Shown here piece after piece: positions 1-64,000 of a stretch of 64,000 bases of DNA. Numbering within the stretch: the first letter of the stretch is position 1; every line of letters begins with the position of its first letter. Position numbers and translations under genes: made by a program. The stretch spans positions 248,001 to 312,000 of the forward strand of contig ADNK01002519.1 of assembly GCA_000320545.1 (NCBI GenBank), read 5' to 3'. The DNA comes from Bigelowiella natans CCMP2755 (Eukaryota > Protista > Cercozoa). Under the pieces are notes generated by a model. The model did no database searches and was not told the DNA's origin. It worked only from the letters and a program-made list of their open reading frames with translations.

Positions 1-8
1 TCAACCAG

Positions 9-664
9 CTTCTCGTAATGACGTTGATGATATCGGAGAGAAGTGTAGATGAAAGAATCAAGACCACTCTACGTAGCGATGAACAGGAGGGGGGAAGGAG
101 GATATTTGAAACACCATTTCAGACATGCGCGTGGCTTATATAATATATGCTCGTACATATGTGTGTGCGTTAACGCGCGTGTTTCTTCTGATTTGTGTTT
201 GTGCTGATATTTTTATATGTGCTGCATGCGGTCTGGCAGAGACTTTGCCAGGAAGGAATGTCTGTTCCACAATTCATCGATTACGTCACGCTCAATCGGT
301 ACATATCGACAGCGCAGTAGTTCTATCTCCACTCCTATGCGTAGTCTAGCAGCAGTCTAGTTGACACTGGCTTTCGATAACGGCAAGCTGCACGAATGGA
401 TGGATGATTAAGCAGATAATACTCGCTGTGCGAGCTCTGATTGAGTCGATAATCAAGTTGTTCTTTTAGCTCGAAGGAAGAAATAATGAAGCAGGACTTC
501 TCGCATCTGGTAGTAGTAGTAGTAGTAGTAGTAGTAGTAATAGTAGTGGTAGTAAAGACCCATCATCCGATGTTGTTGATATCGATCCTATCATATTGAT
601 GCCGATATTAGTACGTCGTCTCTCATCGTACCGTGTACCAATTACACCCGAGCCTACGAAATAC

Positions 665-704
<40 letters not shown>

Positions 705-2673
705 TTTTGAATGAGGCGATGCGACCGGTTGCGACCGGTTGATTAAAATCATGAATATTTATACCGTGATGCTGAAGAGAAACTAATGATGATGATGATG
801 ATGATGATGAAAGTGGTGATGATTAGGTTCATTATTTCCTACCCGTGCACATGCACTCGTTCTCCCTCCATCGATTCTGCTCTGCCAAGCTAGTTGATGG
901 TAATGAGAAGTGAAGAGTGGTTATGTGCTAATAATAATAATAACAATAATGATGATGATGATGATGATAATAGGCGTCGTTTCAGACCGTGTTCGTCGTT
1001 GTCTAGCTAGATAGTGATAAGAAAAGAGGCAAAGAAGAGAGGGAGGGGGCGGGGGGATTTGAACGTGTGTATAGTAAGGAACAGCGGTTGACCATCTTCG
1101 ATGAAGATGATGTGGATGATAATGTCAAATATATTAAATATTGTGATACATATCCTCTCCCCCCCCCCCCCCCTCCTCACACGAAAGACGTGACTTTTCC
1201 ATCGTATCTTCTCGGGCGTCACATCTCAAACTTTTGCCAAAACCATAAGGAGAAGGGCCCGGTTGTTGCTGCCTCCTAGCTAGCAAATTTGCTGCCTGTG
1301 TTTTGCTCATATTCCATCGAGAAAACAGTATTAGCTTTAGCATGACCGTCGTTACTCTGTTACTTGGACGATGAAGAGACGAGCAGAAAGATGTAAATCG
1401 TGTGTTTTTCGTGCTGTTATTGCTCTGATTCCTCCTCCTCCTCCCGCTACGATGATAACAGGTATATGGCGGAGTCTATGATCCTGAAATATTTTTCGCG
1501 GCCGCTCATTCCAGAGCATACCCCGCCCATTTGCACGGCGTCTCCGCTGATATCCTCCTCCTCGTGGTATTTCTGCATGCAGAGCAGCAAGGGAGGGGGG
1601 GGGAAGGGAGTGGAGAAGGCTTTCACAGTAGGAGTATTGACATTACGCCGCACATCGTGATAATTGATTGTTTGTTAAAGGTAAGGGGCAGGAAGAAGTA
1701 CGTGGGGTGGCCATACACCGAGAAGGTTGTTACATACAGATTCGGACGAGATATCGATCGAAAGGAGGAATATCCACGAGAAATATGAATAATACGTGCT
1801 GGAAACAGCAATGCTATGTTTTCTATTCAATGAGAGTAAACACCTGTGTAGCAGTACAATTGATAAATCGCTGTTTTTGCTTGATTTTCGCATTTCTTTC
1901 TCCCCGAGAAGAAAGAACACATGGCAGCCATCAATCACAACAGTACCATCAAATAGTCGTTGTCTCTCTTTCAGCTGCTAACAATGGCTAACGATGTTTC
2001 TGCGATGAACGCACACCTATGTTCGTATCAGGAGAATTTATATCGCTTTGAGCTTGGAGGCGACACTGAGCAGCATACGGAAACATCAGACGAGATTTTC
2101 CTAGCAGAGGGTATCAGACCTGATTTTGCCTCGCAGCCATTGCTCAAAGATACTGTGGTAATTACTCCTCTCCTTCTTCGCACATAGAGCAGCAGCATCT
2201 ACGTGATGATGTCGTTGGGTAGTACGTGGGCAGATTAGAACCGAGGAGGAATAATGGCAGCTTTCTTTATAATGATGTTTGCACTGATATCAAACAGGGA
2301 TGGGAGGGGGAGGTGAAGGAAGGTGATTTGCTTTACATACCCTGTGGCCAAGTACACCAGGTTTCTCTGCTAACAATGTCGTCTTTGAGAAGAAGTGTTT
2401 ATTCGCAAACCAATGGCTGCATGGAAGTGCAACCTACACGATCGACATCAGAGAAGGCATCGTAGAATGAGGAAGAAGTATAAGTCGTTAGAGCGATAAC
2501 CCAAATGCCAAGCGCATGATAATATCTGATGCGGCATTTGTTTCTAGTACAATTTGTTATTGGAATAGTCGATGCTCATTGTCATTGCCACTTACCGTAG
2601 GTTGAGAACCTTGAGCCTACGTTCTCGCTTACCTTCCGGTAGGATGTAACGCGGAATAATATACCAAATAATA

Positions 2674-2715
<42 letters not shown>

Positions 2716-3334
2716 GCGTACACGAGCTCATGTTTGTTTGTGCTTCTTTACGTTTACTGATGATGGCGTAACATAATCTCGTATTATTGCAAAAGGGTGG
2801 TTGACGGTGATGTCGTCCAGTGCAGTAAGGAGGTAAGAGAGCAAGAGCAAACATGAAGACAGCAAAGGAGAGGAAGGGGGGGCAGGGCTGCTGTAGCACT
2901 ATCTCTAGAGTCAATACTTATACTCTCTGCTGCGATAGACGTTCCAGAGGCGCTAGAAAGACCTCGATGCTTGCAACATGTACTGTTCAGTCAATCAATA
3001 TCTAATGGCCGTTTGCACACACCACACCACATCAGCTGCAAGAGCTAGGCGCTCACACGATAGAGATGCAATTCCTTGACCTTCTCACGGAGAAAGTGAG
3101 TTCTTACATGTTGTTACGATTTTGATGTTGTCAATCGAACGTATTATGCTTTTCCTTTGATGTAATTCTGCTAAAAAGTCTCATTGAATACGCACCCTTT
3201 GATATTCCAATCGTTCTTCATCCTACCTCAACTTAAAGAGCCGGGAGCGGGCGGAGAATGACCCTCCTGTAGATTGGTCATCGAAAATACTTAAAGAAGA
3301 ATTCTGCCCCGAGCTTTCTGATTGGAATCCATAG
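9..3334 (+). CDS. JmjC/cupin-fold oxygenase, JMJD8-like HxH metal motif; multi-exon, 5' end probably outside window
   Basis: Spliced exons read VYGGVYDPEIFFAAAHSRAYPAHLHGVSADILLLV (from 1462) | VRGRKKYVGWPYTEK | ENLYRFELGG...LLKDTV | GWEGEVKEGDLLYIPCGQVHQ | VENLEPTFSLTFR, typical JmjC strands. Last exon 3239-3334 ends in TAG. Confidence 0.75.
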
Positions 3335-4269
3335 AATAGTGTGCAAATGATCTAGATGATAGCCCCAGTCATCGAAGTCAGTGCTCAGTAATATAATCTT
3401 AACAATGAAATAGTATAATTTGTGCATTCAAACGGTATCTACATACCATGCGGCATGTTTTAAACCATACATGTAAGTGTACGTGCGACAACAGTGCTCG
3501 TGCCCGCGCGCTCTTACTTTTGGTATTCTTCAGAGTACTCATGCATATTTACGAAAATAGCATGGCATGAGAATTACCAAGACTACTACTGTGGTTGTGC
3601 AAAGTCAAAGTAGCAGTTATGATTGGTGATTGGGAGTGCGTATATGACTGCGCTTTTCAATCGCATGCTGTGCTACCTAGCATTGATGCAATTTACATGC
3701 AAGGCTAGAGCCTTCCGAAAGTACGTGCGTGAAGCTAGCTAGCCTGACATGCCTAGCAGCCATGGCACGAACTCATCACGCCTACTGTCTATACGTACTG
3801 CGAGGCAAGCGGCAAGGACATGTGCAAATCGAATGCATTGCATGCATCGCCAATCGGCGAGCCGAACAAAATTGCGCGGATGCTGCTGCTCTACCACATC
3901 ATTCAAACAGCTCCGTCGCACCATCCCAGCAGTTAGCTTGCCACGAGTGTCGCGACTGTATGCATGAGTGATGTGCTGGGTCATTTGAAGGATTTGGGGG
4001 CTGTTGCATGATAATGCATGCAAGCAGAAACTGCCTGATGCACCACCTTACAATGGGTGTGCTTTTGCATCGCACCACACTGCCATGAGCGGTAGCTCTA
4101 TTATTATTACTTACACGTCAACACACCGAGGACAGATAGCAGCTACAGAGCGGCTTAGTGACGATTGATCGATGTGGCTATCAGGATCAATTGAATTTGT
4201 AAATTATGAGTAGTGAAATTCCAATGCTTTCATTTTCTCACATATCTATGCTATTACGTAGAATGTACA

Positions 4270-5127
4270 TCATCGCCCTTTGATCTTAGCATTACGCCAT
4301 GGATCATTAGGTTTAGCATGATCTGGAATTTGTATCTCTTTGCGAGCCAACCTCCGTACCTGACTCATTCTTCGCGTTGAATCTCTCCTCATTTCTGCAA
4401 GCAAATCTCTTCCTACTCTGTTGGGCTTAACCGTAGACTTCTTCAAGCTGTGCTTGGATACGAATTTTTTTCGTTCGTAATTGGTATGGTGAGCTATGTA
4501 TTTACTCTTTGGTTTAATAAAGGCATCTCTAGCTCCTACTGGACGATCATCTCTAAATTCTTTATCCATTAGTTTCCTGGCCATAGTTTTGTTCACTGGT
4601 GATTTTCCAGGCCCATACTTCTTGCCATATTCTTTCTGCCACTCCATATTTACTTTCTCTTCAGTTCTTATTTTGTAAATCTCCCATTTGAGTTTTTCAG
4701 GACCACTTCTTTTGCTTGCTGTTTTCCGTCCAGATCCCGATGGGGAGGGGGTGGAAGAAGTCGCGCCGGCCGCCCTGGGGAGTTTTGTTCTCGATTTCGT
4801 TTTTTGCCCATTTTTTGGCGATCGAAGCTTTGATATTCTGGGATTACTAGTATTCTTTATCGTCCTACAGATAGGACATTTTGCTAAACGAGACCCTTTA
4901 CTGAGCATCTCGCGTGTGAGATTCGAATAACATTCGTAATGGAACAGATGTGAACAGTCCAATCGAATTCCTCCAATCACACACGGTTCTCCGCAAATTT
5001 TACAGTCTGGTCTTACTGGCTGGCCCCCTCCAAAGTCCTTGGCATTTCCTATTTTCTGTTTGTAAAGACTTTCCCACACAGTAAGTGTAGGGGCATTAGC
5101 TTTGATCCCAGAGTTCCAATCTGCCAT
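4270..5127 (-). CDS. RING-H2 finger protein with basic low-complexity C-terminus (putative E3 ligase), intronless
   Basis: 285-aa ORF with CKIC...CSHLFHYEC...CPIC (C3H2C3 pattern). Confidence 0.8.
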   Translation of the reverse strand: MADWNSGIKANAPTLTVWESLYKQKIGNAKDFGGGQPVRPDCKICGEPCVIGGIRLDCSHLFHYECYSNLTREMLSKGSRLAKCPICRTIKNTSNPRISKLRSPKNGQKTKSRTKLPRAAGATSSTPSPSGSGRKTASKRSGPEKLKWEIYKIRTEEKVNMEWQKEYGKKYGPGKSPVNKTMARKLMDKEFRDDRPVGARDAFIKPKSKYIAHHTNYERKKFVSKHSLKKSTVKPNRVGRDLLAEMRRDSTRRMSQVRRLARKEIQIPDHAKPNDPWRNAKIKGR

Positions 5128-5842
5128 TATCAGTTTTCGCTATGAGTTTTCTCCAAAGTCTTTGTGTCAAGAAAGTTCCAGACGCTCCTCAAACTTCGAA
5201 CGAAGCTGTTCCTGTTTGAGCGTAGGAATGGGCTTCAGTTGGTACACAGATGTGTCCTCTCGAATACGCGAAAGGCTTTCCTCGTCGCCTGTTCCTGTTC
5301 CTTACTCCATTCGGTTACCGAAAACAGACTTTGATCTCGAGGAGACCCTACGACAAATTACAACTGCGACAACATAATATCACGCAAAATGTCAATAATT
5401 ACCGTCTATTTTTGCTCAGTTCCAATAATAACAAAACGCTTTTGAATTGAGTCCCCCCCAAAACCCCAAAAGTATTCAAGGGACGACAATCTTGGGAAAC
5501 TTCTGGTCCACACCGTCGAATGCATGTCGCAGAGAATAAATACCATGGCTTCATGTGATATTGGGAGTTGTCAAAAAAATTAAAAAACAATACATTTCGG
5601 TCCGCCGACTTGGAATTCTCTTACGAAAATGCTAAAATTCAAGATAAATCGCGGACACGTGCCACGAAGAATTCGTTCGTTCGGGTGTTGATGGATGCAT
5701 GGGGTTGTACGTTCGATCGAATGCAACTCATAGACCTGAAGCTTGGGGCTTAGTGGCAGGTGTTCTCCTTTCTTCCAAGTATAGTAAGCCAGACTTTCCT
5801 CCTCCCGAGCATAAACACTTGAGCTCTAAATTTACATACAGG

Positions 5843-8712
5843 ATGACCGATGCCAGCAGTAGTAGCGCCGCAGTTAACTGTGGGTCGTCAAGGCAGCAGG
5901 TAAATTGAGTTTCGTAGGGTCGACGTTGCATTGTGTGTTTTCCACTCATAGTGTATTTATCTACTGATAAAAAGGAGGTCATCAATTGGCTGCTGCAACA
6001 ACCTGATATAAAACTTGAAGGTGTAGAGGTAAATCAACTCATTTATGTACAGTACTGGATGGCGGACGGTATATCACGTATTCTATAGGTCGCAAATGCG
6101 CCTGGGATGGAGGGAGGACGTGGAATCTATGTGAAGAAAGAGGCTAGTATAAAGTAAAACAATCATGCCAAAGCCATTGTACAGGTGTCCATGTGTTGTT
6201 CCTTTTGACCATTTATCATCGTCACTATCTCGTAGAGCGGGAACGAGGATTTTAAGCATTGGAATCGATCATATACTCACTGAAGTCTGTTTACTGACCG
6301 CTACTATCGTAACCTTCTTAAACCATCCTATATCTTGCGCTGAAATTCCAACGAACAACTCACGTGTAACCAACCTTTCCCAGTCGCAATGTCGCAATTC
6401 AGAGATTTACGAGCATTTGGAACAATCGGCTCGCATCCAATACGGCAGCAAATATCAGATATCTGCCACTGTAGCTATCACCACATTTCTACTTGATCAA
6501 ATGCAGGAGGGACGAAAAGCATCGTCGCCATGGTTTGTGCTTTACGATGATAAAACAGCACATATCTCCTAACAAACAGAATTCGCGCTTACAACACCGT
6601 TAGACCCGAGATGTCGTCTGTATTTTCAAATAGGAGGCATATGATCGAGCTATATCCAAAGTTACGTCAATTTGACACGGTCCCTATTTTCTGGAATCGA
6701 GAGGAAAAGGTTGATTCAATATATAACGCACGAGCTTCATGATACTCTCGTGTTGATTACTAGGATTGTAATGCAACCCAAAGCAAGGCTCATGCCTGAT
6801 AAACATAACGACAATCAAGAAAAAGAAAAAGAATAATAATAATAAGATGATGATGATGATGATGATGATGCCATGGTGCGTAGTACAAGATCGTTGGTGC
6901 TTTCGTGGGAATCGTTGGAATAAAAACCGTTAGTCTTACTGATAGAATTCAATGACTGCTACTCAGAGTTGGCTTAAAGGCTCTACCGTGTTTGCGGCTA
7001 CGAGAAAGCGCATGCAACAGTTGAAAAGTGAATACAAATTAGTAAGGTTCTTCCAGCCGCGCCTTCTTTGCTCTGTATGTCAATCCTAATATATCAGAAG
7101 AGAGCACAGCCTTTGAATGTGCTACTGCCGTAGGTATCTATGGAATGATCCAGAAGTAAGCTTTAAGAAGTTTTTGTTTGTAAGGCTTTGCGTTGGGTAA
7201 TTCATGGCGATCGCCGCATATAGATTAGTATACGACCAATGATGCTGCTTTTTTGTGTTCAAATGGTGGGGAGTCGAAATGAGGTATAATGGATGCAATC
7301 GGCGTGAGCGCCATCGCCTTTTTGGCAGTCTTCAAAAACGAATAGTTGAGAAACAAAGTGAAGAGGAGGAGAGGCAGACAAATTGCTGCTTTTAGTAAAA
7401 CATCCGATGGTGGACGAATAGGCATTGTAGATTGTACGATTGATTGTTATTGTCGGGACTATCATCTCAGGTCTCGATGCTTTGGGTTAACTCTTGAAAA
7501 AGGTATTTCCTCCTCTCTCAATTGTCCCACGCTACTCTCACAGCTTTGATGAGGAAACTTGTAATAAATATAGGAGCGAAGTCCCAGAGCGCGTGCATGC
7601 CAATCGCGGTAGGAGGTGGAGGGGAGAGGAGGGGAGGGGAAGGGAGGGGATTACGAGATCTAAGCTATCGAATATTATAAAGCAGAGCTCCGTTCTCCAA
7701 CAACAACATCTATTTATTCATCTATATCATCATTATTCTCATTGTTCCAAAGGACATGCCAAACCACGACGTAGTTCCTGATGCAGGATGGACATTTGAC
7801 ACATCCTCAAAGGTCAGTGGAGATCTCCCCCCCCCCCCCCCTCCTTCCTCTTACTGTTCGCCTTATCATCAATATCCTCACCATCAATCTTCATTGTATA
7901 CGTCGCTGTCTCTAGGCATTTGTGATGAGTGCAAAGAGGCCGTTGGCGGCTGGAAAACAAGTCTTTATTTCATACGGACGCAAACCCAACTGCGACCTTC
8001 TCCTGTAAGTTGAGCCGCAGAATTAATAAAACCAATCAAATCGGCGCAAATTAACGATTTTTATTTGGTCTGTGGGAATCGGGTTTGGATTATAGAGTAA
8101 AGAGCATCGGTGTATATTGGGTGTAATCTATGTGGAAAATCTTATTTTTGATACCATTTGTGCTCGAAAAAGCCACTACGGATTCTGCCTCGCGTCTAAT
8201 CTGCGAGATAGTGTCCAAATTGACGTGCAGCTGGGGAAGAGTGAGACAAAACGGCTCAGCATATCGGTGAGTGAAAGCTAGTAAAATGATGTAATAAATA
8301 GAGGCAAGGAAGATATCATGATCATATCACGGCCATTCTCTCTAGCTATCTGCGTACTACTTACATATACACACACACACGCACACACCACATCTTCTTA
8401 CAAATGAAGTTTTAATTCCTCCTTGCTGTTGATTGTTTGATTGACCGAGCACAGAGGCATGGACAGCAGATACCTACGATCTCCTTCTCCATTCTACGAA
8501 TGGCCATGTGCATCCTTGGTAGTGAACACATCAGCACAGGAGCTTGTTACATATCTCTCCAATCACACAAGCAAGAGAGAGCTGATGGAAACCATTCATA
8601 TAAGAAATGGAGGCGTGCGGGCCCTCGTGTTGCATGAGCGTTAGGGAGTTGAGCTGTCTCTCCGGACAGATGCATTGTAGAATCGTCGATTGCTTCATAC
8701 TACGCTCTCTGA

Positions 8713-8779
<67 letters not shown>

Positions 8780-9417
8780 TATAATGGTGCATGCTTATAG
8801 TGTAAATCCTTCCTCATGCTACACAAAGGTCACGGCGAACAAGACGCAAAGGCAATACTTGCGAAATGCGTGAGACAGAGGATGAAGAAAAATGTAGAGG
8901 ATCACAAGAAGAGCAGCCATAGGAAAGAAGACAATGATAATGAGGAGGAGGAGAAGGGGGGGGGGGTGGAGGGGGAGGAGGAAGAAGACACCTACGATCA
9001 GAACGAAGTCGGCGAAGAAGGAGAGGAGAGTGAAGATGACATCATCGGTGATGGATTCAACGAAAACGAAGGAGGAATGCTAAACGTAAAGAATGGTGAT
9101 AACAACAACGCCATTGAAGATTGCAATGAGGATAATGACACTGACGATGCAAGACAACAAGGGGCTTTTGAACGCAGCACTCGCAGCGACGACTCTTTTG
9201 AGAACGTAAATGATGATGAAGCAATAGGAAAGCGACGAAAACACCGCCGATCTACAAAAGCGTGGGGAAGAGTATCTGCTGGGTCTGAATTAAAAATCCC
9301 TCACACTCTGGTAATATATAGAGGCACTGCGAGCAGTCGTCCACCTGTAGTTATACTAATCTTGCTACTCTTTGGTTTGATCTGTTAAATGCAATTTTAA
9401 ATGACAGGGAGAGAAAT

Positions 9418-9458
<41 letters not shown>

Positions 9459-9536
9459 CATCGTGTTGACCGTGTTGATATAACACTAGAGAGCTCTGCT
9501 TGCTCTTCCTATCTCAAGCTTTAAAGATATCCGGTA

Positions 9537-9586
<50 letters not shown>

Positions 9587-10083
9587 CCCAACTTCGCGCA
9601 CAATCGCAGTCTTCGTTCCATCATTGACCACGTGAAGATACACTCACACCACACACACATATGCATGCTCACATAACATCGGTAGAATCAAGTATGAATC
9701 TAGGGAAGAGACGATCAAATATGCTCCGCCCGATGTTGTGCATGAATGATACGGATGATCAGGTGTGGATGTATTAGCGTCGAGAATGAGATAGGTGTGC
9801 TTGCGGCCATAAGGGACGCTTGCAAAGAGGCTCTTCAAAGGTATTTCCTCGCTGTACAGCACGATTTCCACAATCAAAAACACTTGGGAACGACGTGAAA
9901 TCAATGAGAGAAGTCGTAGACGTTGTATCAATTACTGCTTGTTCAACACTACAAAATAGAAAAAGAAGAAGAAGAAGAAGAAGAAGAAGAAGAAGAAGAA
10001 GAAGAACAGAGGAAGTCCTTTGCTTTGAATAATACGACTCATGTTATCATCCTTTCCTCAATAATAACCGTTATGTCACATTG

Positions 10084-10120
<37 letters not shown>

Positions 10121-10127
10121 CCTCTCT

Positions 10128-10168
<41 letters not shown>

Positions 10169-10546
10169 CCTATATGAACTTAATACAACATAGATATCCC
10201 ACCACATTGGAAGAAGATAAGAAAATTCGAGATAAACTTCAAGGCACAGGAGAGGGAGAGGGAGGGGAGGGGGGGAGAGAGGAGAAGCAACACTCTGGCA
10301 GTTTCATCAAGCATCTTTTCGCAGTGAGGTAGTTGCGACTTTTCTTCCCCACACAAAGACATGAACTCTTTGATATAGCACAGCATGGTGAAGTGTATTT
10401 CAGTTTTGCCTTCTCCTCCTCCTCCTCCTCCTCCTCACTTGTCTATTATCAGGCTGCGTATGGGAGAGAAGAGGGTGTTGAAGTGGCATATGGACTTATA
10501 CGATCTCGCCGTTAGGTACTACCATTGACATGATGACACGTAGACC

Positions 10547-10586
<40 letters not shown>

Positions 10587-10807
10587 TACTAACTAGATCA
10601 ACAACTTGTTATATGGGAAGAAGGGTCGTTTTGGTTATGATTATTGTTGAGTATCACACGCCATTCTTAACTCCGCACAGATTGTTAAAGGGGGGAGGAG
10701 ATTCGCTGCTGAAGGAAGAGGACCTTTGCAAAATCGAGATGTATAAAAGGTGATATTGTGGCCATCACTGTCATTTACTTTTTGTAGTTATGTAGACCTG
10801 TAGTTGT

Positions 10808-10847
<40 letters not shown>

Positions 10848-10938
10848 GTGTGTGTGTACAAGGAGCTCATCCACTCGGGTATATGTCCAAAAAGTTGTCC
10901 AGAAACTCATCAAAAGAAAGCTAAAATCTGCCAAGTAG
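5843..10938 (+). CDS. SET-domain protein-lysine methyltransferase (Rubisco-LSMT/SETD6-like), multi-exon
   Basis: Exons give GMEGGRGIYVKKE, TVAITTFLLDQMQEGRKASSPW, HMPNHDVVPDAGWTFD, QVFISYGRKPNCDLLL, RYPTTLEEDKK and LRMGEKRVLKW, typical of LSMT-class SET proteins. An acidic insert lies at ~8880-9250. The 3' end is inferred. Confidence 0.8.
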
Positions 10939-11139
10939 TTACACACTTCCACTACCTTCAATTTTATGATCAACAATGCATTAGCCGGTCATATCAGCTG
11001 CATCATCATGTTGAATGCGGAAATTGCTATTACGATCAAGTATAATCCTCTGCACACATTACAACCTTGACAGCATATGCGACATCAAGCGTTTCATTAA
11101 TTAGCCCTTTATGCATGCTATAGCTTTACATGCAAGGTG

Positions 11140-11172
<33 letters not shown>

Positions 11173-11436
11173 TTGCTTTTGCAAAAATAGGAAGACCCGC
11201 GCGCTGGGTAAAATAACAATAGCAGACGCAGTTTGAGCGCTGTAGCCGCCGCTTATTTGCACAACTGCACTAGGATGACCATTGCATGTAATATAATGCA
11301 ATTCATTCATTACTTCCTTCTCATGCACGCGCAATATATACAAATGTGTGAGTGTGTGCGTGTGTGCAAAAAGGGCAACTTTTCCACATCATGCGTCATT
11401 CACTACATTAGTACATGCCTTTATTGTGCCATTCTT

Positions 11437-14400
11437 CTAGATATGACTTTTCTTCTCATCCTCGGTAAGAAAACGTGCGTTGGATTCGTCTTTGAGAGAG
11501 GCATCCTCTTGAATTTCTTCTTTCGCCAGTGTACCTGCTTTGTATTTAACTAGCCACTTCATCGAGCCAAGCGCAGCTTTCCCAGTTGCGAGTAGCGGGA
11601 TCTCCTTCACCCTGATGAGAAGATTTGGAAGCTGCACGCCGTTGACCCCATTCTCACGAAGGTGTGTTTGTGCTGCCTTAAGATCCTTCATATCGGCATC
11701 TGGAGTAGCCAAGATGCCGATGAAGGTCTTTTCGAGCTCCGTTGCCTCAAAACCTTCAACAGCGACTGTCATCTTCCCCTCATTGTTCGGCCCCCACTTC
11801 TTCTGCAGCACCTTTTCCAACATGGGGAGAGAGACCATCTCTCCGGCCACCTTCACAAAGCGCTTTTGGCGTCCCATGAGATACAACTTGCCGCCCTCCA
11901 TTCGACCCAAATCACCGGTGTCATACCAGTCTTTCGAGTCCTTATATTCTACGAATGGAATCTTATTCGTTGTTCCCTCGAGATACCCAGAGAAAACGCC
12001 TGGCCCTCGAGCGATGATCAAACCTTTCTCTCCCTTTCCTGCCTCAATGTACTCGCCGCTCTTCCCTTCGATGACAATCGCAATCGATGTTTCTGGGGCG
12101 GTCTTGACAGGTTCTCCGACCCCTTGATTAGGCTGCCCTGGTACGTTGCATGTAAGAACAGGGGAGGTTTCGGTGATGCCGTAGCCCTCGACGACGCCAT
12201 CACGAATGCCAACCTGTGCGGCCTTTTTCACCACGATGTCAGGGAGCTTCTCAGCCCCTGTTACACAGAGCCTCACCGACTCAAGAAGCTTGCGCTCTTT
12301 GCCTGCAGCTGCAAGTAACCCACTCAAGAATCTTGGAGTGCCCAGGTATATCGTCGCTTTCCATTTGGCGACTTGGAAGACAAGGCGTTTCGAGTCTGTT
12401 GGTGATACATAGTATGCAACCTGAATACCTGTTGTGAGGGGGCAGCACGTAGTCGCCGTCCAACCGAAGCTGTGGAAGGGAGGCAAACAGCCCATCAGTA
12501 TATCTGGCTTCTTGGGCTTGGAACGTAGCAGCATCTCTACGATGCCTCCAATGTTGGAAAGGACGTTTGTGTGTGAGAGGGGTACACCCTTTGGGGCGCT
12601 CTCGCTTCCCGATGTGTACAGGATTACACAAGGGTCGGAGGCCTTGACCTCGTCGAGGCTGTATCTTGCTTTGATCTGCTCGGTGTTGAGCTTGGAGGTA
12701 AAGAGCGCAGCCTTGATCATGTCAGTATAGTAGAGCTGCGTCTTGATGTCCTCGTAAAAGACCATCAGATTGCTTCCCTCCCCGTCCTGGAACACCTTGA
12801 GATCCACTGTGGACGCGATTCGCTTGGTGAATTTCTTCGCGGTGAGGACGCATTTGATGTTGGCGGTCTTGATCACATGCCTCAGGTTCTTGCTGCCGTG
12901 CGTCCAATTGATCATCACCGGCACTTTCCCCGCCATCATGAGGCTGAACGCCATGATCGCAACACCGGACGTCGCTGGGAGCATGAGCCCGATATTCTTC
13001 CCTTCAAACATCTCTGGGTGCGCGTTGATGTAATCGGCTAGCAGCACAACCGCCGTTTGCATGCGGCTATAGGTCATAGGGCCTGTGGTATCGTCCCCAA
13101 TGGCGATGTGGTTCTTCATTCGCATCGCATTGTTCCAAAAGGCGAGAGGCAGCAGCTCGCCTTTAGGCAGCTGCGGGGCTGGGCGGTCATGGGGTGGCAG
13201 CCACCCTTTTGGCGCATCCGGGATCTTGATCTGCGCCATCTCCCCCTCCTTTGGGCGTTTCGTGAAGATGGCCCACGCGACCATTTCGACTGTGGAAAGA
13301 TCAGCAGGCTCAACCTCCTCGCAGTTGTAGGTATCTTGCATCCACCCAATCAGCTCTGGAATGCTGATAGACGTCATTCCAAGGTCGAACATCAAGTTGT
13401 GCTTTGGACTCACAACGCCCTTAAACCCGGAGATCTCTGCTACCTTTTTCGCAGCTGCAGCCATGATATCCTTTGGAATCAAGGCAGTGTTCACCACCTC
13501 TTTCTTGACATTGTACCCTGCTTTTCCCAGTCGCGCAGTTACATCGTCCTCGTACTTCTTGGAAAAGTCCTCGAAGTAGTGCTCCGCAGAGTTCCAGCAC
13601 GCCGCACAAAGAATGGAGACGAGAAAGGCTGAATGCGCTATTCTATCGTACCAAAGCAGGCTCGCCATCACCATTGTTACTGTGCCAGCAACTAAATGGA
13701 ACAGCACGTAAATGGCCTTGTTTACCAACGAAATGGCCGATATCTTCTTGAAGAAGCCAAAGCCGCCCGCATCTGTGGAATTGCTAAGAATAAGTGGTAG
13801 TAGACGCTTGGGAGGGGGGAGAGATGGGATCGTTTCGTTCGATCGTTTCTCGTGGTATATTCATCAAATTTTGATTTTTTAAGTGTCTTTTCTAAAGGAT
13901 GGCGACATATAAAATCGATGATTCAGATCCCGTCACACACTACGATCGTGTGACTCCTATCAATCGAATTCCCACATTTTCATCATCACAGAAGGTAAAG
14001 CTCTCAGTCTCATCTGTTTATTTGTCCATCATCGTCGTCATTCATCATCGTCATCATCCTCTTTTTCTTCTCAGAGCGCAATATCTAACCTGTCATGTAC
14101 TCGTAAAGAGTCATCAAACGCTTTTCGCGTGCACGTTTTGCTAAAACTAAGAATACCCATGTATAGTAGCCAATGCACCTTTTCGAACAGAAAAAGCCGT
14201 CATCAGTGTCATAACTGTAAGGACTACTACTACTTCTTCCTTCTTCCTCTTCTTTATTCTTTATCTTCTGTTTCTTAATACTACTACCAGGGGATGTAGA
14301 TGTACTTCAAAGCTCTCGAAACCTGATGACAACAAACGGTTCATCATCCAGCATCATACAGCAGCATACTCATCTTGTAAGTGACGACAAGCTTCAAACA

Positions 14401-15914
14401 GAGATGAGGAAGAAGAGGAAAAGATAGGGTACTATTATTATCATTACTACTATTATCATTACCGATGAAAAGGACGAATATTCTCCTTCCACAGCATCCG
14501 AGAAGAACCCCTCGCCGCAGTGCCAGCGAAGCTGACGTTTATAGCAGTGCCGATCCAATTTTCAATGTCCAAACAGCTCATTCAAAAGCAAAGTTAGTAT
14601 TACCGAATATGTGAATAAAGCAGGGTTGATGTGGATAAAGACCGAGAAGACCTTCTCCTGAAAGGATGTACATACATATAAATAAATAAATAAATAAATA
14701 TATATATATACTCGTTCATAAACAGAGCAGAGGGGGGGACAAGGAGGGTATGGGTAGAGAAACTAGCATCATTTTACCCAGTCGTGAAAGACCAAAGAGT
14801 TATCGAAAACGACGACTGACCAAGCCAAGGGCCCATTGGACACCTACACAGCAAAATTACCATTCAAAAGAGAGCGAGGAATCATAATGGCAGAAGATAT
14901 CAAGAGAGTAGTCCTAGCTTCAGCACAACAATCTGTCTACTATTACTAGTTGTAGTAGTAGTAGTATCAGCAGCAGAGTAGTAGTACCACGAACAACGCT
15001 TTGAAGAAAGTTGAGGACGGATATATCCAACAATAGACCATGCACAAAAAGTTTACCTACATATAAAAAAACATCGCAAAAGAGCGAAATGGCTAATCAT
15101 ATCATGTCAACTATACAAACCTAACAGATCATCAGAGATACGGTATACATGCAATAATATGTACAGCAATTGAAGCAGAGGAACATGCTTGCAGCAGACA
15201 AGGTAGCAGAAGTCGTAGAAGAAGAGCTGCCATCCCATCGACTTGTATCTCTGGAACATCGTCGGGACAAAGAAAACCGATTTAACAGTCCAGATGATAT
15301 AAAACCACCTGCAAACGAATAGCAAGTATGCAACAGTTTAAAAATAAATTAGCAAAGATCAACGTCGTGTCCAAAGTAAGGCAGGGCAGTGTATTTCATC
15401 TCAAAATATAGGTATTAAATAAGTTGAACGGCACCAAAAGTGTGCATGCGGAATGCCACCATACAACGGGATTTGGAACTCTTCATCACTATTTTTCTAG
15501 TTATCGAATCGTTATATTCTGATAGTCCTCCGGAAGTATTACTGGGGGAAAGCGCCAAGGATGTATGAAGTTACTACAACGTTGCAGACCATCAACGTGA
15601 AACTAAGGTGAAGAGAAGAACACAATTCAACCTTACGATTGAGGGAAAGAATTTCGAACAACTTTGAACAGTGTAAATGCCTGTTTGTCTTCACTACTCT
15701 CTATATGATGGATTTCCTTCGCTACTCTCTATATGATGGAATTTATCACTTGATCTTATCGTTCAGCTTGACGAAGCTGATTGCTCGTCTCCCCACCTGA
15801 CAGAGAAAGATTTTCATTGCCAAATTCCGTTGCAAAATAGATTCATGGTGGGCGAAACGTTTAAACCACCTTTCTACTCGAAGGTTTAGCAGAGGAACTC
15901 TCCACGTTCGACAT
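11437..15914 (-). CDS. Fusion protein: GPC1/DUF2838 glycerophosphocholine acyltransferase + acyl-carrier domain + Aas-type acyl-ACP synthetase (adenylation) domain
   Basis: About 10 short 5' exons (ATG 15914) splice to FVKLNDKINFTLMVCNVVVTSYILGAFPQWFY...FFYDFCYLVNFL...SNGPLAWSVVVFDNSLVFHDWEKVFSVFIHINP (GPC1 motifs). The final exon 13772-11437 holds the GPC1 tail (AHSAFLVSILCAACWNSAEHYF), an ACP-like DLGMTSISI, and ANL motifs YTSGSESAPKG, EGYGITETSP, WYDTGDLG, GRQKRFVKVAGEMVSL, PLLATGK. Confidence 0.88.
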
Positions 15915-16523
15915 ACTCTTAAACTCCTCAAAGGATTCGAATCTCTGATGATAGGCCAAATATCACGTTCACGCTGCAGCTGCCATTCACCACCCACGAA
16001 AGAACCCTAACATTTTTCATCTCACCTTGCCCCCAGACGTGATGGAGTAAAGGACCCCGAGAGGAATGGAGTATGCAAGGAGGGATACAAACATATCAGT
16101 AAGATGATTCGAGGAATGAATGGGGGCTTCGTTGATATGTTGATACGATAGTGGTTATCGGAAGAATTCCCAAGAATTCGCAGTTCAATTTCACCCTGCG
16201 ACAATACGAAATTACGAATTTCTTTCTTGAACGTGCTGTCATCTCAGGAGATATTTTTAGCTAGCAAAGGGCCAATGCAAATAGAAAAAGGAACGACGGA
16301 ATCTCACGATTTAGGGCTTTGTTTTAAGGCGTTTCGCTTAAAATGCGACTTTATGCTCGAATTACGTCAAAAACGCACTGCATTTCGGGTGTTTTCTGGA
16401 ACAGCAGATATTGGGTCTGCGACATCGAAACGATGTCAAAAAATATTCTGCGACAAGTTGCCTTCCTCCCCCCGACCGACGGTCGACGTCGTCTGCACCT
16501 CGAATGCCGGAGTGAGTCCCCGG

Positions 16524-17785
16524 ATGGAGGAAACGTTACGGAAATGCCTTCATCCACTGTTTTAACTTATTTTGCTCGGTTGTACATCTTAGGAGATATG
16601 TAACCTCGCATCCAGTGCTGGCGGGGGTAATTACATAATCCTTCGTACTTCCACACTCTCTTCTCATTAGGTTATAATCGCATTTTTGAATGTGCAGATG
16701 CTGGCAGGGGCATGCGAAATATGCATCACGTATCCTTTCGAATATTCCAAGGTTTTCCGCTCGAAATTACGCGTAGAGAGACAGCAATGTCCAAGTCAAA
16801 GTACACGAACTATTTCCCGTAGGTTCAATGCCAATTGCTCTCTCGTGTCCCGATTGCGCCTCCTTCACCAGCACTGTCACCGTCATCATTATCCTCGTCT
16901 TCATCGTCAAAGTCAAATATACAGACCTTTACCGTAATCATCGCGTTCATAACCTAACGCTTCCTCTCCCCACTGTAAAGCAGCAAGCCTCCTGTCGTAC
17001 AATCGCGACGGCCTTCCACGCTTATCTCAGTCATTCGAGACACTGTTCGGAGGCAAGGGGTTCACTTAACTCAAATTTATTAATTAATTGGGGAAAGTTG
17101 TTAAGAATGGAAACATAGGGATATGACATCTTCTTTCTAATTGATAGCCGCTCGCACTTTACGAAGGACTGAGCCCCTGGTATTTGTGTTTGGCACTATT
17201 CTCAATCTTCTTCTTCTTCTTTTTCTTCTTCTCCTTCTTCTTTACATCACATTCACACGGGATATATGGATTTCAGGCTAGTGTTCTCCATTCCTAGAGC
17301 AGCCATTAAATTTTCAACGTATGAGGTTGTCTTCATCGCTCAGGCACACAAAAGCGAAACAACACTTAAACAACACATTGACTCTTGGTGAAACAATTTG
17401 AGTTAAAAGCCTCCTCAGTAAACAAATAAGCGAAATCTTATCAGTAACCTCATAGTCGATCGAAGCATTATCAAAGATTTCAACATGATTAAAATGGAAT
17501 TATCAATATAAATTACTGAAAGTGTTTGGCCGTTTTACCAGGGCGTGCTGCCTTGAAATTTTAACTTTGCATATGTGAAAATATCAAAATAAATATCTTC
17601 TGATATGTAAACTGGGGGCCAAAATCATTACCCTTCAGGCTCTACTACATCGTAGCAATGCGTACCTAGATTCAACGGAACTTGTCCCACCAGAAATCGT
17701 CACCATGGTTGTCGTTTGGAAGAATAGCACATAGATATATAACACACACGTAAATGAAATCCTACAGCTAGAACCCACTTTTACA

Positions 17786-17826
<41 letters not shown>

Positions 17827-17841
17827 ATATTATATATATAT

Positions 17842-17880
<39 letters not shown>

Positions 17881-18246
17881 GATATTTTTTTCCGAGAATA
17901 GGTATGCGGTGGAGTTGCAGGCGCAGTGGAATTTGGGGTTGCAGGTGGTGAAAAACACATCATCTTGAAAGAGACAGAGTACCTGCTAACAGCCTAACAG
18001 CTATCTAGCTCTGAAATAATATTAAAAATCACAGACAGTTTTTCCTTCTACGATTCTTCGTGTCGTGTTAATACACACGTATACACACACGCACGTGCGC
18101 ACACACATACACATTTATGTCTCATCTCCTGATACTACTTGAACGTTGCTTATCCGAAGGAACTCCTATGCAAAATATATCCATAAAAGTCCTGCACGAC
18201 TCAAATAAAGGGTAGGCTTAAACTAGCATATATCATAGGATGATTG

Positions 18247-18282
<36 letters not shown>

Positions 18283-19977
18283 GTTGCTTTAAAGGAGAGA
18301 GAGAGGATACACGGAATCTATCACCGCACGAATACAAAACACATTAAATATCTTCCAAATTGTAGTTTTGTTATGTTTACATACTTGTACGTGTACACAC
18401 CATGTTTATTTAAGAAATGTATAAAATTGCAGTCCAAATCGGCAATTTCGGCACGGGCTCCTGAATACAATGGCGACAATTTATGAACGGTAGGAGGAAT
18501 GCTATACTACATAATGATCGCAATCCCTTCATTCAAGGACATCAATACTTTACTGATAATGTAGGAACTTCCCATGTAATTCTTTGCTTCAAGCTTTCTG
18601 TTGTGTCTCTGTTGTCTGTAGCGCGATCTGCATAACAACATTTTCAACGATGCTTTTGGCCTACATAGAACCTAAATTGAAACCTTCTTTCTCCTCATAT
18701 ATATCAGAGAAGGGATTGCAAGAGGGTTTTATTCAGGAGTCATTCCAACGGTAAGTACAGCATTTCATTACGACATGTTATAACTCGCGCTACTCGCATT
18801 CACAGACAAATACAAGGCGGTTAGCGCTACGACACGATCTAATAGGATTTATCGATGTTCGTAGCAGCTTTTATTTATTTTATGTTTAATCTCTATATCC
18901 TTCTTTCTTCAGATCATGAAGGCAGCTGTAAACAACTGCATTCGATTCGTGGTTACTATATACTTGAATAACTTGACGAAAACAAACATTCTCAATAGGA
19001 CAAATGATAAAACCGACTATCCCCTGCATATCCCCCCCCCCCCCGGCCTCTTTGGTTTTGTGATATTGTGATACAGACCTATGAACAATTCTGCGCTATC
19101 ACGAGCTCTCTTCGTCGGTAGTCTTATTGCTATCCTAACATCATTTCCCTAAGAATCAGCGCATCTGAAGTGAATGACGTACATCGATGTTCAGGGAAGA
19201 AGAGATAACAGTGTCCACAAGTCTCTTTGCAGGCTCCATGGCCGGGCTGATATCGGTGCGGAAACGGGAACTTTAATATACTAAATAGTGCGAGAAGAAT
19301 ACTGCTAATAATGCAAGAGATTGTTTCATATGATATATCGGTCAGGCGTTGGTGACGCAGCCCATCGACACAGTCAAAACGAATATGCAGGTTAGTATTT
19401 CTCTCAAGGAAGAAGAAAAAGGAGGAGGAGGAGGAGGAGGAGGAGGAGATGATGATAATAAAAAATAGGACAAAGAACATGAGTGTATAAAGCGTCTTCG
19501 TTTCCTTCAATACTGTAGCTAGATGCCTGAACAACTATTTGAACAACTCTAGTCGTTAAGTGCCAGCAAGCACCGTCGAAGCCTCTTCGGCTGTGCAAAG
19601 GTGAATCATCATTGGGAGCCAAGTTTTTTTCAAGCAATAATATTAATGATACATTGATCTTCAGTATACAATCAAACGTGTGGGGCTGCCATGGTTGATC
19701 TTGTTGTTACTGTTGTTATTACGTCATCTCCTTCTCGTGCAGGAGGTGTACCTTAATGGTGGGCTAACTGGCTTTTACCGAGGAATCGGGGCTCGTCTGG
19801 TGCGAGTGTGCTCCGAACAAGTAAGAGTGTTCATTCTCTGTGTGCTCTCTATTTGATTTAAGCTGAAAGACAGAAGAGGTTAACGCGTAGACGCGATGCA
19901 TGTTACAGGCGATACTATTCACTCTGTTTTATCGATTTGGTCGATGGCTAGATCAGACTCTTACTTGGAAGGAGTAG
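16524..19977 (+). CDS. Mitochondrial carrier (SLC25), tricarboxylate/citrate-carrier-like, multi-exon
   Basis: LAGMLAGACEICITYPFEYSKVQ, TPMQNISIK and PIDTVKTNMQ (Px[DE]xxK-type repeats), plus GFYRGIGARLVRV. Stop TAG at 19975-19977; start codon uncertain. Confidence 0.85.
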
Positions 19978-20679
19978 AGCTGTAGATACGTGGTCCCTAT
20001 AACTTTCGGACAGATTGTGCACCTACTACACACACACACACACACACGCTACAGCGTGAGGGTCCTCATAGAATTTTTGTTGTGAATTAGTTTTCTTTAA
20101 TTTATACCTGAACGGTAACAACGACAGTAATTAGGGGAGTCATCTGGAAATGAAATAAACATTTGATGTACATGCATACGTTATTGATCAAGACGTATCA
20201 GCGATAGCTTGGAGGTCGCTGCAACACCAAAATGTTCATGTCTACATTTGGGACGTAACGTACGTTTCGACATCATTTATGTGCAGGCTGCATGAGCATG
20301 CTGAGGCATCAGCATAGATGTTGAACATGCAACAAGACATGGCTGAGGGCAGAAATGTGACGCCACGTGGTTTGCTACGTACATACTGTCGTCGAAATGT
20401 GGGAGAAATGCAATGAGACATTTATACTACATCTCAACATATTTGTTCAAGGAGCATCGCGCACATGCACGAGCAGTGCGCTCCACACGTTATATTCCGC
20501 ATGCTCTCACATCATATATACACAGTGATTTGTGTATTCATTCGAATGTTGCATAATTGAAATGACATGCATCGTAACTAAGTAATAGCAGCAGATGCAT
20601 ACTCAACATTATGTTTAAACACAACCACGCGAGTCCATTCCTATTGCTGATGGATAGTATCGTCTCTCATCGTCGAAAG

Positions 20680-22152
20680 CTACGAAGCAAAGTAATCTAT
20701 GATACTGCCAAAGAGCAAGACAGTGCAGATGTTTCTCATCTCATGGCCCCTTTGAACAAAATTGAGGACTAAAGAAAGCAAAGCGAGGGGTATCCGAACG
20801 TTTGAGAGAACGGGGAGAGCAGCCATCGTGCAGACTATCATAAGAAGCTGTTGCATCCCAAGCATATGTGTTTGAGACAATCTCTTGCGTTTGACGAGAG
20901 TTTGCAGGAAAAATTCCATCACATACGCAGTGTTCAATCCAAGCCAGTACCACTGAGAACAAAAGGGGAGAGTGGTGAGTACTATGCACCATTCGAGAGC
21001 ATTGGCAAACTCCAGTTTATGATTTTCATATAAAATAAAGCTAATAACACCTTGAAATACTCCTGTGTAGCCAAACTTCGCACACCGACAATCCAATCTT
21101 TAAGGGCAATGCTAACGTTGAGGCCGTGCAGGAGGAAATGCTTGTAAAAAATGTACTGATATTTCTTGAGTCTAAAATACAATTACGCTGTCAGTTTTAC
21201 GATTATAGCGTGTATATACGAGTTGTTTTGATATTACACAAGTAACAACAAAAAAATAATATGACCTATATAAGTGTGGGATTATCCAGTCTAGTGCACC
21301 AGCAGCGGCATTTGACGGTTTTTTGGCGGAAAGCTTTGCATAATTGTCCGAGAATCGATTGACAGGGAAATACGATCTCACCAACCATGGCAACGTGACG
21401 AGCAATGCAATGCTGATACGAGCTGCCTTCCCACTGATAGAAGGAGACATTGTCGAAACGCAGTTTTGAATCACCTCTGGAACAAGATGGATGTAGATAA
21501 TCTGTGCAAGATTTAGTCCCTGTGGATGTAATAGAGAGGATGTTATCATTACCACAACAACGTTGGAGAAGTGTAGAATTTCTATCTAGTTATTATATCT
21601 TCAACCTGATAGAACGAGTGCTCAATCATCTCGTCGTAAGTGACAGTAGCGTCCTCATCCAACGTGCCTGATGCCTCGTTCGTAACCCGTCTGTGGTGCT
21701 ACGGGAGTAGGCCACGAAAACATCGCGCAAGTGCATATTTGTCGTCAAAAGATGGAAGTTCAAATAGAGAGGTAGCAGAAGAACAAACGTTTCAAAAAAT
21801 TATAAGCAACAGCAAGCACAGCTGCACCAACCGGAAATCCCCATGCGGCGCTTAAAGTTAGAAAGATCCCGGTGACGCCGAGCAGAACGTCAAATATGAA
21901 GCGTGGAAGAATATTTGAGTGTAGGTCTGCAAACCCGAACAGAAGTAACGCGAGATATATGGCACCTAGAACACGATGAGCACGCGCAAAGCGGGGCAGG
22001 AAAAGTCGGTAGGCCTGCAGAGCCAACACTGAGAGGTCGGTGAAGAAAATGGTGAAGCCTATGGAAAGAAGCAGCGAGACGAGAGGCCAATAATGTTCGA
22101 AGAACCAGGAGATAGAAAGCGATGAGCCAGCTCCAGCGCCGAAGGGCGCCAT
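20680..22152 (-). CDS. Uncharacterised multi-pass membrane protein
   Basis: Exons splice to ...LTLSAAWGFP | HRRVTNEASGTLDEDATVTYDEMIEHSFYQ | GLNLAQIIYIH...FPVNRFSDNY...LYR | LKKYQYIFYKHFLLHGLNVS | WYWLGLNTAYVMEFFLQTLVKR. Several hydrophobic segments; no family recognised. Confidence 0.7.
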
Positions 22153-22522
22153 GATTCCTTCGGAACTCCTCAGGTTCCCAACAAGCAGCCCTGCTCCCGA
22201 TTTGCCCTTCTGACACGTGACCTGATGAGTTCCTGCTATTCTCTCACATTTAATAGTAACGTCAGCTTATTTTGGTTGTCGCCCATGTAATTCGCCCCAC
22301 TTCCACCATGTAAAAGTGGTTGGTATCTTCAAACAAATAGTAGTACGAACTGCCTCGTCCTTGCAGCCGTTGCTTTGACACATCTTCTTTCCTTCTTTTT
22401 TTAACTCTTTACATCTCCCAGCAGTTAGTAGTAGACTAGAAGATTCGTAGTTCTTCTGGCACATTTCGTCTGATCATCAATGCAAATTTCAGCCGTTCCC
22501 AAGCTAGCACAAGCTAGCAAGC

Positions 22523-22848
22523 TGTTGCGCGTAAGGTGTTCACAGGCCGAGGCGCTACGTGCACAAGTAGGCAGGGGGGGGGAAAGGCACGTTTGCTTCC
22601 TTTTGAAGAGTTGTGTTTATTTTTATTAAAGATTATATTTTTATTAAATCGTGCACTGCGTAATCATTCGCGAAGCTTTCGCGAATGCCGCCGCACGTGG
22701 GGCAGCACACTTCCGGTGTGCTGCCATGAGTCCCGCCGGAACCCACGTGCCTATGCTGTATTAATATCTACGTTATCTATATTCTATATCCGCGACAACC
22801 CCTTTGTTGTCGCACGTGACTTGTGCCCGCGTAGTGGTACGCGCTACA
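22523..22848 (-). repeat. 3' LTR
   Basis: Identical by eye to 26863-27188. Ends TGTTGCGCGTA...TACGCGCTACA form a 10/11 inverted repeat. AATAAA signals on the minus strand. Confidence 0.95.
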
Positions 22849-22858
22849 CCTCCCCCAA
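22849..22858 (-). promoter_or_regulatory. Polypurine tract
   Basis: Minus strand reads TTGGGGGAGG immediately before the 3' LTR start TGTAGC. Confidence 0.8.
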
Positions 22859-23070
22859 GTCACGTTGCTCCTTCCTTCCTTCCTTATTCCCTTAGACCTT
22901 CATCGCTTTCGGAACTTCACCAACCACCAGGTAATAGATTCCTTGATTTTCTTAGATGCACGGCTCTTGCTGGACTCCTTGGTGGCGACGCCTGCCGCCT
23001 TCAAGCTGGAGCACCTGCAGCCACGCACCCAGGACCTTATACCAGTGCTCAAAGGGTAAGTCGGGAACAG

Positions 23071-26000
23071 CTAGGTAGAGTAGCTGATATTTTTCTCTCC
23101 TACGTGTGCAGGTCCATGGGCGGTAAAGAGAAGGGCTCCCCTGGTCCGCCGTGGCACGTAGGTACGCCTAACATTATTAGTGTATACATATATCCTATCA
23201 CTAAGTACCTCATGCTTGTGTTTGTATTTATCCAGGTGTTCTTGAAGGTGCTGGAGCTCCTCTGGCTCAGGCAGGAAGTCGCCGTCCTCGAAGGTAATCG
23301 CGTTAACCATAGGGGTGACCTGGGTAGGGACTTTCTTTTCGAACAGCCTGCTGAAATAGTCAGCAAGCTGCTTGTCTCCTGGTGCGTAGACCACTGTCCT
23401 CTTGTCCCTAAACTCTTCCGTGTCCGCCCTCATAGCTGCATACTCATCGTTAGGCGCTTCGAGCTTGCGGTCGATGCCTAGGAGGGGCTTGTGGTCAGTC
23501 ATTAAGGTGAAGCTGGGCACCGACAGCAGGTAGTATCTTAGTTTCCTCTGCGCCTCAGTCATGGCTTTATACTCTCCTTTTGTAGGGCTGTACTTGGCCT
23601 CAGCTGCTGTGCAGGCCCTGCCCCACACCCGTATGATCTGCTGGTCTTGGGTAAGTACAGCAGCCATACCTAGCTTAGACCAGTCTGTCCATAGGGTAGC
23701 TGGTCTAGTAGTGTCTAGCTTAGCATTCAATAGGGTGTTGCTGCATAACTTTATTAGGTTATCGAAGTGGGCATCAAGGCCAGCCTTGGCCCACACCTTA
23801 GCGAAGCTGAGGCCTACAGAGTTCTCCTTCCGGTAAGCAGTAGTAAAAGCAGCTGCAGTCCTAGCGTAGGTAGGGGAGAACCTACGTAGTATCCAAGCTG
23901 CAGTCTGCAAGAATGACTTTAACTCCTTTGCATTCTTAGGTTTAGGGGCTTGCTGTAGTGCTGCTACTTTCTCGGGGTTTGGGGTGATGCGGCCTTGCTC
24001 CAGGTAATATCCACACCACTTGATTCTTGTAGCTAGGAATGTACACTTCTGCAGTCTAATAGTAAAACCGAAGTGTGCAAACCTAATAAATATATTTTCC
24101 AGGAGGAAGATCTGAGCGACGACTGTGTTGGTACATATTATGTCATCATCCACATACACAAACACAAACACCCACAACACAGACGCCATCCCATCATGTG
24201 TGTATGCCCTGTAGTTCTGACTACTGAACGCATCCCCTGATATGCTTAGGCCGTAAGGGAATACGACGAAGTGCCACTTCCTGTGCCTGCTGGAGAACGC
24301 GGTAATGGGGCGGGAGGTTTTGTGGATGGGTGTCTGCATGTATGATTCATTTTTATCTAGGGAAGAGTAGTATTTGTATCCTATGACGTGTTCAATAACG
24401 TCATCTATCCTTGGTGTAGGTGTCTGGATCCTCTTTATTACTCGGTTGTGGCGGATGAAGTTGTGCGCCAGGCGGAAGAAAGGGTAAGTAGGTTTCTTAG
24501 CTAGCACATGTCTCACGTTCCATGGTGAGTTGCTTGGCTCTATCTTCCCTTCCTTTGCCCATTCATTGATCTGCCACTCTATCTTTTCCCAGTCCGCTTC
24601 CGGTCGCCTATGTTCTGGGTCATTGATGATGCACTCTTCGTATCCCTTCTTTAGCTCGATCTTTACTGGGGTAAGCTTGCTGGAGGGCTTCGTCGTCGGC
24701 TTGGTGATGTCAGAGTACTTCTCGTTTAATATTTTATTAATGTACTTTTTGCCTTTGTCGATATCCCAATCATCAGCTGGGGGGGTCTTGTCCAGTAGCT
24801 CCGTTATCTGTCGGATGGTCTTGCCGGGGTTCTTCTTCCGTAGCTCGGTAGGTGTAGGTAGCTTGTTGTCCGCTAGGTCCATAAACTCTAACGCATTAAC
24901 GCTTGACTCAGAGGTCCACTCGTCAAGCCGTATCATGTTCTGGCTGATGGTCCTGCCTGACTTCTTTGGCAACTTAGCAAAGTATATCTTGTGATTGTAG
25001 AATGATATGATCCCCCCTAATTTTTCTAGGGCATCCTGTCCGAGGAGTAGTTCCATGGATAAAGTCATGGCTACTCGGGTCTTGATTTGGGTCTCCGCGT
25101 CGCTGCCAGGTATCTGTAGCTTTAGCATTAGCTCACCGACGGTCTTCATGGAAGAGCTTCCGTCTGCTTGAGCATATTTACGTTCTTTCTTAGTCACTTG
25201 ATCCAATAGTCCTAACCTTCTTACTGTGCTTAGGCTTATGAAGGACTTCGGCATGCTGCCACTATCCCAAAGGGCAGGTAGTTTCTTGTAGTCTCCGTAG
25301 CTGTCTTTAACTTTAACCTTGGTCATAGCAACTTTGATAGTCCTGTTAGCGTCTTCGTCATTAATGTTGCATACTCCTAAGTTCTTTATGTCGTCTAGGG
25401 TCATGGGCTTGTCTTGGTCCTGCGTTGCTGGTACTGCTGTCTTCGTCGGCGCCTGCTTAAGGTGATCTAATATTCCGTTTATCTGCTGCTGTATAGCATT
25501 GATACTGTTCTGCTTTTTGTTCTTATATTTATTGTTCTTCCCGTTGTTGCTGCCTTGCCATTTGCTGTTGTTATATCCTTGTCCTCTGCCTTTCTTTCTC
25601 TTTAACTTCTCGTAGTGTTCGTTGAGCTGCCTGATCGTCATCCTGGGTCGTCCTTCTTTCCTGTCTCTGCAGTCTTTAGCGGTGTGTTTCCCTTTACGTG
25701 AGCAGTATCCGCAACGTCGGTTACCTTCCCTGTCCTTGTACCAGTCTCGCTGCGGCTTAATAGCGTTAATGTTTCCTATGCCAGGTACCTTAGGGCTGGT
25801 AAACTTGCGGTCCTGCTCCTGCTCGCGTAGGGATATAGCCTGCACTGCTGCCTCCATCGTGGTGTAGCCTTTCTCCGTAACGTAAGTGGATTCCTTTATC
25901 TTTAACTTGAACTCTTCAAACCTTGCCTGATCATCACCTGTGTTGTAATTAAAATCATGTAGTTCGTCGATCATATCCTGGAAGCGCGTGGCAAAGTCTC

Positions 26001-26820
26001 TAACAGGTTCTCTCTCATGCTGCATCATTGCTCTGTATTTTCTAATAGCCTGGGGTAGGGAGTTAGCATCCTGTTCATTTACAAAAGCCTTCATTATCGC
26101 CTCAACGTCTCGTAGCCCACTAACTGTAGTGTGTATTTTCTCTAGCTGCCTGATCCGGGTCCTGCCTGTCTCGTAAAGGTCCATGGCTTGCTTTATTATA
26201 GCTAGCCATTTGAGCTTGTCGTTTTCGGTGGGGTTAGGGGTAAAGTCGCAGAGTATACTCCTAGCGTTCTTCCACCACCTCCTTGCCTCACCTCTTTTCC
26301 CGTTGTATTTCGTTATCATAACCGGTGCTGTTTTAACAGACATGAACTGGGTGTTCCGCTGTACCGGCTGCTGCTGCTTGACGGTGCTCTGGGTCGTCCC
26401 CCGCGAGGCGCCCAGACCCCCGTCGTTCCTAAACAAAGCTGCCCACTCTGGAGGTAAGTCTGCTTCGTAATCCATGATGTCCTGCATGATAGCTGCCCAA
26501 ACATCATGTGTCTGATACTTGTATTCTATCGATACTTTCAGTTTGGCGTAGTTGCTCGCCCTGGGTCGCAAGGCTCGTAATGCCATTACGACCTTCTTGC
26601 TTTCGGCGGCCACGTCCTCGTCGTCCGCCTCGTAGAAGTTCTCCAGTGCCTCTGCTGCTGCATCTGCTTTCTTAATCCCGGGTGCTGGTCCCGGCGGTGC
26701 CTGTGGAGGTGTTCCTCCTCCTTCCTTAGCGTCCGTATCGCCCTTCCTTTCCTGTTTCTGCTCGTGCCCTTGCACGGCCTGCGAGCCAAAGTCCTGCTGT
26801 TCTTCTAGCTGCTGTGACAT
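23071..26820 (-). CDS. Gag-Pol polyprotein (Gag Zn-knuckle, aspartic protease, reverse transcriptase, RNase H, truncated integrase Zn-binding start)
   Basis: 1249-aa ORF: CGYCSRKGKHTAKDC (knuckle), ALWDSGS (protease), FPYGL and YVDD (RT), LWTDWS/TDHKPL/LADYFSR (RNase H), AHGPAHVG (HH of HHCC), then stop. Confidence 0.93.
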   Translation of the reverse strand: MSQQLEEQQDFGSQAVQGHEQKQERKGDTDAKEGGGTPPQAPPGPAPGIKKADAAAEALENFYEADDEDVAAESKKVVMALRALRPRASNYAKLKVSIEYKYQTHDVWAAIMQDIMDYEADLPPEWAALFRNDGGLGASRGTTQSTVKQQQPVQRNTQFMSVKTAPVMITKYNGKRGEARRWWKNARSILCDFTPNPTENDKLKWLAIIKQAMDLYETGRTRIRQLEKIHTTVSGLRDVEAIMKAFVNEQDANSLPQAIRKYRAMMQHEREPVRDFATRFQDMIDELHDFNYNTGDDQARFEEFKLKIKESTYVTEKGYTTMEAAVQAISLREQEQDRKFTSPKVPGIGNINAIKPQRDWYKDREGNRRCGYCSRKGKHTAKDCRDRKEGRPRMTIRQLNEHYEKLKRKKGRGQGYNNSKWQGSNNGKNNKYKNKKQNSINAIQQQINGILDHLKQAPTKTAVPATQDQDKPMTLDDIKNLGVCNINDEDANRTIKVAMTKVKVKDSYGDYKKLPALWDSGSMPKSFISLSTVRRLGLLDQVTKKERKYAQADGSSSMKTVGELMLKLQIPGSDAETQIKTRVAMTLSMELLLGQDALEKLGGIISFYNHKIYFAKLPKKSGRTISQNMIRLDEWTSESSVNALEFMDLADNKLPTPTELRKKNPGKTIRQITELLDKTPPADDWDIDKGKKYINKILNEKYSDITKPTTKPSSKLTPVKIELKKGYEECIINDPEHRRPEADWEKIEWQINEWAKEGKIEPSNSPWNVRHVLAKKPTYPFFRLAHNFIRHNRVIKRIQTPTPRIDDVIEHVIGYKYYSSLDKNESYMQTPIHKTSRPITAFSSRHRKWHFVVFPYGLSISGDAFSSQNYRAYTHDGMASVLWVFVFVYVDDDIICTNTVVAQIFLLENIFIRFAHFGFTIRLQKCTFLATRIKWCGYYLEQGRITPNPEKVAALQQAPKPKNAKELKSFLQTAAWILRRFSPTYARTAAAFTTAYRKENSVGLSFAKVWAKAGLDAHFDNLIKLCSNTLLNAKLDTTRPATLWTDWSKLGMAAVLTQDQQIIRVWGRACTAAEAKYSPTKGEYKAMTEAQRKLRYYLLSVPSFTLMTDHKPLLGIDRKLEAPNDEYAAMRADTEEFRDKRTVVYAPGDKQLADYFSRLFEKKVPTQVTPMVNAITFEDGDFLPEPEELQHLQEHLDKYKHKHEVLSDRIYVYTNNVRRTYVPRRTRGALLFTAHGPAHVGEKNISYST

Positions 26821-26836
26821 TGTTAGTCAAATCGTT

Positions 26837-26854
26837 TCCCGTGTGTGGAAGCCA
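26837..26854 (-). promoter_or_regulatory. Putative primer-binding site
   Basis: TGGCTTCCACACACGGGA, 8 nt downstream of the 5' LTR. Its complement resembles a tRNA 3' end (…TCGTTTCCCGTGTGTGGAAGCCA). Confidence 0.6.
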
Positions 26855-26862
26855 AAAAAGGT

Positions 26863-27188
26863 TGTTGCGCGTAAGGTGTTCACAGGCCGAGGCGCTACGT
26901 GCACAAGTAGGCAGGGGGGGGGAAAGGCACGTTTGCTTCCTTTTGAAGAGTTGTGTTTATTTTTATTAAAGATTATATTTTTATTAAATCGTGCACTGCG
27001 TAATCATTCGCGAAGCTTTCGCGAATGCCGCCGCACGTGGGGCAGCACACTTCCGGTGTGCTGCCATGAGTCCCGCCGGAACCCACGTGCCTATGCTGTA
27101 TTAATATCTACGTTATCTATATTCTATATCCGCGACAACCCCTTTGTTGTCGCACGTGACTTGTGCCCGCGTAGTGGTACGCGCTACA
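26863..27188 (-). repeat. 5' LTR
   Basis: Identical copy of 22523-22848 (offset 4340 bp). Confidence 0.95.
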
Positions 27189-27903
27189 AAGCTAGCAAGC
27201 ATGCAAGGGTTCATGGCCAATGCAGGATGAATGTTCACACGTTTGTGCATGTTTGTTCAAGTACACGCTCAGCCACCATTGCGCGCCACTCGGTATGCAC
27301 TCGCAGAGCCTCGAACGCGCAGCATAGATGCGTGGATGTCGACATGACGTGACAATGACAAAGCTAGAAAGACTAAAGGTGCCCAAAAATGAAAGCCTAC
27401 ACGTACGCACGCATCACATGTGCAGTCATGTTGCACATGAGCATGGTCATGCTGTTGCACGTCTAGACGTTGCGATGCACATGTCGACCGCATGCGTGCA
27501 AAAATGCATGTGTACATGCGTACTAATCCTAGAATCTACTAGTCTAGCTATGGGGACCATGTTTCATGCATCATTGAATTAGACAAATTCTACTCGTGTA
27601 ATATTAATCATTTTTGCAAGGCGGAAGACCGCGAAAACACTGTGCACAGATGTGGAGCGCACACATAGGCTATTTTGGAATTCAGCAAGTCTGGGTGACA
27701 CTCGATATTCGGGACTATTAATTTCTCCGCTGCTCTTAAGCGGCTCTAAGGGTATTTTTTTGGTGACTAACAGAGTTTAATTCGAAGGGTTCCAGCTACT
27801 AGAAATCGGAAACGCTTCTTGAATCTTTTCGGAGTGCGATTTAACCAAATTAGTTATACGGCGTGAAAGTAACATACGACGACGACGACGACGATGAGGA
27901 GCT

Positions 27904-29787
27904 TCATTCACCGAGGAAAACCTTCACTACAGAATCTGCGCCACCGCTCGCCAAGAGTGGTGACTGTCGATGATGTGCCACGCAATGTATGGCCTCATCA
28001 TATTTTTTACGGTGCTGGTTAGGATCCATATCAATGGTGATTCCCAAATTCCTTAGATCCCACACACGAATCGACTGGTCATGACTTGCAGACGCCATTG
28101 CGACGCCATTCGTATCGATAGAGACGGACGTCACAGCATCAGTGTGAGCGTTTTGTTTCATATCTACGCACTTTCCAGCTGCTGAGTCGAAAAGCTGATA
28201 ACTGCCATCCACATTCGCTGTGACGGCTAACTCTAAGAATGGGTGCGAAACAATCTGCATTGCATGAGCTTTCGACCTACTTTCTAATACTGAGACGGCC
28301 TGGATGAGAACACAATGATGAAATCGGATTACGTTTTTATTATCAAAGAAAGACGATAGGGAATGTCATTCTACCTTTGCGGTTTCGATGTCATACACGA
28401 TGACTTCTCCGGAGACATGCGAAACATAAAGCTGTGAACCAGTCGGGCTCATTGTGACTGAATTCAAACATCATAAGAGTAAGCATACTGATTGATGTAA
28501 CTTATCCCTCAACGGAATTACCTGATGTAGGTATCGATGATGCAGCTGCATACACACTCTTGTATTTTTTTTGAGCGTCAAAGTTTGCCTGTAATTCATA
28601 AACCATATCAAATTATGAACTATTAACATCCTGAAAGTGTTTCTTGTCCCAACCTCCCATGCTGTGACAGATCCATCTGCGCAAGCTGCGAAGACAAGCT
28701 TGCCTCCAGTACAAACACTCCAAACAGCTTCATCATGTTCAAAGCAGTTTAATGTAAAAGGGCTCATTGTCCCATATGGCGTATACCTAAAATACGTTCA
28801 TACTTTTAGTGATAGCTGTATGTGTACGAGGTGTAGAAATTCCTCACTGTGTCTGCTTTTTTGTTGGATATCCATACAAGAAAACTTTTCCATCGACACC
28901 GGCAGATACGACGAGTTTTTCCGTAGCTGCTGTTGATGTCACCATGCCTTGATGGCCTCGGAATGTATAAACCGGTTCCTGTTTTTTCGACGCTTTTTTC
29001 TTCTTAATCAATTTTTCCATATCCCACAACTTTGCGGTCCCATCTTCTGCACCCGATACCAGGAGTGGGAGCTTTGGGTGGAAGGATACCGATCGTACTC
29101 CATCTAAATGACTTCTCAAATGGCTCATCCCTTTCCATTTGTGCTGTGATTTCGTCTCTAATTCGCGGAGTTTTGTGTAACCACTCGTGATCACAGCTCC
29201 ACCTTGATCTTTTATTGATTCCTTATTATTCGCCGGATCTTGAACTTCATTCTCGATTTTGATGTCCAGGTTCGTGCCGTTATCATCTTCATCAACTTCC
29301 TGAATAACTGTGTCATCTGCAGCAATCGGTATCCCTGTTTTCTTCACAGAAGGTTCAAGAATGATCTTGTCTTTAGAACTAGACATCAAGTCCGCCATAA
29401 TTTCACGCACACTTTCAGCAGTCATCCGTGCTTTAGGCAAGTATGTAGGCAATGTCCTCCATTTGGCTTTCCGGAAGGTCTTCAGATCAATCGATCTGCC
29501 ATTCCGTCTGAGATTTTCCTGACCACTCAAGACATTGCTGCTCTTTTTCGTGAGTGAATTCTCTAGAAATTTAATTTTCTGTACAAGTTCTTTCTCTACT
29601 TTCTTATGCATCTCTATCGAATCCTGGAGAGCCTTCACTTTGCTCTCAAGTTGCGCTTTCTCCAAAGACCAGTTAACCCGCTCGTCATCAACCTTCTTCC
29701 ATGCGACAAGTATGGTATCGATCGCATCTTTCACATTTCCCGGCGGGGCGCCAAACATGTAGCCCACACCACCGTTTTCGGCCATTG
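27904..29787 (-). CDS. STRN: Striatin-family WD40 protein (STRIPAK scaffold)
   Basis: N-terminal coiled coil AWKKVDDERVNWSLEKAQLESKVKALQ; WD40 repeats LRSHLDGVRSVSFHP, EPVYTFRGH, AHTDAVTSV, HRKKYDEAIHCV...LASGGADSVVKVF. Confidence 0.88.
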
Positions 29788-30107
29788 TAGGGGGGGGGGA
29801 AGAGGGAGATCTTAGTCGGTTTGGTGATCTTTGAGAATCAAAGTGCGACTTTCGATGGTGGAGAAGGGTATTTCATTCTTGTATAGCGACAATTATACCT
29901 ATTTTGTCGTAATTTATGTTTCTTCTACATCACAGGCTTTTGATTAAATTTCACACGTGATACTGCGCTGGAAGATCTCATTTTTGTGTTTTGTACCTAT
30001 TTTTCGTACTCTCAAACGTCTTGATAAAATAGTTGTCGTTCTTCAATTTTAGATTGCTATTATTCATCTTGCGCACGAAGCCCTACGATTTCTGCTGCAC
30101 CGCCGCC

Positions 30108-31608
30108 ATGAATGTAATAACCTGTCTTTCAAACAAGCTTCTGGCTGACTTTCACGCAAAACAGAAAATAAGATATTATTTTTCTCTTTTAAAGCATCAT
30201 AAATGAAGACCTTTGTTAATTTTATCAGAAATGGTATATATAATGTTGTCGTTCCTCTGTATTACAACTGATATTTCAAAACAAATAAAATGACATAGCT
30301 GAACGATTCGGCGACCATAGTCCTTCCATTTCTCCAATAAGTTGTATTTACCAAGCTTTTTTATTCCAGAAATATGGGGGATTATTTCACAAAGATGAAT
30401 TGGAGTTAAGCCCAAAAAAATACAGCTGAGTTTTGAATTTATAGAGAACATATGTTTAATCCTGATAACGACACACAAATTTTATTGTCGCAAATATTCC
30501 CTCACAACCATATCCAAGTCGTCATCGCGGAGTGAGAAGCCAGAGCCCACGATGCAGGATTTTGGGGAGGTACGCAGTGAAGTAATGTGATTGTGAGTTG
30601 CAGAGTCACGACTTGTTCGAAGTAGGGTGTTTGATAGGGGAGGGATGTGTTTTCCCCTGAAAATAGGGAAGTTGAGTTGTCTTCTCCCATTAGATTTATT
30701 ATTTTAGCCTGATATTAAAAGGTACATGAAAAGAGAGATGTCAAACATCACGAACTACCTCAATGAAGTTATCTTGTACTTCTTAAATTATTTCTTATCC
30801 TTTACATCTAGCTCGTACTTGTCATGGGCGATCTTTGCATCCCAAATAGAAAGGGAAAGCTGCCAGAGGAATTCAAAGCGCTACTGGTATGATGATCGCA
30901 GACATCCAGATTTCACCTTATCATCATCTTTATCATCGCCACCACCGCCGCCATCACCATTATCGCTATATGTTTATGTTTATATTCTTACCAACACCAT
31001 TCAATAAATTCAATAAATAGGTTCCCGGAAAAATCAAACACGTGCTCTGTACGGGGAATGTGTGCTCGAAGTCAATGGAGCAGTACCTTCGCAATCTCGT
31101 CGTGGGAAACGCAAAAAATGTTCATATTGTAAGAGGGGACATGGACGATAACAAAACTTATCCAGAAGAAACAGTGGTCACTATTGGGGGTTTCAAAATT
31201 GGTCTCTGCCATGGCCACCAACTCGTTCCTACTGCTCATGTAGAGAGTCTCCTGAACTTACAAAGGAGATTGGATGTGGACATTTTGATTACTGGGCACA
31301 CTCATCAAACGGAGGTTTACGCAAACGATCAAAAGTACCTCATCAACCCTGGCTCCGGAACTGGAGCTTCGACATACAACGGGTATTGCATTATTATATA
31401 ACGATTTATCATTGCTCTTAAATATAAACAATATCTGACTTCGACAATGCGTCTTTTCAGAAAAGCGAGCATTCCAAGTTTTATCCTTATGGCAATCAAG
31501 GGCAATAACGTAGTAACCTTCGTCTACGAACTTAAATTTGACCCTGAGACTAATGAGGCAAAGGTTAAAGTGTCGAAAAGTGAATTTTCGAAAGAACCTG
31601 ACGAGTAA
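30108..31608 (+). CDS. VPS29: Retromer subunit VPS29
   Basis: MN | [11 protein letters not shown]...FKALL | [13 protein letters not shown]...VRGDMD...IGLCHGHQ...[11 protein letters not shown]...INPGSGTGA | PSFILMAI. Stop at 31606-31608. The 6-nt first coding exon is inferred. Confidence 0.92.
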
Positions 31609-32156
31609 TTGGAAAGTTATGTAAATCATAATACTACGATATTTAGGGTTGAATACACGGTAATAGTAAGCGAGAAAATTAGTTTTCCTTTGAGTGATGA
31701 ATTTGCAATGTGTGCGTGCTGGCTTGCGGCGGGTTCGGCACGTAGCTAGCGAAGCAAGTGGTGACCATTGTACGTGGCAGCTTCCTTGCGTGCCTCTAGA
31801 CCTATCTATGCAAGCTATGCGCTATGCAATTCAATGCATAAACTGTGCTGCATACTATAGCATAGCTAGCAAGACGCAAATTTCGTGTCGGAAACATCAC
31901 CAAAAAGATGTATATATATCATCCGATCCGCGCTGCATATAGCCAGTCATCATGTTCGGCACATCTCTAGCATAGATTTATATTATTTAGACATTGTCTA
32001 AATCTTGCGTAGGCAATGCAAGGCGTGTAGAAGCTACATCTACTTCGCTACATTTACATGTAGAATCGCTGCGCTACACGCAGCTTATTTTAGTAACAGT
32101 CAGCCAAGTATCGTACATCGAATTTCCTCCGTACGTGGCTACCGGCATGATATTAT

Positions 32157-32891
32157 TTACAGATACATATTTTCACCTGCACCCTCAGCAGACTTCGCGT
32201 CGTCTTCAGTTTCCATTGAGACTGAAGCAGCAGCGTTCAGCGCGTCGTCAAAAGCAGCTAAAACCTTCGTTGCCAACGTCACGACTCCAGGATCCTGATG
32301 GAAGCAATGTGTATAAAGCAAAAGGATGATTAGCACTTGCACGACGAACTACTAATTCAGTTCTTCTTACCTTATCTTTGAGCAATGTAGAGATCATTTT
32401 AATAAGCTTCTCCCAGCTGCCGGGGGACACGAGCAACCGCGAAACGTAACATGGAGGTTGGAGAGGGGTGAGGGATCAACAAATAAGGCATCGTCTCAGA
32501 GCACAAAATATCAGCAGATAACATCTGTGCGTGTACGTGCGTTTATTCGTTTTGTTAGTTTCTCTATCTATCGTTCTCTTTCATAACCAGACCTTTTTCC
32601 CGGCATGATCACACCGAGCGGCTTTCCTCGCTCTCCCATCTTCATCGCCGCCTTCAATCCTGCTAGGCGTACAGCAGCGTACTTCTGATCTTCTAGGGCT
32701 GAGCAAACGGCATCCACGGCCTTTGCTGCATCATCGCTGCTCAGTGCTGGGGCTCTGGTGCTTTGGCTGAGGTAAATGGACTCAAAAACGTAGACTAGTG
32801 CCTCGAGAGAAGCGACTCGGACATTCCATGTTGTACCAGTCTATTGGGGGGGGGGGACAAGGGGGGCCACAGAATCAGTGTTGCTTTGTGA

Positions 32892-32922
<31 letters not shown>

Positions 32923-32933
32923 TATGTGTGTAT

Positions 32934-33001
<68 letters not shown>

Positions 33002-35229
33002 AGCTTAGCCACAGTTGGGTCATAATAAGATCTCTGAACGCTACTACTGCTGCTGCAACAATTGTCAGTGCACGTCCTTCCCTTCTTCCTCCTCCTCCTC
33101 CTCCGCCCTGTTATATCTACCTGATGGCGGGCAATTGTGTTTATGACCCACTTGGAGTTGTCCAGCATAGTCCTATAGCTTCCAGGAAGTGAACGAGATC
33201 GTGGCCAGCTTTTGCCAAGGCACTTCAGCTTCGCCGCCCTTAACACGGGGTTAAATTCGTTGCTAGTGCTGCTGCTACCGCTACTACTGCTCTCTGTTTC
33301 TTCTCCAAGTCTCATCGTCTTTTTGGGACTACTATGCTTATTATCATCATTATTACTATTGTTAGAATTATCATCAATGGCATTGCTGCTCCCCGGCTGC
33401 TCTAGCTTCTTATCTGTACCAGCAGAAGATCTAGAGTTGTTGCTGCTGCTCCCATCGTCTGTTGTTTCCCCGTTGTTGGGCTGCAACGAGCCTATAGCGA
33501 CACGGGCAGATGCGAACATGTCCTTGCTCGGAAGTGCATCAGCGAGTGTACCAGCGCAGGCAAGGGCTGAGAGTCGGAACTTACGACCCCCCCTCCCTGG
33601 CTCAGCCACGTAGTGGTGTATGGCTTCGATGATGGAAGTCTGTGTTGCCCCCTCCAGCATCTCGGAGCAGTGCGTGAATAGAGAACCCGCGAGAGCGAAC
33701 AACACAGATTTGTTGCTCCAGAAACGAGGATTTTGGAGAGCTGTAAGCGTGAGGGAGATGATCCTTGGAACATGCTGTTTGAGGCGAGGATTCTTGGACT
33801 TCGCAGCAAGGGTGAGGGCATGCTCCAGTGCTGTGATCGACATCTTCTTGAGGAAGTACGAGGGAGATTGAAACATGGAGATGCACAACCCGATAACTTC
33901 CTCTAGATATAATCCTAACCCGTTCTCCATGCCCGGTGTGCAATCATTCCAGCATTCTTCCCATGCCGCCTTTGTTTCCTTGTCCGGATCGTGAAGTGCT
34001 ATGAAAGCGACTGGCAGCAGCTCCTTATCGTACCTTTTCGTCGCCTCCAGTGCCTTTGAAGCCATGTACTTGCACGTCTCTCCAGCTGCTAGCCTCTTTC
34101 TCTGTGTGCTCTCTGTGAAGTTATCTGGAAAGGAGAATACAAAGTCTTCGTCGTCAACGCCACCAATAGCGCCATCGCTCTTCTTCTTCCTTTTCAGCTC
34201 GGCGTTGGTATACAGCTTGACGACGTTCTTGACCACTCTTTCAACCTCCTTTGGCTTCGAAACAGCACAAAGCTGGCCGATTGTACGCGCGTACTCTTTC
34301 CTCACGGTAGCGCTGGGGTCTGACAGCCCTCTTGTGAATGCTCGCAGCATCTCCCCAGATGCTCGTTCGAGTGCATTCTTGCTCTCAGGCCCTGCGGCAC
34401 CCATTCTTGCTTGCATGACCAGTCTTGAAGCAAACCTTGCACAGCCTGTCAATGTTGGTAGTCCAAGGCCTTGTCGCACCAGACCAGCAATCCCCGATGC
34501 AACCTACCAAGGCGCAGTTCCGATGTCAATCATTGTGTGTGTATGTGTGTACACAAGCAATGAGATCCCCTCCCTCCCTCCTTCCCTCTCTCTCCCATCG
34601 TACTTCAAGATAGTTCAGAGCAGTTCATCATCTTCTTCTTTTTTTTCCTCCTCCTCCTCCTAATCCTCCTCCTCTTTTTCTAGTACTACCTGCGGCACGG
34701 AAGAAGTGTCACCGACTGCAGCATCCAAGCACACATCCAGGGCCTCTTGCAAAGGCGACTGGGAGACTTGCTGCAAACGCAGTCTTTCTAGCTGTTCCTC
34801 CGTCAGGTCAATTGAAGCAGCATGAAATTGCATATACGATAAGGCTTGTGGCTCTAAGGTTGACATGGCGGAGAGCAGCCCTGTCACCAGTAGCTGCAGG
34901 TGCGGAGAGATCAAACGAGACGCTGCTTTGACAATTCGCAGTAAGGCGCCTACGGAAACACCCTGAACCTCCTGTACTTTGTGCGTCATGCCCTCCTCGC
35001 CAGCAAGGAGGGGGATCAGCACGTTGAGAGCGGCCTTTGCATGGGACGTACGGGTTCTTGTGGGGTTGGATAGGCGCTCAGAAAGGCTCGTGAGAGATCG
35101 TATCAGGAAGAAACCTGCAAGATGATGATGATAATAATAATAATAATGATGATGATGATGATGAAACAGAACAAGAAGGAGAAGAAGGAAAATGAATAGA
35201 GGGATAACTGTTACCTAGACTGCTACTGC

Positions 35230-35262
<33 letters not shown>

Positions 35263-38200
35263 TACTAAAATACTACTACTACCAAATAGACCCACCCTCT
35301 TTCCTCACAGTCTCCTTCCTGTCATCAATCAGCCTAAATCCCATCCTCCATATCATCTTGAGCTCCTCGATGATCTGCTCAGCCTTAACGCCATGAAGCA
35401 ATGAAGCGGTAGCTGTAGCGGCAGACTGTCTAACCCTCCATTGCGACTTGCCCATGGCCCCGAGCAGTTCCTTCAGAATCGGCTTGAAATGACGGGCTTC
35501 TAAAGGACGCTGGCGGCCTGTCTTCCTGTCCACCATTAGGTTGTTCCAAAGCTCCTCCATCGACGCCCGAATCTTCGGGTCGGGATCATGCTTATATCGG
35601 AATAGCTTTGGAATGAGAAACTCCAGGCTGGGCCTGAGCCGCTCAGAGGCCTTTAGTATCGATCCGAGAGAAAACGCTGCTCCCGACTTAGAATTCCATA
35701 TTGAATGGTGTGCGGCGAGATCCATAAACTCGTAAACAAGGTCGGGCTGACCTATATCCGTCGCCATCGTGCAGAGCTCCGCATACGTTGCCATCTTCCC
35801 ACCGCCGCTTGAGGAAGAGGAGGAGGAGGATCCGACCCCCACTTTGATCTCTGTATCACCTGTGACTTTGCGTGTGCCTGCTTTGAAGACATGAGACAGC
35901 GCGTCGATGAGCTCTTCCTTGGTCTTATCGTCGCCAATCTCGTAAAGTACAGCAAGGCCTTTGCTTGCACACTCTTGTGTAAGTTGCCGGGACTCTGTAA
36001 GCGCGACAGAAAACGCCTTCTGGATGCGTTGGGCGCGGTCAAGAACGGCTTTTCCGTTTTTCTTACTAGTCTTCTCCTCTATCATACTGCTGCTGCCTTT
36101 GTCTCCTTTCTCCCCCCCCCCCTCCCCTCCTCCTCCTTCTCCTCCTCCATATTTAACTAGACAGAGCAGCCACGTGCATGCAGATGCGCGCTGGATCTGG
36201 CTCCCTTGATTGATGTGGCTTGAGAGGATTCGATCGAGGATATCACCCATCCCATCACCTGCCGGACCTCCAGCGACATCTACGAGCGCCTCCCCCACTG
36301 CGAAATGTAGTTCCTCGTGAGAGCTATTCTTGAGGCTGATGAGCCCATCAAAGCCTCTGCGTCTCCAAATCGGCCTGTTATCGCCCTTGACTATCTTCCC
36401 AATGGCTCTCACGGCCTCTTCTGGAACCCTGGCTTCACTCCGCCCCCCATTCTTCTTCACTGTACTAGCGCTCAGCCTTGCTAAGCGGCGGAATATAGCA
36501 CAACGATCTGCTGCCTCCGCGGATGTTATCTTCGCCTCGAAGCGAAGGCGTTTCTCTGTCCAGTATGCATCATCTTCCTTCTTCTCTTTCTTCTTCTCCT
36601 TTTCCTCATTCCCGCTGCTATCCTTCGTTGGCTTGGTTGCAGTAGCAGTAGTATCCTCCGTTTTGCCTCCTTGATCATCTTCTTCCTTCTCCCAACGTCC
36701 CTCGGGGAGGGGGAGGGGTCCTATAGACCCCATTCTCTGGAAGCCCTTGCAGCACTGCGAACCCACCATTGCGGAATGATGGCTGAGAAGAACGGCCATC
36801 GAGGCACACATCCGCTTCACCAACTCGATACCTGTGTTGCTACTGCTGCTGCTACTGCTCTCCATTTTGCCATCGTTCGTAGGTTTGTTGGCCGCTTGTG
36901 ACGACAGCAGCAGCTCTGATGCGACCACACATCCACCAAGCAACGCTCCAACGAGAGCCCCGGTATCAACAGAGAGGTCTTCCAGCTTGGAAGGGGGGTG
37001 GGAGCAGGGGAGAATGCTGCTCTGCATCAAGTCGATTTGTTGTGATATTTCAGAGGGCTACATATGCATGCAGCATAACGACGACGAGGACCGAGGAGGC
37101 AGGGGCAAGAGATAACAAGGCCAAATAGACCAAAATGAGAAGAAGTAATGAGATTATTGGGAGAAATCATATCAGCAAGGACGATGGAGGGGAGGAGGAG
37201 GAGGAGGAGGAGGAGGAGGAGGAGGCGCTAGAGAACAGCAACAGCTGTTGCAGTAATGATAAAACTTTTAGACAATTGGAAAAAAACGAAACCAACTACT
37301 ACTACACTAACAACAACAACAACTACTACCACTACCTCATTTTGGAGAGCCTTGAAGAAGAGGAGTAGAATACCCTCGGACGAAGCGACTAATTTGGGTG
37401 ATTTCTCCACGATTTCGCCCAGCACGGCATAGGCAGCGCCCATCAACTTGGTTGAGACCTGCACACGTTGCTCCGTTTTCTTCTCACTCTCGAGCGCCGC
37501 AGCTACATTCGCAGGAGCTGGCCTCTTCTTCGCTTTCGTCGCCTTCTGCTGTTTGTATAGCTGAACCAACGTCAGCATGAATTTGAAGTAATTACGACAA
37601 ATGAGACTCAATGAGCGGCCTGAAGGCATGTTCCTCAAACTCCAACGAAGATACTCAAGGCCTTCCAATCGAAGCTTCTCGTTGGACGAGGCGCCAGGAG
37701 ATAGCACTGCTTGAGCAACGAGCATGATGCTATCTGCTGCACGCATTGCTGCCACTTTTGACTGACACAGATACCGCAGCACCAACGCACGTAGCCTCAG
37801 GTGCACGCTTCGACGTCTCTTTGCCTTAGGAATTGCAGATGTCTTGCTGGCTGCTTGGGCGGTCGCCGTGTCACCTAGGAACATTCGTAGCAACACCGTC
37901 GTGACCCTGGCTTTCGAATCGTCGAGGGAGAAGAAGGAAGTTGCAGCGGAGGAGATACCTGTGTGGATGATGATGATGATGATGATGACGATGATGATGA
38001 AGACTAACTACTGATGCTGCTGCTGCTGCTGCTGCTTCTACTCTTACAAGTACAACTCCTTCCCCAATAATTCCTCCTCCTCCTACTACTACAACCTCTA
38101 CGACTACTATATTTCCAATGGTGCATTATTACCACCCATACGTCTTAGGTAGCTGTCAGCATCTCCTGGGAGTCTCGAATCGCTCCCACCACCACTGGCA

Positions 38201-39292
38201 CATGCAGACAAAATGATTGGAAGCGATTCTGATGCTGGAATTATGCCTGATATTGCAAGACTGAGAGCGCCACGTTTCAACGCTGCCAGACGAGACTTCA
38301 GCTCCGCCTCCTTTCCTACTGCAGTTGAGCTGCTGCTGCTGCTGTTCTCTAGGGTCAAGAACAACGGGCAGACTGGCATGGAGTTGATGAGGTATTTGAG
38401 TTGCTTGAAACCCTGTTGTTTATCAGCACCACCACCACCAGCAGCAGCATGCATCATCACCGTCAAACTAAGCATTCTGATGATGACATAATAAATCTAC
38501 TCGTACGATGTTCACGCAATTCTCCCCCCCCTCCTCCTCATTGTTATTACATATTGCTAGGTTATCATCGACACATTCACCGTCAGTAGTAATAGCGCAC
38601 GTATGATACCTCTGCGCTTAGGCCTGGGCAAGGCAAACCCTGAGATACACCGACGAAGTTGTCCGAATACAGCATCAGATTTAGAAGATGAGAGCTGAGA
38701 GCTTCCAAATCAGCACGATCTAACGCCAATTCACGAGGCAATTCTTTCGAATCATGGCCTTTCGACTCTGGTCCTGTTTTTCCAATACCTTCGTGCTGTG
38801 CTCCTTTTTCTCCTCCTTCTTCTCCTGGCGACCTTGGGGTTAAGAACGCAAGTGCTTGCGCGACGTTGTTCCCAGGGCTCCCTCCCCTCCAGTCAAATGC
38901 AGGAAGTGCTGTAGCAACAAGGTGCAGCACTTGCAACCTTAGATTTTCGCTTTTGATTTTAGAAACGCCTTTTAACAGTCGCGGCAAGAGCTGGGACCGA
39001 CGGTCAGAGTCGAGATCCTTCTTGGGAAAAGCCTTGGCTAGACATGTCAGGCACATGCTTTTTGTTACCCCGGATGATGCGGAGAGGTACACATCCATAA
39101 TGTTCTCCACTGGAAGGACGACAGATTCGTTTTGAGCCTCTTTTAGCCGAGTGAATATGTGCTGCAGGACCCCAACTACCTTCGATTGTATCTTCACGCT
39201 GGGCTTGTCTAACATCGGTAGCACCTTTGGCAAGACCCTCACTACTGCTGCTCCAAATTTTTCTGTCGGAGTTGTAGCGAACCGGAACATAA

Positions 39293-39331
<39 letters not shown>

Positions 39332-39659
39332 CAAAATTTACAAGTGCAAATCGTCAGGCAATCGTCAACAAGCAGCATTATTGGTTAATAACTAGAGATT
39401 GATGTATTTTGCAAAGAGGGAAGGCAATTTTATAATAGAAATCGATTTACTGAATAGAAATAAATGCAACGATCTCCCTCGATGGTGGGTTCGAATGAGC
39501 AACGAAAATAAAAAGTGAAAAGGAGCGACGCAGCAGAGCTGTCTTGCCATCCACCTCCCACTATATTTCTATCATTTTGTCCTTTTGATGAAGGGGGTGA
39601 GAAACCGTATCTAGGGCTTCGATCTGAGTTGTCTCCTCGCTAGAAAGAGAGGAAGTCAT
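32157..39659 (-). CDS. ECM29: Proteasome adapter/scaffold ECM29 (HEAT repeats), multi-exon
   Basis: TYAELCTMATDIGQPDLVYEFMDLAAHHSIWNSKSGAAF, LIPKLFRYKHDPDPKIRASM, QWRVRQSA, LSAMSTLEPQALSY, GLGLPTLTGCA. ATG 39659 gives MTSSLSSEETTQIEALDT | IMFRFA. Confidence 0.9.
32891..33000 (+). repeat. (TG)n microsatellite, representative of many intronic AT/AG/AC/GAT/TAG/GAG tracts across the window
   Basis: Directly visible; lies in an ECM29 intron. Confidence 0.95.
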
Positions 39660-40087
39660 CGTAGCAGCGCAGTGAATGCTTCCACCCCCGTCTCCTTCCT
39701 AACTTGGTTTGTGGTTCCACGAGCTTTCCGAGATTCCTTTGGGTTCCGAAGAGAACTCGATGGGTTCCGTAGAATTCCTTCTGGCAAAAAATATACGATG
39801 TCCTTAGGATAGATGATACGATTGTTTGTTTCAAAGCATTATCTTGGACTAATTTATCCTGCGACAATGATAAGAGTCTGTCGTATTGCTGAATTTGCAT
39901 ATGTTCTTGGATTCGTTGAATATGTTGGGAGTATTAAACGCTGATTGTTTCTTACCCGCCACCTTCCGTAACCAGCCCCTCCCCTGGGCCGATTTGAACG
40001 GGACAATCAGCTGATACAGGATCATTTCAGGACCACTACTGCATGGCTTATCATTGGACCGATTGAAGGTGGAAAAATCTCGGAGTA

Positions 40088-41960
40088 ATGCAGATTTACC
40101 TGGAAGAGATACCTGCGGACGCACCAGAGACCCAGACGTATAACAGCGACGATCGGCCTCCTGATGCAGCACCAGGCCCCCCTCTCGAGCAAAACCCAGA
40201 GGTCAAGGCGAAGACCCATAGAAAATGTGGTGTTGCAGCATTTCAGAAAGGCACCGTCGTCGAGATTGTGGGCTTGACGAAAGCCGTGCACTACAACGGG
40301 AAGATAGCGGTAGTGGCAACAACGAATAAGAATAAGAAGAACACACGTGAAGAAATAGAGTATCGTGTTGGAATGAAAGGGCTTGGGGAAGAGAATAATT
40401 CAACTGTATTGAAAACTAGTGCATTCTCTAGCATCTCGATGGCTCATTCGCAGCAGCTTGACATGCTTGTTGAGGAAATGATTTAGAATAAACTTCTGTA
40501 TATAACATTGTGTCTTGTATTCTGTTCCTAGACTATTGATAGCGCACAACCGACGCAAGATGGACGTTGGGCCGTCCTCATCAGCAGCGATAAGCGATTC
40601 AAACTCAAAGAAGAAAACCTCAAATTTGTCAAGAACCCACCCCCCGCTTCTAAACCTGTACAACGTGAGGCTGCCAAGAAGAAGGATGACAATGGCGCTC
40701 TGATGCTGCAGAAGATGCATTCGGTGAGGAAATAACAAGAAGGAGAATAAGAGAGAAGGCCATATTGGATAGGCAAAATAGTGACTTTTTCTTCTTTCGC
40801 TATCTGTTGTAGTATATGTGTTAATGTTATACTATGGTTTTTCTTCAACAAGAGGACAACAACAACAGCCTTTTCATGACGACGCCTCGATACTACCACC
40901 ACCTTCCTATTGCTGCTCCTCAATTTCCTCCAACAGGTGTATGCCTCCGGTATTTTCGGCGAGGATTCAAAGTCTCAAGCCGCGTACGGTGAGATACATC
41001 GTAGCAGAAGCCATTTACAAACATACGCTGCTGCCCCACAGCAATCAAAGCGGCACGAAAGAAGCACAAGAAGATCGCAAGGATAGCACGCACTAGTATA
41101 ATGAGTATTCTGAAAGAATCTCTCTTTCTGCTGCAAGTACTTGACATCGTCTTCTTCTACTTCTCCTCCTCTGCTATTGCTGTTGCTGCTACTGCTGTCA
41201 TGCTAGGCCTTGTGTTTGATTACCTTGATTCGGAGTGGAAACAACATCTGGACAGAGTGGGCTTTCGAAAACGCTTCGAGTGCGTGGAGCCTTGCTAGAG
41301 AAGAGAGAAAAAGACAGAGACCATCGCACATGCAAACAGTTTGCACTTGTTTATTGTGCGAGTACAGCCATGTGCATGCCTGTTCCTGTCTCTTTTTTTC
41401 TTTATTTCCAACACATAATCCGTCGTTGTTATTGTTGTTGTTATCAGTGAAATGGGAGAGGGATTGCGAGAGCTCTGGACGACTTTTATACGGCGTATGC
41501 ATAAGCTATCCAACAAGGGCCTCAAGAATGTATACGATGTTCTGAAGACACAAAAATCGAGGTGAGTAGCTGTGGCGGGGCATGTTACAACTGAATGATA
41601 GTCTGCGAGAATGAATATGTTTTCCTGTTTTGCCTTTCAATCTAACCTGCTGATTTCGCCACGAAACAGAGCTATAGTAGATGTCGTCGCAGATGTGTGA
41701 TTGGGCTATGTTTTCATCCCACAATCAACGTAAATAGCTTTTCCGGAGAGGGTCTGACAGGAATGGAGCTTTTTGCAAGAATGCAGACATGTAATAGTAG
41801 TTTCATCGATCGCACTATTGTTGTTTTTGAGCATTTCTGGCATTCCCACCCCCGTCCTCTATCGCTTGTTTCCCCTGAATGTCAAAGAGAGTTTGGACAA
41901 TGAGCAACCTGTTTCGAAAAGAAAATGAATTTTTTCTATTTTATAAATATAACGAATCAT

Positions 41961-41999
<39 letters not shown>

Positions 42000-42531
42000 C
42001 TATATTGTGCAATATCGAAACACCGGCTGTGCATTACTTTGATGCGAGCAGGCATGATTAGTAGCATGGAATCGATGGTAAAGGATCTCAATAGCCAGCT
42101 TCAATTAAACCTTAAGGGGGTAAGCAGAATGATAATACTCCAAAATGTATATTATTTATGTTTTATATCTGAGATTCTCAAAGAAGCACACCGACGATTA
42201 TCGACCGATATCATCATATATCAACGTAAACATTGGAATTGCAAGTATCGTCAAAGTCCTGTCTTAAGGCCGGATGGGCCTACCTCCATCATCTTTAAAT
42301 CAGCGTCCTTCTGGCAACAAACAAACACTATGAACTAAATCACAGATTTGGAAAGCTTACGTCGAGCTAGATCGGACTATATCGAAGAAGGGAAAGGAGG
42401 GCGGGGACGGACAGGAGCCAATAGTTGCATCAGGGTTGTTGCTAATTACCACTTCCTCGCATGTTTTCGATCATCTGAGGCATAATAAAACATTGGCTAT
42501 CTATGGCATCTACATATTCACGGGAGTGTGT

Positions 42532-42568
<37 letters not shown>

Positions 42569-42688
42569 GGGTTATTATTATTATCATTAGGGCGTTTCTG
42601 AGCCAGGACGCATGGCATTTGCTTTGCACCGACAACCTGATTGTGGAGGTTTGCTCGCTTGACGCACACGAGGCTATGATTGTGGAGC

Positions 42689-42724
<36 letters not shown>

Positions 42725-43636
42725 CATGTTTCTTGTAAGGAGATGATGATATGATGACCTTCCTCAGGCTGTAGTTAACGCTGTCAAGCCGCTAGAGGTG
42801 CCCTCCTCCTCCTCCTCCTCCTCCTCCTCCTCCTCTGCATTTATATTCTTCGACTTTTGCCATAAATTACGACAGTGACCGTGCTTTTATCATCACCTCT
42901 ATCAAATTTACTTTTCCATCCTTGCATCCCTTTCCCTCCATTAGATTGTCAACGATTCGAAAGAGCATCAAATGATCACTGCACAAATAAAGGTGTGATG
43001 ATTATTGTTTGGGTATCTAAAACCAATGGCCCTATCCCCCCCCCCCCCACCACAACTTTGCATGTCTCCTTCAATATTCTTCTTCCCATCTCGGTTGGTG
43101 CCTTTACATGACGTGGTATCATATCATCAGCTTGCACGACAGAATATTTTGGACTCCAAAGATGACATCATTCGACAGGTGATTTCCCCAATATTATTAT
43201 TGTTAAGTAGTGATTCATGCTATATTCAATCACAAATGACTCAAAGACTCGAAGTAACTTTCTACATGTGTATGCTATGCTACGAAAAGCACAAGGAGGA
43301 TATCGAATCGAAGCTTTTCGAAAAGAAGAAGTATCTTGCTGATTTACTGAGGTACATATTTATGGTAGTGAAGGTTGTGATGGTTAAAATGCTATTATGA
43401 TATATGAGTCGTTTCATCATCGGGAAATTAAATGATTTATATTCCTCGTCATTGAGTATTTAAATATGTCTCTTCTTGGCAGGGATATGGGCGTGGCCGC
43501 TGGGAGAGCGGACTGTGCGAACTATGTAAGTGGGAAGACGTTTTTAGAGAAGTACATGGTCGCACGTGCAAGCATTCGAAACGAGGGAGAAAGATTAGAA
43601 GAGCGCAAGTACGAGGGCGAGGCAGCACGTAAATAG
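40088..43636 (+). CDS. Uncharacterised multi-exon protein with an N-terminal SH3/KOW-like G-x-x-V-x-I-x-GL...NG motif
   Basis: Chain of open GT-AG-bounded exons from ORF 40088 (KGTVVEIVGLTKAVHYNGKIAVV) to ...ERKYEGEAARK-TAG at 43636. No family recognised. Confidence 0.55.
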
Positions 43637-44148
43637 AGCGCTAGCTTCTTATTACCCTAACTATAGTTTTTGTTACAACGAATCTCACATCGCACGGCAG
43701 ATAAAAAAAATATAGTGTATAACACGCCTTAACCAAGTATATTCAAACATGCACCATTGGCATCATCATCATCCTGTTCATCGCATGCATTAATTATATA
43801 TTATAAGTCGGCTGCAGATACCAGTGTTTATTGCGCATGAATCGGCAAAATGTGCAGTAGTGGCTGACGCATGTGACCTAGGCATAGCGGGTACGTGCGC
43901 TAGTCAATCACGCTGGCGGCGGCATGTCATCTAGATGCCCGCAGGTTGCTTGTATAAAGCTACTTGGTCGATGCGTCAATGGTGCTCTAACAACTTTAAC
44001 GCGAACAGTCCACGTGTTCTAATGTTGACTTTACGCGCTACACACACGAACAACGCAATAATATGCTCTTTTTACCGATTATGTACCCACGTGCACAAAT
44101 ACTAAGCGACTCTCGCGAAGCTGTGTATGTACGTATTATTTATTTTAT

Positions 44149-44971
44149 CTATTTCAGTCGATCCGTTAACCAAGCCATCCCGTCAATAATTCCCTCTCCT
44201 GTTAATGCATTTGTTGCCATTATTTGGTACGGCCGTTCCTTCATTGTTTTGGCATCCAGCTTTAATAAAGATCTTAGCTCTGAGTTTTTCACACATAGAT
44301 AGCAATTATCGGTATTCGTACTCCGCCTTACATTGATAGAAATATGATTTCATACCAGAAGGCGTTCTGGCTTCCTTTACATCTTTCTTATTGGCGAGGA
44401 AAAGAATCGGGCAGTTATTTTTGCCTGATGAATCATATTTTAAAAGGGTCTTGCAAATTACTGGTGGAAAATATTTTATTACCCATTTCTTCATGGCTCA
44501 GCATTTGCCTGATTTCCTCCTTTACAGAGGTTAAACGTTTTCTATCTCCACTATCAATGACAAACACAATTCCGTTGCATTCTTCGTAGTAGTGTTCCCA
44601 CAGATTTCTGTAAGCTCCAGATCCCGACATATCGAATATTTTGCACTGAGAAACAGCAGCAGTAACAGCAGTAGCAGCATCAATATATTTAGCCAATTCA
44701 TCGCACAACATGATAATGGTCAACAAACCTTTACATTTTTGAGCGCTTCTAATCTAAATTTCTCGATTGAGAATCCAACCGTAGGCAGGACCTCTTCGAC
44801 CTTGTTGGGCTGCGACAGACACGCGGAGGAGGACGACGTGTGTTAGAGCAATCCGGTACGAAAATCGATAGGAACATTACTGACCTTCAGAAAGTTTACG
44901 ACGGTTGATTTGCCACTATTGTCTAGCCCAATAACCAAGCACTTGAGTTTTTTTGAGGAGCCTAAGCCCAT
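44149..44971 (-). CDS. ARL6: ARF-like GTPase 6 (BBS3)-like
   Basis: MGLG myristoylation start, GLDNSGKST, PTVGFSIEKF, FDMSGSGAYRNLWEHYY, PILFLANKKD, NALTGEG. Confidence 0.88.
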
Positions 44972-46851
44972 TTTCTCGGCCGAGAGAAGGATTAACTGCT
45001 CAAGCCTCTCTTTTCTCCAATCCCAACTGCCAGGTTAAAAATATGACTCACAAAGCTGGGAGATGACAGTAAGAGACCGGCCACTGGTGCAGGCTATACG
45101 AGCACGAGACGCAAGAAACAGAAGGAGAGCTGTCTCTAAGGCGTATAAGAAGATCAGGCTGTTTTGGGGGGTGGAAGACAGTTTCTGAGTTGCCTCCCCA
45201 TATTGAAAAACACACTGAATTTTATATTCTGCGACAACATCATCCAGTTGTATCCCCGGAAAAAAGCATGTTGTTTCGAGTTGTGTTGCCGGAACTCACA
45301 AAACGCCTACGTTGTCATCGAAGTTGGTAAACTTCCTGCGGAAAATTCTAAAAATGTCGGAAGCACATTCAGGCAACGCATGTACGAGATTGTAGTCGGA
45401 AAAGTGAACAAAGAGTCATATTTTTCACCGATGCGACAAGCGCAATTCTATGTCGCAGTATTTTTGTTGAAACTGTATCGAGTTTTTGCTGGAGCACTTG
45501 CGCACCCCTTCGAAAGGCGACGCTGTCCGAAAATACCATCTGGAGATTTTGCTTAAATTCTTATCGTTTACCAGTATTCCCAATTGTAAGGGTAAGCTAA
45601 AGAAAGCAAGAAAGGTTGAATGGAACGAGGGATTTGCTACTTACAAAAGAAATATATTTTAGTCTCGTACATGAAGGCAGCTGCAAGGTTCTAACTCCCG
45701 AAAATCACTGAATGACTTAGATCGCATGCACCTAAGGATATAAGAATTGCCCCAAGAGTCATTCCATCCTCTACATGGAGTACAGATATGAGGTAGAAAT
45801 TCAAAACCATCCGAAGACCATGTCAACGCCAAACACAGTAAATGAACTACCATGATTTTTGCCAAATCTCCTTCTCTACTTGCAAGTAAAGCAAACTTTT
45901 ATTTGACATGTGAAAGCAGAAATTTTCAATTACAATCTAAATTGTTGTATTTAATTTGTGAAAGGCGATCGTTTGCAAATTTGTTGATTTGTTACTGATA
46001 AAAAATGGCATTGAAACAGCATTCTAGCATTGTGTCATGTACTTTTTATTTCTCAAGCAGGTAATTCATGTTGTTCGTGTCAAGAATGCATGCCAAAATG
46101 TCAGTGTGTGATGCACAAATGGTGTGTGCGTCGCACCGTAGCACCTAGATCATCTAGACTCGTCTAAATGTGAAGGTGCGCAAATCTAGCTAGCTAGGCA
46201 CGTGATTGCATGCTAGCATGTTTGATCGTTTAGGTTCTTAACACGTGCACATGTGTGAATGTTTCTCCGTGCAAAGGACACAGCTTGCATCATGAAAGGT
46301 CTGCGCGACCTACTCTGGTACTAGTTGTCATGTGTATCTAGATGCATCACATCACGTGCCAATATCGCTACTCGGCTTAGTCGAGTAATCATATATTTAG
46401 TCATGCAGACAAACGCCACAGGCCAAGTTGGATGCGTGAAGCTAGAAAGATCTAGAGATGAGCGCACATGAAGCGGGGCTCTGGAGAGAGATGTGGGCAA
46501 GAAATGTTTGCAAGCAATTGTGGCCATCGCTGCTGAACGGTGTCGCATGTCTTTTGCAAGCCGCATTATCATCAGATTTGGTCTCATCAATGGCATGTAA
46601 TTTTTGCCGTACCCGTTTGCATGGCCCACACAGCAAAGATGCACAGCACTGGAATGATGTTCAATGCAATGGTCCTGTAGGTTTTACATTTTCAAGTGCA
46701 TGATTTCAACATGCGTAAGAGGAGCGTTATTCGTCTCTCATAGTAAGAAATGGTTCGTTCAGTCTAGCGAAATTTGTTTAAAATGGATCTTTCAACTAAA
46801 AGTCTTTTGAAATATCCGTTGTCACATCTAATGGAGAATGCGCATGAAATA

Positions 46852-48066
46852 TCACTTAGAATGTTGGCGATTATCAGCAATCAGAATTGAGCCTGAGGAC
46901 CACTCTTTTGGATGTTTGTTCTTAAAATGACGTAGAAGTCTATCTTTCCGAGGATATCCCTTCTCACAGAGGGTGCATTTGAATCTCCAATTACCAGTAT
47001 GTCTCTGCGTGTGCGTGTTAAGATTAGACTGATGATTAAAAAGCTTCCCACAATATCCGCACTCGAAACGCTTGCTTCTCTTCAAACTGATATCCTTAGT
47101 TGCATGCGGATCTAAATGCCTTCGCCAAGAGGATTTGTCAGTATCAGTATGTTTAATATTGTTGGGAGGAACCAAAAAGCCATCTTCATCAGAAAAATTG
47201 ATCTTTCTTTTCCGCGATCTGGCGGAAAATCTCGTTGGGATTTCACGACCGAAGTCGTAACTGCGTGATTTTGTCTCCTGGATTGAAGATGATCGGAATA
47301 AGTTATCCGGGCATCGATTCACTAGCAGTGCTTCTGCACCGCATAGTTTATCTTCAAATATAATTTCTTCCCGAAGAGAATTATCAACTCGCCAGCGAGA
47401 GGATGCAGCTCTTGAATATTTGTACATAGGTGGCGGGGAATAGTCGTAAGATGCTGCTCCTCCTCCTCCTCCTTCCCTGCCATCATAGTACAAAGGCATA
47501 AATTTCTTGCTAGGATGAAGCAGGTGAAGTTTATCTTCCTCTGGTTCACGGGTACCTATGTTTCCATGGTCGATTTGGGGAGGAAAGAAATCAGAAGGAG
47601 GTTTAGACGGAAAGCTTTTGGGTGTCTTCATCTCAGACTTGGAAGGCAGTTGTCCGTATTGTTTCCGTTGACGGAATTTACTGTAGAAGGAAGGCGAATT
47701 CGATTTCTGGTGTGGATCCAGGAGCGGATAGTATGAAATATGCTGGAACGGCGAACATAGATTCTGAACGAGGATTTCCTCTTTCGTAAGGCTCAGCGGG
47801 CTTGATGATGGTATTGAGTGCTGATCAGTGTTGCACATTGCCTGGCTTCTTAACGCATTGACATGATTTTCTTTGGCTAAATTTAACATCGAATAATGTA
47901 CGCTTCTCTCTTGATCGTAGGAATATTGATGTGTGGACTGGTTTTCCTCGTAACCACGCCCCCGCTGGTGCATAGGAAGTGGACGTAAATGTTCAGACAG
48001 CATTTCGAACATGGTAGGGTCCAGAATCTGTTTGAGTTTTCCAGTTGGGAATGTAACGACCTCCAT
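46852..48066 (-). CDS. C2H2 zinc-finger protein (two C-terminal fingers), intronless
   Basis: 404-aa ORF with FECGYCGKLFNHQSNLNTHTQRHTG and FKCTLCEKGYPRKDRLLRHFKNKH. Confidence 0.88.
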   Translation of the reverse strand: MEVVTFPTGKLKQILDPTMFEMLSEHLRPLPMHQRGRGYEENQSTHQYSYDQERSVHYSMLNLAKENHVNALRSQAMCNTDQHSIPSSSPLSLTKEEILVQNLCSPFQHISYYPLLDPHQKSNSPSFYSKFRQRKQYGQLPSKSEMKTPKSFPSKPPSDFFPPQIDHGNIGTREPEEDKLHLLHPSKKFMPLYYDGREGGGGGAASYDYSPPPMYKYSRAASSRWRVDNSLREEIIFEDKLCGAEALLVNRCPDNLFRSSSIQETKSRSYDFGREIPTRFSARSRKRKINFSDEDGFLVPPNNIKHTDTDKSSWRRHLDPHATKDISLKRSKRFECGYCGKLFNHQSNLNTHTQRHTGNWRFKCTLCEKGYPRKDRLLRHFKNKHPKEWSSGSILIADNRQHSK

Positions 48067-48711
48067 TTTGTCATGCTATCAAACTACGGTATAAGTCGTC
48101 TCTTTTAAATGCTCTACATGCCCAGCGGATGCAAGCAGGAGCTCGGGTGTTGGTGCGTCCTGTGCGTTGGTAACATGCGCGCGTGATTGGTACTTTGCCG
48201 CTTTATTATGTAAAGGAATATATTGTTCTACGCAGTGAGGTTGCTCAACGTATTGCGCAGAATTGCACCCTACAGTCATGCAAACCCTTCCTTTCAGAGA
48301 ACACTGCATTGCTGCCAAGCCATCGAGCAAGCTCGGGATACGCACTCGTTCTGTGAGGATGTGGGTTATGAGGCATCTTCGGTCTGTGTTTCGACCCTGC
48401 GACATGAAAATTGGGTAGTTTTAAATGGCGTTTGGCCATAAATCTGCTGCTACGAGTGCTGCTTCCTCTCCTACGCAACTCGTTGTTCGTATACAGACAT
48501 CTGCTGTCCAACATTCGACAAATATTTTATTTTTTCACCGCATGTCCAAACGACAGTATATAGAGGAAATGGCCTTCTTTTATACCAACGCGACATAAGC
48601 GATATTTTGCATGTTGTCGCAATGAGAAAAGCTCCTCCTTTACCACTGCGAAAGGTGCTTCAAACGACAGCCGACAGACGACAGACGGCAGATACCGGAA
48701 CCAGAACGACG

Positions 48712-50101
48712 ATGCCCGAAGACGAGAAGACGCCTCTAGCGAATGCCAACAAGGAGAAGGAGGATCTGAAGGAACCGCTTCCCGCTGATTGGAAGAAGGA
48801 GAATCTCAATGTTGTTGTTGTCCATTCAAGACGCAGAATTTCAAAGAAAAGGAGGCTAGATTGACGAATTTATATGTTTCAGGACGCTGTGGTTTACAAC
48901 ATGAAAGTCTCGCCTCCATGCTGCAAAATTCGCGCCATTTTTCACCACTACGGGGTAGTCTATTGTTAAATTCATAACCCTACCCTGTGGTCACTACTCA
49001 TACTCCTCCTTCCCACCCAGATTAAGTTTACGGTTGTCGAGGGGGCAAAGAAGGACTCTGAATACAAAAAGGTCAAAATAGGTGTGAAGTAGTATCAAGA
49101 TGTGGGGAATGATTCTGGACATTTGACGATTCGAAAAGGTTCCTGTAGTGGTGATCAATGGTCGCCAAATCAACGACTCGCACATCATTGTCAAGGTAAT
49201 ATTATCCATAAAGGGGAGTCCAATCAAGACAGGATTACTTTCACTCTTCAATATCGTTTTGTTATCATCTAGAACCTCGCTTCCATCTTAGACGGGAAAC
49301 CTCTCAGTCAAGAAGAGCTGAAAGTTGAAGAGACCTTCACATTCGGTGCTATGATCGCATTGGAGGCAGAGGTCAGTTTGAGAAGCAGCCAATCGTCACA
49401 CGTCTTCAAATCCCCAATCTCAGTTAACGCACTACTCTCACATTCACGCTCTCCTTGCTTTAGACTGCAGCAAATTGCGGTGATCTATGCTCCTGCGCAA
49501 AGCTTATTGGAGGGTATGTGTCTACAGTTGCTTAAAGATAGTGATTCTTCGTCCTTACTCCAGCCTTGATCTTCAGTGTGAATTGCTGCCTGCTATCCTT
49601 CTTCTCATGCTGCATCTGCTGCTGCATCCCACAAGGCTTTTACAAGAGAAATCCAGGCTTGAAGGTGCGATCATCTTGGAAATTCAAAAATGATGGGCTT
49701 GGAGTGACTTTCTATTGTTTTTAATGCTCAGAGCGTTGCAGAGTATAGAGAAGAATTTGCCACGATGCTTGGTGATAAGCCATTCTTTCATGGGTCTAAG
49801 GTAGTAGTGTAGTAATAAGAATGGCAGCGAGATAAATTGTTAGCTTCCCAGAAATACCATCTGAAATGCGTGTCCCACTAGACGAGATATTACGAGTTAT
49901 TAGCGCCATAATTACTTCAATTTTAGATTATATAATGCTGTGTAGGCCGGGATCGTTGATGTGGGGCTATACGGAGGAATGCTACCTTTCCACGTAACGG
50001 ATACAAATGCAATGGCGGTTATGCTCAGCAATGACAAAATTTCAGCTTGGTGGAAGAGAATGGACGAAAGCAGCCCAGCGAAGAATAAGCTATTTTCATA
50101 A
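48712..50101 (+). CDS. Glutathione transferase/glutaredoxin-fold protein, prostaglandin E synthase 2-like, with Cys-rich insert
   Basis: Exons: VYNMKVSPPCCKIRAIF | KKDSEYKK | VPVVVINGRQINDSHII | LGDKPFFHGSK | AGIVDVGLYG...SAWWKRM. Stop TAA at 50099-50101. Confidence 0.8.
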
Positions 50102-51442
50102 TAACACTAGGACAGAATTGGACATCACGCACAAACTCGATTTTGTTCATTCGAGACTCTATGCGATAATAAACATGGAGAAATACGGTGCTGAGATGCA
50201 TATTTCTAGATTGATATGCAGTGCAATGTAGAAGCAAACTTTTCGTTGATGCTACATGTCATAGCGGCTATCTAGCTATGTTCCCATAAATATAAGCATG
50301 CTAGCATGCATGCTCCAATCATAAATCCATAAATATGAGCATAGACTGGCGTTTGTAGAATAACTACTTTTATACTTTGTCCTACTAGCATAGCAAGACC
50401 ACATGTCTGCAGCCATGCGTCAGCATATAGGACAACGGACAAATGGTCATTAATTTTCCTATATTCCCATACGTAAAAATGTGCTGTACTCGGCGCTACT
50501 AACGGCGTACGTGCGGCAAATGACATAATCTAGTAGTGGTGCGTTCGAGACTGACGTTCCGAGCAATTGAGCAAATATCCGCCATCCGCCACATGGCTTC
50601 TTACTGGTATCTCTTTGGCTATTCTCTGGTACACAATCGGGGCAAGCTAGGGTGTTCTCTTTGACTTCATACAGGCTATAGCTGTTGCTCTAGTGCTCCC
50701 TACTACCTTCGTATGTAGCGACATAGTAGTGTGTACGCCTCGTTGCCTCTTCGCAGCAGGCGTATTATTTGCATATCATATTTTCGCTACTACCAAATTG
50801 AATAGTTTCAAATCTTATTAAGCTCTATTTCAGATCAAAATTTGGGTTGTACATTTGTGCTAATTAGATATAACAATGCTACATTATAGGCAGGTGAATT
50901 CCAAGTGGTAGAATACACAAGTCTCGCGAATGAGACCTGTGCTGCTGCTGCTACTGCTGCTGCTGCTGCCGCTGTTGGTGGAAGTGATACGACGAAGATG
51001 CAATTCTCTATTATTCTTCTGAATTCACAAGGCTACCTAATGAAGACGATTTTCTCTGGTTGTCGATGTGGTAAGGATACTTCTCTGGCTCTAAGTACCA
51101 CGGTGCAACACTCATGTTGATTCCGTACTGGGCCTGATGTTATTCCAATGTTCATTTATACAAGTGCTGCAGATTGAGGATGATGGTGGTGATGATGACG
51201 ACAAGATGATGATGACGACAAGATGATGATGATCATGATGATGAAATTGAGGAGGATGGCAACTACAACGACGATGGGAAATGATAATTATTCCTCCCTA
51301 CTAAGAAAGAACAACCATTTTGGCCACGGTGTAGTAATGTTTTTCTACTAGACGTTCTCTGCTTTCTTCGATCTCCTTTTTAGTAAATCTTGGTACCAAA
51401 ACCTTTTGTATTTAACGTAATCTTTAGTGCACTTAATTTCCA

Positions 51443-53078
51443 TCATGTGGTAACGAATTCATATGGCTTTTTGCCCTCAAGAAGGCGTTGTTGCAGGACA
51501 AAAATCATCAGTATATCTTCCAAATGCACACATACCGCATTCTTTGGGATGACGAATTTCGGAGGCTGCGGTCTCACACCGAACATAGCGCCCATTTGGT
51601 TCCGCATGCCTTTGAGGGCTTGCAGCAGTTCATCAAGGTCGTCTAAGCTTCTTCCAGATCCTGTGAGGGAGGAGTGAGAGGGGAGAGGGGAGAGGGGCAG
51701 CATAATTGCATGAATTTGCATGTTACTAACTAGAAACATGGTGTGAGCCATCATAAGTCATCAATCCTTCTTCAAGAAAATGGAAAATAGGTATCATCAT
51801 CATCATCAACAACAACAACAACATGCTTCTACGTGCATGCCCCGTATGTACCCTTTGCAACACGTAATCTTCGTCGATACGAGCCTTCGCGGTTTCCTGC
51901 ATGTTGATGATATTGTCAATCATGATGATCTTTCTCGACAATGTAATCATCATCACAGAAAAAATAGATGGCAAAACGTGCAGTTTCCTTATTCTGCCTC
52001 GCTTATCAACGGCATGACTATAGGCTTGCAGAATAATATAAGTATATATATATATATATATATATATATTACGATCGAAGAGCTTGGGGTTTTTGCGCTC
52101 TCTCTTGGTCATTGAATCAATCATCGAGGTGAACCTTATTATACACAAATACATCAACTCAATAGGAGTGTTATCAACAAACATTCTTCGGATGTCTTCG
52201 CTTTCTGCTTCAAGCTTCTACACATGCAGGCACACACTGCAGATAATAATAATAACAACAATAATAATAATTATGATAATATATGCTGTCATGTTGTATA
52301 ACGATTCCCTCCACATACTTCTTTATCCTTTTCTCGCCCTCGGAGAGCTCTTTCTCTTGGATCTTCATTCCAGGGATCATACGAGTGATTTGACTCAAAG
52401 GACCCATCTTCTGGATGACCCCAAACTGCTGCTTAAAGTCCTGGACAACGACGACGAGAATTCATGCATCATAAGAGATGTGGACACGACGAAACAGAAA
52501 GTACGTTTCACATCATCATCATCATCATCAGCATCATCATCATCATCATCGTTGTCGTACTACTTACGTCAAAGTCAAAAGTGCCCTCCTTCATTTTCTC
52601 CTCAAATGTCTTTGCTTCTTTCTCGCTGGTAGATATAAGCCTCGTCAGTTACAGCGTTCGATTTAAACAAGAAAACACAGCTAACAATGGGTAACGTCCT
52701 TTACTACATACTGTATCATCATCATCATCATCAACAACAACAACAACAACGACAACAACAGCAACAGCACATTGTTTTCAGCATTATCATCATCATCGCT
52801 TTCATCATCATTATGTTCTTTTTCGCCGAAAGGAGAGAGATATTACTCAATCGCCTCCTCAGCTTTCTCGATGAGCGACAGCATGTCTCCCATTCCTAAT
52901 ATCCTGTTAGAAGAAGGAAGAACAACACATCATCATTAATCAGAGGGAGACCACAGTGATAACACTGCTGTTGGTGATACGGTTGCAGCGTATTCTAAAC
53001 AGGTGCTCCCACCTTTGCGCCATTCTGTCCGGATAGAAAGGGTCCAAATCGCCCATCTTTTCGCCGACGCCTATGATT

Positions 53079-53122
<44 letters not shown>

Positions 53123-53560
53123 CCATTCTCTCTGCAAGTGTCATGCCCTCAGTTATTTTGTTGTTATTCCAGCTCTCTTTCTCCTGTGTCTTCTTCTCTT
53201 TATCTCCTCATTCTTCGCTCTCTTCCTCTGTCGATGATGTCATGAACGTACCGACAAATTTAATGGGTTTGCCTGCAACCTCGTTGATGCTCAGAGCAGC
53301 GCCTCCCCGTGAGTCGCCATCCATCTATATTGTGAAATTAAGAATTCATCATATGTGTGTGTGTGTTTTTGTGTGCTATGTCTAAAAACTGGGCGGGAGA
53401 AGAGAAATGACCTTTGTTAGGATAGCACCCGTGAGGTCTACAGCCTCCGAAAAGGCCTTCACTACTTTGGCAGCTTCTTGCCCTATTGCGTATACACACA
53501 AGGCACTTATCAGCATACAAAGGTGACGGTGTTTATGCATGTGTACGCGTGTGTGGCACT

Positions 53561-53598
<38 letters not shown>

Positions 53599-53663
53599 AT
53601 TAATAGAACCTGTCATTGAGTCGACTACAAGCAATGTGTCTGTTGGCTCTACGGTCTGCAGTA

Positions 53664-53694
<31 letters not shown>

Positions 53695-55467
53695 TGATGA
53701 CGATGATAGTTAATGATGGATATCAGCAACACCTAGATGATGATCTATATCACTATAACTGCTGCTACTACTCACATCCTTGACTTCCTTGAGCTCTCCT
53801 ATCATCTCGTCATCAATCTGCAGCCGCCCTGCAGTATCCAAGATAACCACATCGTAGCTGTGGTAGGAAATTGAGCAACGCAACAACAGAATTCATTTAA
53901 GATAAACATACAGCCATCATCCTAGATGTGGAAGAGAAGAGATCGCGAAAACAACGATGATCTTTGCTAGTTGCAGGACAGTAATCATAGTCATTCGCTA
54001 TCATTTTGTTTCTTAAAACCACATGGGTAGTTTAAAATACAAAGCAGACGTTGTTCGATGTAATACCCATCTGTGCTAGCCTTCTCCACAGCCTGCAAGA
54101 AGCAATTCCAACATCCCAATTAAAAATATATAATAAAAGGAAAATGTGTTCATGGAGCGGCTGCATCTATCTCCCCCTTTCTACTTTCTGCAAAGAAGAG
54201 GGAGAAAACGAAAGAAACATATAGAATACTACACAGGAGAGGACAGAAGAATAACAACAAACATCCAACGCTCACATGCAGATAGGCAAAACAGATAGTT
54301 GTGGTCAGCAGCAATCATACGACAACAGCAATGTAGCAGCAACAATCACCACAACAATAATAGTAAGATCTCATAGTAGCACCTCCTGAGCAAGCTTCAC
54401 AGGGTTCCCATCGGGATTCTAATGTGGAAGGAAAGCAAAGGAAAAAACAAGAAGAAGCGAGAGAATAAGGAGGAGGAAATCCAATCAGCAGCAGCAGCGG
54501 CAGCAGCGTCACACCAACACGCATCGTAAGAGGGGCGAATGTAGTAGTAGTAGTAGTAGTAGTAGCAGCAGCAGTTGTATGCAGTCTCTTAATATGTTTG
54601 GACACGACAGTCATCTGCTGCTCGATATGCTGTGCGAAGAAGGCATCACCGTAGAACAATAAACAAACATAATGATAATAATAGTACTATAATAATTATT
54701 ATTATCATAAATTTAAGATGTGGAAATTATACCGGCGTAATGACATCGACGTCAACTCGCTTTGCCAGCGTCTGCAACTGCGCCATTGCAGCTGGCCGGT
54801 ATACGTCAAGAGAGGCAAGAAGCACCCTCTGATCTTGCTTCTTAAGTAATTGCGCCAACTTACCTGGTAAAGGATAATGATGACGACGATTGTGATGATG
54901 AGGAGGAGGGAGAGGAGGGAAGATGAGAAGATGGACGAGAATGGCATTAAGGGGGGGTGATAATATTACCAGTTTGAGTGGTCTTTCCGACACCTTGCAA
55001 GCCTGATTTTGTCAGTTGTTGTCAAGGAGAAGGAGTAAGAGGAGGAGGAGGAGGAGGAGTAGGAAGAAGAAGACATAAATCCATTACAAAATGATAATTA
55101 CGATGCACGAATGTACGGAGCGTAGCATCTATCCGGTGAGCAAGGGGCATCATAGAAGTAAAATAACGAAGATTATGTGTTACAATAGAGAATCTGATAA
55201 TTGACCTCCATCTTATCTACCCTCCCCCTCCCTTCCTCTCCTCCATGTAGCTGTCACTGTCGGCGGCGCGTTCAAGAATATTTACATATTCTAAGATACA
55301 TATCGATTATTGCTTCGATGGCGTCTCGCAGCATAAAACATGCTGCCAGTAATCCCGCTTGAAACCTCGTAGTCGAGATAGGTATATCTTATTCTTTTAT
55401 TACATGTTTTCTACCTGCCATCAGCACTATTCGAGGCCCAGATGTCGCTGTCGCCAATTCTGATGAG

Positions 55468-55503
<36 letters not shown>

Positions 55504-55565
55504 GATTCGATAGATACAGTCTCTTATCATCGGAATTGCTAAGAAATAGTCTTCTCTCTCTCTCC

Positions 55566-55608
<43 letters not shown>

Positions 55609-55811
55609 TTTCACGACGAACAAAGAGGAAGAGAGACAAAGAGAGGCAACATAGTACTACTACTACTACTACTACTACTACTACCTTGGCGAGTGCTTCC
55701 CATGAGATCTGTCAGCTCCTCGTACACAACCTATGATAGATTGTTGAAGAAGAAGAAAAAGAAGAAGAAGAAGAAGTAGTATTAATTGTGGGGGTTCATT
55801 CAGTTTGCGTT

Positions 55812-55845
<34 letters not shown>

Positions 55846-55909
55846 ATGGAATGAACAGCACACTTACCTCCTACGATACCCAAAAACAACATAAAATCCC
55901 TTTTGTTAT

Positions 55910-55951
<42 letters not shown>

Positions 55952-57095
55952 AACCTTGGTAAGCTGTTGGTCAGGAGAGAGTGCCTTGGAGACCTATAGG
56001 AGGCGAGGCAGTTGGACAATACTATCATATCTCAATCGTCGATTGTATTATACGTCAATAACGACCTTCACATCCATCGACAGGACTTTGCTCTCCACAT
56101 TGGAAACAAATCTAAGAATTTTGACAATTTTCGTCCGTAGTGAAGACGGATGATGATGGCAACTTTTCAAGAAATTTTGATTGAAAAAATGATTGCAGAT
56201 AGCAAGTAGTGGTTGCTATCGAGGCTTTCGTTCGTATCGATGCATGGTTGACACATGTCTCACCTCCGCACCACAGGCAAGCTTACGTCTGCTTCGAGCA
56301 ACGCCCGTCGTATCTGCTTCATCGGCTTTTTGATGTTTTCTAAATATCACCAAATAAATCATATCTTCGCAAAACTTCACTCCAAATGGTGAATGGAAGC
56401 AGCATAGGCGGGGATTTTATTTCATCATCACACAGTCACCTGCCGTCAGCTTCTCATTTTTGTTTAGTAGCGAAAAAGCGCCTGCAACAGCAATATCATA
56501 ATGCCCATTCGATAAAACATTGCTATATCAGTACACTGATCTTGTTACTTTAATTTCACAGAAACACAAATCGTTTAATTAGAAGACTGAGAGCTGATTA
56601 AGATTCACCTGATAATGACTCACTGAGATTGTCGAACATGCCTGTCAATTATTTGTATAAAGAAGGAGAGAGGAGCAATTAGACAACAAGCAGCTTGGCT
56701 TAGAGTCAAATTTGTGTTGCGTTGCGGGAATCCTACTACCAGTTCTCTTCTTCTTCTTCTTCTTCTTACTACTACTACTACTAGTAGTAGTAGTAGTAGT
56801 ACTACTACTACTACTACTACAAGTACTACTACTACACTGTTCCTCAATCATATACTTCAAGCAAGCTATCGAGGTTTAGTGAAATGCGACCTCTAACCCG
56901 GGTCGCGGACCGCCGTCTCCCAATCATTTTCCCCCATCGCTTGTTGATCTGGCCGAAATCATTCTTCCGTCGAGATAGAAACAATGGTGAGATACTCTTT
57001 TTTGCACATATCCGCCCATATTTGGTCGTAGAGAACCCTGCTACTGGTGCTAGTAGCAGAGTAGCTTGGAGGAGGGTGGTCAAGAAACTTTGCAT
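51443..57095 (-). CDS. ffh: Plastid signal recognition particle 54 kDa subunit (cpSRP54/Ffh) with bipartite targeting leader; many exons
   Basis: [92 protein letters not shown]. First exon has a hydrophobic signal peptide and an Arg/Ser-rich transit peptide. Confidence 0.92.
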
Positions 57096-57841
57096 CGACG
57101 AGCGAGCTCAGGTTAATTGAAGTGAATGCGAGCCACCAGATAATTTGCCTACCCTCCCTCCTGATGAACCAAAGTATGTCCTTCGGTTCTATATTCCTCC
57201 AATAGGTTGGTGGTCACAGCGACAGAACGGCGTGATCGCTTGAACAATGCAACCTCCTTTCGATGATCCCACTGGAAGCGACTGGCACAGAAGAAGGGGG
57301 GTACTTAAGCGTACTCTTGTGCTTGGAGACACCGCAATTTATTCTCATAATGTTACGATATCTTAGGGTTAAAAATGTGCCCAAAGGCGCTTTGCATCAG
57401 GATGAAACACGGGCAAACCTTTGTCAAGTGTGCAACATTGCTGTATTAGGCACAAAATGACTGGTACTTTGCGAGCAGATGACTCTCAATAACTGCATCG
57501 CTCTCTCTGGTTGTCGCAGCATGAAATCCCTCTAGTTTTTGGTAATTTCTCCCGGAAGTACTCGAGATTGTCTGGAGAGTTCGGAGGTGTCCGGAGATGT
57601 GACTCTGGACGGGATCGCTTCATACGTGACTCTTTGAACGGATGAAGTTCATCATCATTGTTCATTGTTCATTGATGAAGCTACAGAAGCGGAATGGATC
57701 TTCCGACGCGAAAAGGATGCCAGACAATGATGATAGAATGTCTAGTGGGAGGAGTTCGAAAGCACAGGTACTCATCCTACGAGGCTTGCGTTTAGAAGCA
57801 TGAGCTTTGATGTGCAGTTTTCAGCGTGCGGAAATCAGATA

Positions 57842-58860
57842 GACTCAGTTGGCGCAACCTGGAAAGCACAGATTCGCTGTTCATCCGGGAAAAGTCTGCA
57901 TCTCATCAAATTGACATTTTCCCTGAGACATCCTGTCAAAACTGCTGGAATCGCAGCGGTGTGGAAGGCGGCCAAAGAGAGACACTCGGATTTTGAAGGG
58001 TGCGTTCTCATTTCTGTTCTCCCAGAGGGAATTTTCGCGTGGAGGCAAAGCTAGCAAAGACTGCGTCAAAGATTTTGCCTGCCAATCCCATGTGAAACCC
58101 AATGGGAAAGTTGCAGAACATTGAAAAGTTGATGGTTTCCCCCAGCTAGCCAGCTGAAATCGGAGCTCGATCAGCACCTTTTTGTTCTTCCAGGTGCTCT
58201 GGAACTGGAGAAAAAGGAGACTCAATTCCATGATGCACGAGAAATTCTGAAATTCTGCGATGCAGGCAATGGCGCGATGATCTGGTGAAGATTTTTTTGC
58301 TGTGTCATTTTGACAAAGACCACTTTGATGAAAGACGTGTGCGTGAGACGAACGTGATGAAGTGATCAAATCTTTTCAATGGTCATCTTGATGTGGCTGC
58401 ATGCTGCTACTTTGCATCTGCTGATTTGCCTGCGATTTTTGTCACGTGTGTCATTCTGGCCATTCAGTTCAGCAGCAGATGGAGTGGCTAGCTAGGCACG
58501 TGGGCTTCACCATGCTTGCCAGCATGCATGTCACATCGCGCAATCGCAACTTTTGCTCTTGCTAGCTTGGCATCGATCTCAATCATCATTTTTGGCATCG
58601 ATCGCAGCCATTCGTTCTTGCCTCTGAAGTGGACAATCTGGCAGGTCCGCAGCTAGTAGGTGATGTTTTCGGTTGCGAATTTTGCGGCATTTCCCCTGCT
58701 GATTGCAGTTGGGAAAAAAGTTGGGGCATGCTCGATGGTCCGCTGCCTGGATGCCAAAGTGTTGCTGTGCGGCATCGGCCATTCTCGCATTGCCGTGGCA
58801 GTAGCTGCGCCATGCTAGCATGCTGGCGGCAGTGCAACACGATTGGCTATCAGATCGATG
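57842..58860. other. TpA-depleted, CATG/TGCA-rich intergenic island (possibly a decayed gene or repeat)
   Basis: Hand count gives 11 TA dinucleotides in ~1020 bp, 7 of them in CTAG and all in CTA or TAG context. Confidence 0.8.
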
Positions 58861-59328
58861 CAACAAAATCCATGCAATGAAAAAGGAAAGTAGCCCTCAT
58901 GTGAACATGTGGTCAACCCGGTTCTACTATGAAACCAATTTAATTCAGCGATTTATAGTGTGCATGCAACCTTAAGTAGTATGCACTGAAATACCTAACA
59001 AGGCAATAAAGGATGCCACAACTTGAAGTGAACATGCTTAGATGAGTGGATCTTATGGCTGACAGATTTGTAAGATCTAAATTATCGTTGTAATGACAGA
59101 ATGTAGTTGTACTAGGTGTAATATTTCCCCTCGATGCGCTCTCTATCAGAGCGCACTAATCATGAATTCGGGGGTGAGCTAGGATAGATGATCGTCACTT
59201 CTACTGTTCAGATGAACTTTGTGCTCGATCAATTGTTCGCATTTGTAGATGCTTAGAATTTCATAAAGTGTGTGATTAATAATAGGTAATATGAGGCTCT
59301 TGTTTAGTTTTCGGGAGCCATAGTAGTT

Positions 59329-59665
59329 TTAGAACACGTGGCTAGATGGCCTGGGAGGTAGAGTTCGGCCTTGGAAGTGTCGCTGGCAAGACCAGATAGT
59401 GACACCAACGGTTGCTATTGACGCTGTCATCAAAGTAGCCATGGCGGCTTTGTGCCATCCAATCTGTAAGTAAACAGCCGCAAAATTAGTAAACGCGAGG
59501 AGGTAGTTTCAAATGATACTGTCGCAGCATTCGCGATTTGACACGACGAGAACCACAAGTATTTCTATGCTCGCTCATTTCTCAAAATATCCTCGTGATT
59601 AGCGAAAGACTGCTAGATAAACATCGACGCAGAGAGGATGCAAGCTGTCATAGTGTTCATGTTGC

Positions 59666-59699
<34 letters not shown>

Positions 59700-61132
59700 A
59701 GACGCTTATTATTACGATGGGTGCAATCTTCGGAAGCCACATATCCTGAAGCACCGCATACACCAGTCGAGGCTCTATACCGTTAACATTCGTGTTTTCC
59801 ACACCGTACACCGTGTTGATTCCGAAAAATCCTTCGTTTAAGTAGTGGTCAGGGAAGGCAGGCATGTACTGCCCACAGAGCGAAGGCTTCCAAATATTGA
59901 GGTTAGGGCATTCTACATGAGCCTGAGAAGATAAGGAGGTGGGTTCAACGTTGGAGGATGGTTAGTACAGGCAACAGTAGACTAACACAACACCAATAAC
60001 ACACATGCGAGTACTCTCTTTTCGTGGATGTCTAGCTGAAAAAAGCACGGCCGCGCAGACTGGCAAGAGTGACAAGATTGATAGTTAATAACCTTGAAAT
60101 CGCAGGTCTTTGGGTCGAACTTCTTATGCGGATAATGGTATTTCCACCCTCCGTTCTTTTTCTGCGGTAATTATTTGATGAGATTACATCAACAACGATA
60201 TACCAATGATTTCTCTTCTGCCCCATGTTCATTCGTATTGCCAGACAAATATCATCTGATGTTTTTAGAACCCTAACCCATTTTCTTCTGAATTATTTTC
60301 GTTTTGAGCAATTCTCCTTCATCTATCTCCACGTGCATTAACCTTTTTCGTGTTGTCCGCACAAATATTTGTAGGGAATTTCGTGGTGGTTTTCCACGCC
60401 TCATCGATCCACGCCATGACATATCCGCCAAGTGCCTGAATGAAACCATTTATAACAAGCAGAGAAAGAAGAGAAAACAATTCAATACTAATGGTGTGTG
60501 TGTGTGCATATTGGATGCAGAAACTTTAACGTGGTCATGTCATAAAAGGCACGACATAATTATCGGCGTTTTCACAGCTTATTTTCCCGGCATGTATATG
60601 CTAAAAAAATGCGCTGTTTGGCCGCACGTTCGGGTCAACACAAAGACCCCCACTATCCGTAAATAACACAGCATGTTTTCAAGAATGTATTCCACTTCTA
60701 CTTACTCCTGCGCCTTCATGATAGGCTTGATACAGCCGTCCGGCCAGAGCAGCAACCTGAAGAGATACAAGGACAGAAACAGAGAAAGAAAAGAAGAGGG
60801 GTGGATGAGTACCACGTGATTTGTCGTCGCAATTTCCCACCACTCGTTTGTTTAGACTTTAATCGCAAGATCCTGCCTCAACCATCCTCCTCCTCCTCCT
60901 CCTCCTCCTCTCACTACCGTTGCAGGTGCTAAACAAAAAGATCATCTTACCCATATGGCGTGTGTTTTCTGGTCTTCGCCATATCCCTTCGTTTCGTTGC
61001 CGGGACTATTGTAGCATGGAGTTGGGCAGTGCTGAGAGTAGAGATAGAGATTATGGTTAAAACGACTGTTGGGGGGGGGGGGGGGGAGGGGGGGGGGGGG
61101 GGGGGGGGGGGAGGAGGAGGAGGACACTAGTT

Positions 61133-61175
<43 letters not shown>

Positions 61176-63755
61176 TAATATCATCTTCCCCACCCCCTGT
61201 ACCTTCTTAGTGCAGATGCCGCAAGAATCCATATAGGCGTCTACTCCATACTCGGTCACCGCCAACGGTTTGTCAGATGTTTTATTCACCTATAAACGAA
61301 CGTGGGAAGGCGAAGGGCACGAAGGGCTCAGAGAATAAACTCAACCGATACGACAACCATGCTTGCAGTCAGCATGGAGAGGAATGAGGAGGGGAAGGGG
61401 AGGGGAATGTAGCTACTTTCAATAGTTTTTCTTACCTGCAAGATAAAATCGTTCTTCCCTTCTCCAAAAGTTTTCCCACGGTATATTTGCGCTGCCCAAA
61501 GATCTGAAATAACAGAAAATTAGCTTCTTTGCTCCTCCTCCTCCTCCTCCTCCTTTTGCTTCTTGTTGTTATTATTACCGATATTGGGCATCCAATGGCC
61601 AAACCGATCTATCCTATCAGCTAGGTTGTCAATATCAGCGAAGGTACTCATGATCAATCGGTAGTTTTCCTGAGAGAGTTTATTCACACACCACACATCA
61701 GTCAATTAGGCCAGCACTATGGAAGAAGGGTTTATTGATGATTTTAGTAGTTAGAAAGGATGACGATAAGTTTCACTTCCATCTCCTTCTTCTTCTTTTC
61801 CTTTCCCCGGGTACTATTACAACCAACCTGTCCTAAGTTCTTATGAGCTAGCTCAGCGGCACGGTCAATCTGGCAGCAGCAGCACAAGGAAGAGTTGGCA
61901 AATAGTAAGAGTAAGAACACGGGAAGAATGATGATGCGGAGAAATGAGAGGGCGATGAAATCGAATGGAATCGCAAGTGAGATGAGCATTCGTGATTCTT
62001 AAAGTCGTCGTTACCCATTGGAACAGGTGCTTGTACAAACACGCGGTAGCGTTGTAGCACGGGCTAGTCTTGTTTTTGAAATCGAAGTTTCCACATCCCT
62101 GAGGCGCCGGTTGGGGCATCCAACCACACCCATATCTACATACGATGAATGAAAGAAAAGAGGAGGAGGAGGAGGAGGAGGAGGAGGAGGAGGAGGAGGA
62201 AAGATTGAGCAACAACAATCATTTCACCATTAGAATGCAATGGTGGCACTGCGGCTTAGTCAGAGAGTAGGGTGTCAGTCACTAACATTCCGTCTATTGC
62301 ATAGATGAAGCCGTTCCAGCCTCCGTTAATCTCGTTACCTTAAGTAATATTCACGATTCTGATGACGATGATGATGATGTTGATGATGTCGATGAAAATG
62401 CAAGCGGGGAAGGGGAGAGGGAAGAGAATAATGAGGAAGCTGAGGTTACCCTACTCACTCCTCCCACAATGAAGTGTGGCACTGTTTGACTACTATTTCT
62501 CCCTGAAGTCTAATCTAGTAGGCAGCATATTATAGGAAGTATACTACCGAAGGTCCAGCCAAGAATAGCAGGGTGATCTTTATACTTCCCTACCTGAAAA
62601 GAGAGAGAGAGAAAGTGAGGACGATGACGACCTCGTCATTAAAAGCAGCAGCTGCGTGCTAGATAGATACAGTACTGATATATCGTGTAGTTGTCTGTAC
62701 GATAATAAACCTGACGGCCGAAGTTCTGCGCGACTCTTTCCATGTCTTCCTTTGAAGTGATAGGGGTTTGCAGCGTGGACCCGAGAAAGTACGTGATTGT
62801 CACCTGAGATACATAATCACTTCACTTGGGGAAATAATACTCACGTTGCCTAGGGAAGATGTGGTCTCCTCGTTTCAAAATACAAATGGTAATCTACAAT
62901 CACCTCAACTTTATTACCTTGATGTTGTTCGAGTGCGCCATGTCAAGAAACTTAGAGTGGTCCCTCGTAGTATTCCACGCGTATCTGAAAATTTGCGAAT
63001 GTAAGAACTGTCCTTCAGCTCCCCAAAATGACATACCCCCCCCCCCCACCCCCACTCCTGACAAGCAATCCCCAGTACTTACGTCCGAACACTGTTTGCT
63101 CCCATAGCATTCAGTAGAGGTAGATCTCGCACCCAGAAAGCCGAGTACTCATCAGTAAAGTAATCTCCATATGGAGCACCGTATCTGAGATATTGGGTGG
63201 AGAGGAAAATGTTAATACATCTTTGAGGCATAATGAGAAGAGTTTCACTTACAATGGATCATCTCCCAGCGGAACAGGCGAATAAGCTACGCCCTTCACG
63301 AAGAAAGGCTCCCCATCTACGAAAAGCTTCTTCCCGCGCAGCTCGATGCCGCTCTTTGTTCCTTTGGTATTACGCGGTTTTGGAGGGGCGACGTGTTTGA
63401 CAACCGGATGATGATGAGAGTGTTTCCCTCCCTCATGCTGTGATGAACGATGATGCACCCCATGCGTTGAAGCTACTGTTTGTTTCGGATGCTTAGATGG
63501 CAGTTCCTTTTTTGCTACGCCTGCTGCTGCTTTAGGGTGCTCCTTTGGAGTGGGGGTAGGAGCTGGATTTGTGGCAGTGGTGGGGTTTGCAGAAACTGTA
63601 GGTTTTTCGGTGGTGGTTTGGATGATGGGTACCTCAGGATTAACGACCTTTGTTGCTGATTTATGAGCCATGGCATGATAGGTGTATTGACCAGCCTCAG
63701 CCACGTCTCCGCACCACGTAACCACAGCGAGGAGCCCAACTAACAGCTGCGTCAT
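59329..63755 (-). CDS. Secreted/membrane-anchored clan-A (GH2/GH5-like TIM-barrel) glycoside hydrolase
   Basis: Signal peptide and Pro/Thr/His-rich linker, then LFVDGEPFFVKGVAYSP, RDLPLLNAMGANSVR, YKDHPAILGWTFG | NE (acid/base), KPLAVTEYG (nucleophile), AWIDEAWK, NEGFFGI, and a C-terminal hydrophobic helix. Confidence 0.82.
61071..61172 (+). repeat. Poly-G tract followed by (GGA)n and (GA)n in a glycoside hydrolase intron
   Basis: About 40 near-consecutive G, directly visible. Confidence 0.9.
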
Positions 63756-64000
63756 CGGTGGGTAGGATAGGGGGAATGCAGTACAAACCGCGGATTGAGG
63801 AAAGAAAATAACTGACTACGGTCTGTAGGTTCAGTACTGGCTCAGGGCCAAATAGGGGACCACGAGGGGAGGCAACGTTCTTTCGTTCGCTTTCTTCTCA
63901 TACATACACACTTGATCGTTTTCAGACACAACCTGACAGAGAAAACGTAAATATATACGAAATTCCACCCTATTTTTGTGTAACGACTACTATATAATTT

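What the first reader, a model, noticed from the sequence alone, without database searches (positions are those of the whole stretch)
11437..15914. GPC1 acyltransferase - carrier protein - Aas-type acyl synthetase: a candidate self-contained, CoA-independent lipid acylation enzyme
Seen: the spliced N-terminus carries GPC1/DUF2838 hallmarks (DFCY, NGPLAW, NSLVFH, SVFIH). It continues with no intron or stop into an ACP-like domain (~13479-13261) and a complete adenylation domain with Aas-type signatures (TSGSE.PKG, GR.KRF.K..GEMVSL, terminal Lys in LATGK). The junction lies inside one exon, so it is not a gene-model artefact. Established: yeast and plant GPC1 are stand-alone membrane enzymes that acylate glycerophosphocholine from acyl-CoA; E. 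coli Aas couples a PlsC-type acyltransferase to an acyl-ACP synthetase. Inference: an unrelated eukaryotic acyltransferase takes the PlsC role and the carrier is covalently built in. This gives an assembly line (fatty acid + ATP -> acyl-AMP -> acyl-carrier -> glycero-headgroup) for lyso-PC or another algal lipid. I know of no description of this architecture.
Basis: partly seen in the sequence, partly recalled or inferred. Interest (0 to 1): 0.92.

Follow-up and report, generated by a model that had tools for sequence, protein, structure and literature searches.

The report
Membrane acyltransferase fused to fatty-acid loader
A transcribed gene of the alga Bigelowiella natans joins a yeast-type glycerophosphocholine acyltransferase to a bacterial-type carrier domain and fatty-acid-activating domain. 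It looks like a one-protein machine that puts free fatty acids onto a lipid backbone without coenzyme A, but this has not been tested at the bench.

Summary
The window is from Bigelowiella natans. On the minus strand, 16094-11437, lies a 12-exon gene of 1025 codons. All introns are GT..AG. Spliced contigs from three independent studies and an MMETSP transcript join the exons into one mRNA.

- **GPC1 half:** residues about 47-330 are a complete GPC1/DUF2838 membrane acyltransferase (100.6 bits). The family's invariant Cys and His are kept.
- **Carrier:** residues 348-419 fold as an acyl carrier domain. The attachment serine is conserved, but the Asp before it is lost.
- **Adenylation domain:** residues 460-990 are an intact adenylation domain. 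Its best family matches are Aas-type acyl-ACP synthetases, at twice the score of any CoA ligase.

The key new fact is that the carrier-plus-adenylation module belongs to a large, uncharacterised bacterial family (PVC group) ordered PlsC acyltransferase, carrier, adenylation domain. Two dinoflagellates keep that form. Here the unrelated GPC1 enzyme sits where PlsC should be.

So the built-in carrier is not new. The acyltransferase swap is. The same fusion occurs in a second transcriptome (65% identity), in Pelomyxa schiedti, and in two environmental sequences. No paper found describes it. CoA-independence and the acceptor lipid are untested. Verdict: a new variant of the Aas theme, interest about 0.65.

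The parts
11437..16094 (-). Coding span of the fused gene: 12 exons, 3078 nt, 1025 codons plus stop. The 5' UTR reaches at least 16200 and the 3' UTR at least 11320.
   Evidence: No internal stop. Matches the MMETSP transcript protein P0001 at 896 of 900 positions.
16026..16094 (-). Exon 1 (residues 1-23), ATG at 16094-16092, hydrophobic N-terminus
   Evidence: Joint 15944|16026 in X1, X2 and X4. An in-frame stop lies upstream at 16157-16155. The JGI model P0121 starts here.
15870..15944 (-). Exon 2 (residues 24-48)
   Evidence: Joints; splice sites
15750..15796 (-). Exon 3 (residues 49-64)
   Evidence: Joints
15543..15602 (-). Exon 4 (residues 64-84)
   Evidence: Joints
15200..15308 (-). Exon 5 (residues 84-120). 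Holds the invariant Asp116-x-Cys118-Tyr119; the Cys118 codon is at 15208-15206.
14988..15056 (-). Exon 6 (residues 121-143). The intron before it is retained in one X4 contig.
14778..14843 (-). Exon 7 (residues 144-165). Holds the nearly invariant His163 (codon 14786-14784).
14604..14657 (-). Exon 8 (residues 166-183). Holds the invariant His174 (codon 14633-14631) and Pro177, the likely dyad histidine.
14463..14531 (-). Exon 9 (residues 184-206). Missing from the JGI gene model.
   Evidence: Present in P0001 and in X4 contig 16
14288..14322 (-). Exon 10 (residues 207-218)
14090..14178 (-). Exon 11 (residues 218-248)
   Evidence: Joint 13772|14090 in three runs
11437..13772 (-). Exon 12 (residues 248-1025 plus stop). 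Holds the end of the GPC1 domain, the carrier and the adenylation domain, with no intron.
13525..15875 (-). GPC1/DUF2838 membrane acyltransferase domain, residues about 47-330 (interrupted by introns)
   Evidence: PF10998 at 100.6 bits. The model of the 65%-identical orthologue superposes on a plant GPCAT cluster at TM 0.75 over 275 residues.
13258..13473 (-). Acyl carrier domain, residues 348-419. The predicted phosphopantetheine serine is Ser382 (codon 13371-13369).
   Evidence: AF2 pLDDT 89. The 50 best listed PDB fold matches are almost all acyl or peptidyl carrier proteins. The serine is invariant in 118 of 118 sequences and is the only invariant column among 50.
11980..13137 (-). Adenylation domain, large N-terminal subdomain, residues 460-845
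   Evidence: PF00501 at 204 bits. The conserved core columns are kept.
11545..11979 (-). Adenylation domain, C-terminal subdomain, residues 846-990. Includes the terminal catalytic Lys979 (codon 11580-11578).

Best explanation
The gene encodes one membrane protein that activates a free fatty acid and esterifies it to a glycerol-based lipid head-group. It does this without releasing an acyl-CoA or a free acyl-ACP.

Shown:
- The three domains are in one mRNA.
- Each domain keeps its family's conserved residues.
- The carrier-adenylation module descends from the bacterial PlsC-carrier-synthetase family.
- GPC1 occupies the place of PlsC.

Inferred mechanism:
1. The adenylation domain makes acyl-AMP from fatty acid and ATP.
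2. It loads the acyl group on the phosphopantetheine arm of Ser382.
3. The carrier swings to the cytosolic portal of the GPC1 domain.
4. The Cys118/His174 dyad takes the acyl group and passes it to the acceptor.

By family analogy the acceptor is glycerophosphocholine, giving lyso-PC, but this is the least certain step. The enzyme would recombine the two products of complete phospholipid deacylation (head-group and free fatty acid) in a closed channel, as E. coli Aas does for 2-acyl-GPE.
For: - One mRNA: spliced contigs from three studies and the MMETSP transcript.
- GPC1 domain is complete. PF10998 scores 100.6 bits. The fold matches plant GPCAT at TM 0.75. Cys and His are invariant in 18 fused and stand-alone members, including fungal proteins named Gpc1.
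- The Cys/His dyad is proposed for the GPC1 family in bioRxiv 10.1101/2022.07.06.498872. Yeast and plant GPCAT also transacylate from lysolipids (PMC5122774), which fits a covalent acyl-enzyme able to take any thioester.
- Carrier: ACP fold and invariant serine. Pfam is above threshold in two orthologues.
- Adenylation domain: the four best NCBIfam families are all Aas or acyl-ACP ligase types (352-206 bits), against 176 bits for the best CoA ligase. It keeps 98 of 113 family-conserved columns.
- Relatives carry PlsC, carrier and adenylation domain in the same order. The eukaryotic fused and PlsC forms make one clade among the bacterial ones.
- E. coli Aas channels its acyl-ACP only to its own acyltransferase domain, and chlamydial AasC makes acyl-ACP, not acyl-CoA (PMC6167442).
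- The fusion is conserved at 39% identity in Pelomyxa, with all three domains intact.
- A PPTase-family locus exists in the genome.
Against: - No biochemical data exist for this protein or for any PlsC-carrier-synthetase relative.
- The Asp before the carrier serine is present in 115 of 118 relatives. It is replaced in four of the five GPC1-linked proteins (sequences). The Pfam carrier score in this species is below threshold.
- Characterised GPC1 enzymes use acyl-CoA.
- Membrane topology was not established, so it is not shown that the carrier can reach the GPC1 active site.
- The acceptor is unknown.
Confidence: 0.6

Rival explanations
1. This would be an acyl-CoA synthetase fused to a GPC acyltransferase. 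The carrier-like domain would be a degenerate linker that is not pantetheinylated. The adenylation domain would make acyl-CoA (or hand over acyl-AMP directly) next to the GPC1 domain. The enzyme would then be CoA-dependent substrate channelling, not a carrier line.
For: - The Asp of the carrier motif is lost in four of the five GPC1-linked proteins (sequences).
- The Pfam PP-binding score is 15.4 bits, below the 20.8 cut-off.
- Known GPC1 enzymes use acyl-CoA (PMC5122774).
Against: - The serine is kept in all five GPC1-linked proteins down to 33-39% identity. The ACP fold is confidently predicted.
- The adenylation domain scores twice as high on acyl-ACP synthetase families as on CoA ligases.
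- A characterised member of that group makes no acyl-CoA (PMC6167442).
Confidence: 0.2
2. The machinery works as proposed but with another job. The GPC1-type domain would acylate something other than GPC. Candidates are a lysophospholipid (as Aas does), a deacylated betaine-lipid backbone, or another hydroxyl acceptor. Alternatively it would run as a transacylase that moves acyl groups between lipids and the carrier.
For: - The fused GPC1 domains form their own subgroup. They score 121-208 bits with each other and 94 bits or less with stand-alone members.
- The genome already has two stand-alone DUF2838 genes that could cover the canonical job.
- GPCAT transacylates from lysolipids (PMC5122774).
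- The related TMEM164 uses a phospholipid donor (bioRxiv 10.1101/2022.07.06.498872).
Against: The only characterised PF10998 members acylate GPC. The full fold and the conserved residues are shared with them.
Confidence: 0.17
3. This would be an artefact: two neighbouring genes merged by a gene model, or a bacterial contaminant joined to an algal gene in assembly.
For: The last exon has no introns and its module is of bacterial ancestry.
Against: - The junction lies inside one open exon that begins within the GPC1 domain.
- One 2751-nt RNA contig runs from exon 6 to the 3' end.
- GC3 is equal in both parts.
- The same fusion is found in four other sources.
Confidence: 0.01

Closest known systems
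[quoted passage not shown]
   Same: An N-terminal acyltransferase is followed by a C-terminal Aas-type adenylation domain. It is membrane-bound. It reacylates a deacylation product with a free fatty acid via a carrier thioester that is not released (PMC6167442). The adenylation domain is homologous (206.5 bits).
   Different: Aas uses a PlsC-type acyltransferase and borrows the cell's free ACP. Here the acyltransferase is the unrelated multi-pass GPC1 fold and the carrier is part of the chain.
Bacterial PlsC-carrier-synthetase proteins of about 890 aa (Chlamydiae, Lentisphaerae, Planctomycetes), and the roughly 1280-aa forms with an MFS flippase domain; dinoflagellate copies P0010 and P0126
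   Same: The carrier and adenylation module is homologous at 35-39% identity. The domain order is the same, and both have a built-in carrier with the invariant serine. The eukaryotic copies share a clade with the fused proteins.
   Different: They carry PlsC (PF01553) at the N-terminus. The window protein has no PlsC and has DUF2838 there instead. No paper found here describes them, so they do not supply a tested mechanism.
Yeast Gpc1 and plant GPCAT (PF10998; PMC5122774)
   Same: The whole membrane fold is shared (TM 0.75 over 275 residues). PF10998 scores 100.6 bits. The invariant Cys, His, Asn and Pro are shared. Identity to fungal Gpc1 is 25-28% over about 88% of the domain.
   Different: The known enzymes are stand-alone and take acyl-CoA or lysolipids as donors. 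This one carries its own donor-making module, plus an extra N-terminal hydrophobic segment.
Chlamydia trachomatis AasC + LpaT (split system)
   Same: The adenylation domain hits the AasC-type family NF004971 at 300.9 bits. AasC makes acyl-ACP only (PMC6167442).
   Different: In that system the synthetase, the acyltransferase and the ACP are three separate proteins.

Membership tests
GPC1 / GPCAT (Pfam PF10998, DUF2838) | Match to PF10998 above the gathering score, over the whole profile | tested here: met
   P0121 (the JGI model of this gene) scores 100.6 bits over profile positions 1-111. Orthologues score 102.5 and 99.2 bits.
GPC1 / GPCAT (Pfam PF10998, DUF2838) | Complete multi-pass membrane fold of characterised members | tested here: met
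   The model of the 65%-identical orthologue (core pLDDT 80-95) superposes on a plant GPCAT cluster at TM 0.75/0.72 and rmsd 2.4 A over residues 50-333. The test used the orthologue, not the spliced window protein.
GPC1 / GPCAT (Pfam PF10998, DUF2838) | Predicted catalytic Cys/His dyad of the AIG1/TMEM164/GPC1 superfamily | tested here: met
   Cys118 and His174 are invariant in 18 fused and stand-alone members. They lie in the helices that would be helices 2 and 4 of the core if the core starts at the helix at residues 86-111. The dyad is proposed in bioRxiv 10.1101/2022.07.06.498872.
GPC1 / GPCAT (Pfam PF10998, DUF2838) | Acylates glycerophosphocholine from acyl-CoA | not testable with these tools
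   Needs an enzyme assay.
Aas-type acyl-ACP synthetase | ANL adenylation domain with intact core motifs and terminal lysine | tested here: met
   PF00501 scores 204 bits. It keeps 98 of 113 columns that are at least 90% conserved in 116 relatives, including all core motif columns and Lys979.
Aas-type acyl-ACP synthetase | Closer to acyl-ACP synthetase families than to acyl-CoA ligases | tested here: met
   NF006386 351.7, NF004971 300.9, NF005291 294.8 and NF005959 206.5 bits, against 176.3 for the best CoA ligase. All are below the curated whole-protein cut-offs.
Aas-type acyl-ACP synthetase | N-terminal PlsC-type acyltransferase domain (PF01553) | tested here: not met
   No PF01553 hit in P0121, P0001, P0002 or P0125. 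It is present in the bacterial and dinoflagellate relatives.
Aas-type acyl-ACP synthetase | Loads a carrier thiol, not CoA | not testable with these tools
   Needs an assay with and without CoA.
Acyl carrier domain (PF00550, PP-binding) | Pfam match above the gathering score | tested here: inconclusive
   The window protein scores 15.4 bits against a 20.8 cut-off. Orthologues score 23.8 and 22.2 bits, above the cut-off.
Acyl carrier domain (PF00550, PP-binding) | Helical carrier fold with the serine at the start of the second long helix | tested here: met
   pLDDT is 89. The 50 best listed PDB matches are almost all ACP or PCP chains, with target TM up to 0.84 and rmsd about 1.5 A. Ser382 is invariant.
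Acyl carrier domain (PF00550, PP-binding) | Asp directly before the attachment serine | tested here: not met
   Thr here, and Gln, Asn and Asn in three other GPC1-linked proteins. Asp in 115 of 118 relatives.
Acyl carrier domain (PF00550, PP-binding) | Serine actually carries phosphopantetheine | not testable with these tools
   The only supporting fact is that the genome has a PF01648 transferase locus (26.3 bits).

The most novel reading that the evidence does not exclude
A eukaryotic, CoA-independent lipid acylation line arose when the PlsC domain of a bacterial-derived PlsC-carrier-synthetase protein was displaced by the unrelated GPC1 enzyme. This would show that GPC1-family enzymes can take their acyl group from a protein-bound phosphopantetheine thioester. 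It would also show that some protists re-esterify free fatty acids to deacylated lipid head-groups outside the acyl-CoA pool.
Probability: 0.5. Interest if true: 0.8.

Novelty: new variant of a known kind. Interest (0 to 1): 0.65.

Why it matters
- **Donor question for GPC1:** GPC1/GPCAT was cloned only in 2016. It has no solved structure, and its catalytic mechanism rests on a predicted Cys/His dyad. A natural fusion to a carrier and loader is an independent hint about what kind of donor that active site can accept, and it gives a clean handle to test it.
- **Domain displacement:** two unrelated acyltransferases sit in the same slot of a conserved module. This argues that the module is a portable "activate and hand over" unit.
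- **Lipid metabolism:** in eukaryotes fatty-acid activation is taken to mean acyl-CoA. A closed carrier route would be a small but real addition.
- **Bacterial relatives:** the hundreds of bacterial PlsC-carrier-synthetase proteins appear never to have been studied either, so the finding also points at them.
- **Engineering:** a one-protein unit that turns fatty acid plus ATP into lysolipid could be useful.

Tried and rejected
- **Carrier-GPC1 docking (collected):** the GPC1 domain was docked against the carrier domain of the orthologue P0002. The result was no verdict (score 0.00). It is not used as evidence either way.
- **Foldseek of the GPC1 model against PDB:** no meaningful match. There seems to be no solved structure of this fold.
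- **Sequence search of PDB with the carrier-adenylation part:** only generic ANL enzymes were found (best FadD-1, E 3e-21). No Aas structure came up.
- **ESM Atlas feature search:** only generic AMP-binding clusters. No large cluster has the fused architecture.
- **Hydropathy count of membrane helices:** too crude to give a topology, so it was dropped.
- **Careful tree:** it did not finish in time, so only quick trees are reported. The branching among the fused forms and the dinoflagellate PlsC forms is unresolved, so a single origin of the fusion is not shown by the module tree alone.
- **DNA of two contigs:** the DNA of the contigs carrying P0003 and P0133 could not be fetched. For P0003 only the gene calls are known.
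- **Spliced model:** the joined spliced protein was never sent to any search tool. The public proteins P0001 and P0121, the orthologue P0002 and single exons by reference stood in for it. Joining was done only inside a local script, to check frame and length.
- **Rejected ideas:** gene-model artefact; contamination; and a recent graft on a resident B. natans GPC1 gene, because the fused GPC1 half is closer to other fused halves than to the genome's own paralogues.
Full report
**Source and gene structure**

A cluster member of the encoded protein is the JGI model Bigna1/80076 of Bigelowiella natans, so the window comes from that chlorarachniophyte alga. The finding lies on the minus strand. Six-frame reading and comparison with two database proteins gave a 12-exon model, 16094-11437. 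It has 3078 coding bases and 1025 codons, no internal stop, and every intron is GT..AG.

**Transcript evidence**

Contigs of three public runs from three different studies were laid on 11300-16200.
- They show ten of the eleven junctions as CT..AC joints at exactly the predicted bases.
- One 2751-base contig runs from exon 6 through the whole last exon.
- Another contig strings exons 1 to 11 together and also covers the one junction that fell in a skipped repeat.

The runs are labelled RNA only by guess, but intron-less contigs can only be cDNA. An MMETSP transcript protein (P0001) follows the same splice chain from exon 6 to the end. It agrees at 896 of 900 residues.

The public JGI model differs in two places: a later donor for exon 5, and exon 9 skipped. 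The RNA data favour the model given here. Its start (15914) is 180 bases short of the real ATG.

**The N-terminal half is a full GPC1 enzyme**

- The JGI protein scores 100.6 bits on PF10998 over the whole profile.
- The first 343 residues of the 65%-identical orthologue P0002 find fungal proteins that UniRef names glycerophosphocholine acyltransferase 1. Identity is 25-28% over about 88% of the length.
- An AlphaFold model of that region (core pLDDT 80-95) superposes on a plant GPCAT cluster of the ESM Atlas. TM is 0.75 over 275 residues, covering residues 50-333. Nothing in the PDB resembles it.
- In an alignment of 18 fused and stand-alone members only six columns are invariant. They include Cys118 and His174 (window-protein numbering).
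- A preprint that defines the AIG1/TMEM164/GPC1 superfamily predicts exactly such a Cys/His dyad in GPC1. It proves the cysteine in TMEM164 (bioRxiv 10.1101/2022.07.06.498872).
- One fused relative has Phe at the other conserved histidine (His163) but keeps His174. His174 is therefore the better candidate for the dyad.
- The domain ends with the same amphipathic helix as the fungal enzymes. The chain then continues into the carrier.

**The middle is a carrier domain**

- Pfam PP-binding scores only 15.4 bits here, below the 20.8 cut-off. It scores 23.8 and 22.2 bits in two orthologues.
- An AlphaFold model of residues 332-442, built on a 50-sequence alignment, has pLDDT 89. Its 50 best listed PDB matches are almost all acyl or peptidyl carrier proteins, with target TM up to 0.84.
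- The attachment serine (Ser382) is present in all 118 aligned relatives. It is the only invariant column of the 50-sequence alignment.
- The Asp that precedes it in 115 of 118 relatives is Thr here. It is Gln, Asn and Asn in three other GPC1-linked proteins. This real departure is the main reason for doubt.

**The C-terminal half is an intact Aas-type adenylation domain**

- PF00501 scores 204 bits.
- Among NCBIfam models the four best are all Aas or acyl-ACP ligase families (351.7, 300.9, 294.8 and 206.5 bits). The best acyl-CoA ligase reaches 176.3 bits.
- Of 113 columns that are at least 90% conserved in 116 bacterial-type relatives, the window protein keeps 98. These include every core-motif column and the terminal lysine.

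**Where the module comes from**

The nearest relatives of the carrier-adenylation part are hundreds of bacterial proteins of about 890 residues. The named ones are from Lentisphaeria, Parachlamydiaceae, Chlamydiales and Planctomycetes. Their Pfam order is PlsC acyltransferase, PP-binding, AMP-binding. A 1280-residue form adds an MFS domain. Two dinoflagellate transcripts (one from Yihiella yeosuensis) have the same PlsC form.

In quick maximum-likelihood trees the fused proteins and the dinoflagellate PlsC forms make one eukaryotic group among the bacterial ones. Support is 99 without the long-branched P0133 and 94 with it. The order inside the group is unresolved.

The simplest reading is that a bacterial PlsC-carrier-synthetase gene entered eukaryotes, and in one line GPC1, a eukaryote-only family (PMC5122774), replaced PlsC. 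The built-in carrier is therefore inherited, not new. The swap of the acyltransferase is what is new.

**How widespread the fusion is**

A full HMMER scan of 1.84 billion representatives, a word-based search of 5.8 billion sequences, and Pfam checks found the three-domain fusion in four further sources:
- an unnamed transcript of JGI sample 3300017235 (P0002, 65% identity);
- Pelomyxa schiedti KAH3761595.1 (P0125, 39% identity, all three Pfam domains above threshold);
- an ENA metagenome protein (P0133), where Pfam calls DUF2838 and AMP-binding only;
- a Logan contig, where a 336-residue DUF2838 frame, a 100-residue frame and the carrier-adenylation frame P0003 follow each other on one strand.

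The GPC1 halves of the fused proteins resemble each other far more (121-208 bits) than they resemble stand-alone members (94 bits or less). That includes the two stand-alone DUF2838 genes of B. natans itself. This fits one old fusion that is now patchily distributed. The genome has only one copy of the carrier-adenylation module.

**Mechanism**

E. coli Aas links an N-terminal acyltransferase to a C-terminal acyl-ACP synthetase, and its acyl-ACP can only be used by its own acyltransferase domain. Chlamydial AasC makes acyl-ACP and no acyl-CoA (PMC6167442). Yeast and plant GPCAT accept acyl-CoA and also lysolipids as donors (PMC5122774). That behaviour suits a covalent acyl-cysteine intermediate. 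Acyl-CoA and acyl-carrier also present the same acyl-phosphopantetheine thioester (established chemistry).

I therefore infer this relay: fatty acid plus ATP, to acyl-AMP, to acyl-S-carrier on Ser382, to Cys118, to acceptor hydroxyl. Only the sequence features are shown; every chemical step is inference. GPC as acceptor is the weakest link. The fused GPC1 domains are a separate subgroup, and the genome has two canonical-looking paralogues.

**Literature**

No paper in the held library combines DUF2838, PF10998 or GPCAT with AMP-binding, Bigelowiella or Pelomyxa in this sense. None was found that describes the PlsC-carrier-synthetase proteins. The Pelomyxa protein is simply named AMP-binding protein.

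Note s1-741755 proposed that intron asymmetry marks a graft onto a resident GPC1 gene.
- The asymmetry is real. All 11 introns fall in the first 742 of 3078 coding bases, with a chance of 1.6e-7 under even spacing.
- The intron-free exon begins inside the GPC1 domain.
- GC3 is equal in both parts (0.628 and 0.637).
- The fusion predates this species.

So bacterial ancestry of the module is supported, but a recent local graft is not. Loss of 3' introns through a partial cDNA is an alternative, and the matter is unresolved.

**Limits**

- The spliced protein itself was not sent to any search. Public proteins and single exons stood in for it.
- Folds were made on the orthologue or on one exon.
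- Topology, pantetheinylation, donor and acceptor are untested.
- The docking job gave no verdict and is not used.

Noticed in passing
window 15200-15308 and 14463-14531: The public JGI gene model (P0121, 1007 aa) uses a later donor after exon 5, which adds five residues. It also skips exon 9 (23 residues). RNA contigs and the MMETSP transcript support the 1025-residue model instead.
   Followed up: yes
window 11437-11460: The MMETSP transcript protein P0001 reads on past the window's stop into another frame and ends 11 residues later, which fits a 4-base difference just before the stop. The three laid runs agree with the window. This is probably a strain difference.
   Followed up: partly
window 13786: Contigs of runs X1 and X4 match the window rightwards from 13786, inside intron 11 and 14 bases from the exon-12 acceptor. 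Leftwards they carry 99 bases that are not in the laid stretch. This could be an alternative splice or an overlapping transcript.
   Followed up: no
window 15057-15199 and 13773-14089: Intron 5 is retained in one X4 contig. Unspliced contigs across intron 11 occur at low depth in all three runs. All of them lack one base at 14041 relative to the window.
   Followed up: no
G000:C1680:42959-43291 (L003) and G000:C2233:14761-15087 (L002): There are two stand-alone DUF2838 paralogues in the same genome. One has a complete 305-residue open frame and the other a 346-residue frame, apparently without introns. The fused copy, in contrast, has 11 introns.
   Followed up: partly
proteins P0126 (Yihiella yeosuensis) and P0010: Dinoflagellate transcripts encode the bacterial-type PlsC, carrier and adenylation architecture. 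They group with the GPC1 fusions rather than with bacteria. This is a eukaryotic Aas-like enzyme for which no description was found in the held papers.
   Followed up: partly
window 23071-26820, minus strand: A 1249-residue open frame carries reverse transcriptase and RNase H domains, so it is a retroelement.
   Followed up: no
window 4270-5127, minus strand: A 285-residue open frame has a RING-finger match just under the Pfam thresholds.
   Followed up: no
window 10800-11340: A dinucleotide (CA/TG) microsatellite and a trinucleotide run that reads as poly-Cys lie in the region just downstream of the gene's 3' end.
   Followed up: no
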